64,000 nt of DNA from an uncultured Candidatus Binatia bacterium. GTDB lineage: Bacteria > Desulfobacterota > Binatia > Bin18. The stretch is from positions 3,556,517-3,620,516 of the forward strand of contig OZ241744.1 of the NCBI GenBank assembly GCA_965200965.1. Direction: 5' to 3'. Positions 1 to 64,000 of the stretch are shown here, piece after piece; position 1 is the first letter of the stretch, and every line of letters starts with the position of its first letter. A program made the position numbers and the translations under genes. The notes under the pieces are model-generated. The model was not told where the DNA came from and ran no database searches. It worked only from the letters and a program-made list of their open reading frames with translations.

Positions 1-73
1 GATCAACCACTGCCGACACGATCAGTTCCGAGGTGATGGGCGATTTCCAAGAGCCATACGGCGCACTTGTCAT
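1..73 (-). CDS. S9 family peptidase, N-terminus only (runs off the window start)
   Basis: Minus strand reads MTSAPYGSWKSPITSELIVSAVVD after a GGGAG RBS; APYGSWxSPI is a typical N-terminus of S9 prolyl oligopeptidase-like proteins. Confidence 0.7.
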   Translation of the reverse strand, partial: MTSAPYGSWKSPITSELIVSAVVD

Positions 74-117
74 AGTGCTCCCTTCGATGTGGAGGACGCG
101 CTGAAGCCGTGCCGCGT

Positions 118-3100
118 CTAGGCGAACAACTCCAGTTGGGTGTCTTTCCTGGGCTTTCGGGCAAGCTGCGAATGCCGGCGCTCCAGCAGCCGCTCTTCAA
201 TATCGGCCAAGTAGGGGGAGGGCGGCAGCTCACGGATTGTGCCCCACCAGCGGCGTTTCCTGGCCCGACACAGGTACAGCTTTGTCTTGGCCCGGGTGAC
301 GCCGACATAGAAGACCCGGCGCTCCTCGTCGAGGTCGGCCTGCGCGGTCGCCCCCCACCGCAAGGGCAGGAGGCCATCCTCACAGCCGACAATAAACACC
401 ACCGGAAACTCCAGCCCCTTGGCGGCGTGCAGGGTCAGCAGCGAAATCCGGTCGGCGCGCGGGTCCCAGCTGTCAATCTGGCTCTCCAGGGCCAGTGCGG
501 ACAGGAAGCCTTGGCTGTCTTTTCCACACGCCTCGGCCAGCGGCTTGAGGAGTTCATACGCCTCGGCTTGGTGCCCGAGCTGCTTGTGCGCCGCTTGAAG
601 CTGCTCACCAACGGCCCCGGCGTAGGGCTGCGCGCGGAGCTGCTCAATCAGCGCACTCACGCCTGGATGGTCCAGCAGGCGGTTGTGCGAGCGTTTCTGA
701 AACGGCATGCCGGAGCGTTGCAGGGCTGTGACCAAGGCCACGGCCTGCCCCTCGGTACGGTACAGCACCGCAAAATCGGAGAACGACACGTCCTGCCCCT
801 CGGCGTCCGCGGAGCGACCGCTGTCAATAGAGAAGAAACTATGCCCGCCCAGCGTGTGTTCCAGTGCCTGAATGATGAACTCAGCCTCGGCTTGTTCGGT
901 CGGCGCTTCATGGACGGTAATCAGGTTGGGCGCGTTGTCGAGAACCGGGACAGAGTGTTGAGCCGAGGTCGCCATGACCTGGGCCGAGAACCTGACGATA
1001 TTCTGGTCGGAGCGATAGTTGCGGGTCAGCCGCACCACCTGAGCTGTCGGAAAGTCGCGCTGAAACTCCGAGAAAAAGCGCACATCCGCACCCCGGAAGC
1101 TATAGATGGCTTGGTCGGGGTCGCCAATGGCGCAGATGTTGCCGTCCGCGGGAACGAGTTGTTTGATGAACCGGACCTGCCGCTCATCAACATCCTGGTA
1201 CTCGTCGATACACACCCACCGATAGCGCTGCCGATAGTGGGCCTGGAGGCCGGGGTTGGACTCCAGGGCGTCGGCAGCCCGGATTACGAGGTCATCAAAA
1301 TCGATCCAGTTGCGTGCCTCCAGCGCTCGCTGGTAGGCCGCGTAGACGGCATTCAGCTTCACGTCGATTGCCGCTGTCGGCGTCCGTTTGGCGCGGGAGA
1401 GAGCGGCGATTTGGCCGCGGGCCGTTTTTTCAGATACGCCCAGGGCGTCTTGGAGCAGGTGCAGCCGTTCGGCCTCCGAGGCCAGCCGAAAGCCGCGCTG
1501 TAGACCAGCCGCGTTCCAGTCGGCCTGGAGGATGGACAGGGCTACCGAGTGAAAGGTTCCCACGGTGAGCTGCCGCCACCCGTCGGGCAGCAAGGTTTGC
1601 AGGCGAGCGCGCAGTTCGTCGGCCGCCCGTCTGGTGAAGGTGAGGACCAGACAGTGGGCCGGCGGGACGGCATGCCTGGTGATGAGAGCGGCGAGACGGT
1701 GGGTGAGGGTTGTGGTTTTTCCCGATCCAGGACCCGCCACAATGAGCACCGGACCGGAGGTGATTTCGGCTGCCCGGCGCTGCTCGGCGTCGAGCTCGAC
1801 CAAAATATCGGCCGGCGGGTCGGCCGGAATCGCTCGGCTTGGCGGCTGAGGACGCGGAGCGTCCGGGCGGACCGGGCGGTTGATGACCGCCTGTCCCTCG
1901 GCCACCGGCGGAACCGGCGATCTGGGGTGTTCGTCTTGAAACAATGTCGCCCCGCCCGCCTGCCGGCGCAGTTCGGCGTCTCGGAAGAGCCGAATGGTGC
2001 CGTACACGCCGTCGTAGCCGGCCTCTCGGATCACTTCCTGCTTGCGTAACCGAGACACCGCCTCGGTGAGGAGCGGCGCGTTGGCGTGCTGAACGTCTTC
2101 CAGCGGCAAGCTGGTGAGGAGTTGGAGTTCGGGCCCCAGCCGACCTAACAGGCTTTCATACTGGTGGCTGATTTTTTTACTTTTGGGGCCGACCTGATAA
2201 ATTTCGGACAGCATCTCGGACAGTGGAACCAAGCCGCGGGCGCTGCCGGCCGTCTGGGGTGGCGTTGTCTTTTCTCCGCGGTCGGCCAAGTCTTCAACCC
2301 GGTGCATGACGCCGACGGTCAGCGGCTTGCCGCAGGCCGGACACCGGCCCTGGTGGTGACGGGTCTCAGCCGGAGAGAAGCGGATATTGCAGTTGCGGTG
2401 GCCGTCGAGATGATACTTGCCCTCTTCGGGGAAAAACTCCAGCGTACCCTCATAGCCTTGACCCGTTTCCAAGGCCCGGCGCAGGGAAAAATAGTCCAGT
2501 TCAGTGTTGAAGACGCACACCTCCCGGCCCAGCTTTTCGGGCGAGTGGGCGTCAGAGTTCGACACCAGCCGAAAACGGTCCAGAGACGACACCCGCCAGT
2601 TCATTGCCGGGTCTGAGGACAGCCCCGTCTCAACGGCAAAGATGTGGGGGGCCAAGTCGGCATAACAGTCGTCAATGGCGTCAAAGCCCGACTTTGAACC
2701 GAGGGCGGCAAACCACGGCGTCCAGATATGGGCCGGCACGAGGTAAGTGCCCGGACCCGACTCCAGGGCGATCTCCAAGAGATGCCGGGAATCCAGACCC
2801 AGGATCGGTCGACCGTCCGATCGCAGGTTGCCGATTTTGGACAGGCTGTGAATCACCCGCTCGGTCGCTTCAAAATCCGGGGTATAGAGCAGATGGTGGA
2901 TTTTGCGCGTCTTGTCACTCTTTTTGTAGATGGTCGAGATTTCAACCGACAGCATAAAACGGGTGGCCGTCTGACCGCTCCGGCAAGCTAGTGGCAGTTG
3001 TTGCTCAACCGCTTTCTCCAGCTCGGGCCGCAGGCGAAACAGGCCCGGCTCGGCCGGCACGAGCTTGTCTTTCAGTTCGGCGTTCCAGGCCGGATGGGTA

Positions 3101-3228
3101 AAATCGCCGCTGCCGACGAGGCTGATGCCTTTTTTGCGGGCCCATATCGCCAGGTGTTCGAGGTCGCAGTTTTTGCTGGTGGCGCGGGAGTACTTGGAGT
3201 GGACATGCAGGTCGGCGTAGAAAGCCAT
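118..3228 (-). CDS. EndoQ-like PHP nuclease (TIGR00375-type) fused to a UvrD/REP superfamily 1 helicase
   Basis: N-terminal DLHVHSKYSRATS, AHIWTPWF, SNSDAHS and a GKYHLDGHRNC...CPACG Zn site; C-terminal AGPGSGKTT, IDEYQD, GDPDQAIYSFRGA, NYRS, TLHAAKGLEF, EERRVFYVGVTRAK. Confidence 0.9.
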   Translation of the reverse strand: MAFYADLHVHSKYSRATSKNCDLEHLAIWARKKGISLVGSGDFTHPAWNAELKDKLVPAEPGLFRLRPELEKAVEQQLPLACRSGQTATRFMLSVEISTIYKKSDKTRKIHHLLYTPDFEATERVIHSLSKIGNLRSDGRPILGLDSRHLLEIALESGPGTYLVPAHIWTPWFAALGSKSGFDAIDDCYADLAPHIFAVETGLSSDPAMNWRVSSLDRFRLVSNSDAHSPEKLGREVCVFNTELDYFSLRRALETGQGYEGTLEFFPEEGKYHLDGHRNCNIRFSPAETRHHQGRCPACGKPLTVGVMHRVEDLADRGEKTTPPQTAGSARGLVPLSEMLSEIYQVGPKSKKISHQYESLLGRLGPELQLLTSLPLEDVQHANAPLLTEAVSRLRKQEVIREAGYDGVYGTIRLFRDAELRRQAGGATLFQDEHPRSPVPPVAEGQAVINRPVRPDAPRPQPPSRAIPADPPADILVELDAEQRRAAEITSGPVLIVAGPGSGKTTTLTHRLAALITRHAVPPAHCLVLTFTRRAADELRARLQTLLPDGWRQLTVGTFHSVALSILQADWNAAGLQRGFRLASEAERLHLLQDALGVSEKTARGQIAALSRAKRTPTAAIDVKLNAVYAAYQRALEARNWIDFDDLVIRAADALESNPGLQAHYRQRYRWVCIDEYQDVDERQVRFIKQLVPADGNICAIGDPDQAIYSFRGADVRFFSEFQRDFPTAQVVRLTRNYRSDQNIVRFSAQVMATSAQHSVPVLDNAPNLITVHEAPTEQAEAEFIIQALEHTLGGHSFFSIDSGRSADAEGQDVSFSDFAVLYRTEGQAVALVTALQRSGMPFQKRSHNRLLDHPGVSALIEQLRAQPYAGAVGEQLQAAHKQLGHQAEAYELLKPLAEACGKDSQGFLSALALESQIDSWDPRADRISLLTLHAAKGLEFPVVFIVGCEDGLLPLRWGATAQADLDEERRVFYVGVTRAKTKLYLCRARKRRWWGTIRELPPSPYLADIEERLLERRHSQLARKPRKDTQLELFA

Positions 3229-3246
3229 GTTGTCCCTCTCTCTAGT

Positions 3247-4134
3247 CTAGCGCCGCAGAAAACGGACAATCGCCTCGGCAATCGCCTGTGGCTGCTCGGG
3301 CAGCATGGCATGGCCGGCCTTGGCGATTTCGACCAGGCTGACGCGCCGGCCGTACTGGCGTTTGAAGCGCCGGGCATTCTCGGGCGGGGCGATTTTGTCC
3401 TCGGTACCCTGCAACAGGAGGATCGGAGCGCTGCCGGCGGCGACCCAGGCTTGGTCTTCGGTCGCCAGGCTCGCCGCCATCTGCATCCGTGTGGCTTTCT
3501 GATACCAGCCGTCCTGCCAGCCGACCGGATCGTTGCCAGCGGCAAAGAATGCTTGCTGAATGGCCTGCCGTCGGACGCTTTGCGGCAGGCTTGGATCGTA
3601 GGACATCAGCCGGGCGTGCAGGACCTCGGGGCGCGCGGGCTGACGCTCTTCGGCCGCCAGCAGCACCAGGGCGCTGACCAACCGCGGGTGATCGCGAGCC
3701 ACCACGCGGGCGAGACGGCTGCCAAAGGCGTGGCCGACCAGCGTGACCGGGCCGCTGTCCAGGGCGCGAATCACGGCCGCGATATCGTTGCCGAGGTCGT
3801 GCAGGGTCAGCCCGCTCGTCGGTCCCGTGCTGGCACCTAGGCCGCGTGGTTGGGGCCGGACGACCTGAAAACCGGCGGCAACTAGACGCGCGCTCAGGTC
3901 ACTGAAGTCTGCCGCGCCGCGACCGAGGGCCGGCAGGAGGACAATCGGCCGGCCCTCGCCCTCAATGAGAACGTGGATAGTGGCCGCCCCGGCCTCAATC
4001 AGGGCCGGCTCAGCCACCAGCGGGTCTTGAGTCACCGGCGCGGCCCACGCGGTCGGGACAAACAGCGATACGAGCCAGACAAAGACGGGCCAGGAGCGGT
4101 GCGTGGTGTGGCGATCAGCATCAAGTATCGGCAT
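3247..4134 (-). CDS. Alpha/beta hydrolase fold protein, possible signal peptide
   Basis: GHAFG at the nucleophile elbow, GTEDKI, AGHAML; hydrophobic N-terminal stretch. Confidence 0.8.
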   Translation of the reverse strand: MPILDADRHTTHRSWPVFVWLVSLFVPTAWAAPVTQDPLVAEPALIEAGAATIHVLIEGEGRPIVLLPALGRGAADFSDLSARLVAAGFQVVRPQPRGLGASTGPTSGLTLHDLGNDIAAVIRALDSGPVTLVGHAFGSRLARVVARDHPRLVSALVLLAAEERQPARPEVLHARLMSYDPSLPQSVRRQAIQQAFFAAGNDPVGWQDGWYQKATRMQMAASLATEDQAWVAAGSAPILLLQGTEDKIAPPENARRFKRQYGRRVSLVEIAKAGHAMLPEQPQAIAEAIVRFLRR

Positions 4135-4322
4135 TGCGCATTCTTCTTATACTACCCGGACCGGGCGGCGCAAGAACTCGCCGATAGGCGACGGCATTGC
4201 ATCCGGGCCGGGGGCTGGGCAATATGGGTCATCCTGACCTGTGGGAGCAGGAAGAGAGGACGAACCATTGGAGGTGTTGTGGCTGAACGCGGAGGCCGCG
4301 ATGCAGACCGAAGGAGGAGCCC

Positions 4323-6698
4323 ATGCAAACCCGGACAGTTGATCCGTCAATCTCCCGAACGCCAATCCGGCTGAATGCTACAGACCAGGCGACGGTGTGT
4401 GTGCTGTGCAGCCATAACTGCGGTCTGCGGGTTGATGTGGTCAAGGGGCGGATTGAGCATATCCGGGCGGACCAGACCAACCCGATCTCGCACGGCTACA
4501 TCTGTAACAAAGGCTTCAGCATTCCCGCCTATGTGAACCATGCCCAACGGGTCTCACACCCGCTCAAGCGCCGGCCCGAGGGAGGCTTTGAGCGGGTCGG
4601 CTGGCAGCAGGCCGTGGCGGAAATCAGCGCCAAGCTCAAGCGCATCAGAGACCGGCATTCGCCGCGCTCCATCGGCCTCGTCGGGATTGGCGGCCAGGCC
4701 AACCATATGGATGCCCCCTTTGGGGTGACGTTTCTGTCGCTGCTGGGCTCGAGGCGCTTCTTTAACGCCCTGGCCCAGGAAAAGTCCCAGCACTGGCTGG
4801 TGTTGAAATGGATGCTGGACGGCTCATCGGGCACGGCCTTGCATCCCGACCACGACCGGTCCGATTTTGTGCTGGTGCTCGGCACCAACCCGCATATCAG
4901 CAACCGGGGCCACAACCCGACCGATGGGCTCAGAGCGCTCGCCCGTGATGCCAAGCGCAGGATGGTGGTTGTTGATCCGCGGGTGACGGAGACCAGCCGG
5001 CAGGCCGACCGTCACCTGCGCCTCAAGCCCGGCACGGATGCCTATCTGCTGCTCGCCCTGGCCGCGAGTATTATTGGCCGCGACCTGGGCGACGCCGAGT
5101 TCATCCGGGATAAGACGCTGGGCTACGAACAGGTCAAAGCCCAGTTGGCCGAGGTCAGGGTGCGGGACATGGCTGCCCGCTGCGGTGTGGAAGTGAGCGA
5201 TATCGTGGCGACCGCCGAAGAACTGGCCGCGGCCGGGCGCGCCTCTCTGTTGTGGGACCTGGGTGTTGAAATGACCCGCTTCTCAACCCTCAACTCATAT
5301 CTCCTCCACCTGCTGAGTGCGGTGACCGGCAACCTGGGCCGGGCGGGCGGCAATGTGTTCACCACCACCCTCAACCCGCCGACGCCCGACCCGCGCCGCC
5401 ACGACGAGCCGGAGCGCGCCCTGGCGTCTGGCATCCCGGCGGTCTCGGCCTTGACCCGGCTGGGGATTTTTTCGCCGGTGCTCATCCCCGAAGAGATCAC
5501 CCTTGACCATCCAGAGCGCCTGCGGGCGCTGATTGTCGAGGGGGCAAACCCGCTGCTGTCCTATCCAGATACCAAAGCCTGGCTGGCGGCCCGGCAAGAG
5601 TTGGACGTGCTGGTGGTGATTGAACCGGCCATGACCGAGACGGCCCGCCTCGCCGACTATGTCCTGCCCACCCCGGTCGGCTACGAAAAATGGGAGATGG
5701 CCAGCTTCCCGCGTGGCTTTCCCAGCGTGCCGGTCCAGGTCCGCCCACCGATTGTTCCGGCCTTGGGAGAAGCCCTGCCCGAAGGCGAAATCTATGTTCG
5801 TCTGGCCGAGGCGATGGGGCTGGTGCCCGAAGCGCCGGCCGAGTTGCACGAACTGGCCGCCGCGACCGGCCGGCCGGCCGGCGCGGATCGCTATCTCAGC
5901 GCCCTCCAGGCCGCGGCCAAACAGGCTGGGTTCGGCGCTCCGCTGTACTGGGCGTATCGGACCCTGGGCCGCTATTTGGACTCCCCCGTGCTGTCTTCGA
6001 TCTGGTTTCAGGCGGTGATGAACGGTCGGGTGCGGGGCGAGGCAGTGGCGCGCGCGTTTGGCCCGGAGTGGCAGGACAAAGACGGCTTCAGCCTGGGCCT
6101 TGAGGTGTATCGGCGTCTGATGGCCCATCCCCAAGGGGTGGAAATTGCCCGGCTTGACCCGGCGACAAATCTGGACGAGCGGATCGGCTTTACGGACAAA
6201 AAAATCCGTCTGGCCCCCCAGCAGATCCAGACCGAACTGCGCCGCGCCATCCACACCCCGCCGGCCTACGACCCGGACTACCCGACAATTCTGGCCTCGG
6301 GTCTGCGCACCCGCTGGACGGCCAACACCATCCAGCGTGACCCGGCTTGGCGCAAAGGGCGGGGGCCGCACTGCGCCCTCAACCTGTCGCCCGGTGACGC
6401 CGCGCGCCTGGGGGTGACAAACGGCGAGACCCTGCGGGTTGTCACCAAACGCGGCAGCGTCGAGCTGCCGGCCATGATTGACGCCAAGCTCATGGACGGC
6501 CATGTGTGGATGCCGAACGGTTTTGGCATGCAATATCCTGCCGGCAAGGGCGGCCACGACGGCCCCACCGAAACCGCCGGGGTGAATATGAACGCCTACA
6601 CCGATGTTGCCGACCGTGACCCCTTCAGCGGCTGTCCACACCATCGCTATGTCGCGTGCCGGCTGGAGCCGGTAGCCACGTCCTCAGAAGCGCCCTGA
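4323..6698 (+). CDS. Molybdopterin-dependent oxidoreductase (DMSO reductase family), cytoplasmic
   Basis: CVLCSHNCG...C 4Fe-4S motif, VVVDPRVTET, ADYVLP and a C-terminal dinucleotide-binding domain; no Tat motif. Confidence 0.9.
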   Translation: MQTRTVDPSISRTPIRLNATDQATVCVLCSHNCGLRVDVVKGRIEHIRADQTNPISHGYICNKGFSIPAYVNHAQRVSHPLKRRPEGGFERVGWQQAVAEISAKLKRIRDRHSPRSIGLVGIGGQANHMDAPFGVTFLSLLGSRRFFNALAQEKSQHWLVLKWMLDGSSGTALHPDHDRSDFVLVLGTNPHISNRGHNPTDGLRALARDAKRRMVVVDPRVTETSRQADRHLRLKPGTDAYLLLALAASIIGRDLGDAEFIRDKTLGYEQVKAQLAEVRVRDMAARCGVEVSDIVATAEELAAAGRASLLWDLGVEMTRFSTLNSYLLHLLSAVTGNLGRAGGNVFTTTLNPPTPDPRRHDEPERALASGIPAVSALTRLGIFSPVLIPEEITLDHPERLRALIVEGANPLLSYPDTKAWLAARQELDVLVVIEPAMTETARLADYVLPTPVGYEKWEMASFPRGFPSVPVQVRPPIVPALGEALPEGEIYVRLAEAMGLVPEAPAELHELAAATGRPAGADRYLSALQAAAKQAGFGAPLYWAYRTLGRYLDSPVLSSIWFQAVMNGRVRGEAVARAFGPEWQDKDGFSLGLEVYRRLMAHPQGVEIARLDPATNLDERIGFTDKKIRLAPQQIQTELRRAIHTPPAYDPDYPTILASGLRTRWTANTIQRDPAWRKGRGPHCALNLSPGDAARLGVTNGETLRVVTKRGSVELPAMIDAKLMDGHVWMPNGFGMQYPAGKGGHDGPTETAGVNMNAYTDVADRDPFSGCPHHRYVACRLEPVATSSEAP

Positions 6699-6747
6699 TC
6701 TGCCCGGCGATTTTCAGGGATAACGATTCTTCGGTATGGCACGCGAG

Positions 6748-8004
6748 CTAGGGGATTTCTCCGCGCTGGCGCATGTCGGCCACCAGCGCTTCCTGGACCA
6801 GCACCCCGCTGTCGGTCAGGCTGGCGACCCGATCGGCCGAGTAGCCCAGGTAGCGGTCCAGGACCTCGGCGTTGTGCTGGCCCAGCAGCGGGGCCGGACG
6901 GCGAATCTCAACCCGGGTGTCAGAGTAGCGAATCGGCGTCTTGGGAATGCCGATTGGGCCCATGCCGGGGTGGACGATCTGCTGCATGGCCCCGCGGGCT
7001 TTCATGTGCGGGTGGTTGATGATCTGGCCGATGTCCAGGACCGGTGCACTCAGGATACGGACCTCGTCCAGGAGTGCCAGCGGCTCGTCGCGGCTGGAGA
7101 AGGATTGCAGCCAAGCTTCGATCAGTTCAACCAGGACAAAGCGGTTCTCGGCCCGGTGCTGGTTGGTGGTAAAGCGGGGGTCGTTGATCCACTCGGGTTT
7201 GTTGACGGCCCGCGCAAAGGTCTTCCACTGGTGCTCCAGCACGACGATGACCACATAGCCGTCGCTGGCCTTGAAGATGCCGCACGGGGCGACTGCGTAG
7301 TGGTGTGAGCCGAAACGGGTCGGGTTTTCTTTGCCCTCGCTCAGCGTGTAGAACTGCACCGCGGTGTCGTGCAGGTGAAACAGACACTCCAGCAGGGACA
7401 GGTCAATGTACTGGCCGCGGCCGGTTTTCTGGCGGTAATACAGGGCCGCGCACACCGAGGCCAAGCCATGGACGCCGGCGTTTTCATCGGCAATGAACAG
7501 GCCGACATAGGTCGGCGCTTTGTCCGGGTCGCCGGTCAGGTGCAGCAGCCCGCTCATGGCCTGGGCCAGGGTGTCAACGCCGGGTTTGTGGACCAGCGGG
7601 CCGTCCTGACCAAAGCCTGAGATGGAACACATGATCAGGCGAGCGTTGAGCGCCTTGAGGTCGTCATAGCCGAGGCCGTAGCGGCTCAGGGTGCCGGGGC
7701 TGAAGTTTTCTATGACCACATCGACCTTGGGTACCAGCTCTTTGACGATCTGGACCGCTTCGGGCCGCTTGATATCGAGGCACACGCTGAGTTTGCCCCG
7801 GTTGTGCTGGATATAGCCGCCGCTCTGGCCGGCCCTGAAATACGGGTACAGGCGCGAGTTGTCGCCGCCCGGGGCGAGTTCGAGCTTGATGATCTCGGCA
7901 CCCATGTCGGCCATCATGCGGGTCAAGACCGGGGCGGCAATATACTGACCGAAGTCGAGCACGCAGACGCCTTCGAGCACGGACGGTGTGGCTGGCTGTG
8001 ACAT
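6748..8004 (-). CDS. CaiB/BaiF family III CoA-transferase
   Basis: VLDFGQYIAAP, HNRGKLS, ENFSPG, SISGFGQDGP, APLLGQHN. Confidence 0.92.
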   Translation of the reverse strand: MSQPATPSVLEGVCVLDFGQYIAAPVLTRMMADMGAEIIKLELAPGGDNSRLYPYFRAGQSGGYIQHNRGKLSVCLDIKRPEAVQIVKELVPKVDVVIENFSPGTLSRYGLGYDDLKALNARLIMCSISGFGQDGPLVHKPGVDTLAQAMSGLLHLTGDPDKAPTYVGLFIADENAGVHGLASVCAALYYRQKTGRGQYIDLSLLECLFHLHDTAVQFYTLSEGKENPTRFGSHHYAVAPCGIFKASDGYVVIVVLEHQWKTFARAVNKPEWINDPRFTTNQHRAENRFVLVELIEAWLQSFSSRDEPLALLDEVRILSAPVLDIGQIINHPHMKARGAMQQIVHPGMGPIGIPKTPIRYSDTRVEIRRPAPLLGQHNAEVLDRYLGYSADRVASLTDSGVLVQEALVADMRQRGEIP

Positions 8005-8025
8005 GTTTCCTCCCTCGTGTACAGT

Positions 8026-8616
8026 CTAGTTCTCAAAATGCACAAAGTCAATCAGGAATACCGCGCCGAGCAGGACGCCCTTGTGGTCAAGTTGGAGTTC
8101 GGCCGGAAAGTTCAGGGCGAAATTATCCGCATCGCTCAGGCTCTCCTTGACTAAGCCGGTCCATTTTTTGGTGATGCGTCCAATCTCCCGGCCGCCGGCC
8201 CGGATCAGAAACGTCCATGGCCTGAGCAGCGGACCGAGGAGTTGAAAGCACTCCTGGCCGGTGGCGTCGTACACTGCATAGACCCGTCGCACAAGAGAAA
8301 AGCGCTTTTCAACCCGGCCCAGCCGCCGGCCGTCCGGGCTGCGGACCTCCAGGGTGTGAAAATACAGGCGGAAGGGTCTGTCCAGGCGCAGGATCGGGCC
8401 TCCTCTGGCATCCAGGATATGGATAGTAAAGGGCCGCAGCGCCTTGAGGAAATGCCGGAAGAAGAGCGAGCGGCCGGCTTCGGCCGCCACATAGACCTCG
8501 TCGCCGGTCCCATCTAGGACGGCATAGGCGTTTTTTGTTTCCCAGCTGGTCAGGAGTTCGCCCCATTCTATACGTTGCTGAATCACCAGGGTGTCGAGAG
8601 CGGCCAGTTTGTCCAT
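8026..8616 (-). CDS. Phospholipid scramblase-like / LURP-one (tubby C-terminal) protein
   Basis: IGRITKKWTGLVKESLSDADNFALNFP and LLGAVFLIDFVHFE scramblase-like motifs. Confidence 0.8.
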   Translation of the reverse strand: MDKLAALDTLVIQQRIEWGELLTSWETKNAYAVLDGTGDEVYVAAEAGRSLFFRHFLKALRPFTIHILDARGGPILRLDRPFRLYFHTLEVRSPDGRRLGRVEKRFSLVRRVYAVYDATGQECFQLLGPLLRPWTFLIRAGGREIGRITKKWTGLVKESLSDADNFALNFPAELQLDHKGVLLGAVFLIDFVHFEN

Positions 8617-8631
8617 TGGAGGGTCACTCCT

Positions 8632-9963
8632 TCAGTCGTGGAAAAAGCGGTTGGGGGGGCGGGGTAGGCCCAGGTTTTCACGCAACGTCCTGCCCTCGTA
8701 CTCGCGCCGGAACAGCTCGCGGCGCTGGAGTTCGGGCACGATCCGGTCGACAAAGTCGTCCAGCCCGCCGGGCAGGTAGGGGAACATGATGTTGAAACCG
8801 TCGCAGCCCTTGTCGAGCAGCCATTCCTCCATCTGGTCGGCAATAGTGGCCGGGGTGCCGATCAGCTCCAGGGCGCTGAAGCTGCCGCCCACATACTGGG
8901 CGAGCTGGCGGACGGTCATGTTGTCTCGCCGGGCCAGGTCAAGCAGTTTTTGTCGGCCGCTCTTGCTGGCGTTACTCTCCGGGATAGCGGGCAGTGGGCC
9001 GTCCAGTTCAAAGCCCGACACGTCGTGGCCGAGCAGAACGGACAGGGTGGCAAGCGCGCTGTCGGGATGGACCAGGCTGTCCAGCCGGGCCTTTTTGGCC
9101 CGCGCCTCGGCCAGGCTGTCACCCACTACCACAAACGCCCCAGGCAGAATTTTGAGATGATCGGGCGAGCGGCCGCAGACCTCCATCCGGCCTTTTACGT
9201 CAGCGTAATAGCGCTGCCCGTCGCTCAGGGTGCTGGGGCTGCTGAACACCACCTCGGCCGTCTCGGCCGCCAGTTGGCGGCCGGCCTCCGAGGCCCCGGC
9301 CTGGACAATGACCGGCCAGCCCTGGATGGGTCGGGCAACGTTGAGCGGCCCGCGAACCGACAGCTGGGGGCCGGTGTGGGCCAGGATGTGCATTTTGTCC
9401 GGGTCAAAATACGTCCCGGTGTCCACATCGCGGATAAAGGCGTCGTCGGCCCAACTGTCCCACAGACCGGTCACTACGTCAAAGAACTCGCGCGCCCGCC
9501 GGTAGCGCGCGCCGTGCTCCAGGTGGCGCTCACGGCCAAAGTTGCGCGCCTCCTGGGGGTTGGCCGAGGTAACCACATTCCAGCCGGCCCGGCCGCCACT
9601 GATGTGGTCAAGCGAGGCGAACTTGCGTGCCACATGATACGGCTCGTTATAGGTCGTGGAGGCGGTGGCGATCAGCCCCAGACGCCCGGTCACGACGGCC
9701 AGCGCCGGCAGCAGGGTCAGGGGGTCGAAAGACGTGACCGTGGCGCTGCGTTTGAGGGCCGCCATCGGCATGTTCATCACCGCCAGGTGGTCGGCCATGA
9801 AAAAGGCGTCAAAGCGCCCCCGCTCCAGGGTGGCGACAAAGCGCCGGTAGTGGGCAAAATTGAAATTGGCGTCCGGGAAAGCGCCCGGGTAGCGCCAAGC
9901 CGCGGTATGAATGCTGACCGGTCGCATGAACGCACCGAGTCGCAGTTGTGGTGAGTCAGCCAC
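8632..9963 (-). CDS. LLM-class flavin-dependent monooxygenase (NtaA/DmoA family)
   Basis: FFMADHL, ASLDHISGGRAGWNVVTS, QAGASEAGRQLAAETAE, EYEGRTLRENLGL. Confidence 0.92.
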   Translation of the reverse strand: MADSPQLRLGAFMRPVSIHTAAWRYPGAFPDANFNFAHYRRFVATLERGRFDAFFMADHLAVMNMPMAALKRSATVTSFDPLTLLPALAVVTGRLGLIATASTTYNEPYHVARKFASLDHISGGRAGWNVVTSANPQEARNFGRERHLEHGARYRRAREFFDVVTGLWDSWADDAFIRDVDTGTYFDPDKMHILAHTGPQLSVRGPLNVARPIQGWPVIVQAGASEAGRQLAAETAEVVFSSPSTLSDGQRYYADVKGRMEVCGRSPDHLKILPGAFVVVGDSLAEARAKKARLDSLVHPDSALATLSVLLGHDVSGFELDGPLPAIPESNASKSGRQKLLDLARRDNMTVRQLAQYVGGSFSALELIGTPATIADQMEEWLLDKGCDGFNIMFPYLPGGLDDFVDRIVPELQRRELFRREYEGRTLRENLGLPRPPNRFFHD

Positions 9964-10045
9964 ACGTCCCTCCCCTTGCTTGCAGACTGCGCGTTCAGGG
10001 TAGCAAATCGGCGACGAATGAACAGTCCGGACTTTTTCACCAGCT

Positions 10046-10715
10046 TCAGGATTGCAGCGGGCGAAGACGGCCTTCTGCCTGCTCGTCTCGGACCCACTGC
10101 CTGATTTTCCGAAGTCAGCTTGCCCGTCTCAGGGTCTGGCCCGCCTCAACAAGTTCAGCGAGAACAGTTGCGGTAAGCCGTGGGTGTCGCTGGCCTCATA
10201 TTCTCCGTCGGTCAACTTCAACAAACTCACCTGCCTCCCGTCATAACGCCACACCTCCGGGACGCCGACCGCGGCATAGATAGGGAGTTTATTGAGGGAA
10301 GGACTGCTGGTGTCGATTTCAATCACGAGCTCGGGTGGCGGGTCAGTGGCAAGATCACCGTCTTCCCTGCGCCGGATATGGTCGGCTTTGGCAATGTAGA
10401 AACAGGCGTCGGGATCAAAGCCGCGTACAATGTCTGCCCGGCGGAATGTGGTTGAACCCACGCCCTCAATGTCGATATCAAGCTCGGCCGCAGGAACTCA
10501 ACCAAGGTCTCAAGAATATGCTTGAGTTTTTCATGGCGTAAAGGCACAACCATAATCTCCAGCACCCCCTGATCGTAAGTGCAATGCGCGGCGTGGCTGT
10601 TGCTGAAATCGGCGAGCAGCCTTTCATAGGTTGCCCAGCTCACGCCAAGTAAGATGAAGCGCCGGTCCGCAGCCGGCGCTGAGGGTGAGGAGGGAAGGGA
10701 CATTTGGGCGTTCAT
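10046..10715 (-). pseudogene. Uma2 family endonuclease, disrupted
   Basis: GVSWATYE...GVLEIM in one frame; GSTTFRR...PDACFYI...PELVIEID...GVPEVWRYDG in another (shift near 10490). The C-terminus is frameshifted again and has an in-frame TGA (RRAS*LRKIRQWVR). Confidence 0.8.
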
Positions 10716-10823
10716 GGCATCGCTCTGACGCCGATGTGTGTCTTTCACCTGGACAGACTATAGCCACTAGTGAAGGCAATATTGTCGCTTGTCTACCGTC
10801 TGCATCAACAAGGAGGGTCACCC

Positions 10824-12353
10824 ATGACTGCCGTACAGATTTCCAAATCAAAACAGGTCCGGGCCCGGCTGAGTCATTCCGTTATCGACTCCGACGGCCA
10901 TACCGTAGAGTTTGAACCCGCGGTGATGGACACCCTGCGCGAGCTCGGCGGGCCGGGCATTGTTGAGCGCTACAAGGTCAAACGCACCGAGGGGCCGACC
11001 GCCTCGCTGGGCGGAATGCTGAACTGGCACAGGCTGTCGCCTGCGGAGCGGCAGACCCAACGCCTGACCGTTCCGCCCTGGTGGGCGCTGCCGGCCGCAA
11101 ACACACTTGACCGGGCAACCTCAATGCTGCCCAAACTGCTCTACGGACGCCTGGACGACATGGGCATTGACGTGTCCATCCTGTATCCGACCTTCGGGCT
11201 TCTGGCCCCGCACCTCGACGATCAGGAGATTCGCCTGGCCGCCTGTCGGGCCTTCAACACCTACCACGCCGATATTTTCAAAGAATACGCCGACCGGCTG
11301 ATCCCGGTAGCGGTGATTCCGATGCACACCCCGGACGAGGCGCTTGCCGAACTCGACCATGCGGTTGGCCAGCTCGGCATGAAGGCGGTCATGCTGGCCG
11401 GCCATGTGCTCCGTCCGGTCCCTGCCGCAGAGGCCGTGTCCTCAGAAGCCGCCCGCTACAGTTATTGGCTGGATACCTTTTGTCTGGACAGTGACTACGA
11501 CTATGACCCAGTGTGGGCCAAGTGCGTTGAACTGAAGGTCGCCCCGACCTTTCACTCCGCGGCGATGGGCTGGGGCAGCCGCACCTCGACCTCAACCTGT
11601 ATGTATAACCACATCGGCCATTTTGCCGAGGCCGGCGAGGCGATGTGCAAAGCCCTGTTCTTTGGCGGCGTGACCCGGCGCTTCCCCAGCCTGAAGTTTG
11701 CCTTTCTGGAGGGCGGGGTGAGCACCGGGGCGCGGCTGTACGCCGACTTGGTCGCTCGCTGGCACAAGCGCAACCCCGAGGCGATTGAGAACTACAATCC
11801 GGCCAACCTGAACCCCGAGATGTTGCTTGATCTGTGCCGGAAGTACGGCGGCAGGGTCACCGAGGGCCGGCTGCAACACCTCAGCAACGCCAGCGGGGCA
11901 ACGATCAACACCCGGGCCGCCCCGGACATCAAGAACGACTTCCACCGCACCGGCATCGAAAAAGCTGAAGATATCAGAGACCTGTTTATTCCCCACTTCT
12001 AATTCGGGTGCGAGGCCGATGATCCCATGAACGCCACCGGCTTTAACACCAGGGCAAATCCGTTCGGCGAGCAGGTCCGCTCGGTCTACAGTTCCGATAT
12101 TGGCCACTGGGACGTGCCCGACATGACCGAGGTGACGGAAGAGGCGTATGAGCTAGTCAAACACGGGATACTGAGCGAAGAGAACTTCCGCGACTTTGTG
12201 TTCACCAACCCGGCCGCCCTGTGGGCGGGCATGAACCCGGACTTCTTCACCGGCACGGTAGTCAAAAAGAGGTTGGTCGGCTCTTGGCCGAGGCCGTCCA
12301 CCAGCCTCGCGGGGCGGGGGAGCGCAGGAGGAATCTGGAACCGGCCACTGTGA
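10824..12353 (+). pseudogene. Amidohydrolase family 2 protein with premature stop
   Basis: IDSDGH and AFLEGG motifs; TAA at 12000-12002 interrupts PHF*FGCEADDP, then the frame continues to YSSDIGHWDV; probable further frameshift near 12262. Confidence 0.8.
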
Positions 12354-12421
12354 CAGCCGCCCTCAAGACGGCCCGCGACTGAACACGGCCCCTCCCCATC
12401 AAGGGGGGCGGGAAGGGACCG

Positions 12422-12709
12422 CTAGACGCCTTCAACCACGATCATCTGGGCGCGCGAGGCGCTCTGACGCAGTGCCTTGGGTTCACGGTATTCGTCGGAG
12501 TTCCACCACGCTTTAGCCTGTTCGACACTCTCAAATTCGAGCACAACCACCCGGCTAGGCTGCCAGTCGCCCTCCAGCGTTTCGGCTTGGCCGCCACGCA
12601 CAATGAACTTGCCGCCATACGCCTCGACCGTTGCCGGGACGAGCCTGGTATAGCCCTGGTAGGTCTCAGGATCGGTCACGCTGACATCAACAATGATATA
12701 GGCTGACAT
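12422..12709 (-). CDS. DUF1330 domain protein
   Basis: YGGKFIVRGG...LEGDW...VVLEFESVEQAKAWWNSDEY. Confidence 0.9.
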   Translation of the reverse strand: MSAYIIVDVSVTDPETYQGYTRLVPATVEAYGGKFIVRGGQAETLEGDWQPSRVVVLEFESVEQAKAWWNSDEYREPKALRQSASRAQMIVVEGV

Positions 12710-12850
12710 CGCTCTCCTCCTTGGGAACTCCCCGCCCGCGCCGGAATGCTCTACTCCTTCCTATCTGCGCACTTCACCAAATGCAATCGGGCTGGCGTTT
12801 CGGGGGAGCCTCGGCTACAGCCGCGTGTATGACAAGAGGGGGAGACGCTC

Positions 12851-13326
12851 ATGGCCCGACAGCACGGCTTGCTCTCTGAGCCGACGCCGGCCAGCGCAGC
12901 CGGCATTCCCGCCGCCCACCGGCGGTATGCCCTGCTCATCCTGCTGATGGTCCCGTTTGGCTTCGCCACCTACCTGACGCCGGCCACCCGCCTGGCGCTG
13001 GCCGCCTTCATTGTGCCGGCCTTTGTCGGGGGGGTGTTTATCGCGCCCAGTTTTGCCCTGAATCAGGGCTTGGTCGGTGCGTATGCGGTCGGTGGCTTCG
13101 GCCCTGCTGCTGTTCATCCTGAACAGCAGCGGCCTGGGATTTGGGCCACAAACGATAGGCGTGGTCAGCGATCTGCTCCGGGCCCCGGTATGGCGTTAAG
13201 TCCTTGCGGTATGCCCTGGTGGGGGTGTCGTTGCTCAACGTCTGGGCGGCGTTTCATTACTTCATGGCCGGGCGGACGCTGCCGGCCGACTTGGCCCGGG
13301 CCAAGGCCGCGGAGGCGGCTGACTGA
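12851..13326 (+). pseudogene. Spinster-like MFS transporter remnant (internal deletion plus frameshifts)
   Basis: N-terminal RRYALLILL is joined directly to last-helix segments (FALNQGLV, RMRSVASALLLFILN, GLGFGPQTIGVVSDLL, SLRYAL, HYFMAGRTLPADL) spread over different frames. Confidence 0.7.
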
Positions 13327-13335
13327 CCGGGGACG

Positions 13336-14208
13336 TTATCCGTCCTGCTGTGAGGGGGGAGAAGCGGTGTCTGCCAGCCGCCGCTGTATCGAGCGGTACA
13401 TCCGCCGGCTCAGCCACAGCATGAACCTTGGGGACAGGCGGTTCAGCCACCACAGCAGCTTCCAGCCGCCCGGGACGATAATGATAGCCGCATTGCGGGC
13501 CACCGCGCTAAGCGCCTGCCGGGCAAACTCGGCCGGGTCCAGGGGCCGGGGCCACCTGACCAAGCTGTCTTGCTGCTCGGGCGACAGGCGCATGAGGTCT
13601 TTGCCATAGTGTCCGCCCCCGCGCAGAATCGGGGTCTGGATCAGGCCCGGACACAGGACGCTGACCCGTACCCCGGTCTCCGCGGCTTCGATGCGCAGCG
13701 AGGTCGAGAGGCCGACCACCGCGTGTTTGGTGACGGCATAGCTGACGGCCAGCGGGGCGGGACACAGGCCGGCCATTGAGGCGGTATTGACGATATGCCC
13801 GTAGCCCTGTCGCAGCATCAGCGGATAGGCGGCCTGGACGCCGTTGATCACGCCGTGCAGGTTGACCTCAAGCACCAGCCGCCAGTCCTCAGGCTGGTAC
13901 AGGCGGGCTTCGCCGCCGACGGCCAGCCCGGCATTATTGAAGATGTAGTCCACACGTCCGTGGGTCTGGACGGTGTCCCGGAGCAGCCGCTCAACCGCGG
14001 CGAAGTCGGTGACATCGACCTCAACCGCGTCGGCCGTCCCCCCGCCGGCGGTGATGCCCGCGGCCACTTCATGGGCCAGCCCAATCTGCCGGTCGGCCAG
14101 CACGATATGCGCGCCGCGCCGGACCAACTCTTCGGATACGGCCCGGCCAATGCCCGAGGCCGCGCCGGTGACAATGGCGACGCCGGCCTGAAAGGTGCGC
14201 AGTGGCAT
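13336..14208 (-). CDS. Short-chain dehydrogenase/reductase
   Basis: TGAASGIG, NNAG, YAVTK; ATG overlaps the upstream TGA. Confidence 0.9.
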   Translation of the reverse strand: MPLRTFQAGVAIVTGAASGIGRAVSEELVRRGAHIVLADRQIGLAHEVAAGITAGGGTADAVEVDVTDFAAVERLLRDTVQTHGRVDYIFNNAGLAVGGEARLYQPEDWRLVLEVNLHGVINGVQAAYPLMLRQGYGHIVNTASMAGLCPAPLAVSYAVTKHAVVGLSTSLRIEAAETGVRVSVLCPGLIQTPILRGGGHYGKDLMRLSPEQQDSLVRWPRPLDPAEFARQALSAVARNAAIIIVPGGWKLLWWLNRLSPRFMLWLSRRMYRSIQRRLADTASPPSQQDG

Positions 14209-14708
14209 CAGATCAGAAAAGTCAGGTTGGGCAAGGGTTCTGCCGCGTTGACCAGCAACACCTGCTTCCAGAACATCTTGAGTTCGCCGTTGACCCAGCG
14301 CAGCTTGTGGATCGTCCGCCCGCCCCACTGGCGCAGCTCGTGTCTGGCCTGGACGGATAGCTCTAACAACAGGAAGTTTGAGCCGACGATACACTCGCCG
14401 GCGTCGGTCTTTTCGACCTCGATGTTCGAGATCAGCCGGCGCATGACCGAGGCCGGCTCCTGGCTATAGCGGAAGCCGCTTTGGAGGAGCTTGATGCGCG
14501 TCGCAATCCGGGATCGGTTGTCGTAGATGTGCGACATCTGGCATCTGGGGTCGGTGTCGCCGCGTGGCTGGGCCGGCACCCAATAGGTGGCGTCGTCCTC
14601 CCACAGGGCTTCCCATTCGGCGTAGCAGGCCTCATCGGCCAGCCGCGCTTCCTTGTAGAGAAAAGCCTCAACCGCACGATAGTCGGTGTCTGACAGCATG
14701 GGGTTCAC
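14208..14708 (-). CDS. Aromatic ring-hydroxylating dioxygenase beta subunit
   Basis: FLYKEARLADE...YWVP...RRLISN; coupled to the alpha subunit. Confidence 0.9.
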   Translation of the reverse strand: MNPMLSDTDYRAVEAFLYKEARLADEACYAEWEALWEDDATYWVPAQPRGDTDPRCQMSHIYDNRSRIATRIKLLQSGFRYSQEPASVMRRLISNIEVEKTDAGECIVGSNFLLLELSVQARHELRQWGGRTIHKLRWVNGELKMFWKQVLLVNAAEPLPNLTFLI

Positions 14709-15979
14709 CGGCTCATCACCGCGCGGTAGTGTTTCCAGAAGGCGCGGTTGGTGACCTCATCGGTGACGTGGGCCACGATCCGCCCCTGCTCGTCACGGTG
14801 TTCGCGGTGCTGGCCGCGGCTCAACTCCAGCCACTCGGGCTGGCGGGCGTACAGGCCGGCCTGGTTGCGGCTGGCAATGGTGATGTCCTCGGGCAGCAGA
14901 AAGGAGGCCGGGCCCATAGCCGCTTCGCTCTGGCGCAGCAGCCGGGCGTTCAGCTCTGGTGCGCCCTTGAGAAACATGGGCGTATGCCACTGGATCGATT
15001 CCTCGGCGCTGAGCGGATAGAACAGGGCGATGTTCATCTCGGCCAGGAACAGGTTGGGGAAGATCAGGGCGTGGGGCGGGCCTTCAAACACCCGTCGCTG
15101 GGCTTCGGCCTTGCCGCACCTGTGCTCCAGGGCCGACAGGTAGGCGGCGTATTTGTCAGGAGCGGCACCAAACCACTCAAACGGTTTTTGGTAGCCCAGC
15201 GCCCATTCAATCTCGGTATGGCCGTTGCCCCAGTCGCGCACAATGCCCTTATTGCTGCCCTCGTCGCCGACAAAGCGCTGATAGTGGGAGCCGGCCGCCT
15301 TGAGAATGGCGCTATGCACAAAGCCCAGATGATAGCCGTCGGTATCGTTCTCGGGGATCATCTTCCAGTTTGACTGGTAGCGGTGTTTGATCCAGCCGGC
15401 GCGGAGATCAAGCTCGCCCTCGGGCGACAGGTTACAGGCGCGGTCAATGATCAGGCTGGCGCTGCCCAGGTGCTCGGCCAGCGACGGGCCGTGGAGGCTC
15501 AGGCTGGCGAACACAAAGCCCCGGTAGCTGTCGCAGCGAGCGACCCGCGACAGGCCATAGTCGGCCTTGTTGAAGTCCGGGCCATAGGCCCCGGGGTAGG
15601 GCACACCGGTCAGCCTGCCGCTCAGGTTATACGTCCAGCCGTGGTAGGGGCAGGTAAACGCCCGGGCGTTGCCCGAGTCTGCCGGGCAGACCATGGTGCC
15701 GCGGTGGGCGCAGCGGTTGAGAAAGACCGACACGGCGGCGGCTTTGTCACGGACCATGAGCACCGGTTGGCGGCCGATCTGACGGGTCACATAGTCGCCC
15801 GGCTGGGGGATCTCGCTCTCGTGGCCGACAAACACCCACACCCGGTAGAAGATTTTTTCGAGTTCCTGCTCAAAGATGTGCGGGTCGGTGTAGAGCGAGG
15901 CGTGAACTTTGTCGTCGTGAACCAGGGTCTCAACGACCGGTGTCTCAAACTGGCTTCCGTTGTGTGTGGCCTGCTGCAT
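14705..15979 (-). CDS. Rieske aromatic ring-hydroxylating dioxygenase alpha subunit
   Basis: NRCAHRG and CPYHGW Rieske ligands; ENDTDGYHLGFVH mononuclear Fe site. Confidence 0.93.
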   Translation of the reverse strand: MQQATHNGSQFETPVVETLVHDDKVHASLYTDPHIFEQELEKIFYRVWVFVGHESEIPQPGDYVTRQIGRQPVLMVRDKAAAVSVFLNRCAHRGTMVCPADSGNARAFTCPYHGWTYNLSGRLTGVPYPGAYGPDFNKADYGLSRVARCDSYRGFVFASLSLHGPSLAEHLGSASLIIDRACNLSPEGELDLRAGWIKHRYQSNWKMIPENDTDGYHLGFVHSAILKAAGSHYQRFVGDEGSNKGIVRDWGNGHTEIEWALGYQKPFEWFGAAPDKYAAYLSALEHRCGKAEAQRRVFEGPPHALIFPNLFLAEMNIALFYPLSAEESIQWHTPMFLKGAPELNARLLRQSEAAMGPASFLLPEDITIASRNQAGLYARQPEWLELSRGQHREHRDEQGRIVAHVTDEVTNRAFWKHYRAVMSR

Positions 15980-16107
15980 GGGCGGTCTCCTTGTGCTATG
16001 TGGCGGGCTACTGGCCGGCCCCCCGCGCCTGTCTGCTGCTCTGGCAAGCAGCCTAGCACACTCGGCGAGCAGGACCTAGCCGCCCGGCGGGCGTTTTTCC
16101 CTCACAT

Positions 16108-16143
16108 GCAGGGCAGGTCGGCGTAGCCGCGCGTAAGCCGACA
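16108..16143 (+). repeat. REP-like hairpin (left flank of the defence islet)
   Basis: gcagggcaggtcggcgtagccgcgcgtaagccgaca, with gtcggc...gccgac arms; similar to 19750-19790. Confidence 0.6.
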
Positions 16144-16198
16144 GGACGCTTGACCATATATTGAGCAGGTGTGTAGCCTGGCATTCGGAGTAAAGATG

Positions 16199-16552
16199 AT
16201 GCACATCACTGAGGCGTTGATTGCCCGGATGGTGCGGGTCATTGTGGCCGAGGTAGACCCCGAGCAGGTGATGCTGTTCGGCTCCCGGGCCCGGGGCGAG
16301 GCGCGGGCGGATTCGGATGTGGACCTGATCGTTGTCGAGGCCGAACCCTTTGGGCCGGGCCGCAGCCGCCGCAAGGAGTTGACCCGCGTCAGCCTGGCGT
16401 TGTTCGATTTCGAGATCCCTGTTGACGTTCTGCTCTACAGCCGCGACGAAATAGACTATTGGCACAATTCCCCCAACCATGTGATTGCCCGTGCCCTGCG
16501 GGAAGGCAAGCTGCTGTATGAGCGACCTGAAACAGGCCAGAATGCTGCTTGA
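16199..16552 (+). CDS. Minimal nucleotidyltransferase (MNT antitoxin), copy 1
   Basis: LFGSRARGEARADSDVDL (GSx10DxD) and ALREGKLLYE. Confidence 0.88.
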   Translation: MHITEALIARMVRVIVAEVDPEQVMLFGSRARGEARADSDVDLIVVEAEPFGPGRSRRKELTRVSLALFDFEIPVDVLLYSRDEIDYWHNSPNHVIARALREGKLLYERPETGQNAA

Positions 16553-16654
16553 GGCCGCTGGACGGGACCTTTCGACCGTGAAGCCGCTCTGGACTTGGCG
16601 CAGTCATTATTTGACCGTGTGCAACGCCTCTTGGGCGAGACGGAAGGAACCTGA
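16518..16654 (+). pseudogene. HEPN toxin remnant with internal deletion
   Basis: ATG overlaps the MNT 3' end; MSDLKQARMLLEAAGRDL is followed out of frame by a C-terminal helix, DREAALDLAQSLFDRVQRLL; the core is missing. Confidence 0.6.
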
Positions 16655-16659
16655 GCGGG

Positions 16660-17022
16660 ATGCACGTCACTGAGGCGTTGATTGCCCAGATGGTGCGGGC
16701 CATTGTGGATGAGGTAGACCCCGAGCAGGTGATGCTGTTTGGCTCCCGGGCCCGGGGCGAGGCGCGGGCGGATTCGGATGTGGACCTGATCGTTGTCGAG
16801 GCCGAACCCTTCGGGCCGAGCCGCAGCCGTCACCGGGAGATGGTCAGGCTCTATCATGCGTTGGCGGGTTTTCGGGTTGGCATTGACGTGCTGGTCTACT
16901 CGCGTGACGATGTGGCGTACTGGCGCGATTCGCTCAACCATGTGTTGGCGCGCGCACTGCGGGAGGGGAAGGTGCTGTATGAGCGACCTCCAAGAAAGAG
17001 CATGGGCAAAAACGTGGCTTGA
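16660..17022 (+). CDS. Minimal nucleotidyltransferase (MNT antitoxin), copy 2
   Basis: Same GSx10DxD motif; the first ~170 bp nearly duplicate copy 1. Confidence 0.88.
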   Translation: MHVTEALIAQMVRAIVDEVDPEQVMLFGSRARGEARADSDVDLIVVEAEPFGPSRSRHREMVRLYHALAGFRVGIDVLVYSRDDVAYWRDSLNHVLARALREGKVLYERPPRKSMGKNVA

Positions 17023-17060
17023 TGCAGGGGTTGCTTACCGGCGAGTGGTGAGTTAGAGTG
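16992..17060 (+). pseudogene. 3' scrap resembling a type I R-M specificity subunit (HsdS)
   Basis: Reads KKEHGQKRGLMQGLLTGEW*VRV, resembling the HsdS terminal motif QKxGLMQxLLTGxxRV. Confidence 0.55.
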
Positions 17061-17188
17061 CGGCTGAGCTTGGCGAGTATAAAGCAGAAAGACGGGTCTC
17101 ATGCGAAGATCTTGGGACGGGTTGCCCCGCTGTAGCCAGTGAATGTATAAATCCACAACCTCCAATAAGACGACCAAAGACGGGGTAG

Positions 17189-18250
17189 ATGAGCTTGAGC
17201 GTATCACAAATTTTTCCAGGAATCGAAACCGGCTTAAACAACATGGGATTCCTTTTCGGTGCGGGTACGTCAAAAGAGGCAGGGTTTCCGCTTATGCAAG
17301 ATATTACCAGGACAGTGGTCGGCAATCTGTCTCGCGTGAATAGAGAAACACTGGACAATCTCCTCAGCCAGGAAAGGTTGAGCTACGACGAGACCACTGG
17401 AGACCCGAACATCGAAATCCTTTCAGATTCTGTAAGGAGGTATTTTGTGGATACACAGAACAATAGCTACAGTGAGCTAGAAAGCGAAATTCGTAGAGCA
17501 ATCGTTGGAACGATTCTCGATGTTAGAAACCCTGATCTGACCTACCATATCCAATTTCTCAAGGCTCTAAAAAAAAGAGCAGGCGGTATGCCGCCTAGTA
17601 CGCCTATTATCACAATCTTTACTACAAATTACGACATTCTTTTTGAGCTTGCTGCTGGAGAAGTGGGAGTTCGGATCGAGACGGGATTCGATGGCCCCTT
17701 GAGTAGATTTTTCAACCCCACAGTTTTCAATCTGCACAGGGGCGAAATAAGTAGTGGTGGAAGGAAGACAACCTTTGAGGAGAGCCACAAATTATGGATC
17801 AATCTCATCAAACTTCACGGCTCGATATCTTGGTTTAAGAAGGGAAATGCAACAATTGAGAGTGGGATTAACCTCCTTGACCAATGTCGATCACGAGAGA
17901 TGATTCTTCCTCGCCGCCAAAAGATCATGGACACCTTAGCCCCGCCTTTCGATTCCTTATTCACTCGCTCTTCGCAGATGCTTGGATCGATCTGTAAGTA
18001 TCTGGCAAGTTGTGGATTCAGTTTCAGTGACCAACATATCAACGATCAATTGATTTTTCCAAAATTGCGGGAAGGAAGGATTCAACTAACCGCGCTTTGT
18101 GGAGAAACTCCCGAATGTTTGAACGATCTAAGACAGTTTGGGGCGTTTTGTGGGGCATTTCCCGATAACTGTTATATTGACGGCAAGGATACAAACAAAG
18201 GAACAGACCTTTGGAAATTCAGCGAATTTGTTCGCCTCTTGGAACCATAA
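17189..18250 (+). CDS. SIR2-like (SIR2_2) NADase, defence-associated
   Basis: FLFGAGTS, FTTNYD, KLHGSISW, GFSFSDQHIN; visibly more AT-rich than the flanks. Confidence 0.88.
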   Translation: MSLSVSQIFPGIETGLNNMGFLFGAGTSKEAGFPLMQDITRTVVGNLSRVNRETLDNLLSQERLSYDETTGDPNIEILSDSVRRYFVDTQNNSYSELESEIRRAIVGTILDVRNPDLTYHIQFLKALKKRAGGMPPSTPIITIFTTNYDILFELAAGEVGVRIETGFDGPLSRFFNPTVFNLHRGEISSGGRKTTFEESHKLWINLIKLHGSISWFKKGNATIESGINLLDQCRSREMILPRRQKIMDTLAPPFDSLFTRSSQMLGSICKYLASCGFSFSDQHINDQLIFPKLREGRIQLTALCGETPECLNDLRQFGAFCGAFPDNCYIDGKDTNKGTDLWKFSEFVRLLEP

Positions 18251-18270
18251 TGACAAAAGGGGTTTGCAAT

Positions 18271-19770
18271 ATGAGCGACTATAAAATCGGAGAAGTGATA
18301 AGCGTTTCTGGCGAAAGAGTCTTCATCACCTTACTTGACTATGACGATAAATCGGAGACAGGCGTTCCTTCGACCATGATGGTAAATGTTCTAACAGAAA
18401 ACGGCCCGACTCCGTTACTGATCGGTCAGCCAGGAACTTTTGTGTCCATTGCACTATCCTCCGGTAAACTTCTGGCGATGATTACAACAATTGACATGAA
18501 GGAGACAGAATTGTTACAGGCTGAAATCAAGCTGCGGGGTATGAACGCGGAGGCGGTAGACCTGATCTACTTGGACCCGCCCTTCAACAGCAATCAGACC
18601 TATGCCGCACCCATCGGCTCCGAGGCGGCAGGTGCGGCCTTCAAAGATACCTGGACGCTCGATGATGTAGACGTGGCTTGGCACGGCGAGATTGCCGAGC
18701 AGGAGCCGGCCCTCTACGCGATTATTGATGCTGCCGGCCTCAGCCACTCGCCGGGCATGAAGAGCTACCTGATTATGATGGCGGTGCGATTGCTGGAGAT
18801 GCGCCGGGTGCTCAAGCCGACCGGCTCCATCTACTTGCATTGCAATCAAGATGCCGGCCACTACCTGAAACTCCTCATGGATGCCGTGTTCGGGAAGAAG
18901 GCGTTTATCACAGAAGTGGTGTGGAATTACGGCACTCCATCCGGGGGGCGCTCCGCTGGGAAAAAGCCGATCAAAGTGCATGACGTGCTGTTGGTCTATG
19001 CAAAGCGGTATGGGCAACACCTGTACAACCGGCAATTCACGCCGTACAGCGAGCAATACAAAGCTTGGTTCCGTCACGACGATGGCGACGGGCGATTGTA
19101 TCAGACCCGTTCACGGAAAGGCAAAATCGTCAAGCAATACCTTGATGAAAGCCCTGGAATCCCTCTTTCAACCTGTTGGTCAGACATTATGCAGATATAC
19201 GGACAGCAAGGCTGGTTTCCCACCACACAAAAGGAGCGCACCGGCTACCCCACCCAGAAGCCCCTTGCGCTGTTAGAGCGCATCATCACCGCCAGCAGCA
19301 ATCCCGGCGACATCGTGCTGGACCCCTTCTGCGGCTGCGCCACGGCCCTCGTCACCGCGGAACACCTGAACCGCCAATGGGTCGGCATTGACCTCTCCCC
19401 GGTGGCCGCCCGGCTGGTCAAGAGCCGCCTGGAGAAAGAGATGGGGCTGTTCTACGATGTGCATCACCGCCAGGACATCCCCCGGCGGAGCGACCTGGGC
19501 GAACTGCCGCACTACAAGACGCATAAGCATAGCTTGTTCGGTCGGCAGGAAGGGCTGTGCGGCGGGTGTGGTGTGGCCTTCCCGTTTCGCAACTTCACCA
19601 TTGACCACATTGTCTCCCGGGCCAAGGGCGGCACGGATCATTTCGACAACCTGCAACTGCTGTGCGGGGCGTGCAACAGCGCCAAGGGGCGGGGCACGCA
19701 GGCGGAACTCAAGGCGCGGCTGCGGGCGCAAGGGGTGATTGGGAAGGGGGCAGGGCGCAGATCGGCGTAG
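18271..19770 (+). CDS. Chimeric ORF: HerA-like N-terminal fragment + beta-class N4/N6 DNA methyltransferase + HNH nuclease
   Basis: IGEVISVSG...IGQPGTFVSI...LLAMIT (to ~18531); then DLIYLDPPFN, YPTQKP, LDPFCGCAT; then CGGC...IDHIVSRAKGG...NLQLLCGACNSAK. Confidence 0.8.
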   Translation: MSDYKIGEVISVSGERVFITLLDYDDKSETGVPSTMMVNVLTENGPTPLLIGQPGTFVSIALSSGKLLAMITTIDMKETELLQAEIKLRGMNAEAVDLIYLDPPFNSNQTYAAPIGSEAAGAAFKDTWTLDDVDVAWHGEIAEQEPALYAIIDAAGLSHSPGMKSYLIMMAVRLLEMRRVLKPTGSIYLHCNQDAGHYLKLLMDAVFGKKAFITEVVWNYGTPSGGRSAGKKPIKVHDVLLVYAKRYGQHLYNRQFTPYSEQYKAWFRHDDGDGRLYQTRSRKGKIVKQYLDESPGIPLSTCWSDIMQIYGQQGWFPTTQKERTGYPTQKPLALLERIITASSNPGDIVLDPFCGCATALVTAEHLNRQWVGIDLSPVAARLVKSRLEKEMGLFYDVHHRQDIPRRSDLGELPHYKTHKHSLFGRQEGLCGGCGVAFPFRNFTIDHIVSRAKGGTDHFDNLQLLCGACNSAKGRGTQAELKARLRAQGVIGKGAGRRSA

Positions 19771-19831
19771 CTGTCAGGCGTAAGCCGACACGGCGGGTGA
19801 TGTCGGATTACGCTACGCTGATCCGCCCTGC
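19750..19831. repeat. Inverted pair of REP-like hairpins (right flank of the islet)
   Basis: atcggcgtagctgtcaggcgtaagccgaca and the inverted tgtcggattacgctacgctgatccgccctg; the MTase stop codon lies inside the first. Confidence 0.6.
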
Positions 19832-19890
19832 TGTGAGCGAGGGGAGAGGGGAATCAGGGGAATATCATCAGATGAATCCGGGTTCAGACA

Positions 19891-20019
19891 TCAGCGGGCG
19901 GCGTGATCGTCGGGCGGCGGTGCTTCTGTGCCGGTCAGCACGCGGTAGAAACAGAAGCCGACAAGCCCGACGACAAAGCTGACCGATACCAGCATGGAAA
20001 TCCACCCTCCGGCTGTCAT
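19891..20019 (-). CDS. Small single-TM protein, MetS-like NSS transporter small subunit (not in the ORF track)
   Basis: MTAGGWISMLVSVSFVVGLVGFCFYRVLTGTEAPPPDDHAAR (42 aa), GAGGAG RBS, directly downstream of the NSS transporter. Confidence 0.7.
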   Translation of the reverse strand: MTAGGWISMLVSVSFVVGLVGFCFYRVLTGTEAPPPDDHAAR

Positions 20020-20031
20020 TGGCGTGTCTCC

Positions 20032-21663
20032 TCAAGGACGGAATGTGTCATCAGATCGCACGGCAGGCGAGGCGTTCCGTCCTTCGTCATCCATCGGCAG
20101 ACGCCCGTCAATATCCAGGCCGGCGGCCCGCCAGCGTCGCTCGCCGATGCGGGTTATGACGGCGAGCAGGAGCAGGACGACGGCGATAAAGCCCACGGTC
20201 CAGCGGGCGACGGCGTTCTGGCTCAGGCCGTGGAGGTAGTCGGGGAGGCTCTGGAAGCAGAAGCCAACGATAACGACGAGCAGGTAGGCCGGCGAGAGAT
20301 ATTTGATGATGAAGCGGAAGAAATGGGGGATGCGGAGCAAGGCCCCGCGGTGGGCCTCGGCCAGACCCCGGTCAATGCCGAAGACCCAGCCGAAGCAGAT
20401 AATCAGCGCGGTGGCCATGACGAAAATGCCAAGCGTGCCAACCCAGAAGTCCATCGTGTCGAGGGCGACGAGGTCCTGGCTGAAGTACAGCACCCACAGC
20501 GAGCCGAAGGTGGACAGCAGGCCGAGACAGGCGATGGCGGTGGAGCGGGGCATAGCCAGGGCTTCGGACAGGAAGGCGAATATTGGCTGGAGCATGGACA
20601 GGGAGCTGGTGACGCCGGCCAGGAACAGCATGAGGAAGAAAATGGCACCGATGATCTGCCCGAAGACGCCCATGTGGGCGAAGACGACCGGCAGGGTGTG
20701 AAAGCCGAGGCCGAAGCTGCTGCCGACGGCGATGCCGGCCCCCAGAAAGATGAAGGCCGCAGGGATGGTAATCAGGCCGCCGAGGGCGACTTCAACGAAC
20801 TCGTTGGTGGAGGAGGCGGTCAGCCCGGACAGCACCACATCGTCTTTTTTGCTGAGGTAGGAGGCGTAGTTGATGATGACGCCAAAGCCGACCGACAGGC
20901 TGAAGAAGACTTGGCTGGCCGCGGCTAACCAAGTCTTGAAGTCGCCGAGTTTGGAGAGGTCGGGGTTCCACATGAAGCCGAGGCCGCCCAGGACATTCTG
21001 GTCGGGCAGGCTGGGGTCGGGCGTGCCCAGGGTCAGGACGCGGGCGAGCACAATCAGGGCGCAGACGAGCATGGTCGGCATGGCGATCTTGCAGAAGGTC
21101 TCGATGCCTTTGGCCAGACCACGCCAGATGAACCACAGGTTGAAGGCGACGGTGGCCAGCAGAAACAGCACGCCGGGGTGCAGGCTGCCGTTCAGGGTCA
21201 GGCCGTTGGCCTTGTCGCCGGTCACCGCGGTAAAGAAGTCGCCCGACTGGGCGGTGTACCGGGTCGGGTCTGGACCAAGGTCAATGCTGCCGGTCAGGTA
21301 GGCAACAAAGTAGCGCAGGCACCACGATTCGATCAGCACATAGTACATGTAGACGATGAGCGGGACGAGCAGGCCGAGGACGCCGCTGTAGCGGGCCGTC
21401 GATCCCCTGCCGACGATGCCCAGAATGGCCGGGGCGGAATGCAGGCCCTTGCGCCCGCCGTAGCGGCCGAGGCTCCACTCCGCCCAGCAGATCGGGATGC
21501 CCAGAAACAGCAGGGCGCAGAAGTAGGGGATCATGAACGCCCCGCCGCCGTTCTGGGCGACTTGGCCGGGAAAGCGCAGAAAATTGCCCATGCCTACCGC
21601 GGACCCCGCTACGGCTAAAATGACCCCGACCCGACTCCCCCAACGCTCCTGCTGTTCAGTCAT
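20032..21663 (-). CDS. Sodium-dependent transporter (NSS/SNF family)
   Basis: ERWGSRVGVILAVAGSAVGMGNFLRFP...GGGAFMIPY and QVFFSLSVG. Confidence 0.93.
   Translation of the reverse strand: MTEQQERWGSRVGVILAVAGSAVGMGNFLRFPGQVAQNGGGAFMIPYFCALLFLGIPICWAEWSLGRYGGRKGLHSAPAILGIVGRGSTARYSGVLGLLVPLIVYMYYVLIESWCLRYFVAYLTGSIDLGPDPTRYTAQSGDFFTAVTGDKANGLTLNGSLHPGVLFLLATVAFNLWFIWRGLAKGIETFCKIAMPTMLVCALIVLARVLTLGTPDPSLPDQNVLGGLGFMWNPDLSKLGDFKTWLAAASQVFFSLSVGFGVIINYASYLSKKDDVVLSGLTASSTNEFVEVALGGLITIPAAFIFLGAGIAVGSSFGLGFHTLPVVFAHMGVFGQIIGAIFFLMLFLAGVTSSLSMLQPIFAFLSEALAMPRSTAIACLGLLSTFGSLWVLYFSQDLVALDTMDFWVGTLGIFVMATALIICFGWVFGIDRGLAEAHRGALLRIPHFFRFIIKYLSPAYLLVVIVGFCFQSLPDYLHGLSQNAVARWTVGFIAVVLLLLAVITRIGERRWRAAGLDIDGRLPMDDEGRNASPAVRSDDTFRP
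20034..20084. repeat. Intragenic palindromic element, copy A
   Basis: aaggacggaatgtgtc...gaggcgttccgtcctt; homologous to 59004-59054. Confidence 0.8.
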
Positions 21664-21768
21664 GCTGCTGTCTTCCCTCTGAGACACAATGAGGCAGGCC
21701 GTATGTCCACTGCCCGAAGCCGATACCGATTTGTATACCGCCTCGGGCGGCACGCATCCGACTAGCCA

Positions 21769-22740
21769 CTAGCCACACGCGAGCAGCGCTTGTTGGAGCG
21801 CGTCGCGGTCAAAGCCTTTGCCGATGAACACCACATGCTCCGGCGGCTCGGGCAACAGGTCGATCCATTCCATGTCAAACTCACCCGCAACGTATTGGAA
21901 CATCCACTGTTCCTCCGAATCGGTAAAACGGACAAAGCCCTTGGCCCGCCAGACGGTGGACGGCAGAGCACGCATCAAGGCTTCAAACCGGGCGCGGACC
22001 AGCGGAGCCTGACACAGGTGGGTCAGGGTATGAAAGTGGTCGTGGACAGAGAGGACGGAACGTGTCGCCTTCCGGTCATGTGGGCTGGCCGAACGGGCAA
22101 GTGTTCCCGTTGTCGCCAGAATACGGTCGTAGTCCAGTGCTCCCCGCTCGGTCAGGACAATTTGGGCGCGGGGGTTGAGCCGGCGAATCTGGGCCCTCAG
22201 GTCTGCCAGGGTGTGGTCATCGGCCAAGTCGCGCTTGTTGAGCACCACAAAGTCGGCCAGCTCGGTCTGTTGCTGAATCCCGGCGTGCAACTCTTCGGCC
22301 AGCCGGGCAAAATTGTGCGGGTCAAGCACGGCGATCAGCGACGCCAGCCGGACCCGGGTCAGGACTTCTTCCTTGGTGGCCTGATCGATCAGTTCGACCG
22401 GGTCGGCCAAGCCGGTGGCTTCCACAAAGATAAGGTTCGGCTTGAGCGCGGCGACTTCCTGGAGGGCCAAGCCGAGCGTGCTGCCGATTGTGCAGCAGAT
22501 GCAGCCGTTAGTCATCTCGCGGACGCTAAAGCCCTGGCCGCGTAGCAGTTCGCCGTCGATATTGACCTCGCCGTACTCGTTCATCATCACCGCCGGCTTG
22601 AGCCCGACTGCCAGGCAGTGGTCCAGCAGCCGCTTCAGCAGGGTGGTTTTGCCGCTGCCCAAAAAGCCGGAGAGCAGGTGGAGCGGAATCCGATCGGCCT
22701 CGGTGAAGACCAGGCGTTCCTTGTGTGGACTGTCCGCCAT
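21769..22740 (-). CDS. COG0523/CobW family metallochaperone GTPase
   Basis: GFLGSGKTT, NEYGE, GCICC, EATGLADP, NKRD, RAKGFV. Confidence 0.92.
   Translation of the reverse strand: MADSPHKERLVFTEADRIPLHLLSGFLGSGKTTLLKRLLDHCLAVGLKPAVMMNEYGEVNIDGELLRGQGFSVREMTNGCICCTIGSTLGLALQEVAALKPNLIFVEATGLADPVELIDQATKEEVLTRVRLASLIAVLDPHNFARLAEELHAGIQQQTELADFVVLNKRDLADDHTLADLRAQIRRLNPRAQIVLTERGALDYDRILATTGTLARSASPHDRKATRSVLSVHDHFHTLTHLCQAPLVRARFEALMRALPSTVWRAKGFVRFTDSEEQWMFQYVAGEFDMEWIDLLPEPPEHVVFIGKGFDRDALQQALLACG
22051..22074. repeat. Intragenic palindromic element, copy B (one arm plus part of the loop)
   Basis: gaggacggaacgtgtcgccttccg is the exact reverse complement of 59031-59054. Confidence 0.8.
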
Positions 22741-22813
22741 ACGGCCAGTATTCCAGGATTCTCCAGGCGAGGGAAGGCGGGCTTGGCTCTCCGTCTGTGA
22801 GAGATAGGGTTAT

Positions 22814-24013
22814 CTAGCGCTTTAAGCGCTTGAGGGCGGCCTCGATCTGGTCCATGCCTTTTTGCAGATTGGCCATCGAGGTGGCATACGAGATACGGAC
22901 ATTGTCGGGTGCGCCAAAGCCCTCGCCGGCGACCAGGGCGACGCGGGCCTCTTCCAGCAGGTACAGGGCGAGGTCGGTCGCCGATTCAATGCGGCTGTCC
23001 GGCCCTGTTGCTCCAAAGTAGCCGGACACATTGGGGAAGACGTAGAACGCGCCTTCGGGCAGGGTACAGGTGAGGCCGGGAATGGCGCGCAGGCGGTCAA
23101 CGATGTAGTTGCGGCGTGTGGCAAACTCGGCGGCCATCACGCCGACCGGCTCCTGGGTCCCGGTCAAGGCCGCTACTGCTGCGGCTTGGCTGATAGAACT
23201 GGGGTTTGAGGTGCTCTGGCTCTGGAGCGTTTCGATCGCTTTGATCAGCTCTGCCGGACCCGCGGCATATCCCAGACGCCAGCCGGTCATAGCGTAGGTC
23301 TTGGACACCGAGTTGACTAGCAGGACCCTGTCGCGGAGCTCGGGTTTGCGGGCCAGAATCTGGGCGCACCGCGGTGAATCGTATAAAAACTTCTCGTATA
23401 CCTCGTCCGAAATAACGATCAGGTCTGTCGGCTCAATCACCTCAATCAGCCGGTCCAGCTCGTGTTCCGTATAGGCTGCGCCGGTTGGGTTTGAAGGGCT
23501 GTTGAGCAGGAGGGCCTTGCTGGTGGGACCAATGGCCGCTTTGAGCTGTGCGGCGGTCAGCTTAAAACCGGTCTCCTCGGTCGTTGTCAACAGCTTTGGC
23601 CGCGCACCGGTCAGGATCACCATGTCCGAATAGCTGACCCAATATGGGGTGGGGATCAGGACCTCGTCGTCCGCTCCAAACAGAGCGTGGAAGGCGTTGA
23701 ACAGGGTGTGTTTCCCGCCCGAGTTGGTGGTCACCTCGGACAAGGCATAGCGAAGCCCATTATCCCGTTCCAGTTTGGCGATAATCGCCTCTTTGACGGC
23801 CGCGGTCCCGCCGACCGGGGTGTATTTGGTCTGGCCCTGGTTGATGGCTGCCACGGCCGCGGCCTTGATATGCTCGGGCGTGTCAAAGTCGGGCTCTCCG
23901 GCACCAAAATCAATCACGCTGATGCCCTGGCGACCGAGGGCGGCGACCTGGGCGGTGACGGCGAGGGTGGGAGAGGGCTTGATGAGCGACAGGCGTTCGG
24001 CAAGCTGTGTCAT
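22814..24013 (-). CDS. aspC: Aspartate aminotransferase (class I/II PLP enzyme)
   Basis: GEPDFDTP, NSPSNPTG, SDEVY, SKTYAMTGWRLG. Confidence 0.9.
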   Translation of the reverse strand: MTQLAERLSLIKPSPTLAVTAQVAALGRQGISVIDFGAGEPDFDTPEHIKAAAVAAINQGQTKYTPVGGTAAVKEAIIAKLERDNGLRYALSEVTTNSGGKHTLFNAFHALFGADDEVLIPTPYWVSYSDMVILTGARPKLLTTTEETGFKLTAAQLKAAIGPTSKALLLNSPSNPTGAAYTEHELDRLIEVIEPTDLIVISDEVYEKFLYDSPRCAQILARKPELRDRVLLVNSVSKTYAMTGWRLGYAAGPAELIKAIETLQSQSTSNPSSISQAAAVAALTGTQEPVGVMAAEFATRRNYIVDRLRAIPGLTCTLPEGAFYVFPNVSGYFGATGPDSRIESATDLALYLLEEARVALVAGEGFGAPDNVRISYATSMANLQKGMDQIEAALKRLKR

Positions 24014-24537
24014 GGTTCTGCTGTATGTGGGGTTGAGGGCACGGAGGAGTTTTCGGCCAGCTTTTCCCGCAGCCGTTTCTCAACGTGAGGCGGGACCAGC
24101 CCTTGGACCGATCCCCTGAAGCTGGCAATTTCTTTGACCAAGCGCGAGGCGGTGTAGAAATGGGCGGCACCGGTGGCCAGGAAAATCGTTTCAATGTGTG
24201 GTTTCATGTGCCGATTCATGAGAGCCATTTGAAACTCGTACTCAAAATCGGAGGCCGCCCGCAGGCCACGAATCACAAGGGAAGCTCGCATTTTCTCGAC
24301 ATAGTCAACTAGCAGGCCATGAAAACTATCGTAGAGCACCCGGTCGCCGGCCTCTTTGAACTCCTCGCGGAACATGGCGAGGCGTTCCTCGGGGGTGAAT
24401 AGATAGTTTGACTTCTGCGGGTTGTACACCACCGCCACGACGACCTCGTCAACAAGCTCCAGGCTGCGACGGACAATGTCGATATGTCCGTAGGTCGGTG
24501 GATCAAAAGAGCCTGGGTAAATACCCCGACGTTTCAC
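24010..24537 (-). CDS. coaD: Pantetheine-phosphate adenylyltransferase
   Basis: YPGSFDPPTYGHIDI, RGLRAASDFEYEFQMALMNR. Confidence 0.97.
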   Translation of the reverse strand: MKRRGIYPGSFDPPTYGHIDIVRRSLELVDEVVVAVVYNPQKSNYLFTPEERLAMFREEFKEAGDRVLYDSFHGLLVDYVEKMRASLVIRGLRAASDFEYEFQMALMNRHMKPHIETIFLATGAAHFYTASRLVKEIASFRGSVQGLVPPHVEKRLREKLAENSSVPSTPHTAEP

Positions 24538-25106
24538 GCTGCCTCCTCGTCCCGGTCCTCATAGAAGGACACCCTGGTTTTGCCGTAACGGCGGCGGTCC
24601 GTCAATACCAAACCGCCATAGGCACCAGCCCCGCTCTCACCGGGGTCATGCTCAACCACGACCCAGGCATTGGGGCTGAGGAGCGGGCCGGCGGCTAAGG
24701 CCCGGAGCATCTTGTCCACCCAACCCTGGCCGTATGGCGGATCGACGAAGACGCCCTGGAAGCGTAAGCCCTGCTGGACGGCGATTTTCAGCCCGGTTGT
24801 GGCATAGGTGCGCAGAATGCGGCCCCGCTGGCGAAAGCCGGTTGTGCGCAGATTGGTCCGAAGCGTACGCTGGGCTTCCGGGTGCGGATCAATAAAAACG
24901 GCCGACTTGGCCCCTCGGCTCAGGGCTTCGAGACCCAGCGCGCCGGTGCCGGCAAACAGATCAAGGATGGCGGCCCCCTGGAGCGGAAAGCGGCTGGCCA
25001 GGATATTGAAAATCGCTTCTCTGACCTGATCGGCCGTTGGCCGGACGGTGTAGCCCTTGGGCGCTTTGAGTTGGAGGCCGCCATGGGAGCCGGCAATGAT
25101 ACGCAC
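24534..25106 (-). CDS. rsmD: 16S rRNA m2G966 methyltransferase
   Basis: RPTADQVREAIFN, DLFAGTGALGLEALSRG, DPPY. Confidence 0.95.
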   Translation of the reverse strand: MRIIAGSHGGLQLKAPKGYTVRPTADQVREAIFNILASRFPLQGAAILDLFAGTGALGLEALSRGAKSAVFIDPHPEAQRTLRTNLRTTGFRQRGRILRTYATTGLKIAVQQGLRFQGVFVDPPYGQGWVDKMLRALAAGPLLSPNAWVVVEHDPGESGAGAYGGLVLTDRRRYGKTRVSFYEDRDEEAA

Positions 25107-25252
25107 GACGCACTCAGAGTATGGACGGCCACCACGGTGGCCCCCAGTGTGGTCTGGCTGACGCCGGGCGGGTTTAGGCCGGCGTCAAGCACGCCACTAT
25201 AGGCACACACGCCCTTGTTCAGCAAGCGGAATTTCGTCACTATGAGACTATT

Positions 25253-25912
25253 GTGAACTTCGTACTGGTGCCGGTGAAAGCCCTGGCTGAGGGGAAAACC
25301 CGCCTGTCGATTGTGCTGTCCGAGACGGCCCGCCGAGCCCTGTCACGGGCCATGCTGACCGATGTGGTGACGAGTGTTTTTCAGGTTCCGACGGTCGATC
25401 GGGTCGCGGTGGTCAGTTCCGACCCGTCCCTGCTCGCCCTGGCACGGGGGCTGGGAGCGTTGACCGTAGATGAGGGGCATCCGCGCGGGCTGAACGGGGC
25501 GACCGGGCTGGGGACAGACTTTTGTCTGCGTCACGGGGCAACAACGCTCCTGGTGTTGCTGTCCGATTTGCCGCTCATCCGCCCACAAGACATCGCCCAT
25601 CTGTTCGCCCAGCTGAGCGGCCGGCCTGAGATCCTGCTCGTGCGCTGTAAGTATGGGGACGGGACCAATGCCTTTATGCGCGTGCCGCCACTAGTCATGC
25701 AGCCGTGTTTTGGTGGGCCAAGCCTGGCCGCCCATCAACAGGCCGCCCGCCGACAGGGTATTGCGTGTCGTGTTGTCGAGGCACAGAGTATTCGCTTTGA
25801 TCTGGACTCGGTGGAAGACCTCAAACAGTGTGAACACAAACAGCTCGCCCCGCATACCGCTCGAGTACTACGCGAGTCTGGTGTCTTTAGCATTGACCGA
25901 CCGAAAGCGTAA
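25253..25912 (+). CDS. cofC: 2-phospho-L-lactate/PEP guanylyltransferase (F420 biosynthesis)
   Basis: VPVK...KTRL, AMLTDV, DLPL, GTNA, DLDSVEDL. Confidence 0.88.
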   Translation: MNFVLVPVKALAEGKTRLSIVLSETARRALSRAMLTDVVTSVFQVPTVDRVAVVSSDPSLLALARGLGALTVDEGHPRGLNGATGLGTDFCLRHGATTLLVLLSDLPLIRPQDIAHLFAQLSGRPEILLVRCKYGDGTNAFMRVPPLVMQPCFGGPSLAAHQQAARRQGIACRVVEAQSIRFDLDSVEDLKQCEHKQLAPHTARVLRESGVFSIDRPKA

Positions 25913-25923
25913 ACCGGTGGAAC

Positions 25924-26844
25924 ATGGGGAAGCCCAAGCTTGTGGTGATTGCTGGGCCAACGGCCAGCGGAAAAACAGCCCTGGGGATTGAGTTGGCCGG
26001 CCTCTGTAACACCGAAATCGTGAGCGCTGATTCCCGTCAGGTGTACCGCTATCTCGATATTGGGACGGCCAAACCCACGCCCCACGAACGGCGCGCCGCC
26101 CGCCACCACTTGCTTGACGTGGTTGAGCCGGATGCGGGCTTTGACGTGGCGCGTTTTCGTCAGCTGGCCCAGACCGCCATCGCCGATATTGTGCAGCGCG
26201 GAAAACACGCCTTGGTGGTCGGCGGGACGGGGCTCTACATCCGCGCCCTGACGCGCGGGCTGTTTGATGGACCGCCGGCCGATAGCGCGCTGCGGGCCCG
26301 TCTGCGGCAGCAGGAAGACGATGTGGGCGGCAGTTTTTTACACCGCCAGTTGCAACAGATCGATCCGCCGGCCGCCGCCCGCCTGCATCCGAACGATAGG
26401 CCGCGCCTCATCCGGGCCTTAGAGGTGTTTCTGCTCAGCGGTACCCCGCTCAGTCAGTGGCAGGCGCGGCACGGCTTTCGAGAGCGCCCTTTTGACACCC
26501 TGACGATCGGACTCGAACGAGACCGTGCCAGCCTGCACGAACGAATTGGCCGGCGCTGTCGGGAGATGGTACAGAAGGGGCTAGTGGAAGAGTTGCGTGG
26601 GCTGTGGCAGCTGGGCTATAGCCCCGACCTGCCCGTGCTGCAGACGATTGGCTATACCCAGATGCGGCGTGTCCTTGAGCACCGGTGTGGGCTGGAAGAG
26701 GCGCTGACCGACATGGCGCAACACACCCGGCGGCTGGCCAAACGGCAGATGACGTGGTTTCGCGCTGAGCCGGCGGTGTGCTGGTTTGGGCCAGACCAAA
26801 TTGACCAGATTCGGACCACGGTCGCAAAATTTTTGCACCTTTGA
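25924..26844 (+). CDS. miaA: tRNA dimethylallyltransferase
   Basis: GPTASGKT, SADSRQVY, DIGTAKP, AKRQMTWF. Confidence 0.97.
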   Translation: MGKPKLVVIAGPTASGKTALGIELAGLCNTEIVSADSRQVYRYLDIGTAKPTPHERRAARHHLLDVVEPDAGFDVARFRQLAQTAIADIVQRGKHALVVGGTGLYIRALTRGLFDGPPADSALRARLRQQEDDVGGSFLHRQLQQIDPPAAARLHPNDRPRLIRALEVFLLSGTPLSQWQARHGFRERPFDTLTIGLERDRASLHERIGRRCREMVQKGLVEELRGLWQLGYSPDLPVLQTIGYTQMRRVLEHRCGLEEALTDMAQHTRRLAKRQMTWFRAEPAVCWFGPDQIDQIRTTVAKFLHL

Positions 26845-26857
26845 TGAGGGGAGAGTC

Positions 26858-27856
26858 GTGCAGACGACCTATCTGGATTTTGAGCAGGGGCTGAGCGAGC
26901 TTGATAAGCGGATTGAAGGACTAGGTCGCCGGGAAGACTGCTCAGCCGAGGAGTTGAGCGAGCTCGCCCGGCTGACCGAACGGCAGCAGACTCAGGAAGC
27001 GGAGATTTACAAGGCTTTGCTGCCCTGGCAGCGTGTCCAACTCTCACGCCATACCGACCGGCCCTATAGCCTGGATTATATTCGGTCCTTGAGCAGCGAG
27101 TTTGTCGAACTCCACGGCGACCGGACATTTGCTGATGACCCGGCCATTGTCGGCGGTCTGGCCCGCTTCCAGGGACGAGCTATCGTTGTCGTCGGACACC
27201 AGAGGGGCAGAACGGTCCGGGAAAAGGTCTCCCGGAATTTTGGCATGCCGCGTCCCGAAGGGTATCGAAAAGCGCTGCGGCTGTTTCATCTGGCGGAACG
27301 CTTTGGCCGGCCGGTGGTGTCCTTTATTGACACCCAAGGTGCCTACCCCGGGGTGGGTGCCGAAGAGCGTGGCCAAGCTGAAGCGATCGCCCGCAATATC
27401 CGCGAGCTGGCCGGTCTACGGACGCCGGTGATTGTAGTGGTGATTGGCGAGGGGGGCAGTGGCGGAGCCTTAGCGCTGGGGGTCGGTGATCGGGTGTTGA
27501 TGCAGGAGAATGCGTGTTATTCGGTCATTACCCCGGAGGGCTGTGCCGCTATTCTGTACGGCGAGCGGACTCCCGAGCGGGTGGCCAAGGCGGCTGAGGC
27601 GATGAAAATCACCGCCCCCGACCTGTTACGTCTGGGGATGACTGACGATATCATACCTGAGCCGCAGGGCGGAGCGCATCGCCATCCGCAGGCGGCCATG
27701 ACCGCGGTTGGTCAGGCCATCGCCCGTCATCTGCACGAGACCGTTCACCTGTCGTTGGATGAACTGCTGGCCCGCCGCTACGAAAAGTTCCGGCGCATGG
27801 GGACAGAGGCGGTGCGCGACACCGGCGGGCCAAACACCGATAGACGCGGACCCTGA
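26858..27856 (+). CDS. accA: Acetyl-CoA carboxylase carboxyltransferase alpha subunit
   Basis: ELHGDR, NFGMPRPEGYRKALR, AEERGQAEAIARN, GEGGSGGALA. Confidence 0.97.
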   Translation: MQTTYLDFEQGLSELDKRIEGLGRREDCSAEELSELARLTERQQTQEAEIYKALLPWQRVQLSRHTDRPYSLDYIRSLSSEFVELHGDRTFADDPAIVGGLARFQGRAIVVVGHQRGRTVREKVSRNFGMPRPEGYRKALRLFHLAERFGRPVVSFIDTQGAYPGVGAEERGQAEAIARNIRELAGLRTPVIVVVIGEGGSGGALALGVGDRVLMQENACYSVITPEGCAAILYGERTPERVAKAAEAMKITAPDLLRLGMTDDIIPEPQGGAHRHPQAAMTAVGQAIARHLHETVHLSLDELLARRYEKFRRMGTEAVRDTGGPNTDRRGP

Positions 27857-27876
27857 ATCGTAGTACAAAACGAGCC

Positions 27877-28980
27877 GTGCCGAAAAAACGTCCCGCCGTC
27901 TCGCTCGCTCCCTTGCGTGAAAAAATTGACCGGATTGACGCCCAGATTGTCCGCCTTATCAACCGCCGGGCGAGCGTGGCCCAACGCATCGGCCGGGCCA
28001 AGCACAGCGAGCAGGCCGCGGTCTATGTGCCGAGCCGTGAGTACCAGATTATGGCCCGTCTGGCCGAACTGAACAGCGGACCGCTCTCGACCCCCGCCGT
28101 CCAGGCCATTTATCGCGAGATCATCTCGGCCTCGCGGGCTCTCGAACAACTGCCCCGGGTTGCCTACCTGGGGCCGGCCGCGTCATACACCCATATGGCC
28201 GTCCGCGAACAGTTTGGTGCCCTGGTCGAGTGCGTCCCGGTCTCGACCATTCCCGAGGTGTTTGCCGAGGTTGAGCACGAACACACCGATTACGGGGTGG
28301 TGCCAATTGAAAACTCGACCGGCGGAGCGGTTGATATTACGCTTGACCTGTTTGTTGAGTCGCCGCTCAGCATCATTGCCGAACGCTTTCTGGCCATCCG
28401 CCACTGTCTGCTCAGCCGTGCCCCGCGGCTGGAGCGGGTGCAGCGAGTCTTGGCTCACCCGCAAGCCCTGGCCCAGTGTCGGCGCTGGCTGGCCACCCAT
28501 CTGTCGAGCGCGGTCGTTGAGGAGGCCAGCAGCAACTCCCGCGCGGCCGAACTGGCCGCCCATGACACCTGTACCGCGGCCGTTGCCAGCCGTCTGGCCG
28601 GCGAGGAGTACAGGCTTGGGGTGCTGGCCGCGGATATCCAGGATCAGACGGCCAATTTTACCCGCTTTGCCATTCTGGGCCACGCCCAGCCCTCGAAGCC
28701 GACCGGCCACGACAAAACCGCCCTGTTCGTGTCGGTCAAAGACAGGGCCGGCGTCCTGTATCAGACCCTCAAACCTTTTGCCGACAACGCGATCAATATG
28801 TTGCGTATTGAGTCGCGTCCGCTCAAGGGCAAACCCTGGGAATACCTGTTTTTTATTGATGTAGAGGGCCATATGGATGACCCGCCCCTAGCCCGGGCAC
28901 TCCAGGAGATTGAGCCGCTGTGTATCCAGGTCAGGATTCTGGGCTCGTATGCGACCGCCAAACAGGCCAGCCGGACCTAG
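27877..28980 (+). CDS. pheA: Chorismate mutase/prephenate dehydratase
   Basis: LREKIDRID, VPIENS, NFTRF, IESRP. Confidence 0.96.
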   Translation: MPKKRPAVSLAPLREKIDRIDAQIVRLINRRASVAQRIGRAKHSEQAAVYVPSREYQIMARLAELNSGPLSTPAVQAIYREIISASRALEQLPRVAYLGPAASYTHMAVREQFGALVECVPVSTIPEVFAEVEHEHTDYGVVPIENSTGGAVDITLDLFVESPLSIIAERFLAIRHCLLSRAPRLERVQRVLAHPQALAQCRRWLATHLSSAVVEEASSNSRAAELAAHDTCTAAVASRLAGEEYRLGVLAADIQDQTANFTRFAILGHAQPSKPTGHDKTALFVSVKDRAGVLYQTLKPFADNAINMLRIESRPLKGKPWEYLFFIDVEGHMDDPPLARALQEIEPLCIQVRILGSYATAKQASRT

Positions 28981-29021
28981 CCCGATTTGCGGCTGTGTCC
29001 CGACCGCCGGGGTGAGGATGT

Positions 29022-30113
29022 ATGGATATTGGCAAATATGTTCCAGAATGGATTCTGTCCCTGACGCCGTATCAGCCCGGCAAGCCGATTGAAGATCTTG
29101 AACGCGAGTACGGCATTCCCGACTCGATCAAAATTGCCTCAAACGAAAATCCGCTGGGCCCCTCGCCCAAGGCGGTGGCGGCAGTTACGGCCGCGCTGCC
29201 CGTCCTCAATCTCTACCCCGACGGCGATGCGTTTTCCCTGAAAAAACGTCTGGCCGAAAAGCTCGGTCTTGACCGCTCGTGTCTGATTATCGGCAACGGC
29301 TCAAACGAGTTGATCGAAATGATCGTGCGGACCTTTGTGCGGGTCGGGGAGTCCATTGTGGTCGGTGCGCATGCCTTTGCCATCTACCACTTGGTGAATA
29401 AAGCCGCAGGGGGACGGACAATAACGGTTCCGCACACCGGGTTCCGGTTTGACTTGGTGGCTATGGCCGAGGCTGTGACCGCTGATACCCGGATCATCTT
29501 TCTGGATAATCCCAATAACCCGACTGGGACGATGTATCCCCGCGGCGAGTGGGAGGCGTTTTTGCGACGTGTGCCCGCGGCGGTGATGATTGTGGTTGAC
29601 GAGGCCTATTTCGAGTTTGTAGATGACCCGGACTATCCGAACTCGCTCGATTATCACGCCGACGACCGGCTCATCGTCACCCTGCGCACCTTCTCCAAGA
29701 TCTGTGGCTTGGCCGGGCTGCGGGTCGGCTACGGCATCGCGTCGCTCCAGGTGATCGATGCCCTCAACCGTATTCGTCAGCCGTTCAATGTGAACAGCCT
29801 GGCCCAGGTCGGGGCCTTGGCCGCCTTGGACGACGAGGCCCATATCCGTCGCACTCAGGACAATAATGCGCGGGGTTTGGCCTATTTGCGCGCCGCGTTG
29901 GATCGCCTGGGCCTGGAGTACGCGCCGAGTTGGGCCAACTTTCTGTTGGTCAACATCGGGGTCGGGATTGCCGATAAGCTGCTGGCGGCCGGGGTTATTG
30001 TCCGACCGATGGAGGGCTATGGCTATCCGGGTTACGCCCGGGTGAGTGTTGGTACTCCGCACGAGAATGAGCGCTTTATTGGGGCTCTGGAGCGGATTAT
30101 CAAGGAAGCGTAA
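29022..30113 (+). CDS. hisC: Histidinol-phosphate aminotransferase
   Basis: ASNENPLG, NPNNPTG, DEAY, RTFSK. Confidence 0.95.
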   Translation: MDIGKYVPEWILSLTPYQPGKPIEDLEREYGIPDSIKIASNENPLGPSPKAVAAVTAALPVLNLYPDGDAFSLKKRLAEKLGLDRSCLIIGNGSNELIEMIVRTFVRVGESIVVGAHAFAIYHLVNKAAGGRTITVPHTGFRFDLVAMAEAVTADTRIIFLDNPNNPTGTMYPRGEWEAFLRRVPAAVMIVVDEAYFEFVDDPDYPNSLDYHADDRLIVTLRTFSKICGLAGLRVGYGIASLQVIDALNRIRQPFNVNSLAQVGALAALDDEAHIRRTQDNNARGLAYLRAALDRLGLEYAPSWANFLLVNIGVGIADKLLAAGVIVRPMEGYGYPGYARVSVGTPHENERFIGALERIIKEA

Positions 30114-30119
30114 AGACCT

Positions 30120-31001
30120 ATGGCTCGTCTTTTTCAGCGCCTTATCATTGCCGGGGTCGGCCTGATCGGCGGCTCGCTAGGGCTGGCCGCCCGCCAGCGC
30201 GGCTTGGTCGGCGAGGTGATCGGCTTTGGGCGGACCGAAGCCAACCTCAAGGTTGCCCTGGAGCGAGGCTGTATTGATGCCTATACCTTTGACCCGGTCG
30301 AGGCGGCTCAGGGGGCGGACCTGTTTCTGTTGGCTGTGCCGGTTGCGGCCACCCGCCGTGTGATGGAGTCATTCATCCCCCATTTGCCGCCCGGCTGTAT
30401 TATTACCGATGTGGGTAGCGTCAAGGAGCGCGTGGTGACGGTATTGGAGAAACTCCTCCCGCCGTCCCTCCCGTGTGTGGGGGCGCATCCGGTTGCCGGG
30501 ACTGAGCAGGCCGGGGCGGCCGCGGCCTTTGCTTCGCTGTTTAAAAACCGGCTGTGTGTGTTGACCCCGACCCGGGCCACGGACCCGGCCGCCCTGGCCC
30601 GGGTCCGTGGCCTGTGGCAGGCGGTTGGCATGCGGGTTGAAGAGATGGACATGCGGCTCCATGACCAAGTGTTGGCACGGGTCAGTCACCTGCCACACCT
30701 GATTGCTTTCAGTGTGATGAACGCCGCGCTGGCCAACCCCCTGCCCGGTGTGGACGTCCTGGCCTATGCCGGCAGCGCCTTTCATGACCTGAGTCGGGTC
30801 GCGGCCAGTCCGGTCGAGATGTGGCGGGATATTTGCCTGGAGAACCGTGCGGCGCTGCTGGCTGCGGTGACCGAGTTTGAGCTTGCTTTAGCTGACTTCA
30901 AAGCGGCCATTGCTGAGGCTGACGACCAGACCCTGGCCGAGGCAATAGCCGCGGCCCGGACAGAGCGGCAGCGTTTGATGCGCCTGCGAGAGCGGCCATG
31001 A
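30120..31001 (+). CDS. tyrA: Prephenate/arogenate dehydrogenase
   Basis: GVGLIGGS, DVGSVK, HPVAGTE, SHLPH. Confidence 0.95.
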   Translation: MARLFQRLIIAGVGLIGGSLGLAARQRGLVGEVIGFGRTEANLKVALERGCIDAYTFDPVEAAQGADLFLLAVPVAATRRVMESFIPHLPPGCIITDVGSVKERVVTVLEKLLPPSLPCVGAHPVAGTEQAGAAAAFASLFKNRLCVLTPTRATDPAALARVRGLWQAVGMRVEEMDMRLHDQVLARVSHLPHLIAFSVMNAALANPLPGVDVLAYAGSAFHDLSRVAASPVEMWRDICLENRAALLAAVTEFELALADFKAAIAEADDQTLAEAIAAARTERQRLMRLRERP

Positions 31002-32332
31002 CTGACGCCCTGCTCATCAGCCCCGCCCCGACCAGGATGTGTGGAGAACTCAGCCCGCCTGGCGACAAGGCGATCAGCCATCGGGCGCTTATGTTTGGTG
31101 CGGTCGCCCACGGCCAGAGCCGTATCCGCAACTGTGCTGTAGGCGGGGATAACCGCAGTACGGTCGGCGCTCTCCGGGAACTCGGGGTCGATATTGTCCA
31201 GAACGGCAGCGAGGTAATCGTCACCGGGCGGGGCTGGGCGGGGCTGCGAGCGTCGTCCAGCCCTCTCGACTGCGGCAATTCGGGGACTACCGCCCGCCTG
31301 TTGTGCGGCGTCTTATCGGGCCGGGTTTTTGCCTCTCGGCTCGACGGCGACGCGTCGCTGCGCGGTCGACCGATGGGCCGGGTGATTGATCCGCTGCGCC
31401 AGATGGGGGCCAGGATCACGGCTGAGGGCGGAACGCATCTGCCCCTGTACATCCACGGCCTTGGCCCGGATCAGGTGCTTCGGGCGGTACGCTACCGCAG
31501 CCCGGTGGCGAGTGCCCAGGTCAAGTCGGCCATTCTCCTGGCCGGGCTCCAGGCTCGGGGGACAACCCAGGTCTGGGAACCTGTCCGTTCCCGTGATCAT
31601 ACTGAGCGTATGCTGACGGCCTTCGGCGGCCGGGTCGAGGTACGGGGCACCATGGTCTCTGTCGCCGGCGAACAGCGGTTGCACGCCTGCGAGCTTGAGG
31701 TGCCCGGCGACCTGTCGTCGGCCGCTTTTTTTATTGGAGCGGGACTGATTGTGCCGCACTCCGAATTGCAAGTCAGCGGGGTGGGGCTGAATCCGACTCG
31801 AACCGGGGTGCTCGATATCTTCCGCGCGATGGGCGGCACGCTGCGCATTGACAACGAGCGCCGGGTAGGTGGCGAGCCGGTGGGTGATGTAGTGGTCCAC
31901 GCCAGTCGGCTGCGTGGCACGCGGATTGATGGAGCCTTGGTCGTTCGGGCTATTGATGAGTTTCCGATCATCGCTGTGGCTGCGGCCTGCGCCGAGGGAA
32001 CAACCGTGATTCGCGGGGCTCAGGAACTGCGGGTAAAGGAGAGCGACCGGCTGCGGACGATTGCCATCGCGCTCCAGGCGTTCGGCGTCGGCGTGACCGA
32101 ACTGCCGGATGGGGTGGTCATTGAGGGCCGGACTGGCCAGGACCAGCCGTTTCGGGCCGCGGCCGTCTCCAGCGGGGGCGACCACCGCATCGCCATGGCG
32201 CTCAGCGTGGCCGGCCTACGGGCGGGCGGGCCGCTCGTCTTAGAGCGGGCCAGCTGCGTTGATATTTCATTTCCGGGCTTCTATCGTGTGTTGCAGGAGC
32301 TGAGCGGCGTTGACATCCGGGCCGTCCAATAA
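30998..32332 (+). CDS. aroA: EPSP synthase
   Basis: PGDKAISHR, GNSGTT, SAQVKS, RDHTERM, KESDR, DHRIAM. Confidence 0.97.
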   Translation: MTDALLISPAPTRMCGELSPPGDKAISHRALMFGAVAHGQSRIRNCAVGGDNRSTVGALRELGVDIVQNGSEVIVTGRGWAGLRASSSPLDCGNSGTTARLLCGVLSGRVFASRLDGDASLRGRPMGRVIDPLRQMGARITAEGGTHLPLYIHGLGPDQVLRAVRYRSPVASAQVKSAILLAGLQARGTTQVWEPVRSRDHTERMLTAFGGRVEVRGTMVSVAGEQRLHACELEVPGDLSSAAFFIGAGLIVPHSELQVSGVGLNPTRTGVLDIFRAMGGTLRIDNERRVGGEPVGDVVVHASRLRGTRIDGALVVRAIDEFPIIAVAAACAEGTTVIRGAQELRVKESDRLRTIAIALQAFGVGVTELPDGVVIEGRTGQDQPFRAAAVSSGGDHRIAMALSVAGLRAGGPLVLERASCVDISFPGFYRVLQELSGVDIRAVQ

Positions 32333-32336
32333 GCGG

Positions 32337-33041
32337 ATGAAAACAGGTCTGATTATTGCCCTAGACGGTCCGGCCGGAGCCGGAAAAAGTTCGGTCAGCC
32401 GCCTGTTGGCTGAACGCCTTGGCTATCGCTATGTTGATACCGGTGCCCTGTACCGGACGGTCGGCCTGTTGGCTTGGGAGCGGCAGCTCGACCCTGGCGA
32501 CACCGAGGGTCTGGCGTTGGTGTGTGAGGCGCTCGAGGTGCGCTTTGAGCCGGGTCCGGGCGGCCAGCGTCTTTTTGTGGGCCAGCGGGATGTGACCGCT
32601 CAGATTCGGCGTCCTGAGGTGAGCCAGATGGCATCCAAGGTGTCCGCCCAGCCGCTCGTGCGCGAGCGCTTGTTGGCGGTTCAGCGTGAGTTGGGCTGCG
32701 GTGGCGGGATAGTGGTTGAAGGACGGGATATTGGTACCGTGGTCTTTCCTGGGGCCGACCTCAAGGTCTATCTCGACGCCTCGGCCGAGGAACGCAGCCG
32801 TCGTCGTTACCGGGAACTACGCCAAAAAGGTGCCTCGACTTCTCTGGCGCTGACGCGCAGCGACATGCAGGAACGGGACGAACGCGATCGGCACCGCCGC
32901 CACGCACCGCTGCGCCCGGCCTCCGACGCTATCATTCTTGACACCACCGGCCTCAGCTTGGCAGAAGTGGTGGACACGCTTGCCAGTTGCGCGGAACACT
33001 GTGCAACTGCTGATGAAAAAAGGAAAAGGTACAAAGTGTAG
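32337..33041 (+). CDS. cmk: Cytidylate kinase
   Basis: DGPAGAGKS, DTGALYR, EGRDIGTVVFP. Confidence 0.97.
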   Translation: MKTGLIIALDGPAGAGKSSVSRLLAERLGYRYVDTGALYRTVGLLAWERQLDPGDTEGLALVCEALEVRFEPGPGGQRLFVGQRDVTAQIRRPEVSQMASKVSAQPLVRERLLAVQRELGCGGGIVVEGRDIGTVVFPGADLKVYLDASAEERSRRRYRELRQKGASTSLALTRSDMQERDERDRHRRHAPLRPASDAIILDTTGLSLAEVVDTLASCAEHCATADEKRKRYKV

Positions 33042-33115
33042 CTCTTGCAACCTTATGGAGAGGAGGGTATGCAGAGGCGAGGAGCAGGGAGCTTCCCCAG
33101 GGGGTACACACAAAC

Positions 33116-34927
33116 ATGGAACACAACACCGAGCACGAAGAAGCCCAGGTCCATAGCGCGGACGCTGCCGCCGCCGAGAGCCAAGCTCAACCGGACAGCC
33201 CAGCCGCAGAGGAACAGGGCGGCGGAAGTGAAGATTTCAGCCAACTGTTTGAAGAGAGTTTGCAGACAGTCAAACCCGGTGAGATCGTCCGGGGGCGAGT
33301 GGTGAACATTGGGCCGGAGGTGGTCACGATCGACATTGGCTATAAATCGGAGGGGCAAATCCCCGTGGCCGAGTTTCGCTCGCACGAGGGACAAATCATT
33401 GTCAGTGAGGGCGATGAGGTTGAGGTCTTTTTTGATTCGGCTGACGCCGAGCAGGAAGGCATTGTGTTGTCTCGGGCCAAGGCGGAACAGTTCCGGGTGT
33501 GGCACAACATCGAAGAAGCCTTCACCGGCGGTCTACCTATCGAGGGCAGCATCGTTGGGAAAGTCAAAGGCGGCCTGAAGGTTGATATCGGGGTCTCGGC
33601 CTTTCTGCCCGGCTCGCATGTCGGTTTACGCCCGGTGCGAGATCTGGAGCGGTTTATCGGACGCAGGGAGAAGTTCGCCGTCCTCAAATATAACCGCTCA
33701 CGGGCCAATGTGGTCGTCTCGCGGCGAACAGTCCTAGAGCAAGAACAGACGGCCCTGCGCGAGGAGACGCTCAAGCTGCTTGAAGAAGGGGTCATTCTGG
33801 AAGGGACGGTCAAGAACATCACCGACTACGGGGCGTTTGTCGATCTGGGCGGGATTGATGGCCTGCTGCATGTGACCGATATGTCATGGGGCCGTGTTGG
33901 TCACCCGTCAGAAATGGTCAAGGCCGGCGAAACGCTCAAGGTGGTGGTCTTAAAGTACGACGCCAAGCGTGAACGGGTCTCGCTCGGTCTCAAGCAATTG
34001 GTTCCCGACCCCTGGCTCACGGTTGCCGAGCGCTACACAGTCGAAGGCCGGGCCCACGGAAAAGTCGTCAGCTTGGCCGATTACGGTGCCTTTGTTGAGT
34101 TGGAGAGCGGCGTCGAGGGCCTGCTGCATGTGTCCGAAATGTCGTGGACCAAGCGCATCACCCATCCCTCCAAGCTGCTGTCGGTCGGGGATAAGATCGC
34201 CGTTGTGGTCTTGGACATCAACCCCGACCACCGACGTATCTCCTTAGGGCTCAAACAGATTTCGCCCAACCCGTGGGAGCTGGTGCGGATGAATCACCCG
34301 GTCGGCAGCCATATCTCGGGCAAAGTCAAAAGCCTCACCGACTTTGGCGTCTTTGTCGAGGTTGAGGACGGCATTGACGGCTTGGCCCATATTTCTGATC
34401 TGCACTGGACCAAAAAGGTCAAACACCCCTCAGAGTTGTTCAAAAAGGGCGATGAGGTTGAAGCGGTTATCCTTGGGGTTGATGTCGCAAACGAACGAAT
34501 CTCGCTGGGGATCAAACAGGCGGTGGTTGATCCGTGGCAGACCCTGGCCGAGCGCCATCCGGTCGGCAGTCAGATCAACGGCAAGATCACCAGCGTAACC
34601 GATTTTGGCGTCTTCGTCGAGGTTGAAGACGGGGTTGAGGGGCTGGTCCACATTTCTCAGCTGTCAACCGAACGGGTTGAGAAACCGTCGGCACTATTTG
34701 GTGTCGGGACCGAAGTCGAGGCTGAAGTCATCCACATTGACGCGCGTGAACACAAGATGGGGCTCAGCATTAAAGCCCTGCGTCGGACCGAGGAACGGGC
34801 CGAGATAGAGACCTACTTGCATCGTGAGCGGGAAGAGGCGCGGTTTTCCTTTGAAGATATTCTGGGCGAAGAATTACGCCTCGACCGGGAAGACGCTGAG
34901 GACAAGGACGACCGGCAGAAAGACTGA
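33116..34927 (+). CDS. rpsA: 30S ribosomal protein S1
   Basis: Six S1 repeats (YGAFVDLGGIDGLLH and similar). Confidence 0.98.
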   Translation: MEHNTEHEEAQVHSADAAAAESQAQPDSPAAEEQGGGSEDFSQLFEESLQTVKPGEIVRGRVVNIGPEVVTIDIGYKSEGQIPVAEFRSHEGQIIVSEGDEVEVFFDSADAEQEGIVLSRAKAEQFRVWHNIEEAFTGGLPIEGSIVGKVKGGLKVDIGVSAFLPGSHVGLRPVRDLERFIGRREKFAVLKYNRSRANVVVSRRTVLEQEQTALREETLKLLEEGVILEGTVKNITDYGAFVDLGGIDGLLHVTDMSWGRVGHPSEMVKAGETLKVVVLKYDAKRERVSLGLKQLVPDPWLTVAERYTVEGRAHGKVVSLADYGAFVELESGVEGLLHVSEMSWTKRITHPSKLLSVGDKIAVVVLDINPDHRRISLGLKQISPNPWELVRMNHPVGSHISGKVKSLTDFGVFVEVEDGIDGLAHISDLHWTKKVKHPSELFKKGDEVEAVILGVDVANERISLGIKQAVVDPWQTLAERHPVGSQINGKITSVTDFGVFVEVEDGVEGLVHISQLSTERVEKPSALFGVGTEVEAEVIHIDAREHKMGLSIKALRRTEERAEIETYLHREREEARFSFEDILGEELRLDREDAEDKDDRQKD

Positions 34928-34938
34928 GGGGCAGGGCG

Positions 34939-35304
34939 GTGACCAAACGGCATCTTATTGAGGAAGTGGCTGAGCACTACCCCCGGTTCTCACGGCGTGA
35001 GGCCGAAGTCATGGTCAATGTGGTGTTTGATAGTATGACGCAGGCCCTGGTGCGGGGCGAGCGGATCGAAATTCGGGGATTTGGAAGTTTTATCATCAAG
35101 GCTCGCCAAGCTCGCCAGGGACGCAATCCGCGCACCGGTACGGTCGTGTCGGTGGCGGCCAAACGCGTGCTGCTGTTCAAAGTCGGCAAAGAACTCCGCT
35201 TGCGGGTAGACAAGAAAATGGCTGTTCAGGCCAACGCGCCCGCGGACGGCACCCCTCCCCGCCTAGAGCAGACCCCCCAGACTGAAAGCGCAGAGGAGAG
35301 GTAA
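34939..35304 (+). CDS. ihfB: Integration host factor beta / HU-like protein
   Basis: RIEIRGFGSF, GRNPRTG, FKVGKELR; follows rpsA. Confidence 0.9.
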   Translation: MTKRHLIEEVAEHYPRFSRREAEVMVNVVFDSMTQALVRGERIEIRGFGSFIIKARQARQGRNPRTGTVVSVAAKRVLLFKVGKELRLRVDKKMAVQANAPADGTPPRLEQTPQTESAEER

Positions 35305-35312
35305 AGATCGTT

Positions 35313-36734
35313 GTGCAACATCCCAGCGAAACCCTACGTCAGAAAGCCTGGACGCTTGGAGACCTGAAACAGGCCGGCTACCAAGTGCTGTCCGTGCGGG
35401 AAGAGATGCGGACCAACCTGCTGCGTATGCTCGCGGCCGGCGAGCAGATCCTGCCCGGCATTATCGGTTATGAAGACAGCGTGATTCCAGATGTTGAGAA
35501 CGCGGTCCTGGCCGGCCACCACATGGTCTTCCTCGGCGAACGCGGCCAAGCCAAGTCCCGAATTATTCGCGGCCTCACGTCCTTGTTAGACCCCTACGTT
35601 CCGGTCATTCGAGACGCAGAAATCCCGGAGAATCCTTTTGTCCCGATTACTCCCCAGGGCAGACGGCTGGCGGCCGAACGGGGCGACGACTTGGAGATCT
35701 CCTGGCTGATCCAGGACGAACGCTACGCCGAAAAACTGGCCACCCCGGACGTTGCGGTGGCCGATTTGATCGGTGAGGTTGATCCGATCAAGGTCGCCGA
35801 AGGACGCTATCTATCAAACGAAGAGACCGTTCACTACGGCCTCATTCCCCGCACCAACCGCGGTATCTTTGCTATTAACGAGTTGCCCGACCTGACCGAG
35901 AAGGTCCAGGTTGGCCTGTTCAACCTGATGGAAGAAAAAGATGTCCAGATTAAGGGTTTTAAGATTCGCCTGCCGGTTGATGTGATGATTGTCGCCAGCG
36001 CCAACCCGGAAGATTACACCAGCCGGGGACGGATTATTACTCCCCTCAAAGACCGTTTCGATGTCCAGATTCGGACCCATTACCCGCGCTCGCTTGAGCA
36101 TGAGATTTCGATCATGGAACAAGAGGCGACCATCTTTCCGCGCGGGCAGCGGATGTTTCAGGTGCCGCAGTTCATGAAGGAAATCCTGGCCCAGTTGACC
36201 ATCGAAGCGCGCAACTCAAGCGAGATCAACCAAGCCTCGGGTGTCAGCGTCCGGGTGACGATCAATAATTTTGAGAGCCTGCTCAGCAACGCCGAGAAAC
36301 GCGCTGTGCGCCTCGGCGAGACCAATGTTGTGCCCCGGATCAGCGACCTGCACGCCTTGTATCCCTCAACCGCCGGAAAGATCGAACTGGAGTACTCGGG
36401 TGAGGACAAAAAAGACGGCGAGATTATAGATCGGCTGATCAGCCGAGCGGTGCAAAAGGTATTTGACCAACACCTGAGCGTCGAAGGGCTAGCCCCGGTC
36501 GTGGACTCTTTCAAAAATGGTTGGGGAATCGAGATTTCTGATGGCATGGCGGCCGCGGACTACCTGGACACGCGACACCAGGTCACCGGGCTGGCCGATG
36601 GTCTCAAGGTCCTGGGGGTGGATTCGCAACCGGGTCTCATTGCGGCGGCGACCGAATTCATCCTTGAAGGGCTCCATCTCCACCAAAAACTCAATAAAGA
36701 GAGCGAAGGCGGACGCTATACCTACCGGGCCTAG
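35313..36734 (+). CDS. Mg-chelatase-like AAA+ ATPase
   Basis: GERGQAKS Walker A variant, FAINELPDL, SANPEDYTSRGRIITPLKDRF. Confidence 0.85.
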   Translation: MQHPSETLRQKAWTLGDLKQAGYQVLSVREEMRTNLLRMLAAGEQILPGIIGYEDSVIPDVENAVLAGHHMVFLGERGQAKSRIIRGLTSLLDPYVPVIRDAEIPENPFVPITPQGRRLAAERGDDLEISWLIQDERYAEKLATPDVAVADLIGEVDPIKVAEGRYLSNEETVHYGLIPRTNRGIFAINELPDLTEKVQVGLFNLMEEKDVQIKGFKIRLPVDVMIVASANPEDYTSRGRIITPLKDRFDVQIRTHYPRSLEHEISIMEQEATIFPRGQRMFQVPQFMKEILAQLTIEARNSSEINQASGVSVRVTINNFESLLSNAEKRAVRLGETNVVPRISDLHALYPSTAGKIELEYSGEDKKDGEIIDRLISRAVQKVFDQHLSVEGLAPVVDSFKNGWGIEISDGMAAADYLDTRHQVTGLADGLKVLGVDSQPGLIAAATEFILEGLHLHQKLNKESEGGRYTYRA

Positions 36735-36800
36735 GCCGTCCTCCGGCCCGGGACTCTTCCGGCCCGACCGCTCCGGCTCAGCACAACACGGGCGCACCCC

Positions 36801-38399
36801 ATGATCACCCTACGCTATACCGCCTGGGACGGGAGCCAGCGGGTTCAGCTGTCTGCCGACAAGGTTTTTCAAGAACTGGCCGACCATTTGTCGGCCACCG
36901 ACGACATGCGCCAGGCGATGGACAAACTCATGCGCCAGGGCGTAGACGGGGATAATGACGAGAAGCTCAAGGGCCTGGATGACCTCGTCCGGGAGTTGCG
37001 CGAAGAGATACGCGAACGCTGCCGCCAGGCCAACCTGCACTCGTCCCTGGACGAGATGCACGACAGACTCGCGCAGATTCTGAACCAAGAGCGCACCACG
37101 CTCCAGGAGCGCCGTCCACACAAACCCGAGCTGGACAAAAACGAGGCGTTTCTCGACCGTCTTCCCCAACGGCTGAGCGACAAAATGGACAAGCTCAGGC
37201 GCTATCCCTTTGAAGACCAAGCCGCCCAAGAGGCGTTTGACGAGTTCATGCAAGAGTTCGGGCATATTCGTTCCCTGGAGGACTTCCAGCGGCGCTACAA
37301 CGATCTGTTCAATGGTCCGCAGTCGCTCACCTATGACGAGGCCCTTGACCTGATGAAAGAGATGGCCCAGCTGCAAGAGATGGAGCAGAATCTGCTGTCC
37401 GGCCAGCCCGAGAAAATTGACCCCAGTATGCTCCAGGACATGCTCGGCCAGGGCGTGCTCCAGGACTTCCAGAACCTGCAACAGATGCAGGCGCTGTTGC
37501 AGGACGCCGGCTTTGTCGTCCCTCGGGAAGGGCGTCTGCTGCTGTCGCCCAAGGGCATCCGGCGCATAGGCCAGTTGGCGCTTCAGGATATCTATGCCGC
37601 CCTGCTCCGCGATCGCTCCGGTGCCCACGCCGCTGACCACCGGGGCATTGCCGAGATCAAGGTCAATGAAACCAGACCCTACACCTACGGCGATCCGTTT
37701 CATCTCGATTTGGTCGGCACCCTCAAAAAGGCGGTGACGCGAGGCGGCAGCGGGCTGCCGCTGCGCATCCAGCCCGAGGACTTTACAGTATATGAAACCG
37801 ACCATGCGACCACCACCTCGACCGTCCTGCTGCTCGATATGAGCTGGTCAATGAGTTGGGAGGGCCGCTTTGCCGCGGCCAAAAAAGTCGCCCTGGCCCT
37901 GGAAAGCCTGATTCGGACGCGCTATCCGCGCGACTATTTTGCGATCGTGGGCTTCTTTACCCGCGCGGTTGAGCTGAAAGTCAAAGACCTGCCCGAAGCC
38001 AGCTGGAATATGGGCGATCCCTTCACCAACCTCCAGGACGGTATTCGCCTAGCCTCAGACCTCATCCACCGCCACCCGAGCCACAACCGGCAGATTATTG
38101 TTGTCACCGACGGTCAGCCCACCGCCTATTTTTCTCACGGCCGGCTGTACTGCGAGTGGCCTTTGTCGTTTGGCGGCATCAGTATGCGGGCCGTCCAAGA
38201 AACGCTCAGAGAGGTCGAACGGGCGACCGGGCGGGGGGTGACTATTAATACGTTTATGCTTGACGACAGCCCGAGCCTGCGGGCCTTTGTCGAAAAAATG
38301 ACCCAACTCAACCGCGGCCGGGCGTTCTACACCCGGCCCGACAGCCTCGGAGAGTATCTGCTGGTGGATTACGTCTCCAAGAAGAAAAAGAAGCTCTAA
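36801..38399 (+). CDS. VWA domain protein (partner of the AAA+ ATPase)
   Basis: LLDMSWSM MIDAS motif, TN, VTDGQPTA; helical N-terminus. Confidence 0.88.
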   Translation: MITLRYTAWDGSQRVQLSADKVFQELADHLSATDDMRQAMDKLMRQGVDGDNDEKLKGLDDLVRELREEIRERCRQANLHSSLDEMHDRLAQILNQERTTLQERRPHKPELDKNEAFLDRLPQRLSDKMDKLRRYPFEDQAAQEAFDEFMQEFGHIRSLEDFQRRYNDLFNGPQSLTYDEALDLMKEMAQLQEMEQNLLSGQPEKIDPSMLQDMLGQGVLQDFQNLQQMQALLQDAGFVVPREGRLLLSPKGIRRIGQLALQDIYAALLRDRSGAHAADHRGIAEIKVNETRPYTYGDPFHLDLVGTLKKAVTRGGSGLPLRIQPEDFTVYETDHATTTSTVLLLDMSWSMSWEGRFAAAKKVALALESLIRTRYPRDYFAIVGFFTRAVELKVKDLPEASWNMGDPFTNLQDGIRLASDLIHRHPSHNRQIIVVTDGQPTAYFSHGRLYCEWPLSFGGISMRAVQETLREVERATGRGVTINTFMLDDSPSLRAFVEKMTQLNRGRAFYTRPDSLGEYLLVDYVSKKKKKL

Positions 38400-38409
38400 G
38401 CGCCCGGCC

Positions 38410-38976
38410 TCAGTCTGCGCCTGCGTACTCCGTCAGGTTCTGGAGTGCCCGCCGCTCCTCTGCCAACATCGCCGTAAACACCTCTTCTTCAAGCGCCCGG
38501 TAGCGCTCCAGGACAACCGCTACCTTGTCCTGACCCTCCTGTTTTGCCATCTGGGCCAGCTTTTCAGACACCCAGCCGAGATGGCGTTTTTCGTCATCCT
38601 GGAGTTCATCAAGGACCTTGCGGGTGGCGGCATCCACATCGGGCCGGGCGGCGTGCTCTTCGTAGCGCTTACGCGAGCGCTCTTCCACCACATAGGTCAG
38701 AGCGAGCAGGTCAAGCAGCTTTGACGGCAGGCCGATTTTGCTGCGTAAATGGCGATGATAGCCATTGTCGATGAGGACCGGGACGCCACCCAAGGCCCGA
38801 ATCCGCTCAGTCCACAGCCAAGCGTGTTTGGTTTCGTCGGCCAGATGTCGGGAGAGTTTCTCCTGGAGGCCGGGGTCGTCCATCCGGTTGATCAGGCGCA
38901 GAATAAGATCAGCGCCCCGCAGCTCAGCCTCACGGTAGTAATTAAATAGCAAAATATCGTGGGCGTTTTTATCCAT
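38410..38976 (-). CDS. Ferritin-like di-iron protein
   Basis: EAE...DETKH and EE...DEKRH paired motifs. Confidence 0.75.
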   Translation of the reverse strand: MDKNAHDILLFNYYREAELRGADLILRLINRMDDPGLQEKLSRHLADETKHAWLWTERIRALGGVPVLIDNGYHRHLRSKIGLPSKLLDLLALTYVVEERSRKRYEEHAARPDVDAATRKVLDELQDDEKRHLGWVSEKLAQMAKQEGQDKVAVVLERYRALEEEVFTAMLAEERRALQNLTEYAGAD

Positions 38977-39043
38977 TGCGCTCTCGCGGACCTTCTCGGA
39001 GCCGAACCGTCCGGCCCGGGGCAGACCTGATCGTGTGTGGGGC

Positions 39044-39811
39044 TTAGCCAGGGGAGGCATCCATGAGTCGGTCAATGCACGCTTGCAGCTCCGTCAGGCT
39101 GGAAATCTCATGCCCCGGTCGGGTCCTCCCCAACTCGTGTCGCACCTGGGACGGCAGATCGGCGAGGGCGAGGCGTTTCCGGTTCAGCCAGACGGTGTGA
39201 ATGCCGACGGCCTGGGCACCGGCAATATCGTGCAGCAACGAATCGCCGACATGCACGGCCTGTTCAACTCGGCAGCCGGCGGCCTCAAGCGCGGCCTGAA
39301 AGATGGCCGGATGGGGCTTGCCGCGCACAAACTCGCCGCCCACAAAAATGCGGTGAAAAAACGCCTCCAAGCCACTTGTTGTGACTTTGCTGCGCTGCAT
39401 GGCTGGCGCGCCGTTGGTAAGCAGACTGAGGTGGAAGCGCCGGCCGAGGCCGGACAGCACCGGCACAACATCCGAGAAGGGCCGACAGCGGTGGAGGCGG
39501 TGGTGCCAGTACAGGGCGGCGGCCTCACGCTCCACCGCGGGGTCATGACAGTCCCAGGTGGCCAGGGTTTCCTGCCAGACCGCCCCCAGCATAGCCTCGG
39601 GCGAAGACAGGTGGCGGAGGGAGCGGTCGTAGTCGCCCCAGGCCGTTTCTGACACCTGGCGGTAGGTCTGGACGAGGTCCGAGGCGGGAATGTCGGGCCA
39701 ACGCTGGCGAATGACTGCGCAGGCGCGGCCGAGCGCCTCACTCACCGCGTCTCCGTCATCGGCCAGCGTTCCGTCAAAATCAAAGAAAATTGCGCTGAGC
39801 ATGGGCTTCAA
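39044..39811 (-). CDS. HAD family hydrolase
   Basis: FDFDGTL, TNG, KPHP, VGDSLLHDI. Confidence 0.9.
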   Translation of the reverse strand: MKPMLSAIFFDFDGTLADDGDAVSEALGRACAVIRQRWPDIPASDLVQTYRQVSETAWGDYDRSLRHLSSPEAMLGAVWQETLATWDCHDPAVEREAAALYWHHRLHRCRPFSDVVPVLSGLGRRFHLSLLTNGAPAMQRSKVTTSGLEAFFHRIFVGGEFVRGKPHPAIFQAALEAAGCRVEQAVHVGDSLLHDIAGAQAVGIHTVWLNRKRLALADLPSQVRHELGRTRPGHEISSLTELQACIDRLMDASPG

Positions 39812-39949
39812 GGCAAGGATCTCGGGTAGGGTGCGGCTGCTTGCCGACCTGCATTGTGCGCTTTCTGCGTCGCTTATGCAATTGTCGCCGTCCGGCCTGG
39901 ACGCCTTGGCCCCGCCCCCTCGGTGGTATACTCAGCCGAGGAGGGGTGT

Positions 39950-41324
39950 ATGTCTCTGGCCAGGGCGTTGAGCGCTTTGCTGCCCGCCCGGCGTATCTCG
40001 ACCCGGGCCGCCGACCTCGAGGTAGCGGCTGGGGACGAGTCGGCGTGTGGGCCGGTCAGACCCCAGGCGGTCGCCTGGGCCGCTGTCTACCGAGGAGGTC
40101 AGCCGAGTCGTCTGCTATGCTTCGGCCCATGCCGTCCCGATTACGGCCCGGGGGCAGGTTCGAGCCTGGAGGGCAATCCGATTCCGGTACGCGGCGGGAT
40201 TGTGCTCGACCTGTCACGCATGGATGCGATTGTCGAGGTCCATCAGGAAGACTTGCAGGTCAGTGTCCAGCCCGGCATTGTCTATCAGCGGCTGAATGAG
40301 CAACTCAGCCCGTGGGGCATGTTTTTTCCGCCGTCACCCGGTGGCAGCTCGGATGTGACGACGATTGGCGGCATGGTCGCCAACAATGCCAGCGGTATCT
40401 ATTCGGTCAAATATGGCGGCACGCGCGAGCAGGTGAAGGCCGCCACGGTTGTCACCGGCAGCGGACAAGTCCTCGACCTCGGCACCCGGTGTCGCAAAAC
40501 CTCCTCCGGCTATCACCTGCCCGGCCTCGTGGTTGGCTCAGAGGGCACGCTGGCGATCGCCACCCAACTCACCCTGTCCCTGGCCGGACTCCCCCAGGGC
40601 AGAAAACAGGGTGCCCTGAGGTTTTCGACCGGGAAGGACGCGGCGACCGCTATTGCGACAATGATGCGCTACGGCCTTGATCTGGCCGCGGTCGAATTTC
40701 TCGATCGGCGCTCCATCGCCGCCCTCAACCGTTACCGGGGGTTTGGTTGGAGGAGCAGCCGTCGCTGTTTCTTGAGGTCCACGGTGCGCCATCCGCGCTT
40801 GATGAGGTGTTTGCAAGCGCCCAGGCGTTGTGTGTAGAACAAGCGGGTGCGCTATCGTCCTGCCCGATGGACGTAATCCTTGGGAAGTGCGCCACTTCAC
40901 CACCCGGTCGATTGAGGCGTTGAGGCCCGAGGGCTGAACGATCCGAACCGATACGGGCGTTCCTCTCTCACGTCTGCCCGAGGCGATTGAGCGGAGCTAT
41001 GCGCTTGCCAAGCGCCACGGGGTCGTCCTGCATACCTTTGATCATGCCGGGCTCGGTATTGTCCACGCCTTGCTGCGGGAGGACCCGCCCGATGCCAAAC
41101 GCTGGGCAGCCGCCCAGCGGGCAAAAGATGACATTGTGGCGTTTGTCCTGTCGGTCGGCGGCACAGCCTCGGGTGAGCACGGGATCGGCTTGGGGAGTCG
41201 GAAGTACATCACCCAAGAGCACGGCCCAAGCCTTGAACTGATGAAGCAGGTCAAGCAGGTGTTTGATCCCAAACACATCCTGAATCCGGGCAAGATATGG
41301 CCGGACGAAACCGCCGGCGGATGA
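39950..41324 (+). pseudogene. FAD-linked oxidase (GlcD / D-lactate dehydrogenase-like) with multiple frameshifts
   Basis: GAGSSLEG, TIGGMVANNASG, GSEGTL, HAG and GEHGIG...FDPKHILNPGK segments lie in different frames. Confidence 0.85.
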
Positions 41325-41331
41325 CCGGCCT

Positions 41332-42495
41332 CTAGCGGAAGGCTCGAAAGAAGGCCCGGATGTCTTCGACGAGTTGCCCCGGCTCCTCGGCGTGGGCAAA
41401 GTGTCCGCCGGCAGTCATCAGTGACCAGTGGGTGAGATTGTAGTAGCGTTCGGCCCACCGGCGCGGCATGAGTGCCAGTTCCTGGGGAAAGACAGCGATA
41501 CCGGTCGGCGACTCAACCACTGGCCTGCGGTCGTGCGACGGCGTCCACAGGTGGTGTTTGGCCTCGTAGTAATAGCGCACCGAGGTGACAAAGGTCTCAG
41601 TCACCCAGTAGATCATCATCGTATTCAGCAAGTCGTCTTTTGAAAAACGCCGCTCAACCTCGCCCCCGCAGTCACTCCAGTTCCGCCGCCGTTCCAGAAT
41701 CCAGGCGCACAGGGCAACCGGCGAATCATGCATGCCATAGGCCAGGGTTTGCGGGTCGGTGGTTTGGACCACAATGTGGCTGGTCGCGCCCTGCATCCGG
41801 GTTTGCATACGCTCATACCAGCCTTCCTCGCCCGGGCCGTAGTCTGTGGGATCGACCTGCTCACCGGAAAAGAAGCCCAACGGAAGCGCCAGATTGATAT
41901 GCGTGCCGATCACATGCCGGGCGTACTTGTGGCCGAGCTGCATAGTGACCAGCGCGCCCCAGTCGCCGCCCTGGGCTCCAAAGGTGTCATAGCACAGCAC
42001 GTCCTGCATCAGCCTGAGCCACAGGTCGGCGGTGCGGACGAAGTTGATGCCCGGTGTGGTCAGGGGAGAGGAAAAGCCAAAACCGGGCAGCGACGGAACG
42101 ACTACATCAAAGGCGTCCCTGGGGTCGCCGCCAAACGAGGCCGGGTCGGCCAGCGGGCGGATGACGTGTTTGAAATCCCAGAAGGTCCACGGCCAGCCGT
42201 GGGTCAGGATTAGTGGGATGGGCGCAGGGCCTGTGCCCAGCTCATGAATAAAGTGGAGCGGCACGCCCTCGATGGTGGTCTTGTAGTTGGCAAAGGCGTT
42301 GATCTCGCGTTCGGTGGCACGCCAGTCATAGCCGTCCAGCCAGTATGCGACCAGCTCCATCAGGTAGGCTTTGTTTGTGCCATAGGCCCAGTCGGCATTG
42401 TTGAAATCGTGCGGCCAGCGGACCCGGCTCAGGCGACTCCGCAGGTCGGCCAAGGTCTCCCCGGCAACAGCAATGGTAAACGGCTCTTTTTGCAT
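41332..42495 (-). CDS. Epoxide hydrolase
   Basis: EHN N-terminus, THGWP, GGDWG, GGHFAH. Confidence 0.92.
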   Translation of the reverse strand: MQKEPFTIAVAGETLADLRSRLSRVRWPHDFNNADWAYGTNKAYLMELVAYWLDGYDWRATEREINAFANYKTTIEGVPLHFIHELGTGPAPIPLILTHGWPWTFWDFKHVIRPLADPASFGGDPRDAFDVVVPSLPGFGFSSPLTTPGINFVRTADLWLRLMQDVLCYDTFGAQGGDWGALVTMQLGHKYARHVIGTHINLALPLGFFSGEQVDPTDYGPGEEGWYERMQTRMQGATSHIVVQTTDPQTLAYGMHDSPVALCAWILERRRNWSDCGGEVERRFSKDDLLNTMMIYWVTETFVTSVRYYYEAKHHLWTPSHDRRPVVESPTGIAVFPQELALMPRRWAERYYNLTHWSLMTAGGHFAHAEEPGQLVEDIRAFFRAFR

Positions 42496-42544
42496 AAGAT
42501 ACTCCGCTCAGGGGTGTCCTCTCCAGCCGCCGGCTGAGGAGGGG

Positions 42545-43336
42545 TTAGTAGGCTGACAAGCCGCCGTCGCCGGGAATCGCAACGCCGTTGACCATGCGTG
42601 ACTCGTCTGCGGCCAGGAACAGGGCAATCTGGGCGATGTCTTCCGGCTCGCCGACCGAGAAGGGATATTTTTCTATTTGGGTTTTGAGGTTGATGGCGGC
42701 CGCCTGGGCGTTGGGGGCGGGGATGTCGAGGCTCTCGCCAAAGCGCTGCTTGACCCGGTCGGTCATAATCACGCCGGGACAGATGGCGTTGGCCCGGATG
42801 TTGTTTCTGGCGTAGGTCCCGGCCAGGACTTGGGTCAAGGCGATGATGCCGCCCTTGGCCGAGGTATAGACATGGAGAGGAAACGAGCCGCGCAGGGCCA
42901 CAACGGACGACATATTGATGATCGAGCCGCCCCCGTTGTCAATGAGTTTGGGGATGCCGTGACGACAGCACAGAAAGGTGCCCAGCAGGTCAAGCGAGAT
43001 GGTGTGGTCCCAGACCGACATATTGACCTCGGTGACTTTGCCGTCTTCGACGATGGAGCCGCCGGCGCTGTTGTACAGCACGTCGATCTTGCCGTAGGCC
43101 TCAAGCGTGGTGTTGATCGCGTTTTTCACGCTGTCTTCTTTGGTGACATCGGTTTCCACAAAGGTCGCCTCACCGCCCCCCTGCCGGACCAGCTTTTCGG
43201 CCGCTTGGCCTAGCTCGGGTCGCAGTTCAGCGATCACAACCTTGGCACCTTCCCGGCTGAAAATCTGCGAGGCTGCCCGCGCAATGCCCGAGCCGCCGCC
43301 GGTAATGAACGCCACTTTTCCGTCGAGTCGTCCCAT
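42545..43336 (-). CDS. Short-chain dehydrogenase/reductase
   Basis: TGGGSGIA, YTSAK, NAICPG. Confidence 0.92.
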   Translation of the reverse strand: MGRLDGKVAFITGGGSGIARAASQIFSREGAKVVIAELRPELGQAAEKLVRQGGGEATFVETDVTKEDSVKNAINTTLEAYGKIDVLYNSAGGSIVEDGKVTEVNMSVWDHTISLDLLGTFLCCRHGIPKLIDNGGGSIINMSSVVALRGSFPLHVYTSAKGGIIALTQVLAGTYARNNIRANAICPGVIMTDRVKQRFGESLDIPAPNAQAAAINLKTQIEKYPFSVGEPEDIAQIALFLAADESRMVNGVAIPGDGGLSAY

Positions 43337-43427
43337 AATCGCCTCCTTGTGTCAGCATGCTCAGCCCAGGGGATTATGCCCCCTTCTGGTCGGCACAGGC
43401 AACAGGGCGAGATGAGAGGGGAGCGGG

Positions 43428-43880
43428 CTAGCGGTCGGTGTGGCCAAAGCCGCCGCTTCGGTCGCTGGTGGCCAGCTCTTCCACCTCGTGCCAGGCAACC
43501 CGGGCTACCGGGGTGACAACGAGCTGGGCGATGCGCTGGCCGCGCCTGATGCGGACTGGTTGCCGGCCGAGGTTGATGAGCAGGATGTGGACCTCAGCGC
43601 GATAGTCGGCGTCAATTGTGCCAGGTGTGTTCAGGACGGTCAGACCGGAGCGCAGGGCCAAACCGCTGCGGGGCCGGACCTGGGCTTCGTATCCCTTGGG
43701 CAGGGCCAGGGCAAAACCGGTCGGGATCAAGGACCGCTCCAGCGGGGCTAGGCTGAGCTCGGCCGGGAGGTCGGCGCAGATGTCGAGGCCGGCGGCACCG
43801 GCCGTCATGTAGCGGGGCAGGGGCAGCGGGTCGGGCGCGTGACGGAGGCGGGTGATGGGGACCCGCACGGTGTTGCTCAT
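43428..43880 (-). CDS. dut: dUTPase
   Basis: AGLD, RPRSGLA, GTIDADYR, RIAQL, GGFGHT. Confidence 0.95.
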   Translation of the reverse strand: MSNTVRVPITRLRHAPDPLPLPRYMTAGAAGLDICADLPAELSLAPLERSLIPTGFALALPKGYEAQVRPRSGLALRSGLTVLNTPGTIDADYRAEVHILLINLGRQPVRIRRGQRIAQLVVTPVARVAWHEVEELATSDRSGGFGHTDR

Positions 43881-43894
43881 GCCGGTCTGCCGAG

Positions 43895-45151
43895 TCAGAG
43901 GCTAATCAACGCCTGATAGCAGCTCACCGCCGGCGGTTTGCCCAGCAGAGTCAGGGTCAGGGTGTTGGGCCGAAAACACTCGGCGGCTACCGCCTGCACA
44001 TCTTCAAGGCTGACGCGCTCAATGTCTGCCAGGACTTCGGCAAGTGGAATATCGCGCTGAAAACACACTTCACACCGCGCCAGCCGGTACATCCAGGCTT
44101 CGCTCGTTTCGAGCTCGAGCAACAGGCTGCCGGTGGTCTGGCTTTTGGCACGCTGCAACTCTTCAGCGGAGATCCCGGACCGCGCAAGCTCGGCCAGGAT
44201 GTGACAGCTCAGGCGCATGGCCTCGGGGACCGAGCCGGGGCTGGTGGACAGACATATCCCCAGATAACCGGCGTCCCGGGCTGAGAACAGAAACGAATTG
44301 ATGTCATAGACTAGGCCGTATTTCTCCCGAATTTCTTGAAATAGGCGGGAACTCATCCCGCCGCCCAGGACGCTGTTGAGCAGCTGGGCCGCGTGCCACT
44401 CGGGGGCGGTCTGCGAGACACACGGCACGCCGAGGTTGAGGTACGTTTGTTCAAGCTCGCGCGGGTGGACGGTAACGCCGGGACGGATGACGGGCGGGGT
44501 GTCATGGCGGGCAGGGGCGGTGCCGGTCAGGATCGACAGGGCCGGTCCAAGCGTGTCAAGCAGCGTCGTGTGGGAAGCTCCGCCGGCCATGCTGACAAAG
44601 ATGCGCTGGGGGCGGTAGTGGTGGTGACGGTAGCGCAGCAGATCATCCCGCCGCAGCCGTGAGACCGAATCCAGCGTGCCGGTTATCGGCCAACTCAGGG
44701 GATGGTCGGGCCAGAAGTCACGATGAAACAGATCGCTAGTCAGATCGTCGGGTTGATCTTCGCTCTGGGCAATCTCTTGGCCGATAACCGAGCGTTCGTG
44801 TTCGATCTCGTCGTCTGGAAAGTTCGAGTGGAGGAGGATATCGCTCAGCAGGTCAAGGGCCAGCGGCAGGTGTTCGTTCAGGCTGCGTGTGTAATAGCAG
44901 GTGTACTCTTTGCCGGTGAAGGCGTCGAGCGTGCCGCCGATCGCGTCGATTTCCTGCGCAATCTGGGAGGCGCTGCGCCGTGCCGTGCCCTTGCAGAAGA
45001 GGCGCTCCAGGAAGTGGGAGATGCCGCTGTGGTGGGATGGTTCATCGGGCGAGCCGCCCTCAACCCACACGCCTACGGCGGCCGTGGCCATGCCGGCGAT
45101 CTCTTGGGACAGCAGGCGTAGCCCATTGTCGAGAACTGTACGGTGGACCAT
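43895..45151 (-). CDS. M16 (pitrilysin family) peptidase with an altered Zn motif
   Basis: HFLER in place of HxxEH; AFTGKEYT, GGGMSSRLFQEIRE; pnp-M16-dut order. Confidence 0.88.
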   Translation of the reverse strand: MVHRTVLDNGLRLLSQEIAGMATAAVGVWVEGGSPDEPSHHSGISHFLERLFCKGTARRSASQIAQEIDAIGGTLDAFTGKEYTCYYTRSLNEHLPLALDLLSDILLHSNFPDDEIEHERSVIGQEIAQSEDQPDDLTSDLFHRDFWPDHPLSWPITGTLDSVSRLRRDDLLRYRHHHYRPQRIFVSMAGGASHTTLLDTLGPALSILTGTAPARHDTPPVIRPGVTVHPRELEQTYLNLGVPCVSQTAPEWHAAQLLNSVLGGGMSSRLFQEIREKYGLVYDINSFLFSARDAGYLGICLSTSPGSVPEAMRLSCHILAELARSGISAEELQRAKSQTTGSLLLELETSEAWMYRLARCEVCFQRDIPLAEVLADIERVSLEDVQAVAAECFRPNTLTLTLLGKPPAVSCYQALISL

Positions 45152-47254
45152 CTAGCGCTTCCCGCCTGCCCGGTGCTGTTCGTTGAGCGCGTCTTTGTGG
45201 CTGAGGCGAATTTTTCCCTGGCGATCGATGTCCAGGACTTTGACCGGGATTTCATCGCCTTCCTGGACCACATCCGTAACCCGCCGCACGCGCTCGTCGC
45301 TGAGTTGGGAAATATGGACAAGGCCATCACGGCCGGGCAAAATCTCCACAAATGCCCCAAAGTCCATGACTTTTTTGACTAGGCCGTTATACACCTGTCC
45401 GATCTCGGCTTCGGCCGTGACGCGCTCGATCCTGGACATGGCTTTTTCCAAGGACTCGGTATCGGGTGAGGCGATACATACCGTGCCGTCGTCTTCCACG
45501 TCGATCTTGGCCCCCGTCTCCTCAACAATTGAGCGAATCATCTTGCCGCCCGGGCCGATGATATCGCGGATTTTGTCCGGGTTGATTTTGAGCGTATGGA
45601 TGCGCGGGGCAGAGGCGGCCACCACCGTCCGAGGCGCTTCGAGGGCGCGGACCATCTCGTTCAGGATATGCAGGCGGCCCTCCCGGGCTTGATACAGGGC
45701 TTGGCGCATAATCTCACGCGTGACGCCTGAGATTTTGATATCCATTTGCAGGGCGGTGATCCCTTCGCTTGTCCCGGTCACTTTGAAGTCCATGTCGCCG
45801 AGGTGGTCTTCATCGCCCAGGATGTCGCTCAGGATGCGGACCTCTTCGCCCTCTTTGATCAGGCCCATGGCAATGCCGGCAACCGGAGCGCTGATGGGTA
45901 CGCCGGCGTCCATCAGTGCCAGGGTACCGCCGCACACGCTAGCCATAGAAGACGAACCGTTGGATTCAAGGATTTCTGATACAATGCGGATGGTGTAGGG
46001 AAACTCGTGGGCCGCGGGTTGGACGGCAGACAGGGCGCGTTCGGCCAGCGTTCCGTGGCCAATCTCGCGCCGGCCGGGGTTGCGCATGGGACGGACCTCG
46101 CCCACGCTGAAGGGCGGGAAGTTGTAGTGCAGCATGAAGCGTTTGGAGTGTTCGCCGGTCAGGCTGTCAACCCGTTGCTCATCTGAGGCCGTGCCCAAGG
46201 TGGCGACAACCAGGGCTTGGGTTTCGCCACGGGTGAAAACGGCCGAGCCGTGGGTACGAGGAAGTACGCCGACCTCACAGGTAATCGGGCGGATATCGGC
46301 CGGGCCACGCCCGTCTACGCGGCGGTTCTCCCGGACGACCGCTGTGCGCAGCAGTGAGCTGGTCAGTTCTTCAAAGACCTCGGCAATGTCCTGTTCCCGG
46401 CCTTCGTACTCGTCGGCCAGCGTGGCTGAGACCTCGCTGCCGGCCGCGTGAATTGCGCTGCCGCGTTCATGTTTGGCCGGGATAAACAGCGCTTTTTCGA
46501 TCTGTGGGGTGGCGAGTGCTGTGACCCGGTCGATCAACTCGGTATCGGGCACGGCCACCTCAAGGCCGCGTTTTGGCCTGCCGGCCACGCGGGCGAGTTC
46601 ATCCTGGGCATCAAGGACCGGGGCCACCGCCTCTTGGGCCAGGAAGAGGGCTTCAAGCATGTCTTCTTCTGGGACAACGCGGGCACCGCCCTCGACCATG
46701 ATGATCGCGTCGCGGCCGGCTGCGACAAACAGATTCATATCGCTCTCTTCAAGGTGACTGAGGGTCGGGTTGACCACCAGCGTCCCGTGCCGATGCCCGA
46801 TACGGACGCCGGCAATAGGACCCCGGAACGGGATGTCTGAGACGTGTAAGGCCGCGGAGGCACCGATCAGGGACAGGGTATCGGCGTCGTTTTCACGATC
46901 GACCGATAAGACGGACGCCACCAGCTGGGTCTCGCACCTGAATTCCTTTGGGAACAGTGGGCGGATGGCGCGGTCGATTAAACGAGATATCAGAATCTCC
47001 CGGTCGGATGGTCGGCCTTCGCGTTTGATGAAGCCGCCCGGAATTTTACCCGCCGCATAGGTGCGTTCCTGGTAATCGACGGTCAGGGGGAAGAAATCGG
47101 CCCCCTCCCGGACGGACATGGAGGCGACCGCGGTGACGAGCACAACGGTTTCGCCGTAGGACACCACTGCCGCGCCGCTGGCCTGTTTTGCCCAGCGACC
47201 GGTCTCAATAGACAGTGGCCGCCCGTAAAATTCCATTTCTATTTTTTTATACAT
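45152..47254 (-). CDS. pnp: Polyribonucleotide nucleotidyltransferase
   Basis: [33 protein letters not shown] and S1 domains. Confidence 0.98.
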
Positions 47255-47281
47255 GGGGGCTCCTTCTGCTGACAGAAGTGG

Positions 47282-47317
47282 ACGATGATGTCTTCTTGAC
47301 GAGGTGGTCATCATCGT
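47282..47317 (-). promoter_or_regulatory. Stem-loop in the rpsO-pnp intergenic region
   Basis: acgatgatg...catcatcgt 9-bp inverted repeat; G10 run at 47331-47340. Confidence 0.4.
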
Positions 47318-47375
47318 TCGCTTTTGGGTTGGGGGGGGGGCCTGCGCCCCGGCTGAGAAGCAGAGCGTAACTCGC

Positions 47376-47648
47376 CTAGCGGCGGAGTCCGAGACGGCTG
47401 ACCATCGTCCGGTAGCGCTGGGGATCAATGTTGCGAAGATAGTCAAGCAAACGACGACGGCGGCCAACGAGTAGGAGCAGGCCACGTCGCGAGTGGTGAT
47501 CTTTGGCGTGGGTTTTAAAATGCTCGGTGAGGTAGATGATCCGCTTGGTCAACAGCGCGATCTGGACTTCCGGGGAACCGGTGTCCTGTTCATGCGTCCG
47601 GTACTCTTCGATCGTCTCACGTTTCTGGATGGCGGTCTGCACGCTCAT
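47376..47648 (-). CDS. rpsO: 30S ribosomal protein S15
   Basis: [23 protein letters not shown]. Confidence 0.98.
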
Positions 47649-47715
47649 TCTCTCTCCTTTTCTGTCGGAATAGGCGTAGCAGGGATTCTAACACGCTGTT
47701 TTCACACTGTAAAGA

Positions 47716-48603
47716 TCACAAGACCCGGGCCAAACGCCAGCGCGGGGGATGATGTTGGGCTAGGGCGACCAAGGTTCCGTCCGGGGTGACGAGCTGGAGA
47801 AGTTCGTGTGGGGCTGAGGCAGGCGGCAACTCGCGCAGGGGGGCTTGTTGGCCGTGACGCAAGGAGCTTGCCACTGCCGGAGAAATTTCGATTGTGCGGT
47901 AGTGGCCCAGCGCCTGGGACGGGGACAGCAGGTCGGCCTTCAGCCGATCCGGCCCTTCCAGGATCGTTGTCAGCGGCAGGCTGTCGGCAAGTCCGAACGA
48001 GCCAAAGGCGGTGCGTCTCAGGCTGAGCAGATGGGCCCCGCAGCCGAGGTCCGCACCAAGGTCGGCGGCCAGGGTACGCACATAGGTCCCTTTTGAGCAG
48101 ATGAGCGAGAAGCCGAGGGTATGTCGGTCTTGCGCCTCAAGGCTGAGGCGATGAATCACTGCCAGCCGGGGCTGGCGATCAACCACAAGACCCTGGCGGG
48201 CGAGCTTGTAGAGCGGTACGCCGTTTTTCTTGACAGCCGAATACATGGGCGGAGTTTGGAGAATGTCTCCGCAAAAACGGCGTTCAAGCTCACGCAGGAC
48301 ATCCGGTCCATAGTCGGGGACTGGGGCCGTGCGGCTGACCGTGCCCGTCCCGTCCTGGGTATCGGTTTGAATGCCCAGACGAATGGTTCCGGTATACGCC
48401 TTTTTCTCGGCCATCAGGAACTGTGCGATTTTGGTGCCAGTGCCAATACACACCGGCAACACTCCGCTGGCAAACGGGTCGAGCGTTCCCAGATGGCCGA
48501 CTTTTGTCTTCTTGGCGAGAACTTTTTTCAGGCTGTGGATGACATCCGCGGACGTCATCCCCACTGGTTTATCAACTAGCAGGATGCCATTTACTCCGGA
48601 CAC
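47716..48603 (-). CDS. truB: tRNA pseudouridine(55) synthase
   Basis: DKP, GHLGTLDP, PPMYSAVK, SKGTYVR. Confidence 0.96.
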   Translation of the reverse strand: MSGVNGILLVDKPVGMTSADVIHSLKKVLAKKTKVGHLGTLDPFASGVLPVCIGTGTKIAQFLMAEKKAYTGTIRLGIQTDTQDGTGTVSRTAPVPDYGPDVLRELERRFCGDILQTPPMYSAVKKNGVPLYKLARQGLVVDRQPRLAVIHRLSLEAQDRHTLGFSLICSKGTYVRTLAADLGADLGCGAHLLSLRRTAFGSFGLADSLPLTTILEGPDRLKADLLSPSQALGHYRTIEISPAVASSLRHGQQAPLRELPPASAPHELLQLVTPDGTLVALAQHHPPRWRLARVL

Positions 48604-48989
48604 GGTAGTTTTTTCTCTTGGGACGCTGAGACGGCTTGAGCGGCGCTCTCGGTCCGCGTCTGTTGAAACAGCGACTCCATATGGTTTGCCTGATCAATGC
48701 TCGTGTCGTACACAAAACGCAGCTGAGGAATGCGGCGGAGCCGCAGACGACCGGCAATGTGGCGTTGGATATACGCGCTGGCGCTTTTCAGACCGACTTC
48801 AACCTCGGTTCGGTGCGGGGGAGAGCCGAGCGTACGGAAAAAAATTCTTGCCTCTCCAAGGTCCGGGCTGAGAGAGACGGCGGTCAGGGTGACGCTGCGC
48901 ACACGCGGGTCTTTGACCTCACGGAGCAGAATATCTGCGACCGTCTCCAGCAGGAGGCCGCTGACACGTTCGGGCCTTCGAGAGGGCAT
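48591..48989 (-). CDS. rbfA: Ribosome-binding factor A
   Basis: KDPRV, SPDL, RRIPQLRFVYD. Confidence 0.95.
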   Translation of the reverse strand: MPSRRPERVSGLLLETVADILLREVKDPRVRSVTLTAVSLSPDLGEARIFFRTLGSPPHRTEVEVGLKSASAYIQRHIAGRLRLRRIPQLRFVYDTSIDQANHMESLFQQTRTESAAQAVSASQEKKLPCPE

Positions 48990-48990
48990 A

Positions 48991-49278
48991 CTAGTAATGT
49001 AGGAATTCTACGGCTTCCTCACCGACCTCGGCCAAGTGGAGTTTTTCGATAAAGCGGACGACGGCTCGCAGACCACCGTCAATATAGGTTTGGTCAGTCC
49101 CGACTTGGCAGATGCCGAGGACGGCTTTTTGCCATAAGTCCTGCCCACCACATTCGGCAATGGAAACATTGAACTCGTGGCGAACCCGGTTCTTGATCCG
49201 GCGTAAGGCACCCCGCTTCTCTTTGAGCGAGTGGCTGCCTTCAATATAGACGGCCAGCTGTAAAACACCAACGACCAC
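48991..49278 (-). CDS. DUF503 (YlxP) protein
   Basis: SHSLKEKR...FNVSIAE...DLWQ; lies between infB and rbfA. Confidence 0.88.
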   Translation of the reverse strand: MVVGVLQLAVYIEGSHSLKEKRGALRRIKNRVRHEFNVSIAECGGQDLWQKAVLGICQVGTDQTYIDGGLRAVVRFIEKLHLAEVGEEAVEFLHY

Positions 49279-49327
49279 GCTCCACCTCGTCACTCGACGG
49301 CTTGGGATTCGGTCTGGCTTGCCCCGG

Positions 49328-52237
49328 TCAGATGCGCGCCTGCGCTTCTGGACGCGGTTTGGGCTCAAGGCGGCGCAGCACTTGCTCAAGCTCGTAAATC
49401 TCGAGACCGTCTCCGGGCTGAATGTCTTTACAGATCTCGAGCCCGACCCCACACTCGGTGCCGGCCGGCACCTCTCGGACATCATCCTTAAAGCGTTTGA
49501 GGGTAGCTATTTTCCCCTCGTAGACGATGTGTTGAGCGCGTCGGAGGCGGGCCTGGGCACCGCGCTGGACGCGTCCCTCATTGACAAAGCAGCCGGCGAT
49601 CATACCCAAGCGGGAGATCGTGAAGACCTGTCGCACCTCAGCCTGACCCAAAAATTTTTCCTCATAGACCGGCTCAAGCAAGCCTTCGAGGGCGGCTCGG
49701 ATATCTTCAATCAGTTCGTAGATGACCGTGTAGAGCCAGATATCGATTCCTTCCCGTTCGGCCATATGGGCGGCTTTGCTCTCGGCTCGGACATTAAAAC
49801 CGATGATCACGCCCTTGGAGGCGGTTGCCAACAGGACATCTGACTCGGTAATGCCGCCGGGCGAGGCGTGCAGGATAGAGACCTTGACCTCGTCTGTTGA
49901 CAGGCGATTGAGGGCGTCGCTGACGGCTTCGATTGAACCCTGAACATCTCCCTTGATAATAACCCGGATATCTTTCACCTCGCCTGTCCGAACCTGCTGG
50001 TGAAAGTCTTCAAGTGAGCTGCGTGTCGGGGTCTTGGCCAGTTCGGTCTCGCGTCGTTTGGAACGCCGATGTTCGGTGACTTGGCGCACTTTGGCCTCAT
50101 CGTTGAGGACGACAAAAGAGTCTCCGGCCTCCGGCACTCCGGTCAGGCCCAGAATCTCGACCGGCATGGACGACGACGCTTTCTCAACTTTGTGACCCCA
50201 ACTATCAAGCATGGCACGAACACGACCGTGCTGGAGGCCACACACGAACGGGTCGCCAATTTTGAGCTCGCCCTCCTGGACTAACACGGTGGCAACCGGG
50301 CCACGGCCACGGTCAAGCTTTGCTTCAATAATAATGCCCCGGGCAAGTTTGTCGGGGTGAGAACGCAGTTCCATGATATCGGCCTGGAGCAGAATCATTT
50401 CCAGCAGCTCGGGAATACCTTCTCCGGTCAGGGCCGACACCGGAGCCACGATCACATCGCCGCCAAGATCCTCGGCCAGCAGACCATGATTCATCAGGTC
50501 GCGTTTGACGCGGGCCGGGTCGGTGCCGGGTTTGTCGATTTTATTGATCGCCACAATGATCGGCACATCTGCCGCGCGGGCATGGTTTATCGCTTCAACG
50601 GTCTGCGGCATGACGCCGTCATCAGCAGCTACAATGAGGGTGACAATATCGGTGACTTCGGCTCCCCGCGCCCGCATGGCGGTGAAGGCTTCGTGGCCCG
50701 GCGTGTCAAGAAAGGTCAGGCTGTGGCCGTCCACCTCGACACTGTAGGCACCGATATGTTGAGTAATGCCGCCGTGCTCGTGGACGGTCACACTGGTCCG
50801 GCGGATGGTGTCCAGGAGAGACGTTTTGCCGTGATCGACATGGCCCATGATGGTCACGACCGGCGGACGGGCCTCAAGCTGGCCTTCGTCCTCAATCGGC
50901 TCGTGGCTGTCCTCTAAGACCGAATCGACATCAAAGGCCACATTTTCAATCGTATACTCGAACTCATTAGCAGCCACGGCCGCGGTGTCCATATCAAGAA
51001 CTTGGTTAATCGTCGCCATCAGCCCCAGGCCCATGAGTTTCTTGATGACCTCCCCGGCCTTGACGCCCATCTGTCTGGCTAAGTCGCCGACCGTAATGAC
51101 CTCGGAGATGCGGATTACGCGCTTACTGGCCTTGGGAGTGGTGATCTCGGTCTGACGTTGTTCTTTGCCGGGCTGGACGCGACGTTTCTTGGCTACGCCA
51201 CGGGCCATGCGAATATCGAGCTCGGGGGTTTCCTGGAGTTCGGACTTGCGGATGACTTTGCGCTTTTTGCCTTTTTTGGGTAGGCGGGCCGGCACATCCT
51301 CGCTGTTTTGCAGCGGTTCCCGAAAAGCGACCGGTTCGGATGCGGACGAGGGAGCAGGACCCTTGCTTACTGGACGGCTGCGTTTGGCCTCTTGCAGTTT
51401 GCCGAGATCGATACGGCCCAGGACCCGGGCTGAACGCAGGCCGGCCGCTTGGTCTGTTTTGGCGGGGCCGACCGCTTCGGGCGGAGTGGCGGGCTTGACC
51501 ACTGGGAAACGGGCCGCGAGTTCTGCCACCCCGGTCTGCTCCGGCTGGTCCGGGAGTGAGGGTGAGATTTCGGGCTGGGTCAATCCCTGAGCCTCGGCCG
51601 CCAGACCTCCATCGGGCGTATCGCCTGACAGATCTTCGGCCAGGGAGACGGCCGGTGGCTCTGCGGTCCGGCCGGCGTCCGGTCCGTCCAGAGCCGAGAC
51701 GCCAACGGCCGGCTGGGGTGCGTCTTGGGGCAATTCTGGAATCAGGGCTGGGGGCGCTGTTGGCTCCTGAGACGCCGAGGGGAAGACCGCCGGCGGCTGG
51801 GGCAGATCGGTCGGAACCGGGTCTGGCAGATCAAAAGCGATCGGCGACCGGGCAGCAAAGGACTCGTCGAGAGAAGGGGCGGTGAACACCGGCGCTGGGG
51901 GCGGGGCCGCTTCCTCGTGTACCTCAATCCGTTTTGTTCGACGCCGAATGATGTTGGGTTTGATGCGGCTCTCACGCACCTCTTCGCGGGAGGTTACGAT
52001 CTGCTCGTTTTGGTCAACCTCAGTCACTATGCGTTCTGCGACGAGTTTTTCCTCGCCTAGAACCAGGTCTGGGGTTGGCTGCGGAACCGCTCCGGCGCGC
52101 ACCAGGGCGAACTCATCGTCGGTCAATGTACTCTGGGGGGTTTTCCCAGTCACCCCCACAAGCTCAAGCTTCGTGATAAGCTGACGGGTCTCCAGCCCCA
52201 AGTCCTTGGCCAATTCATGGATGCGCTTTTGTGGCAT
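49328..52237 (-). CDS. infB: Translation initiation factor IF-2
   Basis: [20 protein letters not shown]; long Pro/Ala-rich N-terminus. Confidence 0.98.
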
Positions 52238-52256
52238 ATACCCGCATTCCCTCCAG

Positions 52257-52523
52257 TCACAGTGTCAGACTGTTCTCAATCAGGCTGGCGTAGCGTTCTC
52301 GGACTTCTCGTGAGACCGTTGTCTTGAGCGAGCGAACAAAACTTGACCGGGTATTCATAAAGGCATCGAGACACGAACGATGTGGGTGGAGATAGGCTCC
52401 TCGGCCCGGGCTCGGTCCGGGGTGGAGGAGCCCGTCTCGGCCCCGGGCAAAGCGGAACAAGCGTTCCTGCCGCGCACGCTTCCCACAGCCAACACAGCGA
52501 CGTACAGGATTGGCCCGCTTCAT
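52257..52523 (-). CDS. ylxR: YlxR/DUF448 RNA-binding protein
   Basis: PVRRCVGC, GRGAYL; lies between nusA and infB. Confidence 0.88.
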   Translation of the reverse strand: MKRANPVRRCVGCGKRARQERLFRFARGRDGLLHPGPSPGRGAYLHPHRSCLDAFMNTRSSFVRSLKTTVSREVRERYASLIENSLTL

Positions 52524-53911
52524 AACTCTTCCGCCGCGGTTTGTGTGCTCTCCGCTCCATCTGTGGCCTGGGGTAGCAGGGCTTCCTGCAGTCTGTCGGC
52601 CGGTCCGTCTCTCACCCCGTCTGGCGCGTCGCTCGACTCCTGATTTTCGGCTTCCGCTGCGGCCTGATCGGCAACACAGTCCTGAGCGGCCTGGAGGATA
52701 GCTGTGGCCTTGTCCGCTGCGATCCCCTCCAACTCGGCCAGCGCAGCCGTATCGGCTTCAGCCACATCTGCGGCAGATTTATAGCCTTGTTGATATAAGA
52801 GTTCGGCGGTCAGATCGCCGATGCCCGCCACGCTTGTCAACGACTCCAGGGCCTGCGCGCGCTCCAGTTCAACCTCGGATTCTGAACGGACATCAAGCCG
52901 CCACATCGTTAAACGGGAGGCAAGACGGACATTCTGGCCTTTTTTGCCAATGGCTAAGGACAGCTGATCGTCGGGAACGATGATTTCCATAGTGGAGTCG
53001 TCTTCATCAAGAATAATCTTGGACACCTTGGCTGGCAAGATGGCCCGGCAGACATATTCGGCCGGGTCAGGGGTCCAGGGCACAATATCAACCCGCTCAC
53101 CACGGAGTTCCTGGACAACGGCTTGGACCCGGGTGCCCTTCATCCCCACACAGGCCCCAACCGGGTCAACATCGGGGTCGGTAGAATGGACGGCAATCTT
53201 GGCCCGGTTCCCCGGCTCGCGGGCCGCCCCTTTAATTTCAATAATCCCTTCGTAGACCTCGGGCGCTTCTTGCTCAAAGAGTTTGATCAGAAAACCGGGA
53301 TGCGTGCGGGACAGAACAATCTGGGGACCTTTATACGACATCTCGACGTCCAGAACAAAGGCGCGGATGCGGTCCCCCTGCCGATACCGTTCCCAGGGAA
53401 TCTGTTCTTTTTCGGGCAGCACAGCGTCGGTGCGGCCGAGATTGACGATAATGTTCCTGCGCTCAATGCGCTGCACGATGCCGGAGAAGATTTCACCTTT
53501 GCGATCCCGAAACTCGTTGTAAATCAGCTCGCGCTCGGCTTCCCGGACTTTCTGGATCACGCTTTGCTTGGCCACCTGGGCGGCAATGCGACCAAACGAG
53601 GTGGCCGGTAACTTGTTGAGTAACTCATCGCCCTCTTGGGCGTCGGGGTCCATATGAGCACGGGCGTCGGGAAGCGTCATCTCGGTGTCCGGGTCGCTGA
53701 CGGTCTGCACGACCGTCTTGATTTCAAACAACTCCACCTCGCCAATCTCTGTATTGAATTTTGCCTCAATCCGCTTTTGGCCAAAGGTGCGTCTCGCCGC
53801 GGACAGCATGGCGCTCTCAACGGCTTCGATGATGACCTGACGCTCCATGCCTTTTTCTTTGCTGACCTGTTCAATCACCCTATTCAGCTCTGGGTTCCGC
53901 TCTGGCTGCAT
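52520..53911 (-). CDS. nusA: Transcription factor NusA
   Basis: FGRIAAQ, AREPG, DPVGACVG, LAIGKKGQNVRLA. Confidence 0.98.
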   Translation of the reverse strand: MQPERNPELNRVIEQVSKEKGMERQVIIEAVESAMLSAARRTFGQKRIEAKFNTEIGEVELFEIKTVVQTVSDPDTEMTLPDARAHMDPDAQEGDELLNKLPATSFGRIAAQVAKQSVIQKVREAERELIYNEFRDRKGEIFSGIVQRIERRNIIVNLGRTDAVLPEKEQIPWERYRQGDRIRAFVLDVEMSYKGPQIVLSRTHPGFLIKLFEQEAPEVYEGIIEIKGAAREPGNRAKIAVHSTDPDVDPVGACVGMKGTRVQAVVQELRGERVDIVPWTPDPAEYVCRAILPAKVSKIILDEDDSTMEIIVPDDQLSLAIGKKGQNVRLASRLTMWRLDVRSESEVELERAQALESLTSVAGIGDLTAELLYQQGYKSAADVAEADTAALAELEGIAADKATAILQAAQDCVADQAAAEAENQESSDAPDGVRDGPADRLQEALLPQATDGAESTQTAAEEL

Positions 53912-53925
53912 GGCGAGTGTTCTCC

Positions 53926-54447
53926 CTATGGGGCTACTTTCCGTCGCCCGACATTTTTTTTCTTCTGCCCTCCGACCGGAAACTCATAATCGACCTGCGC
54001 TCTGGCTATCGCCTGCCAGGGAATATGGACCACGCCAAGCGACTTGTCCTCAATACTAACCTGACGCTCATCCGTTTCTCTCAGCAGTCCGCGAAATGTT
54101 CGTTGCCCGTGCCGGACGCTTGTTGTCTGGAGCCGAATGCGCTGGCCGAGATAGCGGGTGTAGTGGCTCGGACGGAGCAGCAGGCGGTTAATGCCAGGCG
54201 AAGACACTTCCAGCGTATAGCGTCGGGGGATGAGGCCGTGGGCGTCAAGCACATCGCTCAGTTCCCGGTGGACCTGCGTCAGTTCATCAAGCGGAACGCC
54301 ACCTTCTCGGTCAAGGGTTATCCGTAATATCCATTGTCTGGCTTCTGACCGAAAGACAAGCTCCCAGATTTCACAGCCGGCCGCTTCTACCACCCCGGCC
54401 GCGATACGCTCAACTTGCCGGACAATATCTTGGTCTCCGGACCGCAT
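53926..54447 (-). CDS. rimP: Ribosome maturation factor RimP
   Basis: YTLEVSSPGINR; first gene of the nusA operon. Confidence 0.93.
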   Translation of the reverse strand: MRSGDQDIVRQVERIAAGVVEAAGCEIWELVFRSEARQWILRITLDREGGVPLDELTQVHRELSDVLDAHGLIPRRYTLEVSSPGINRLLLRPSHYTRYLGQRIRLQTTSVRHGQRTFRGLLRETDERQVSIEDKSLGVVHIPWQAIARAQVDYEFPVGGQKKKNVGRRKVAP

Positions 54448-54454
54448 CTCCAAA

Positions 54455-54478
54455 AAGAGTGGGCACCAGCCCACTCTT
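54455..54478 (-). promoter_or_regulatory. rimP leader hairpin
   Basis: Perfect 10-bp stem aagagtgggc/gcccactctt with a 4-nt loop, followed by a U-run and the RBS, just upstream of the rimP ATG. Confidence 0.7.
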
Positions 54479-54566
54479 CCTCTACCTCCCTCCGCCAACA
54501 CACTAGACGAACTGTGGCTGGTGCGCAAGAGCCGAGGGACACGAATTGTATGACTAGGCGCGCTCT

Positions 54567-55052
54567 TCACCCGCCAAGATCGTCGGTGCGTTCGTGCAGC
54601 GTGGTCAGCTCAATGATTTCGTACAGGCGTTTGCCCTCGGGGGTCTGTACCTCTGCCTCGTCAGCAACCGATTTATGCAGCAGCGCCTGGCCAATCGGTG
54701 AATGGAGAGAGATCTTCCCGCTGGCAGGATCGACTTCCTCGGGAAAGACGATTCGGTATTCAACGATCTCTCCGCTGTCAATATCTTCGAGTTTGACCCG
54801 ACTACCATACGCGATCACGTCTTTTGGGATGCTCGATACATCGTACAGGGACAACTGGCTTATCCGCTCTTCATACTGCGCAATGCGTGCCCGGACGAAG
54901 TCCTGCCGGGCGCGGGCTGCCTCATACTCGGCATTTTCACTCAGATCACCGTGGGCTGCCGCCTCTTGGAGATCTTTTGGAATTTTCACATTCAGCTCGT
55001 GGTAGAGTGCTTCAAGTTCTTGTCTGAGCCGTTTCGTAACAGGCAGTTCCAT
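54567..55052 (-). CDS. greA: GreA/GreB family elongation factor
   Basis: HGDLSENAEY, ISLHSPIGQALL. Confidence 0.9.
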   Translation of the reverse strand: MELPVTKRLRQELEALYHELNVKIPKDLQEAAAHGDLSENAEYEAARARQDFVRARIAQYEERISQLSLYDVSSIPKDVIAYGSRVKLEDIDSGEIVEYRIVFPEEVDPASGKISLHSPIGQALLHKSVADEAEVQTPEGKRLYEIIELTTLHERTDDLGG

Positions 55053-55095
55053 GCGGTGTCCTCCTGCATAGTGAGGATGGTGTGGCACAAAGGCA

Positions 55096-55126
55096 GCAGG
55101 GGCTGGTTGCAAAAACCAACCCCTGC
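55096..55126. terminator. Hairpin between the thiolase gene and greA
   Basis: gcaggggctggtt...aaccaacccctgc imperfect inverted repeat. Confidence 0.4.
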
Positions 55127-55153
55127 CGGAGAAGCGAAAAGGAATAAGAGAGC

Positions 55154-56290
55154 TTAGGCGGTGAGAATATGGACCGTGCAGGCCGAACCGAGGCCAATGA
55201 CATGGGCGAGGCCGGCTTTGGCCCCTTCAACCTGCCGCGCTCCGCCATTGCCGCGCAACTGGTTGACCAGTTCATAGATGTTGGCCACGCCGGTCGCGCC
55301 GAGCGGATGGCCTTTTGACAGCAGCCCGCCGCTGACGTTGACCGGAACTTTGCCGCCCAGCGCGGTCTCCCCCTGGTCGATCAGCTGGCCGGCTTCGCCC
55401 TCGCCACACAGCCCAAGGTTTTCATAGTGCAGCAACTCGGCGGTGGCAAAGCAGTCGTGCAGTTCAACCACATCAAGGTCTTGGGGACCGAGGCCGGCTT
55501 TGTCGTAAGCCTGTGTGGCCGCATTCCGGGTCAGGGTGTTAACGTCGGGCATGGTCAGGTCGCGCTCGGTATACGGATCAGAGGTCAAAACCGAAGCCGC
55601 CACCTTGATGGGCTTCGCGGTGAACTGCTTCATCTTTTCTTCAGAGACGAGGATAGCCGCGGCCGCCCCATCGCCAGTCGGACAGCACATGTACAAGGTG
55701 TTCGGGTAGGCGACCATCCGGGCTTTCATCACGTCGTCCAGAGAGACCTCAACCTGGTACTGGGACAGGGGGTTATGCACCGAGTGTTTATGGTTTTTGA
55801 CCGAGATCTTGGCAAACTGTTCAGCCGTGGTGCCATACTTGCGCATGTGTTCAACCCCGGCTTGGCCAAACACCGCCGGCATCAGGCCACTGCCTAAGAC
55901 ACCCTCAACGCTCTCGCCGCCGCTGCGCGCACCACCGCCGAGCAGGCCCATTTTTCCCATCTGCTCAACGCCGACCGCCATAGTCACGTCGTACATGCCG
56001 GACGCCACGCCGACATAGGCTTCACGGAAAGCGGTGGAGCCGGTCGCGCAGGCGTTGGAGACGTTAAAGACAGGGATGCCGGTTTGCCCGATCTGTTGCA
56101 GAATCTTCTGGCCGTTCATCGCGTTGGCCTGAAACAGATTGCCACACACGAACATCTCAATATCCTTGATGGACATGCCGGCATCTTTGAGGGCACCCAG
56201 GGCGGCTTCACCGCCGAGCTGCGACACATCCTTGTCTGGATAACGGCCAAACTTGATCATACCTACGCCGAGTACATATGCGTCTCTCAT
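55154..56290 (-). CDS. SCP-x-type thiolase family protein
   Basis: NACATGS, ELHDCF, SGGLLSKGHPLGATG. Confidence 0.92.
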   Translation of the reverse strand: MRDAYVLGVGMIKFGRYPDKDVSQLGGEAALGALKDAGMSIKDIEMFVCGNLFQANAMNGQKILQQIGQTGIPVFNVSNACATGSTAFREAYVGVASGMYDVTMAVGVEQMGKMGLLGGGARSGGESVEGVLGSGLMPAVFGQAGVEHMRKYGTTAEQFAKISVKNHKHSVHNPLSQYQVEVSLDDVMKARMVAYPNTLYMCCPTGDGAAAAILVSEEKMKQFTAKPIKVAASVLTSDPYTERDLTMPDVNTLTRNAATQAYDKAGLGPQDLDVVELHDCFATAELLHYENLGLCGEGEAGQLIDQGETALGGKVPVNVSGGLLSKGHPLGATGVANIYELVNQLRGNGGARQVEGAKAGLAHVIGLGSACTVHILTA

Positions 56291-56349
56291 GGTTCTGCCT
56301 CCCTTTCTGCGGCGTGTTGGGGTGGTTCGGTTCCTCACGAGAACCACCG

Positions 56350-56811
56350 CTAATTCTGGCTGGGCTTAAAGAAAAAAGCAACGATATCAATAGTTTCTTC
56401 TTCGTCCTGGGCATTTTTCTCTGTGCGTTCGCGCACCTTGCGGGTCACTAGCTCAACCGGCATTCCAAACTCCAGCTTGGCCGGGTCGGGTTCAACATCA
56501 ACCAGATTGCAGCGCACACTGACCCCCTCGGGCAGGTCAACAATGGCCGACACATACGGAACCGCAACGCCGGGGACCGACTGATGGACGATGGAGTAGA
56601 CATACAGGCTGCCACGGTTGCTGAGTTTGACCTCGGTGAGCGGCTGTGTGGCCGTACACTTACTACAGCCCACCCGGCCGCTGCCGATAAAGTGCGCACC
56701 ACACGCCGGGCAGCGGTAGCCGACCAGATAGGGCTGTTCGTCCGGGGAGGTCGGCAAGCGCAGCATGGGGGCGATTGCCCGTTGTCTATTGCCTGTTCCC
56801 TCTGCCGCCAT
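56350..56811 (-). CDS. Zn-ribbon/OB-fold (DUF35) protein
   Basis: CPACG...CSKC, PYVSAIVDL, GMPVEL; adjacent to the thiolase. Confidence 0.9.
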   Translation of the reverse strand: MAAEGTGNRQRAIAPMLRLPTSPDEQPYLVGYRCPACGAHFIGSGRVGCSKCTATQPLTEVKLSNRGSLYVYSIVHQSVPGVAVPYVSAIVDLPEGVSVRCNLVDVEPDPAKLEFGMPVELVTRKVRERTEKNAQDEEETIDIVAFFFKPSQN

Positions 56812-56949
56812 AAGCCCTCCTTCCGTTACGCTTGACTCTCCAGCTTCAGGACTATGCCTTCCGTGGCTACCCATACCTGAGCGCAGCCCTGAAAACAAGC
56901 CCTGGCCCGGCATTGCGCCCCCGGACCGCAGGCAGTATACACCCCTGCG

Positions 56950-57690
56950 ATGAGAACACGCGAGCTCTGGCGGCGTATCAGACACGCCGTCGTCCCATTG
57001 CTCTACCCCCAACGCTGTCTTGGCTGCGAGACGATTCTTGCCGCTGAACGGGTGTTCTGCCTAGCCTGTCAGCCGGCGGTCAAGCTGATTGTCGCCCCGT
57101 TCTGTCAGCGCTGCGGCCTACCCTCTCCGGCCGGCCCGCTGCCGGTCTGTCCTGGCTGTTTTCTGCGCGAACCCGCCTTTCGCCGGGCGTGGGCCTGGGC
57201 TTGCTACGACAGTCCGGGAAAAAGTGCGCAACCGCTCAGCAGGGCTATCCAGCGCTTCAAGTACCAACGCCGGCTGGACAGCGGAGCGGCCCTAGCCGCG
57301 CTGGCCGCCGAGCATTGCGGCCTGACCGGCGGCGACTATGACTGCATTCTGCCCGTTCCGCTCCATCTCAGCCGTTTACGCTGGCGGGGTTTCAACCAGT
57401 CCCTTGTGCTGGCCCGGGCCATTGGCCAGCGGCACACCATTGCCGTAGACCCCTGTGTGTTGCAGCGCATCAAGCCAACGCCGCCCCAAGCCCGACTCAC
57501 CAAACGTGAGCGCCGGATCAACGTGAAAGGCGCTTTTGCCGTGGCCGAGCCCGACCGGCTCGCCGGCAAAGCCCTGCTCCTTGTTGACGATGTGCAGACC
57601 TCCGGGGCAACCGTTGAAGAGTGCGCCCGGACCCTGTATCAGGGGGGAGCGCGAGCCGTCGATGTTTTTACCCTGGCCCGGGCGGTGTAG
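56950..57690 (+). CDS. comF: ComF family phosphoribosyltransferase-like protein
   Basis: Double Zn ribbon, PVPLH...RGFNQS, LLVDDVQTSGAT. Confidence 0.92.
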   Translation: MRTRELWRRIRHAVVPLLYPQRCLGCETILAAERVFCLACQPAVKLIVAPFCQRCGLPSPAGPLPVCPGCFLREPAFRRAWAWACYDSPGKSAQPLSRAIQRFKYQRRLDSGAALAALAAEHCGLTGGDYDCILPVPLHLSRLRWRGFNQSLVLARAIGQRHTIAVDPCVLQRIKPTPPQARLTKRERRINVKGAFAVAEPDRLAGKALLLVDDVQTSGATVEECARTLYQGGARAVDVFTLARAV

Positions 57691-57707
57691 CGCTGGATGA
57701 GGGCTGT

Positions 57708-58376
57708 ATGCACACCGCACAGACCCCCTTGCCGCTGGGCGTGCTCATTTCAGGCGGGGGCACAAATCTGCAGGCGATTCTTGACGCAATCGCCGTCGGT
57801 CGGCTACCGGCCGAGATTCGGCTGGTGGTGAGCAACCGGTGCGACGCCTACGGTCTGACCCGGGCCGAGCGGCACGGCATCCCGACTGCGGCCCTGCCCC
57901 ACCGCGACTTCTCATCGCGCCAGGCGTTTGAGGCCGCGCTAATCGCCGCCCTGCGCGGCCGGGGGGTCGAGCTGGTTGTGCTGGCCGGTTTTCTGCGCCT
58001 GCTCTCGCCCGTCTTTCTTCAGGCTTTTCCTCAGCGCATCATGAATATCCATCCCAGCCTGCTGCCGGCCTTTCCCGGCCTGCACGCCCAGCGGCAAGCC
58101 CTGGAACGTGGGGTCAGGATTGCCGGCGCGACCGTCCACTTTGTTGACCAAGAGATGGACCACGGCCCGATTATCAGCCAAGCCGCGGTCCCGGTCTATG
58201 CCGATGACACCGAAGCCAGCCTGAGCGCCCGCATCCTGGCCCAAGAGCACCGGCTCTACCCGCAGGCGATCGGCCTGTATGCCGAAGGCCGCCTGGAAGT
58301 CCGGGGCCGCAGCGTCCTCGTCCATGACGAAGTGCGCCAGCCGGACAGGCCGCTGACCGCGCCCGAGCTGGTATGA
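57708..58376 (+). CDS. purN: Phosphoribosylglycinamide formyltransferase
   Basis: ISGGGTNLQA, NIHPSLLP, GATVHFV, DHGPII. Confidence 0.97.
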   Translation: MHTAQTPLPLGVLISGGGTNLQAILDAIAVGRLPAEIRLVVSNRCDAYGLTRAERHGIPTAALPHRDFSSRQAFEAALIAALRGRGVELVVLAGFLRLLSPVFLQAFPQRIMNIHPSLLPAFPGLHAQRQALERGVRIAGATVHFVDQEMDHGPIISQAAVPVYADDTEASLSARILAQEHRLYPQAIGLYAEGRLEVRGRSVLVHDEVRQPDRPLTAPELV

Positions 58377-59059
58377 CAAGCGCACTCGGCCAGATCGGCA
58401 TTGACGAGTCGGGCAAAGGCGACTACTTCGGCCCGCTGGTCATCGCCGGTGTCCACGTCCCGCCCGAGCTGGAAGGGTCGCTCCGGGAGGCCGGCGTCCG
58501 CGACAGCAAGACCCTCTCCGACACCAGAGCAGCCGTCCTCTCCGGGACGATCCGGCGCATCTGCCCACATACCGTTGTGGCAATCGGGCCTGAACGCTAC
58601 AACAGCCTGTACGCCTCATTCAACAATCTGAACAAGCTCTTAGCCTGGGGCCATGCCCGCGCCCTTGAGAACCTGCTGGCAGAGGTCGCGTGTAAGCGGG
58701 TGGTCGCCGACCAGTTCGGCGACGAGCGCTTTCTCGCCAACGCGTTGATGAAAAAGGGGCGGCGCGTCACCCTTATACAGAAACCCCGCGCCGAAACCGA
58801 GACCGCGGTGGCCGCGGCGTCCATAGTCGCCAGGGCTGAGTTTCTGCGCCGCTTGCAGGCCCTAGGCGACCGCTATGGCCGGCCCCTGCCCAAAGGGGCC
58901 GGCGCAGTCATCGCCGCCGGCAAAACCTTTGTTCGCCAGCACGGCCCCCACGCCCTCGGCCAAGTGGCCAAGTTGCACTTCCGCACAACCCACCAGATAC
59001 TGCAAGGACGGAACGTGTCCTCAGACCGAACGGAAGGCGACACGTTCCGTCCTCGTTGA
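58373..59059 (+). CDS. rnhC: Ribonuclease HIII catalytic domain (no N-terminal TBP-like domain)
   Basis: DESGKGDYFGPLV, DSK, DQF, VAAASIVAR, AKLHFRT. Confidence 0.85.
   Translation: MTSALGQIGIDESGKGDYFGPLVIAGVHVPPELEGSLREAGVRDSKTLSDTRAAVLSGTIRRICPHTVVAIGPERYNSLYASFNNLNKLLAWGHARALENLLAEVACKRVVADQFGDERFLANALMKKGRRVTLIQKPRAETETAVAAASIVARAEFLRRLQALGDRYGRPLPKGAGAVIAAGKTFVRQHGPHALGQVAKLHFRTTHQILQGRNVSSDRTEGDTFRPR
59004..59054. repeat. Intragenic palindromic element, copy C
   Basis: Perfect 15-bp arms aggacggaacgtgtc (59005-59019) and gacacgttccgtcct (59039-59053) with a 19-nt loop. Confidence 0.85.
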
Positions 59060-59091
59060 ATCACCGCGCAGATTCGGCTATCACGACTGCT

Positions 59092-59889
59092 ATGGCACAC
59101 CCACCACACGATTCCTTCGCTCGTCTGGTCGAAATTATGGCTCAGCTGCGGAGCCCCGAGGGCTGCCCCTGGGACCGGGAGCAGACGCCCGACTCCCTCA
59201 AACCCTACCTGCTTGAAGAAACCTACGAAGTCCTTGAAGCCCTGGAGGAGAGGAACTGGGCGGGGTTCAAGGAAGAACTCGGCGACCTGTTGCTCCAGAT
59301 TGTATTTCATGCCCAACTCATGGCCGAGTCCTGCATGTTCACCATTGACGATGTGGCCGGAGCGATCAGCGAGAAACTGGTCCGCCGCCATCCCCATGTC
59401 TTTGGCGACACCCAGGTCAAAGACGCCCGCGAGGTGGCGCAGAACTGGGCCAAGATCAAAGAGCAGGAGAAGAAAGGCCACGCCGACCAGTCAATTCTCG
59501 CCGGCGTGCCCAAGGCCGCCCCGGCCCTGCTGCAGGCCCAGCGTGTCGGTGAAAAAGCGTCACGGGTGGGCTTTGACTGGACATCGGCCACAGCAGTCTT
59601 TGAGAAAGTCCGGGAAGAAGTCGGCGAGCTGGCTGAGACGCTCCAGGGCCCCGCCCCAGACCCCGACCGCCAGGAACAGGAGTTGGGCGATGTGCTGTTT
59701 GTCCTGACCAGCCTGGCCCGCCATCTGGGTCTGAACGCCGAGGCAGCCTTGCGCCGGGCCAGCGTCCGCTTCAGTCGGCGCTTTCGGTATATCGAGGCCC
59801 AGCTGGAGGTCAACGCCGAAGACATCCACACCGCTCGGCTGGAACGCCTGGAAGAGTTGTGGCAGGCGGCCAAACAGACGCTCGGGTAG
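59092..59889 (+). CDS. mazG: Nucleoside triphosphate pyrophosphohydrolase MazG
   Basis: GCPWDREQT, EETYE, EELGDLLLQ, RRHPHVF and a second ELGD domain. Confidence 0.96.
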   Translation: MAHPPHDSFARLVEIMAQLRSPEGCPWDREQTPDSLKPYLLEETYEVLEALEERNWAGFKEELGDLLLQIVFHAQLMAESCMFTIDDVAGAISEKLVRRHPHVFGDTQVKDAREVAQNWAKIKEQEKKGHADQSILAGVPKAAPALLQAQRVGEKASRVGFDWTSATAVFEKVREEVGELAETLQGPAPDPDRQEQELGDVLFVLTSLARHLGLNAEAALRRASVRFSRRFRYIEAQLEVNAEDIHTARLERLEELWQAAKQTLG

Positions 59890-61390
59890 CAGGCCGGCCA
59901 GGGCTTTCAAGTCTGTCCTTCTGCCCCACCACATCAGCAGACCAAAGATCGTTATGCCAAGACCGATTGCCGCCAGCAGCCAAGCCAACCGGCCCAGCGC
60001 CGACAGCCCCGGGTCAAGCCACTGAATCCGGCTGGCCAGCAGCCACACCGGGCCGGCCATGCCGGACGCGGCCAAGAGACTCCAGGCCAGGGAGGACAGC
60101 CAGGCTGACCACGGCAGCCGGGGCAGGTGCCGAGACACGGTGAGAGCCAGCAGCAGCATATTGAGGGTCATGGCCAGGGAGGAGGCCAGCCCCAGCCCGA
60201 CTTGGGCCAGCAGCGCCAGTCCCGCGGTCCAGACTGGCGTGCGGGTATCGCCCAGGGCGTAGAGGAACGCAACCAGCAGGCGGCTGACGGCTAGTGGCCA
60301 CAGGCCAACGGCAAGGGTCTGGAGCGCGCCGGCCGTGCGCAGAAGCTGCTCGGCCTGGAAAGCCCCTCGAAAGAAGAGACTGGCAGTGACCGGAACGGCC
60401 AGCACCAGCAGTCCCAGCGTAGTCGGCACAACAACAATAGTCGTGACGCGCAGGGCAAAACCGAGACTCTCCCCCATCCCGATCAGAGCGTGCCGCTGGG
60501 CTTGGCCGGCGAAGCTCGGCAGGGCGGCGCTGGCCAGCGCCGCCACGATGAGACCCTGGGGAAACTCAAACAACCGGCTGGCATACCACAGGGCCGAGAC
60601 ACTCCCGGCCTCGAGCACAGACGCCAACGCGGTCGTGATCACCAGACCGAGCTGATAGACCGCGGCACCGAACACGACCGGGATGAGCAAGCTGCCAACC
60701 CGCTTGACCGCGGGGTGACATGGCCGCCAGCGCGGACCTAGGAGCAGCCCCAAACGGCTGAGGGTCGGCAGTTGCCAGGCGAGCCGGAGCACGCCGCCGA
60801 GCACGATACCGCAGGCTAGGCTGAAGGTCGGCTCGGCCAGGACTCCCGACAGCCCCAAGGCACAGCCGATAATCGCGATATTCAACAGCACCGGGGCGAA
60901 GGCCGGCGCGCTGAAATGCCGCTGCGCGTGTAACACGCCGGTCGCCAGGGCCAGGAGACCCACGCAAAAAAGATAGACAAAGGTAATCTCGGTCAGCGCG
61001 GCCGTGAGGATAAGCGCCTGTGGTCCAAAGCCCGGCGCAAAAACGCGTACCAGGGGATCGGCACACACAATCCCGACCCCGGTCAGTACCAGCAGAACCC
61101 CGCTGGTGACTCCGAACAGCGCGCGCAGCATGTCTTGGGTGTCGGCCTGGGAGTGATGGACCACATACTCGGTCACGACCGGAATAATCGCGGCATTGCT
61201 GGCCCCTTCTCCGACCAGGCGGCCGCAGCAGGTTGGGAATCCGAAAGGCGACAAAAAAGGCATCGGTGACCGCACCAGCCCCGAACAGGCTGGCGATCAG
61301 CATGTCTCGGATCAGCCCCGTTACCCGGCTGAGCAGGGTCCAGACGCCAATGTGACCTGCCGCCTGGACTATCTTGCGCTCCTCGCTCAC
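59860..61390 (-). pseudogene. murJ: Lipid II flippase MurJ, frameshifted (3' boundary approximate)
   Basis: TLLSRVTGLIRD...DAFFVAFRIPNLLR, then a frame change near 61225 to RLVGEGA...YASRLFEFPQG...DTRTP; no stop until 59560, inside mazG. Confidence 0.8.
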
Positions 61391-61502
61391 CAGGACTGCT
61401 CCGCGAGGTGGGCACGGCTGGCCTTCAGCCCGCCGCTGACATTGCTCGCCGGCGTGGTCCATGATAGGGAGTGCCCAGTCTGCACGGAAAGGAGAGTGCC
61501 CT

Positions 61503-61775
61503 GTGCCTTTTGCCGAGAAGAAACGATTTATTCAGAGCGAAGCCCGCCGGGTCAGGAATCACGCCACTAAATCACGGGTCAAGACCTTAATGAAGCGGGT
61601 CTCCAGTGCCCTTGAGGCCGGTGATGCGGCGGCGACTGACAGCCACCTGCGCAACGCCATCAGTGCGATTCAGAAAGCGGGCAGAAAGAGAGTGCTGCAC
61701 CCCAATACCGCGGCCCGGCGGATTGCCCAGCTCTCAAAAATGGTCCAGCGGTGGTCTATCGCTGCCAAGTCATAG
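61503..61775 (+). CDS. rpsT: 30S ribosomal protein S20
   Basis: KRFIQSEARRVRNHATKSRVKT...LHPNTAARR; AAGGAG upstream of a GTG start. Confidence 0.9.
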   Translation: MPFAEKKRFIQSEARRVRNHATKSRVKTLMKRVSSALEAGDAAATDSHLRNAISAIQKAGRKRVLHPNTAARRIAQLSKMVQRWSIAAKS

Positions 61776-61787
61776 CCTGGGGGGCGT

Positions 61788-62405
61788 CTAAAAGTTTTCT
61801 CCCAAACGAAAATACGCCGCCTGAGCGGCCTCTCTGATGAGACGCTCCAGGGAAATCCGTCGTTGGGTTTCCGCAAACTGGATGTCGGTAAAGCCCGATA
61901 GGTCCTGGGGGTCAAGCGTGCCCTGGAGAAAATCCGGGCTTGTGGTCACGGCCACCCGAGGCACCGAACTGGCCTCCTCAACGACCTGGATACCCTTGGC
62001 CTGCCACAGGACCTCGCCGCTATCCCGGTGGGTGAGTTGCATGTCAAAGGCCAGGGCGGCCTCGTATTCCAGGACTTGGTCGCGGCGGTCAAATGTCCGC
62101 GCTCGAAAAGAGATATCGGTCAGCCTGACATGCAGGATGCCCTCGCCCCGGTCGGACACCCGGAGCCCGCCATAGGTGCGAAATTCTCGCTCAAATGCCC
62201 ACCGGAGTTCTTTTTCGATCCCGGCTTCCGGGGTGTGGTTTTCAAACTCCGCAAAGCTGATGGTGGTGACTCCCTGGGGCAGGCTGGGGACTCCGGCAAC
62301 ACGATAGCCGCAGCCGACCGCCGGCACCTGTATCCCCAAGATTGCGATCACAACCCAGGCCACCGGCCGGGGCATTCTCCAGGTGCGGACTGTGGGTTTC
62401 ATCAT
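61788..62405 (-). CDS. lptE: LPS assembly lipoprotein LptE family protein
   Basis: Lipobox-like VGCGY, FENHT; directly downstream of leuS. Confidence 0.8.
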   Translation of the reverse strand: MMKPTVRTWRMPRPVAWVVIAILGIQVPAVGCGYRVAGVPSLPQGVTTISFAEFENHTPEAGIEKELRWAFEREFRTYGGLRVSDRGEGILHVRLTDISFRARTFDRRDQVLEYEAALAFDMQLTHRDSGEVLWQAKGIQVVEEASSVPRVAVTTSPDFLQGTLDPQDLSGFTDIQFAETQRRISLERLIREAAQAAYFRLGENF

Positions 62406-64000
62406 GACACCACGAAGTTCACCGTCCGCCCGGGAACCACGATTTCACGGTGGAGGGTCTTTCCCTCAAGATGGGTCCGAATCTTCTCATGCTCCCGTGC
62501 CGCGGCCAACAGGGTGTTCTGGTCGGCATCGGCCGCAATAGCAATTTTTGCCCGGACCTTTCCGTTGATCTGGACAGGGATCGTCCGGGTGTCTTCACGA
62601 ATCAGGGCCGGATCATAGCTCGGCCAGGCGGTGTAGGCCAAGCTGTTGGCATGGCCGAGCCGCTGCCACAACTCTTCGGCCAAGTGGGGGGCAAACGGGG
62701 CCAGCAGTAAGACCATCTGCTCGGCCAGTGTCCGGGGCAGCTGCTCGGCTTTGTGAGCCTCGTTGACCAGGACCATCAGGGCGCTCAAGGCCGTATGAAA
62801 TCGCAGCCCCTCGATATCGTCCGTTACCTTGTGGATCGTTTTGTGGAGCAGACGGGTCAGGCTCGCCCGCGGGTCAAGCGGCCGGTCCACAATCTGGGAC
62901 CGCACAGCCCCGCTATCGGCGATCAGCAAAGACCAGCTCCGGCCCAGGAAACGCGACACCCCGGCGACGGAGCGCGTATTCCACGGCTTGACCTGCTCCA
63001 GGGGGCCCATGAACATCTCGTAACAGCGCAGCGCATCAGCCCCGTACTGGGCAATCACGTCGTCGGGATTAACGACATTGCCGCGTGACTTTGACATTTT
63101 GTCGGTCTGGGGTTCCAGCTCGAGGTGTGGGTCGTGCGGATGATAGGGGGTTTCCTCATGCCAGACGACGTTGTTGACCGGCACATACTTGACCGACAGG
63201 CCGATGTCTGGACGGGATTTCAGGCCGTAGGTCGGAGGCTCATCTCCGTTCGTGGCGCTTTTTTGGACTTCCCGGTAGCTGTAGCGTTTGCCGTCACCGT
63301 CTTCGTAGTAGCGATAGCTGAAGCCCAGAATCATGCCCTGGTTGACAAGACGCTGGAACGGCTCCGGGGTGGAAACTACGCCACAGTCATAGAGGACATG
63401 GTGCCAGAAACGGGCGTACAGGAGGTGTAGAACGGCGTGCTCAACCCCCCCGATGTACAGGTCAACCGGCATCCAGTAGCGCTCTTTTTCCGGGTCGCAC
63501 AGGCGCTCGGTATTGTGGGGGTCAAGATAGCGTAGATAGTACCAGCAACTGCCGGCCCACTGCGGCATGGTATTGGTCTCGCGCAAGGCCGGTTTGCCGG
63601 TCAGCGGGTCCTGGGTTTCGACCCAGTGCCGGGCTGCGGCCAGCGGCGGCTCGCCGGTCCCGGTGGGGCGAAAACTTTCCACCTCGGGCAGCAAGACCGG
63701 CAGGTCTTTGGGGGCAAGTGGTGCGGGTGCATTGTCGATGTGCAGGATGGGAAACGGCTCGCCCCAGTAGCGTTGGCGGCTGAACAGCCAGTCCCGCAGT
63801 TTATACGTCACCGTTCCCTCGCCGTGGCCGTGCTGCTCGAGCCAGGCGATCATCCTGGTCTTGGCTTCGGCAATATCCAGGCCGTTGAGAAAGCCGGAGT
63901 TGACGTGCGGGCCGTCTCCGGTATACGCCTCTGTATCTGTGTCGCCGCCCCGGACGACCTCAACAATCGGGATGTTGAACCGCCGGGCAAACTCCCAGTC
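62402..64000 (-). CDS. leuS: Leucine--tRNA ligase, C-terminal part (starts beyond the window)
   Basis: LRDWLFSRQRYWGEP, MPQWAGSCWYY, KMSKS, VQINGKVR. Confidence 0.97.
   Translation of the reverse strand, partial: DWEFARRFNIPIVEVVRGGDTDTEAYTGDGPHVNSGFLNGLDIAEAKTRMIAWLEQHGHGEGTVTYKLRDWLFSRQRYWGEPFPILHIDNAPAPLAPKDLPVLLPEVESFRPTGTGEPPLAAARHWVETQDPLTGKPALRETNTMPQWAGSCWYYLRYLDPHNTERLCDPEKERYWMPVDLYIGGVEHAVLHLLYARFWHHVLYDCGVVSTPEPFQRLVNQGMILGFSYRYYEDGDGKRYSYREVQKSATNGDEPPTYGLKSRPDIGLSVKYVPVNNVVWHEETPYHPHDPHLELEPQTDKMSKSRGNVVNPDDVIAQYGADALRCYEMFMGPLEQVKPWNTRSVAGVSRFLGRSWSLLIADSGAVRSQIVDRPLDPRASLTRLLHKTIHKVTDDIEGLRFHTALSALMVLVNEAHKAEQLPRTLAEQMVLLLAPFAPHLAEELWQRLGHANSLAYTAWPSYDPALIREDTRTIPVQINGKVRAKIAIAADADQNTLLAAAREHEKIRTHLEGKTLHREIVVPGRTVNFVVS

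Follow-up and report, generated by a model that had tools for sequence, protein, structure and literature searches.

A HerA-methyltransferase hybrid beside an orphan Sir2 gene: a likely relic of an in-frame deletion at a variable defence locus

Within the 64,000-nucleotide stretch of Candidatus Binatia DNA analysed here (the window), an open sir2 gene is followed by a single hybrid reading frame, ORF2, in which residues 1-87 of HerA are joined in frame to a methyltransferase-HNH protein lacking its first ~19 codons. We hold with considerable confidence that this hybrid is the scar of an in-frame deletion, and that its product contributes nothing to defence next to an orphan, autoinhibited Sir2. 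The deletion was likely a recent one in a variable defence slot, and ordinary decay of a defence island, not the appearance of a new system, is the likely account, because the part of HerA lost here is still encoded by a sister strain that is nearly identical. The ancestral slot likely carried three consecutive genes, sir2, herA and a methyltransferase-HNH gene that stood on its own; a recent deletion of ~1.6 kb would have fused the third of these, from about its codon 20, in frame to herA codon 87. To judge from published Sir2-HerA work, a part-barrel without an ATPase should be unable to build the hexamer that grips Sir2, and the orphan Sir2 would be silent. The methyltransferase would be impaired.

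Two sister strains would in this way have lost the same Sir2-HerA system by different routes, one through a stop and the other through a deletion. The locus is a clean example of defence-island decay and carries little weight as found, and it warns that in-frame scars resemble new domain fusions. Deletions are common in the slot, one in three is expected to be in frame, and in-frame joins are the only deletions of this sort that catch a reader's eye.

Table 1. Features of the defence slot, in positions of the window
Feature	Position	Strand	Basis
MNT (minimal nucleotidyltransferase) copy 1, the antitoxin-type partner in an MNT-HEPN pair	16196..16552	+	Pfam Polbeta, E 7e-12
HEPN remnant	16518..16654	+	tblastn, complete HEPN genes (130-132 aa) of G005 as queries, same slot
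MNT copy 2	16660..17022	+	Pfam Polbeta, E 2.4e-11
Sir2 (SIR2_2) gene of a Sir2-HerA system	17189..18250	+	Pfam, PADLOC, motifs; frame intact
HerA residues 1-87	18271..18531	+	Identical to aa 1-87 of P0001/P0043; P0001 model
Deletion junction	18531..18532	+	Run contigs X3 record 18 and X1 record 3, length arithmetic
Beta-class N6/N4 methyltransferase-HNH without N-terminal lead	18532..19770	+	Pfam, homologs, paralog remnant G000:C1:498128

The Sir2 gene and the hybrid frame behind it

The Sir2 gene encodes 353 residues that match Pfam SIR2_2 (E 5.5e-8) and, across their full length, the PADLOC SIR2 profile PDLC04081 (453 bits); the Sir2 proteins of three solved Sir2-HerA complexes match the Sir2 profile at E 2e-29 to 4e-23. 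The motifs GAGTS, TTNYD, KLHGS and DQHIN are present, the catalytic motifs are intact, and the invariant residues T145, N147, Y148, H210, D281 and H283 are retained. The GC content of the gene is 0.45 against 0.61 for the genome. A search of a collection of genome contigs with Sir2 returned only distant matches of 24-32% identity, and no close Sir2 was found among 54 genomes of the family. Relatives at 38-61% identity precede a HerA of ~570 aa in metagenome loci. Two small in-frame, duplication-like insertions (9 and 6 bases, at ~17594-17603 and ~17753) are absent both from close homologs and from a low-depth contig of run X4. For promoters, a promoter and terminator scan gave nothing above chance.

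ORF2 is open throughout its 499 codons, from an ATG that lies 20 bases 3' of the Sir2 stop and downstream of a ribosome-binding-like G-run. The Sir2 stop is also overlapped by an in-frame ATG at 18250 (TAATG at 18248-18252), and HerA may therefore be translationally coupled to Sir2 from that position, the start from which the sister protein P0043 is called. Base composition steps exactly at the junction, GC rising from 0.44 to 0.60 and GC3 from 0.48 to 0.76. The first 87 residues are a HerA start, and the remainder matches N6_N4_Mtase (ORF2 residues 96-383, E 2e-37) and HNH (residues 430-482, E 1e-12). The match of the first part to the PADLOC HerA profile is weak (E 5e-4), and all 42 proteins found with ORF2 residues 1-100 carry PF01935, none of them a methyltransferase family. 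A low-confidence structure model of the hybrid had a mean pLDDT of 47.5, with residues 73-130 below 50, and was made from a shallow alignment of 24 rows, four of them methyltransferases; a larger mixed alignment misplaced the HerA rows and was set aside.

Much of this had been anticipated by a sequence-only reading of the locus, and its description has held up well. It had noted an intact AT-rich SIR2-like gene, an ORF beginning 20 bp after the SIR2 stop with a HerA-like start, a switch without a stop to GC-rich DNA at ~18531, a beta-class methyltransferase plus HNH beyond it, no HerA Walker motifs in the ORF, a barrel ending before its final strands and a methyltransferase without its usual GDNL lead-in, and each of these points agrees with the ORF calls, profile matches, structure model and homolog comparisons described here.

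The sister allele and the size of the deletion

The unfused arrangement is found in X3, a sponge metagenome whose sample and study are other than those of run X1. One of its contigs (record 18, 3347 bases) follows the window over 16776-18531 with a single difference and then continues for 1591 bases that do not match the window. The exact Sir2 protein of the window is encoded, together with P0043, on a Logan contig of 3347 bases; P0001, from the same cluster as P0043, is encoded on a contig of 234393 bases. Over residues 1-87 both of these HerA proteins are identical to ORF2; they then run on as HerA through Walker A and end at a stop after residue 339. A further protein of 215 aa, P0192, is a C-terminal HerA piece beginning at about residue 355, 87% identical to residues 357-571 of the full-length HerA P0002, and lies on a contig of the same size as that of P0001. 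From the stop in P0001 and the position of P0192 it follows that the sister herA is collinear and split in two. Thus of the gene directly 3' of sir2 the window keeps only the first 87 codons, the remainder being present, though broken by a stop, in the sister strain. The same sequence-only reading had offered, as its fallback, a deletion that happened to stay in frame, and the sister allele upholds it.

The sister contig also allows the deletion to be sized. If the contig ends in the usual 30-base overlap, 21 of the 1591 bases overlap, and the remaining 1570 equal 1449 (HerA residues 88-569 and the stop) plus 57 (the 19-codon lead) plus 64 (a spacer). By this arithmetic the deleted length would be ~1570 bases, about 1.6 kb, and herA and the methyltransferase gene would have been adjacent in the sister or ancestral slot. 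The methyltransferase letters that precede 18532 differ from the window, 9 of them in X3 (record 19) and 49 in X4 (record 29). Judged from the paralog lead and the next codon of the sister, the join appears to be blunt, without microhomology. Against the scar it can be said that both the Sir2 and the methyltransferase-HNH frames are open in the window, whereas the sister's methyltransferase is frameshifted by a 1-base deletion at 19192. Open frames with no clear damage would fit a recent deletion, but would fit selection on an open frame as well.

What the cut leaves of each partner

The methyltransferase side is well preserved from the join onward. Its large, uncharacterised family, defined by PF01555 plus PF01844 (7951 matches among 8000 candidates scored), probably consists of one-chain restriction-modification-like enzymes. 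The hybrid is 75% identical to one member, P0049, from residue 20 of the latter, with DPPF (motif IV) preceding DPFCG (motif I) and followed by an HNH with two CxxC pairs, all intact; across 400 aligned of 412 methyltransferase-HNH residues a single column departs from the 85% family consensus, and there is no clear damaging change. What differs from the family is the beginning, where the first ~19 residues, including the GD-N-L lead, are replaced by the 87 HerA residues. This lead is present in 104 of the best 120 of the 7951 homologs, the other 16 being listed from an internal Met, possibly through mis-called starts. The longest stretch before motif IV in the same 120 is 54 residues, compared with 99 in the hybrid.

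The lost lead is likely to matter. By position, its Asp likely corresponds to D8 of M1.HpyAVI, reported to bind the adenine of SAM; there, D8A lowered affinity ~fivefold and reduced activity (PMC5173035). The strand removed with it is likely an edge strand, by comparison with enzymes described in PMC5173035 and PMC7544214. Because both the edge strand and an acidic residue contacting the SAM adenine would be gone, the methyltransferase is likely impaired, though not certainly.

It could be argued that the same deletion occurred and the methyltransferase-HNH still works, with the HerA stub inert or translation starting at ATG 18541, and with no part for Sir2. We regard this as improbable. The catalytic motifs downstream of the join are all there, the lost strand is likely an edge strand, D8A lowered SAM affinity only about fivefold, 16 homologs are listed from an internal Met, and no other copy of the subfamily in the genome is both whole-length and open. 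On the other side, most of the best homologs do keep the lead, and what is lost is not one side chain but an entire strand together with the beginning of the following helix. Moreover, the G-run ahead of ATG 18541 lies closer to it than is usual for a ribosome-binding site, ending one base short of it, and relatives lose the methyltransferase gene freely, as in X3 and in genome G007. The scar, with an impaired methyltransferase, remains the preferred reading.

The three other close methyltransferase-HNH copies in the genome (G000) are broken. One of them, the paralog remnant at G000:C1:498128, matches the window from base 18532 on and shows the lost lead; over G000:C1:498071-498404 this paralog has an early stop and a frameshift and is cut after ~110 codons, with small ORFs thereafter. 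Of 276 bases compared with the window copy, 13 differ, all of them silently, which may be a sign of past purifying selection or of gene conversion. Some 20 further ORFs of various lengths in G000:C1 have N6/N4 methyltransferase-like matches.

On the HerA side, AlphaFold2 modelling of P0001 (mean pLDDT 58.6; 61-82 in the barrel blocks) places predicted strands at residues 5-13, 16-21, 57-61, 66-77, 101-112 and 131-134 and a helix at 83-91. The join falls inside this helix, so that four of the six predicted barrel strands are kept, the last two (101-112 and 131-134) are lost, and the N-terminal barrel of the hybrid is incomplete. Fourteen columns invariant in 38 homologs lie within the removed part. 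The RecA-like ATPase domain, with Walker A and B, is not in ORF2, and a search of the one-contig genome with full-length P0002 did not find it: apart from the 87-residue stub it gave two weak matches, both unrelated.

Solved complexes indicate what these losses would mean. HerA is reported to contact Sir2 through its N-terminal barrel (PMC11514289; PMC11472057); in the Paenibacillus complex two barrels of the HerA hexamer bracket Sir2 helix 1, and the joint substitution F39A/Y60A/I100G/Q110A in HerA disrupts SIR2 binding or assembly (PMC11472057). I100 and Q110 align to residues 114 and 124, both deleted, so that by this alignment two of the four mapped Sir2-binding positions are gone. In the S. 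aureus complex a beta3-beta4 hairpin of HerA brackets Sir2 helix 1 and contributes to binding (PMC11514289), and this hairpin may be retained in the stub. Partners of HerA are described as subtype-specific, and in type III the ATPase lifts an ATP block on the NADase (PMC13434337). Paenibacillus SIR2 alone is reported not to hydrolyse NAD+ (PMC11472057) and S. aureus Sir2 alone to be likewise inactive (PMC11514289); by analogy the Sir2 of the window, without HerA, is likely autoinhibited, and this would make the orphan both harmless and silent.

Compared with the known Sir2-HerA systems (E. coli Nezha, 8J4U/8SU9; Paenibacillus 453MF, 8WLD/8WOC; S. aureus, 8YHX), the window likewise has SIR2_2 directly upstream of a herA start, but its HerA ends at residue 87, without the last barrel strands, the RecA-like ATPase or the helical bundle. 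Sir2 and the HerA stub are what is left of a system of this kind and do not make a working one. The solved HerA sequences closest to the parent HerA are those of HerA-DUF4297 (8ZIQ, 9C1M, 8XAU), in which HerA is full length and the partner is a nuclease, not Sir2.

The sequence-only reading had put forward a rewired module, in which the HerA stub tethers Sir2 to a restriction-modification-like protein and NAD+ depletion backs up restriction. This now appears very unlikely. The contact region of HerA is indeed the one that survives in part, with four strands kept, a G-run upstream of the start and an intact Sir2 next door. Beta-class methyltransferases are described as dimers (PMC7544214), and such a dimer could present two stubs to a Sir2 helix 1 that sits between two barrels. 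It is highly doubtful, however, that two stubs per methyltransferase-HNH dimer clamp helix 1 as neighbouring hexamer barrels do, making this a newborn defence system; equally doubtful is the idea that the state of the restriction enzyme gates the Sir2 NADase, so that phage attack on restriction brings about NAD+ depletion. The barrel is incomplete, half of the mapped contact positions and the whole ATPase are missing, and the fusion is known from one strain, whose sister has the genes unfused and already broken. If true, the tether would be a natural NAD+-depleting guard on a restriction-like enzyme, produced by one deletion and with the ancestral allele available for comparison.

Nor was the architecture found a second time in the collections searched. 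A HerA-methyltransferase fusion was seen in none of the 42 HerA-start matches, none of 23 representatives from 1.84 billion, none of 400 other genomes of the phylum and none of the best 80 of 350 metagenome loci, ranked by match to 339 aa; a HerA-like start was seen in none of the best 120 of 7951 methyltransferase-HNH homologs, and the HerA start was not found in viral contigs. These searches are biased against fusions, since the 80 loci were chosen by that ranking and clusters hide fused forms, the fusion in the window itself lying behind a 197-aa representative. Of the 80 best-ranked metagenome loci, 69 include the HerA start, which is full length in one ORF in 60, reaches the locus end in 5 and stops earlier in 4; it is fused in none, and Sir2 adjoins HerA in 67 of the 69. 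A methyltransferase match lies near HerA in 4 of the 80, each time as a separate ORF. Among the papers listed, none showed a HerA-barrel/methyltransferase fusion by its title or the opening of its abstract; HerA/FtsK systems with other partners are described (PMC12839542).

The junction and the slot around it

Read-derived contigs of four public runs were compared with the locus. Record 3 of X1 spans 16782-18561 with zero differences at a depth of 56, its neighbours having 40-60, and thereby crosses the junction. Its arm on the methyltransferase side is 30 letters long, one under the 31-letter criterion for a bridge. The end of this contig is explained by copy number, as 31-mers starting at or before 18531 occur once in the genome, and those from 18532 on, where 39 exact bases are shared by the window and the paralog remnant at C1:498128, occur twice. 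Since the X1 contig, unlike that of X3, is unbroken at 18531, no undeleted allele shows in X1. X1 may be the source sample, and it therefore tests the assembly and not independent biology. At 18367-18517 coverage is absent from run X2, and X4 has little; neither was used for the junction.

An assembly chimera, that is, a join made only in the assembly from repeated methyltransferase sequence, had been rated at least as likely as the tether, and the coincidence of the junction with the start of the paralog match and the short arm of the X1 contig speak for it, but it is now the least credible of the readings: misassembly is unlikely because an error-free contig crosses the join at the depth of its flanks, and the genome is one contig (3.62 Mb, 99.3% complete) with no orphaned rest of HerA. 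A reciprocal swap with the paralog at G000:C1:498128 was also considered and ruled out, as that copy has its own broken lead and is followed by other small genes, not HerA.

The probable deletion scar sits in a variable slot. On one side the locus is bordered by a gene at 14705-15979, on the other by a transporter-like gene (20032-21753). The corresponding interval is ~14-19 kb long in G003, G005 and G006, with Type I restriction-modification genes and variable cargo (Shedu, TIR, Schlafen, YhcG or MNT-HEPN; 39 of 96 long ORFs scanned); the slot of G004 is ~0.6 kb, and that of G007 has only a frameshifted C-terminal remnant of the same methyltransferase gene. Upstream of sir2, two tandem MNT copies, 82.5% identical in DNA, are each followed by a cut HEPN partner. 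In the first, the initial ~20 and the last ~30 codons of HEPN lie in different frames with the middle missing, which reads as an out-of-frame internal deletion, although the match of the 3' piece is weak (E 0.013). In the second, a HEPN-like start at 16979 matches for 4-5 codons only before the AT-richer cassette begins.

A joint in run X2 from 16279 to 16741 skips 461 bases, as if the MNT pair had collapsed to one copy. In the Type I loci of G003, G005 and G006 (L183, L184 and L185) the cargo between the restriction-modification genes appears swappable; the open frame at L184:6783-11384 (1534 aa) lacks any Pfam match at 1e-5. An element of ~50 bases (~20034-20083), close to where the transporter-like gene begins, recurs in about ten copies elsewhere in the genome, 81-91% identical.
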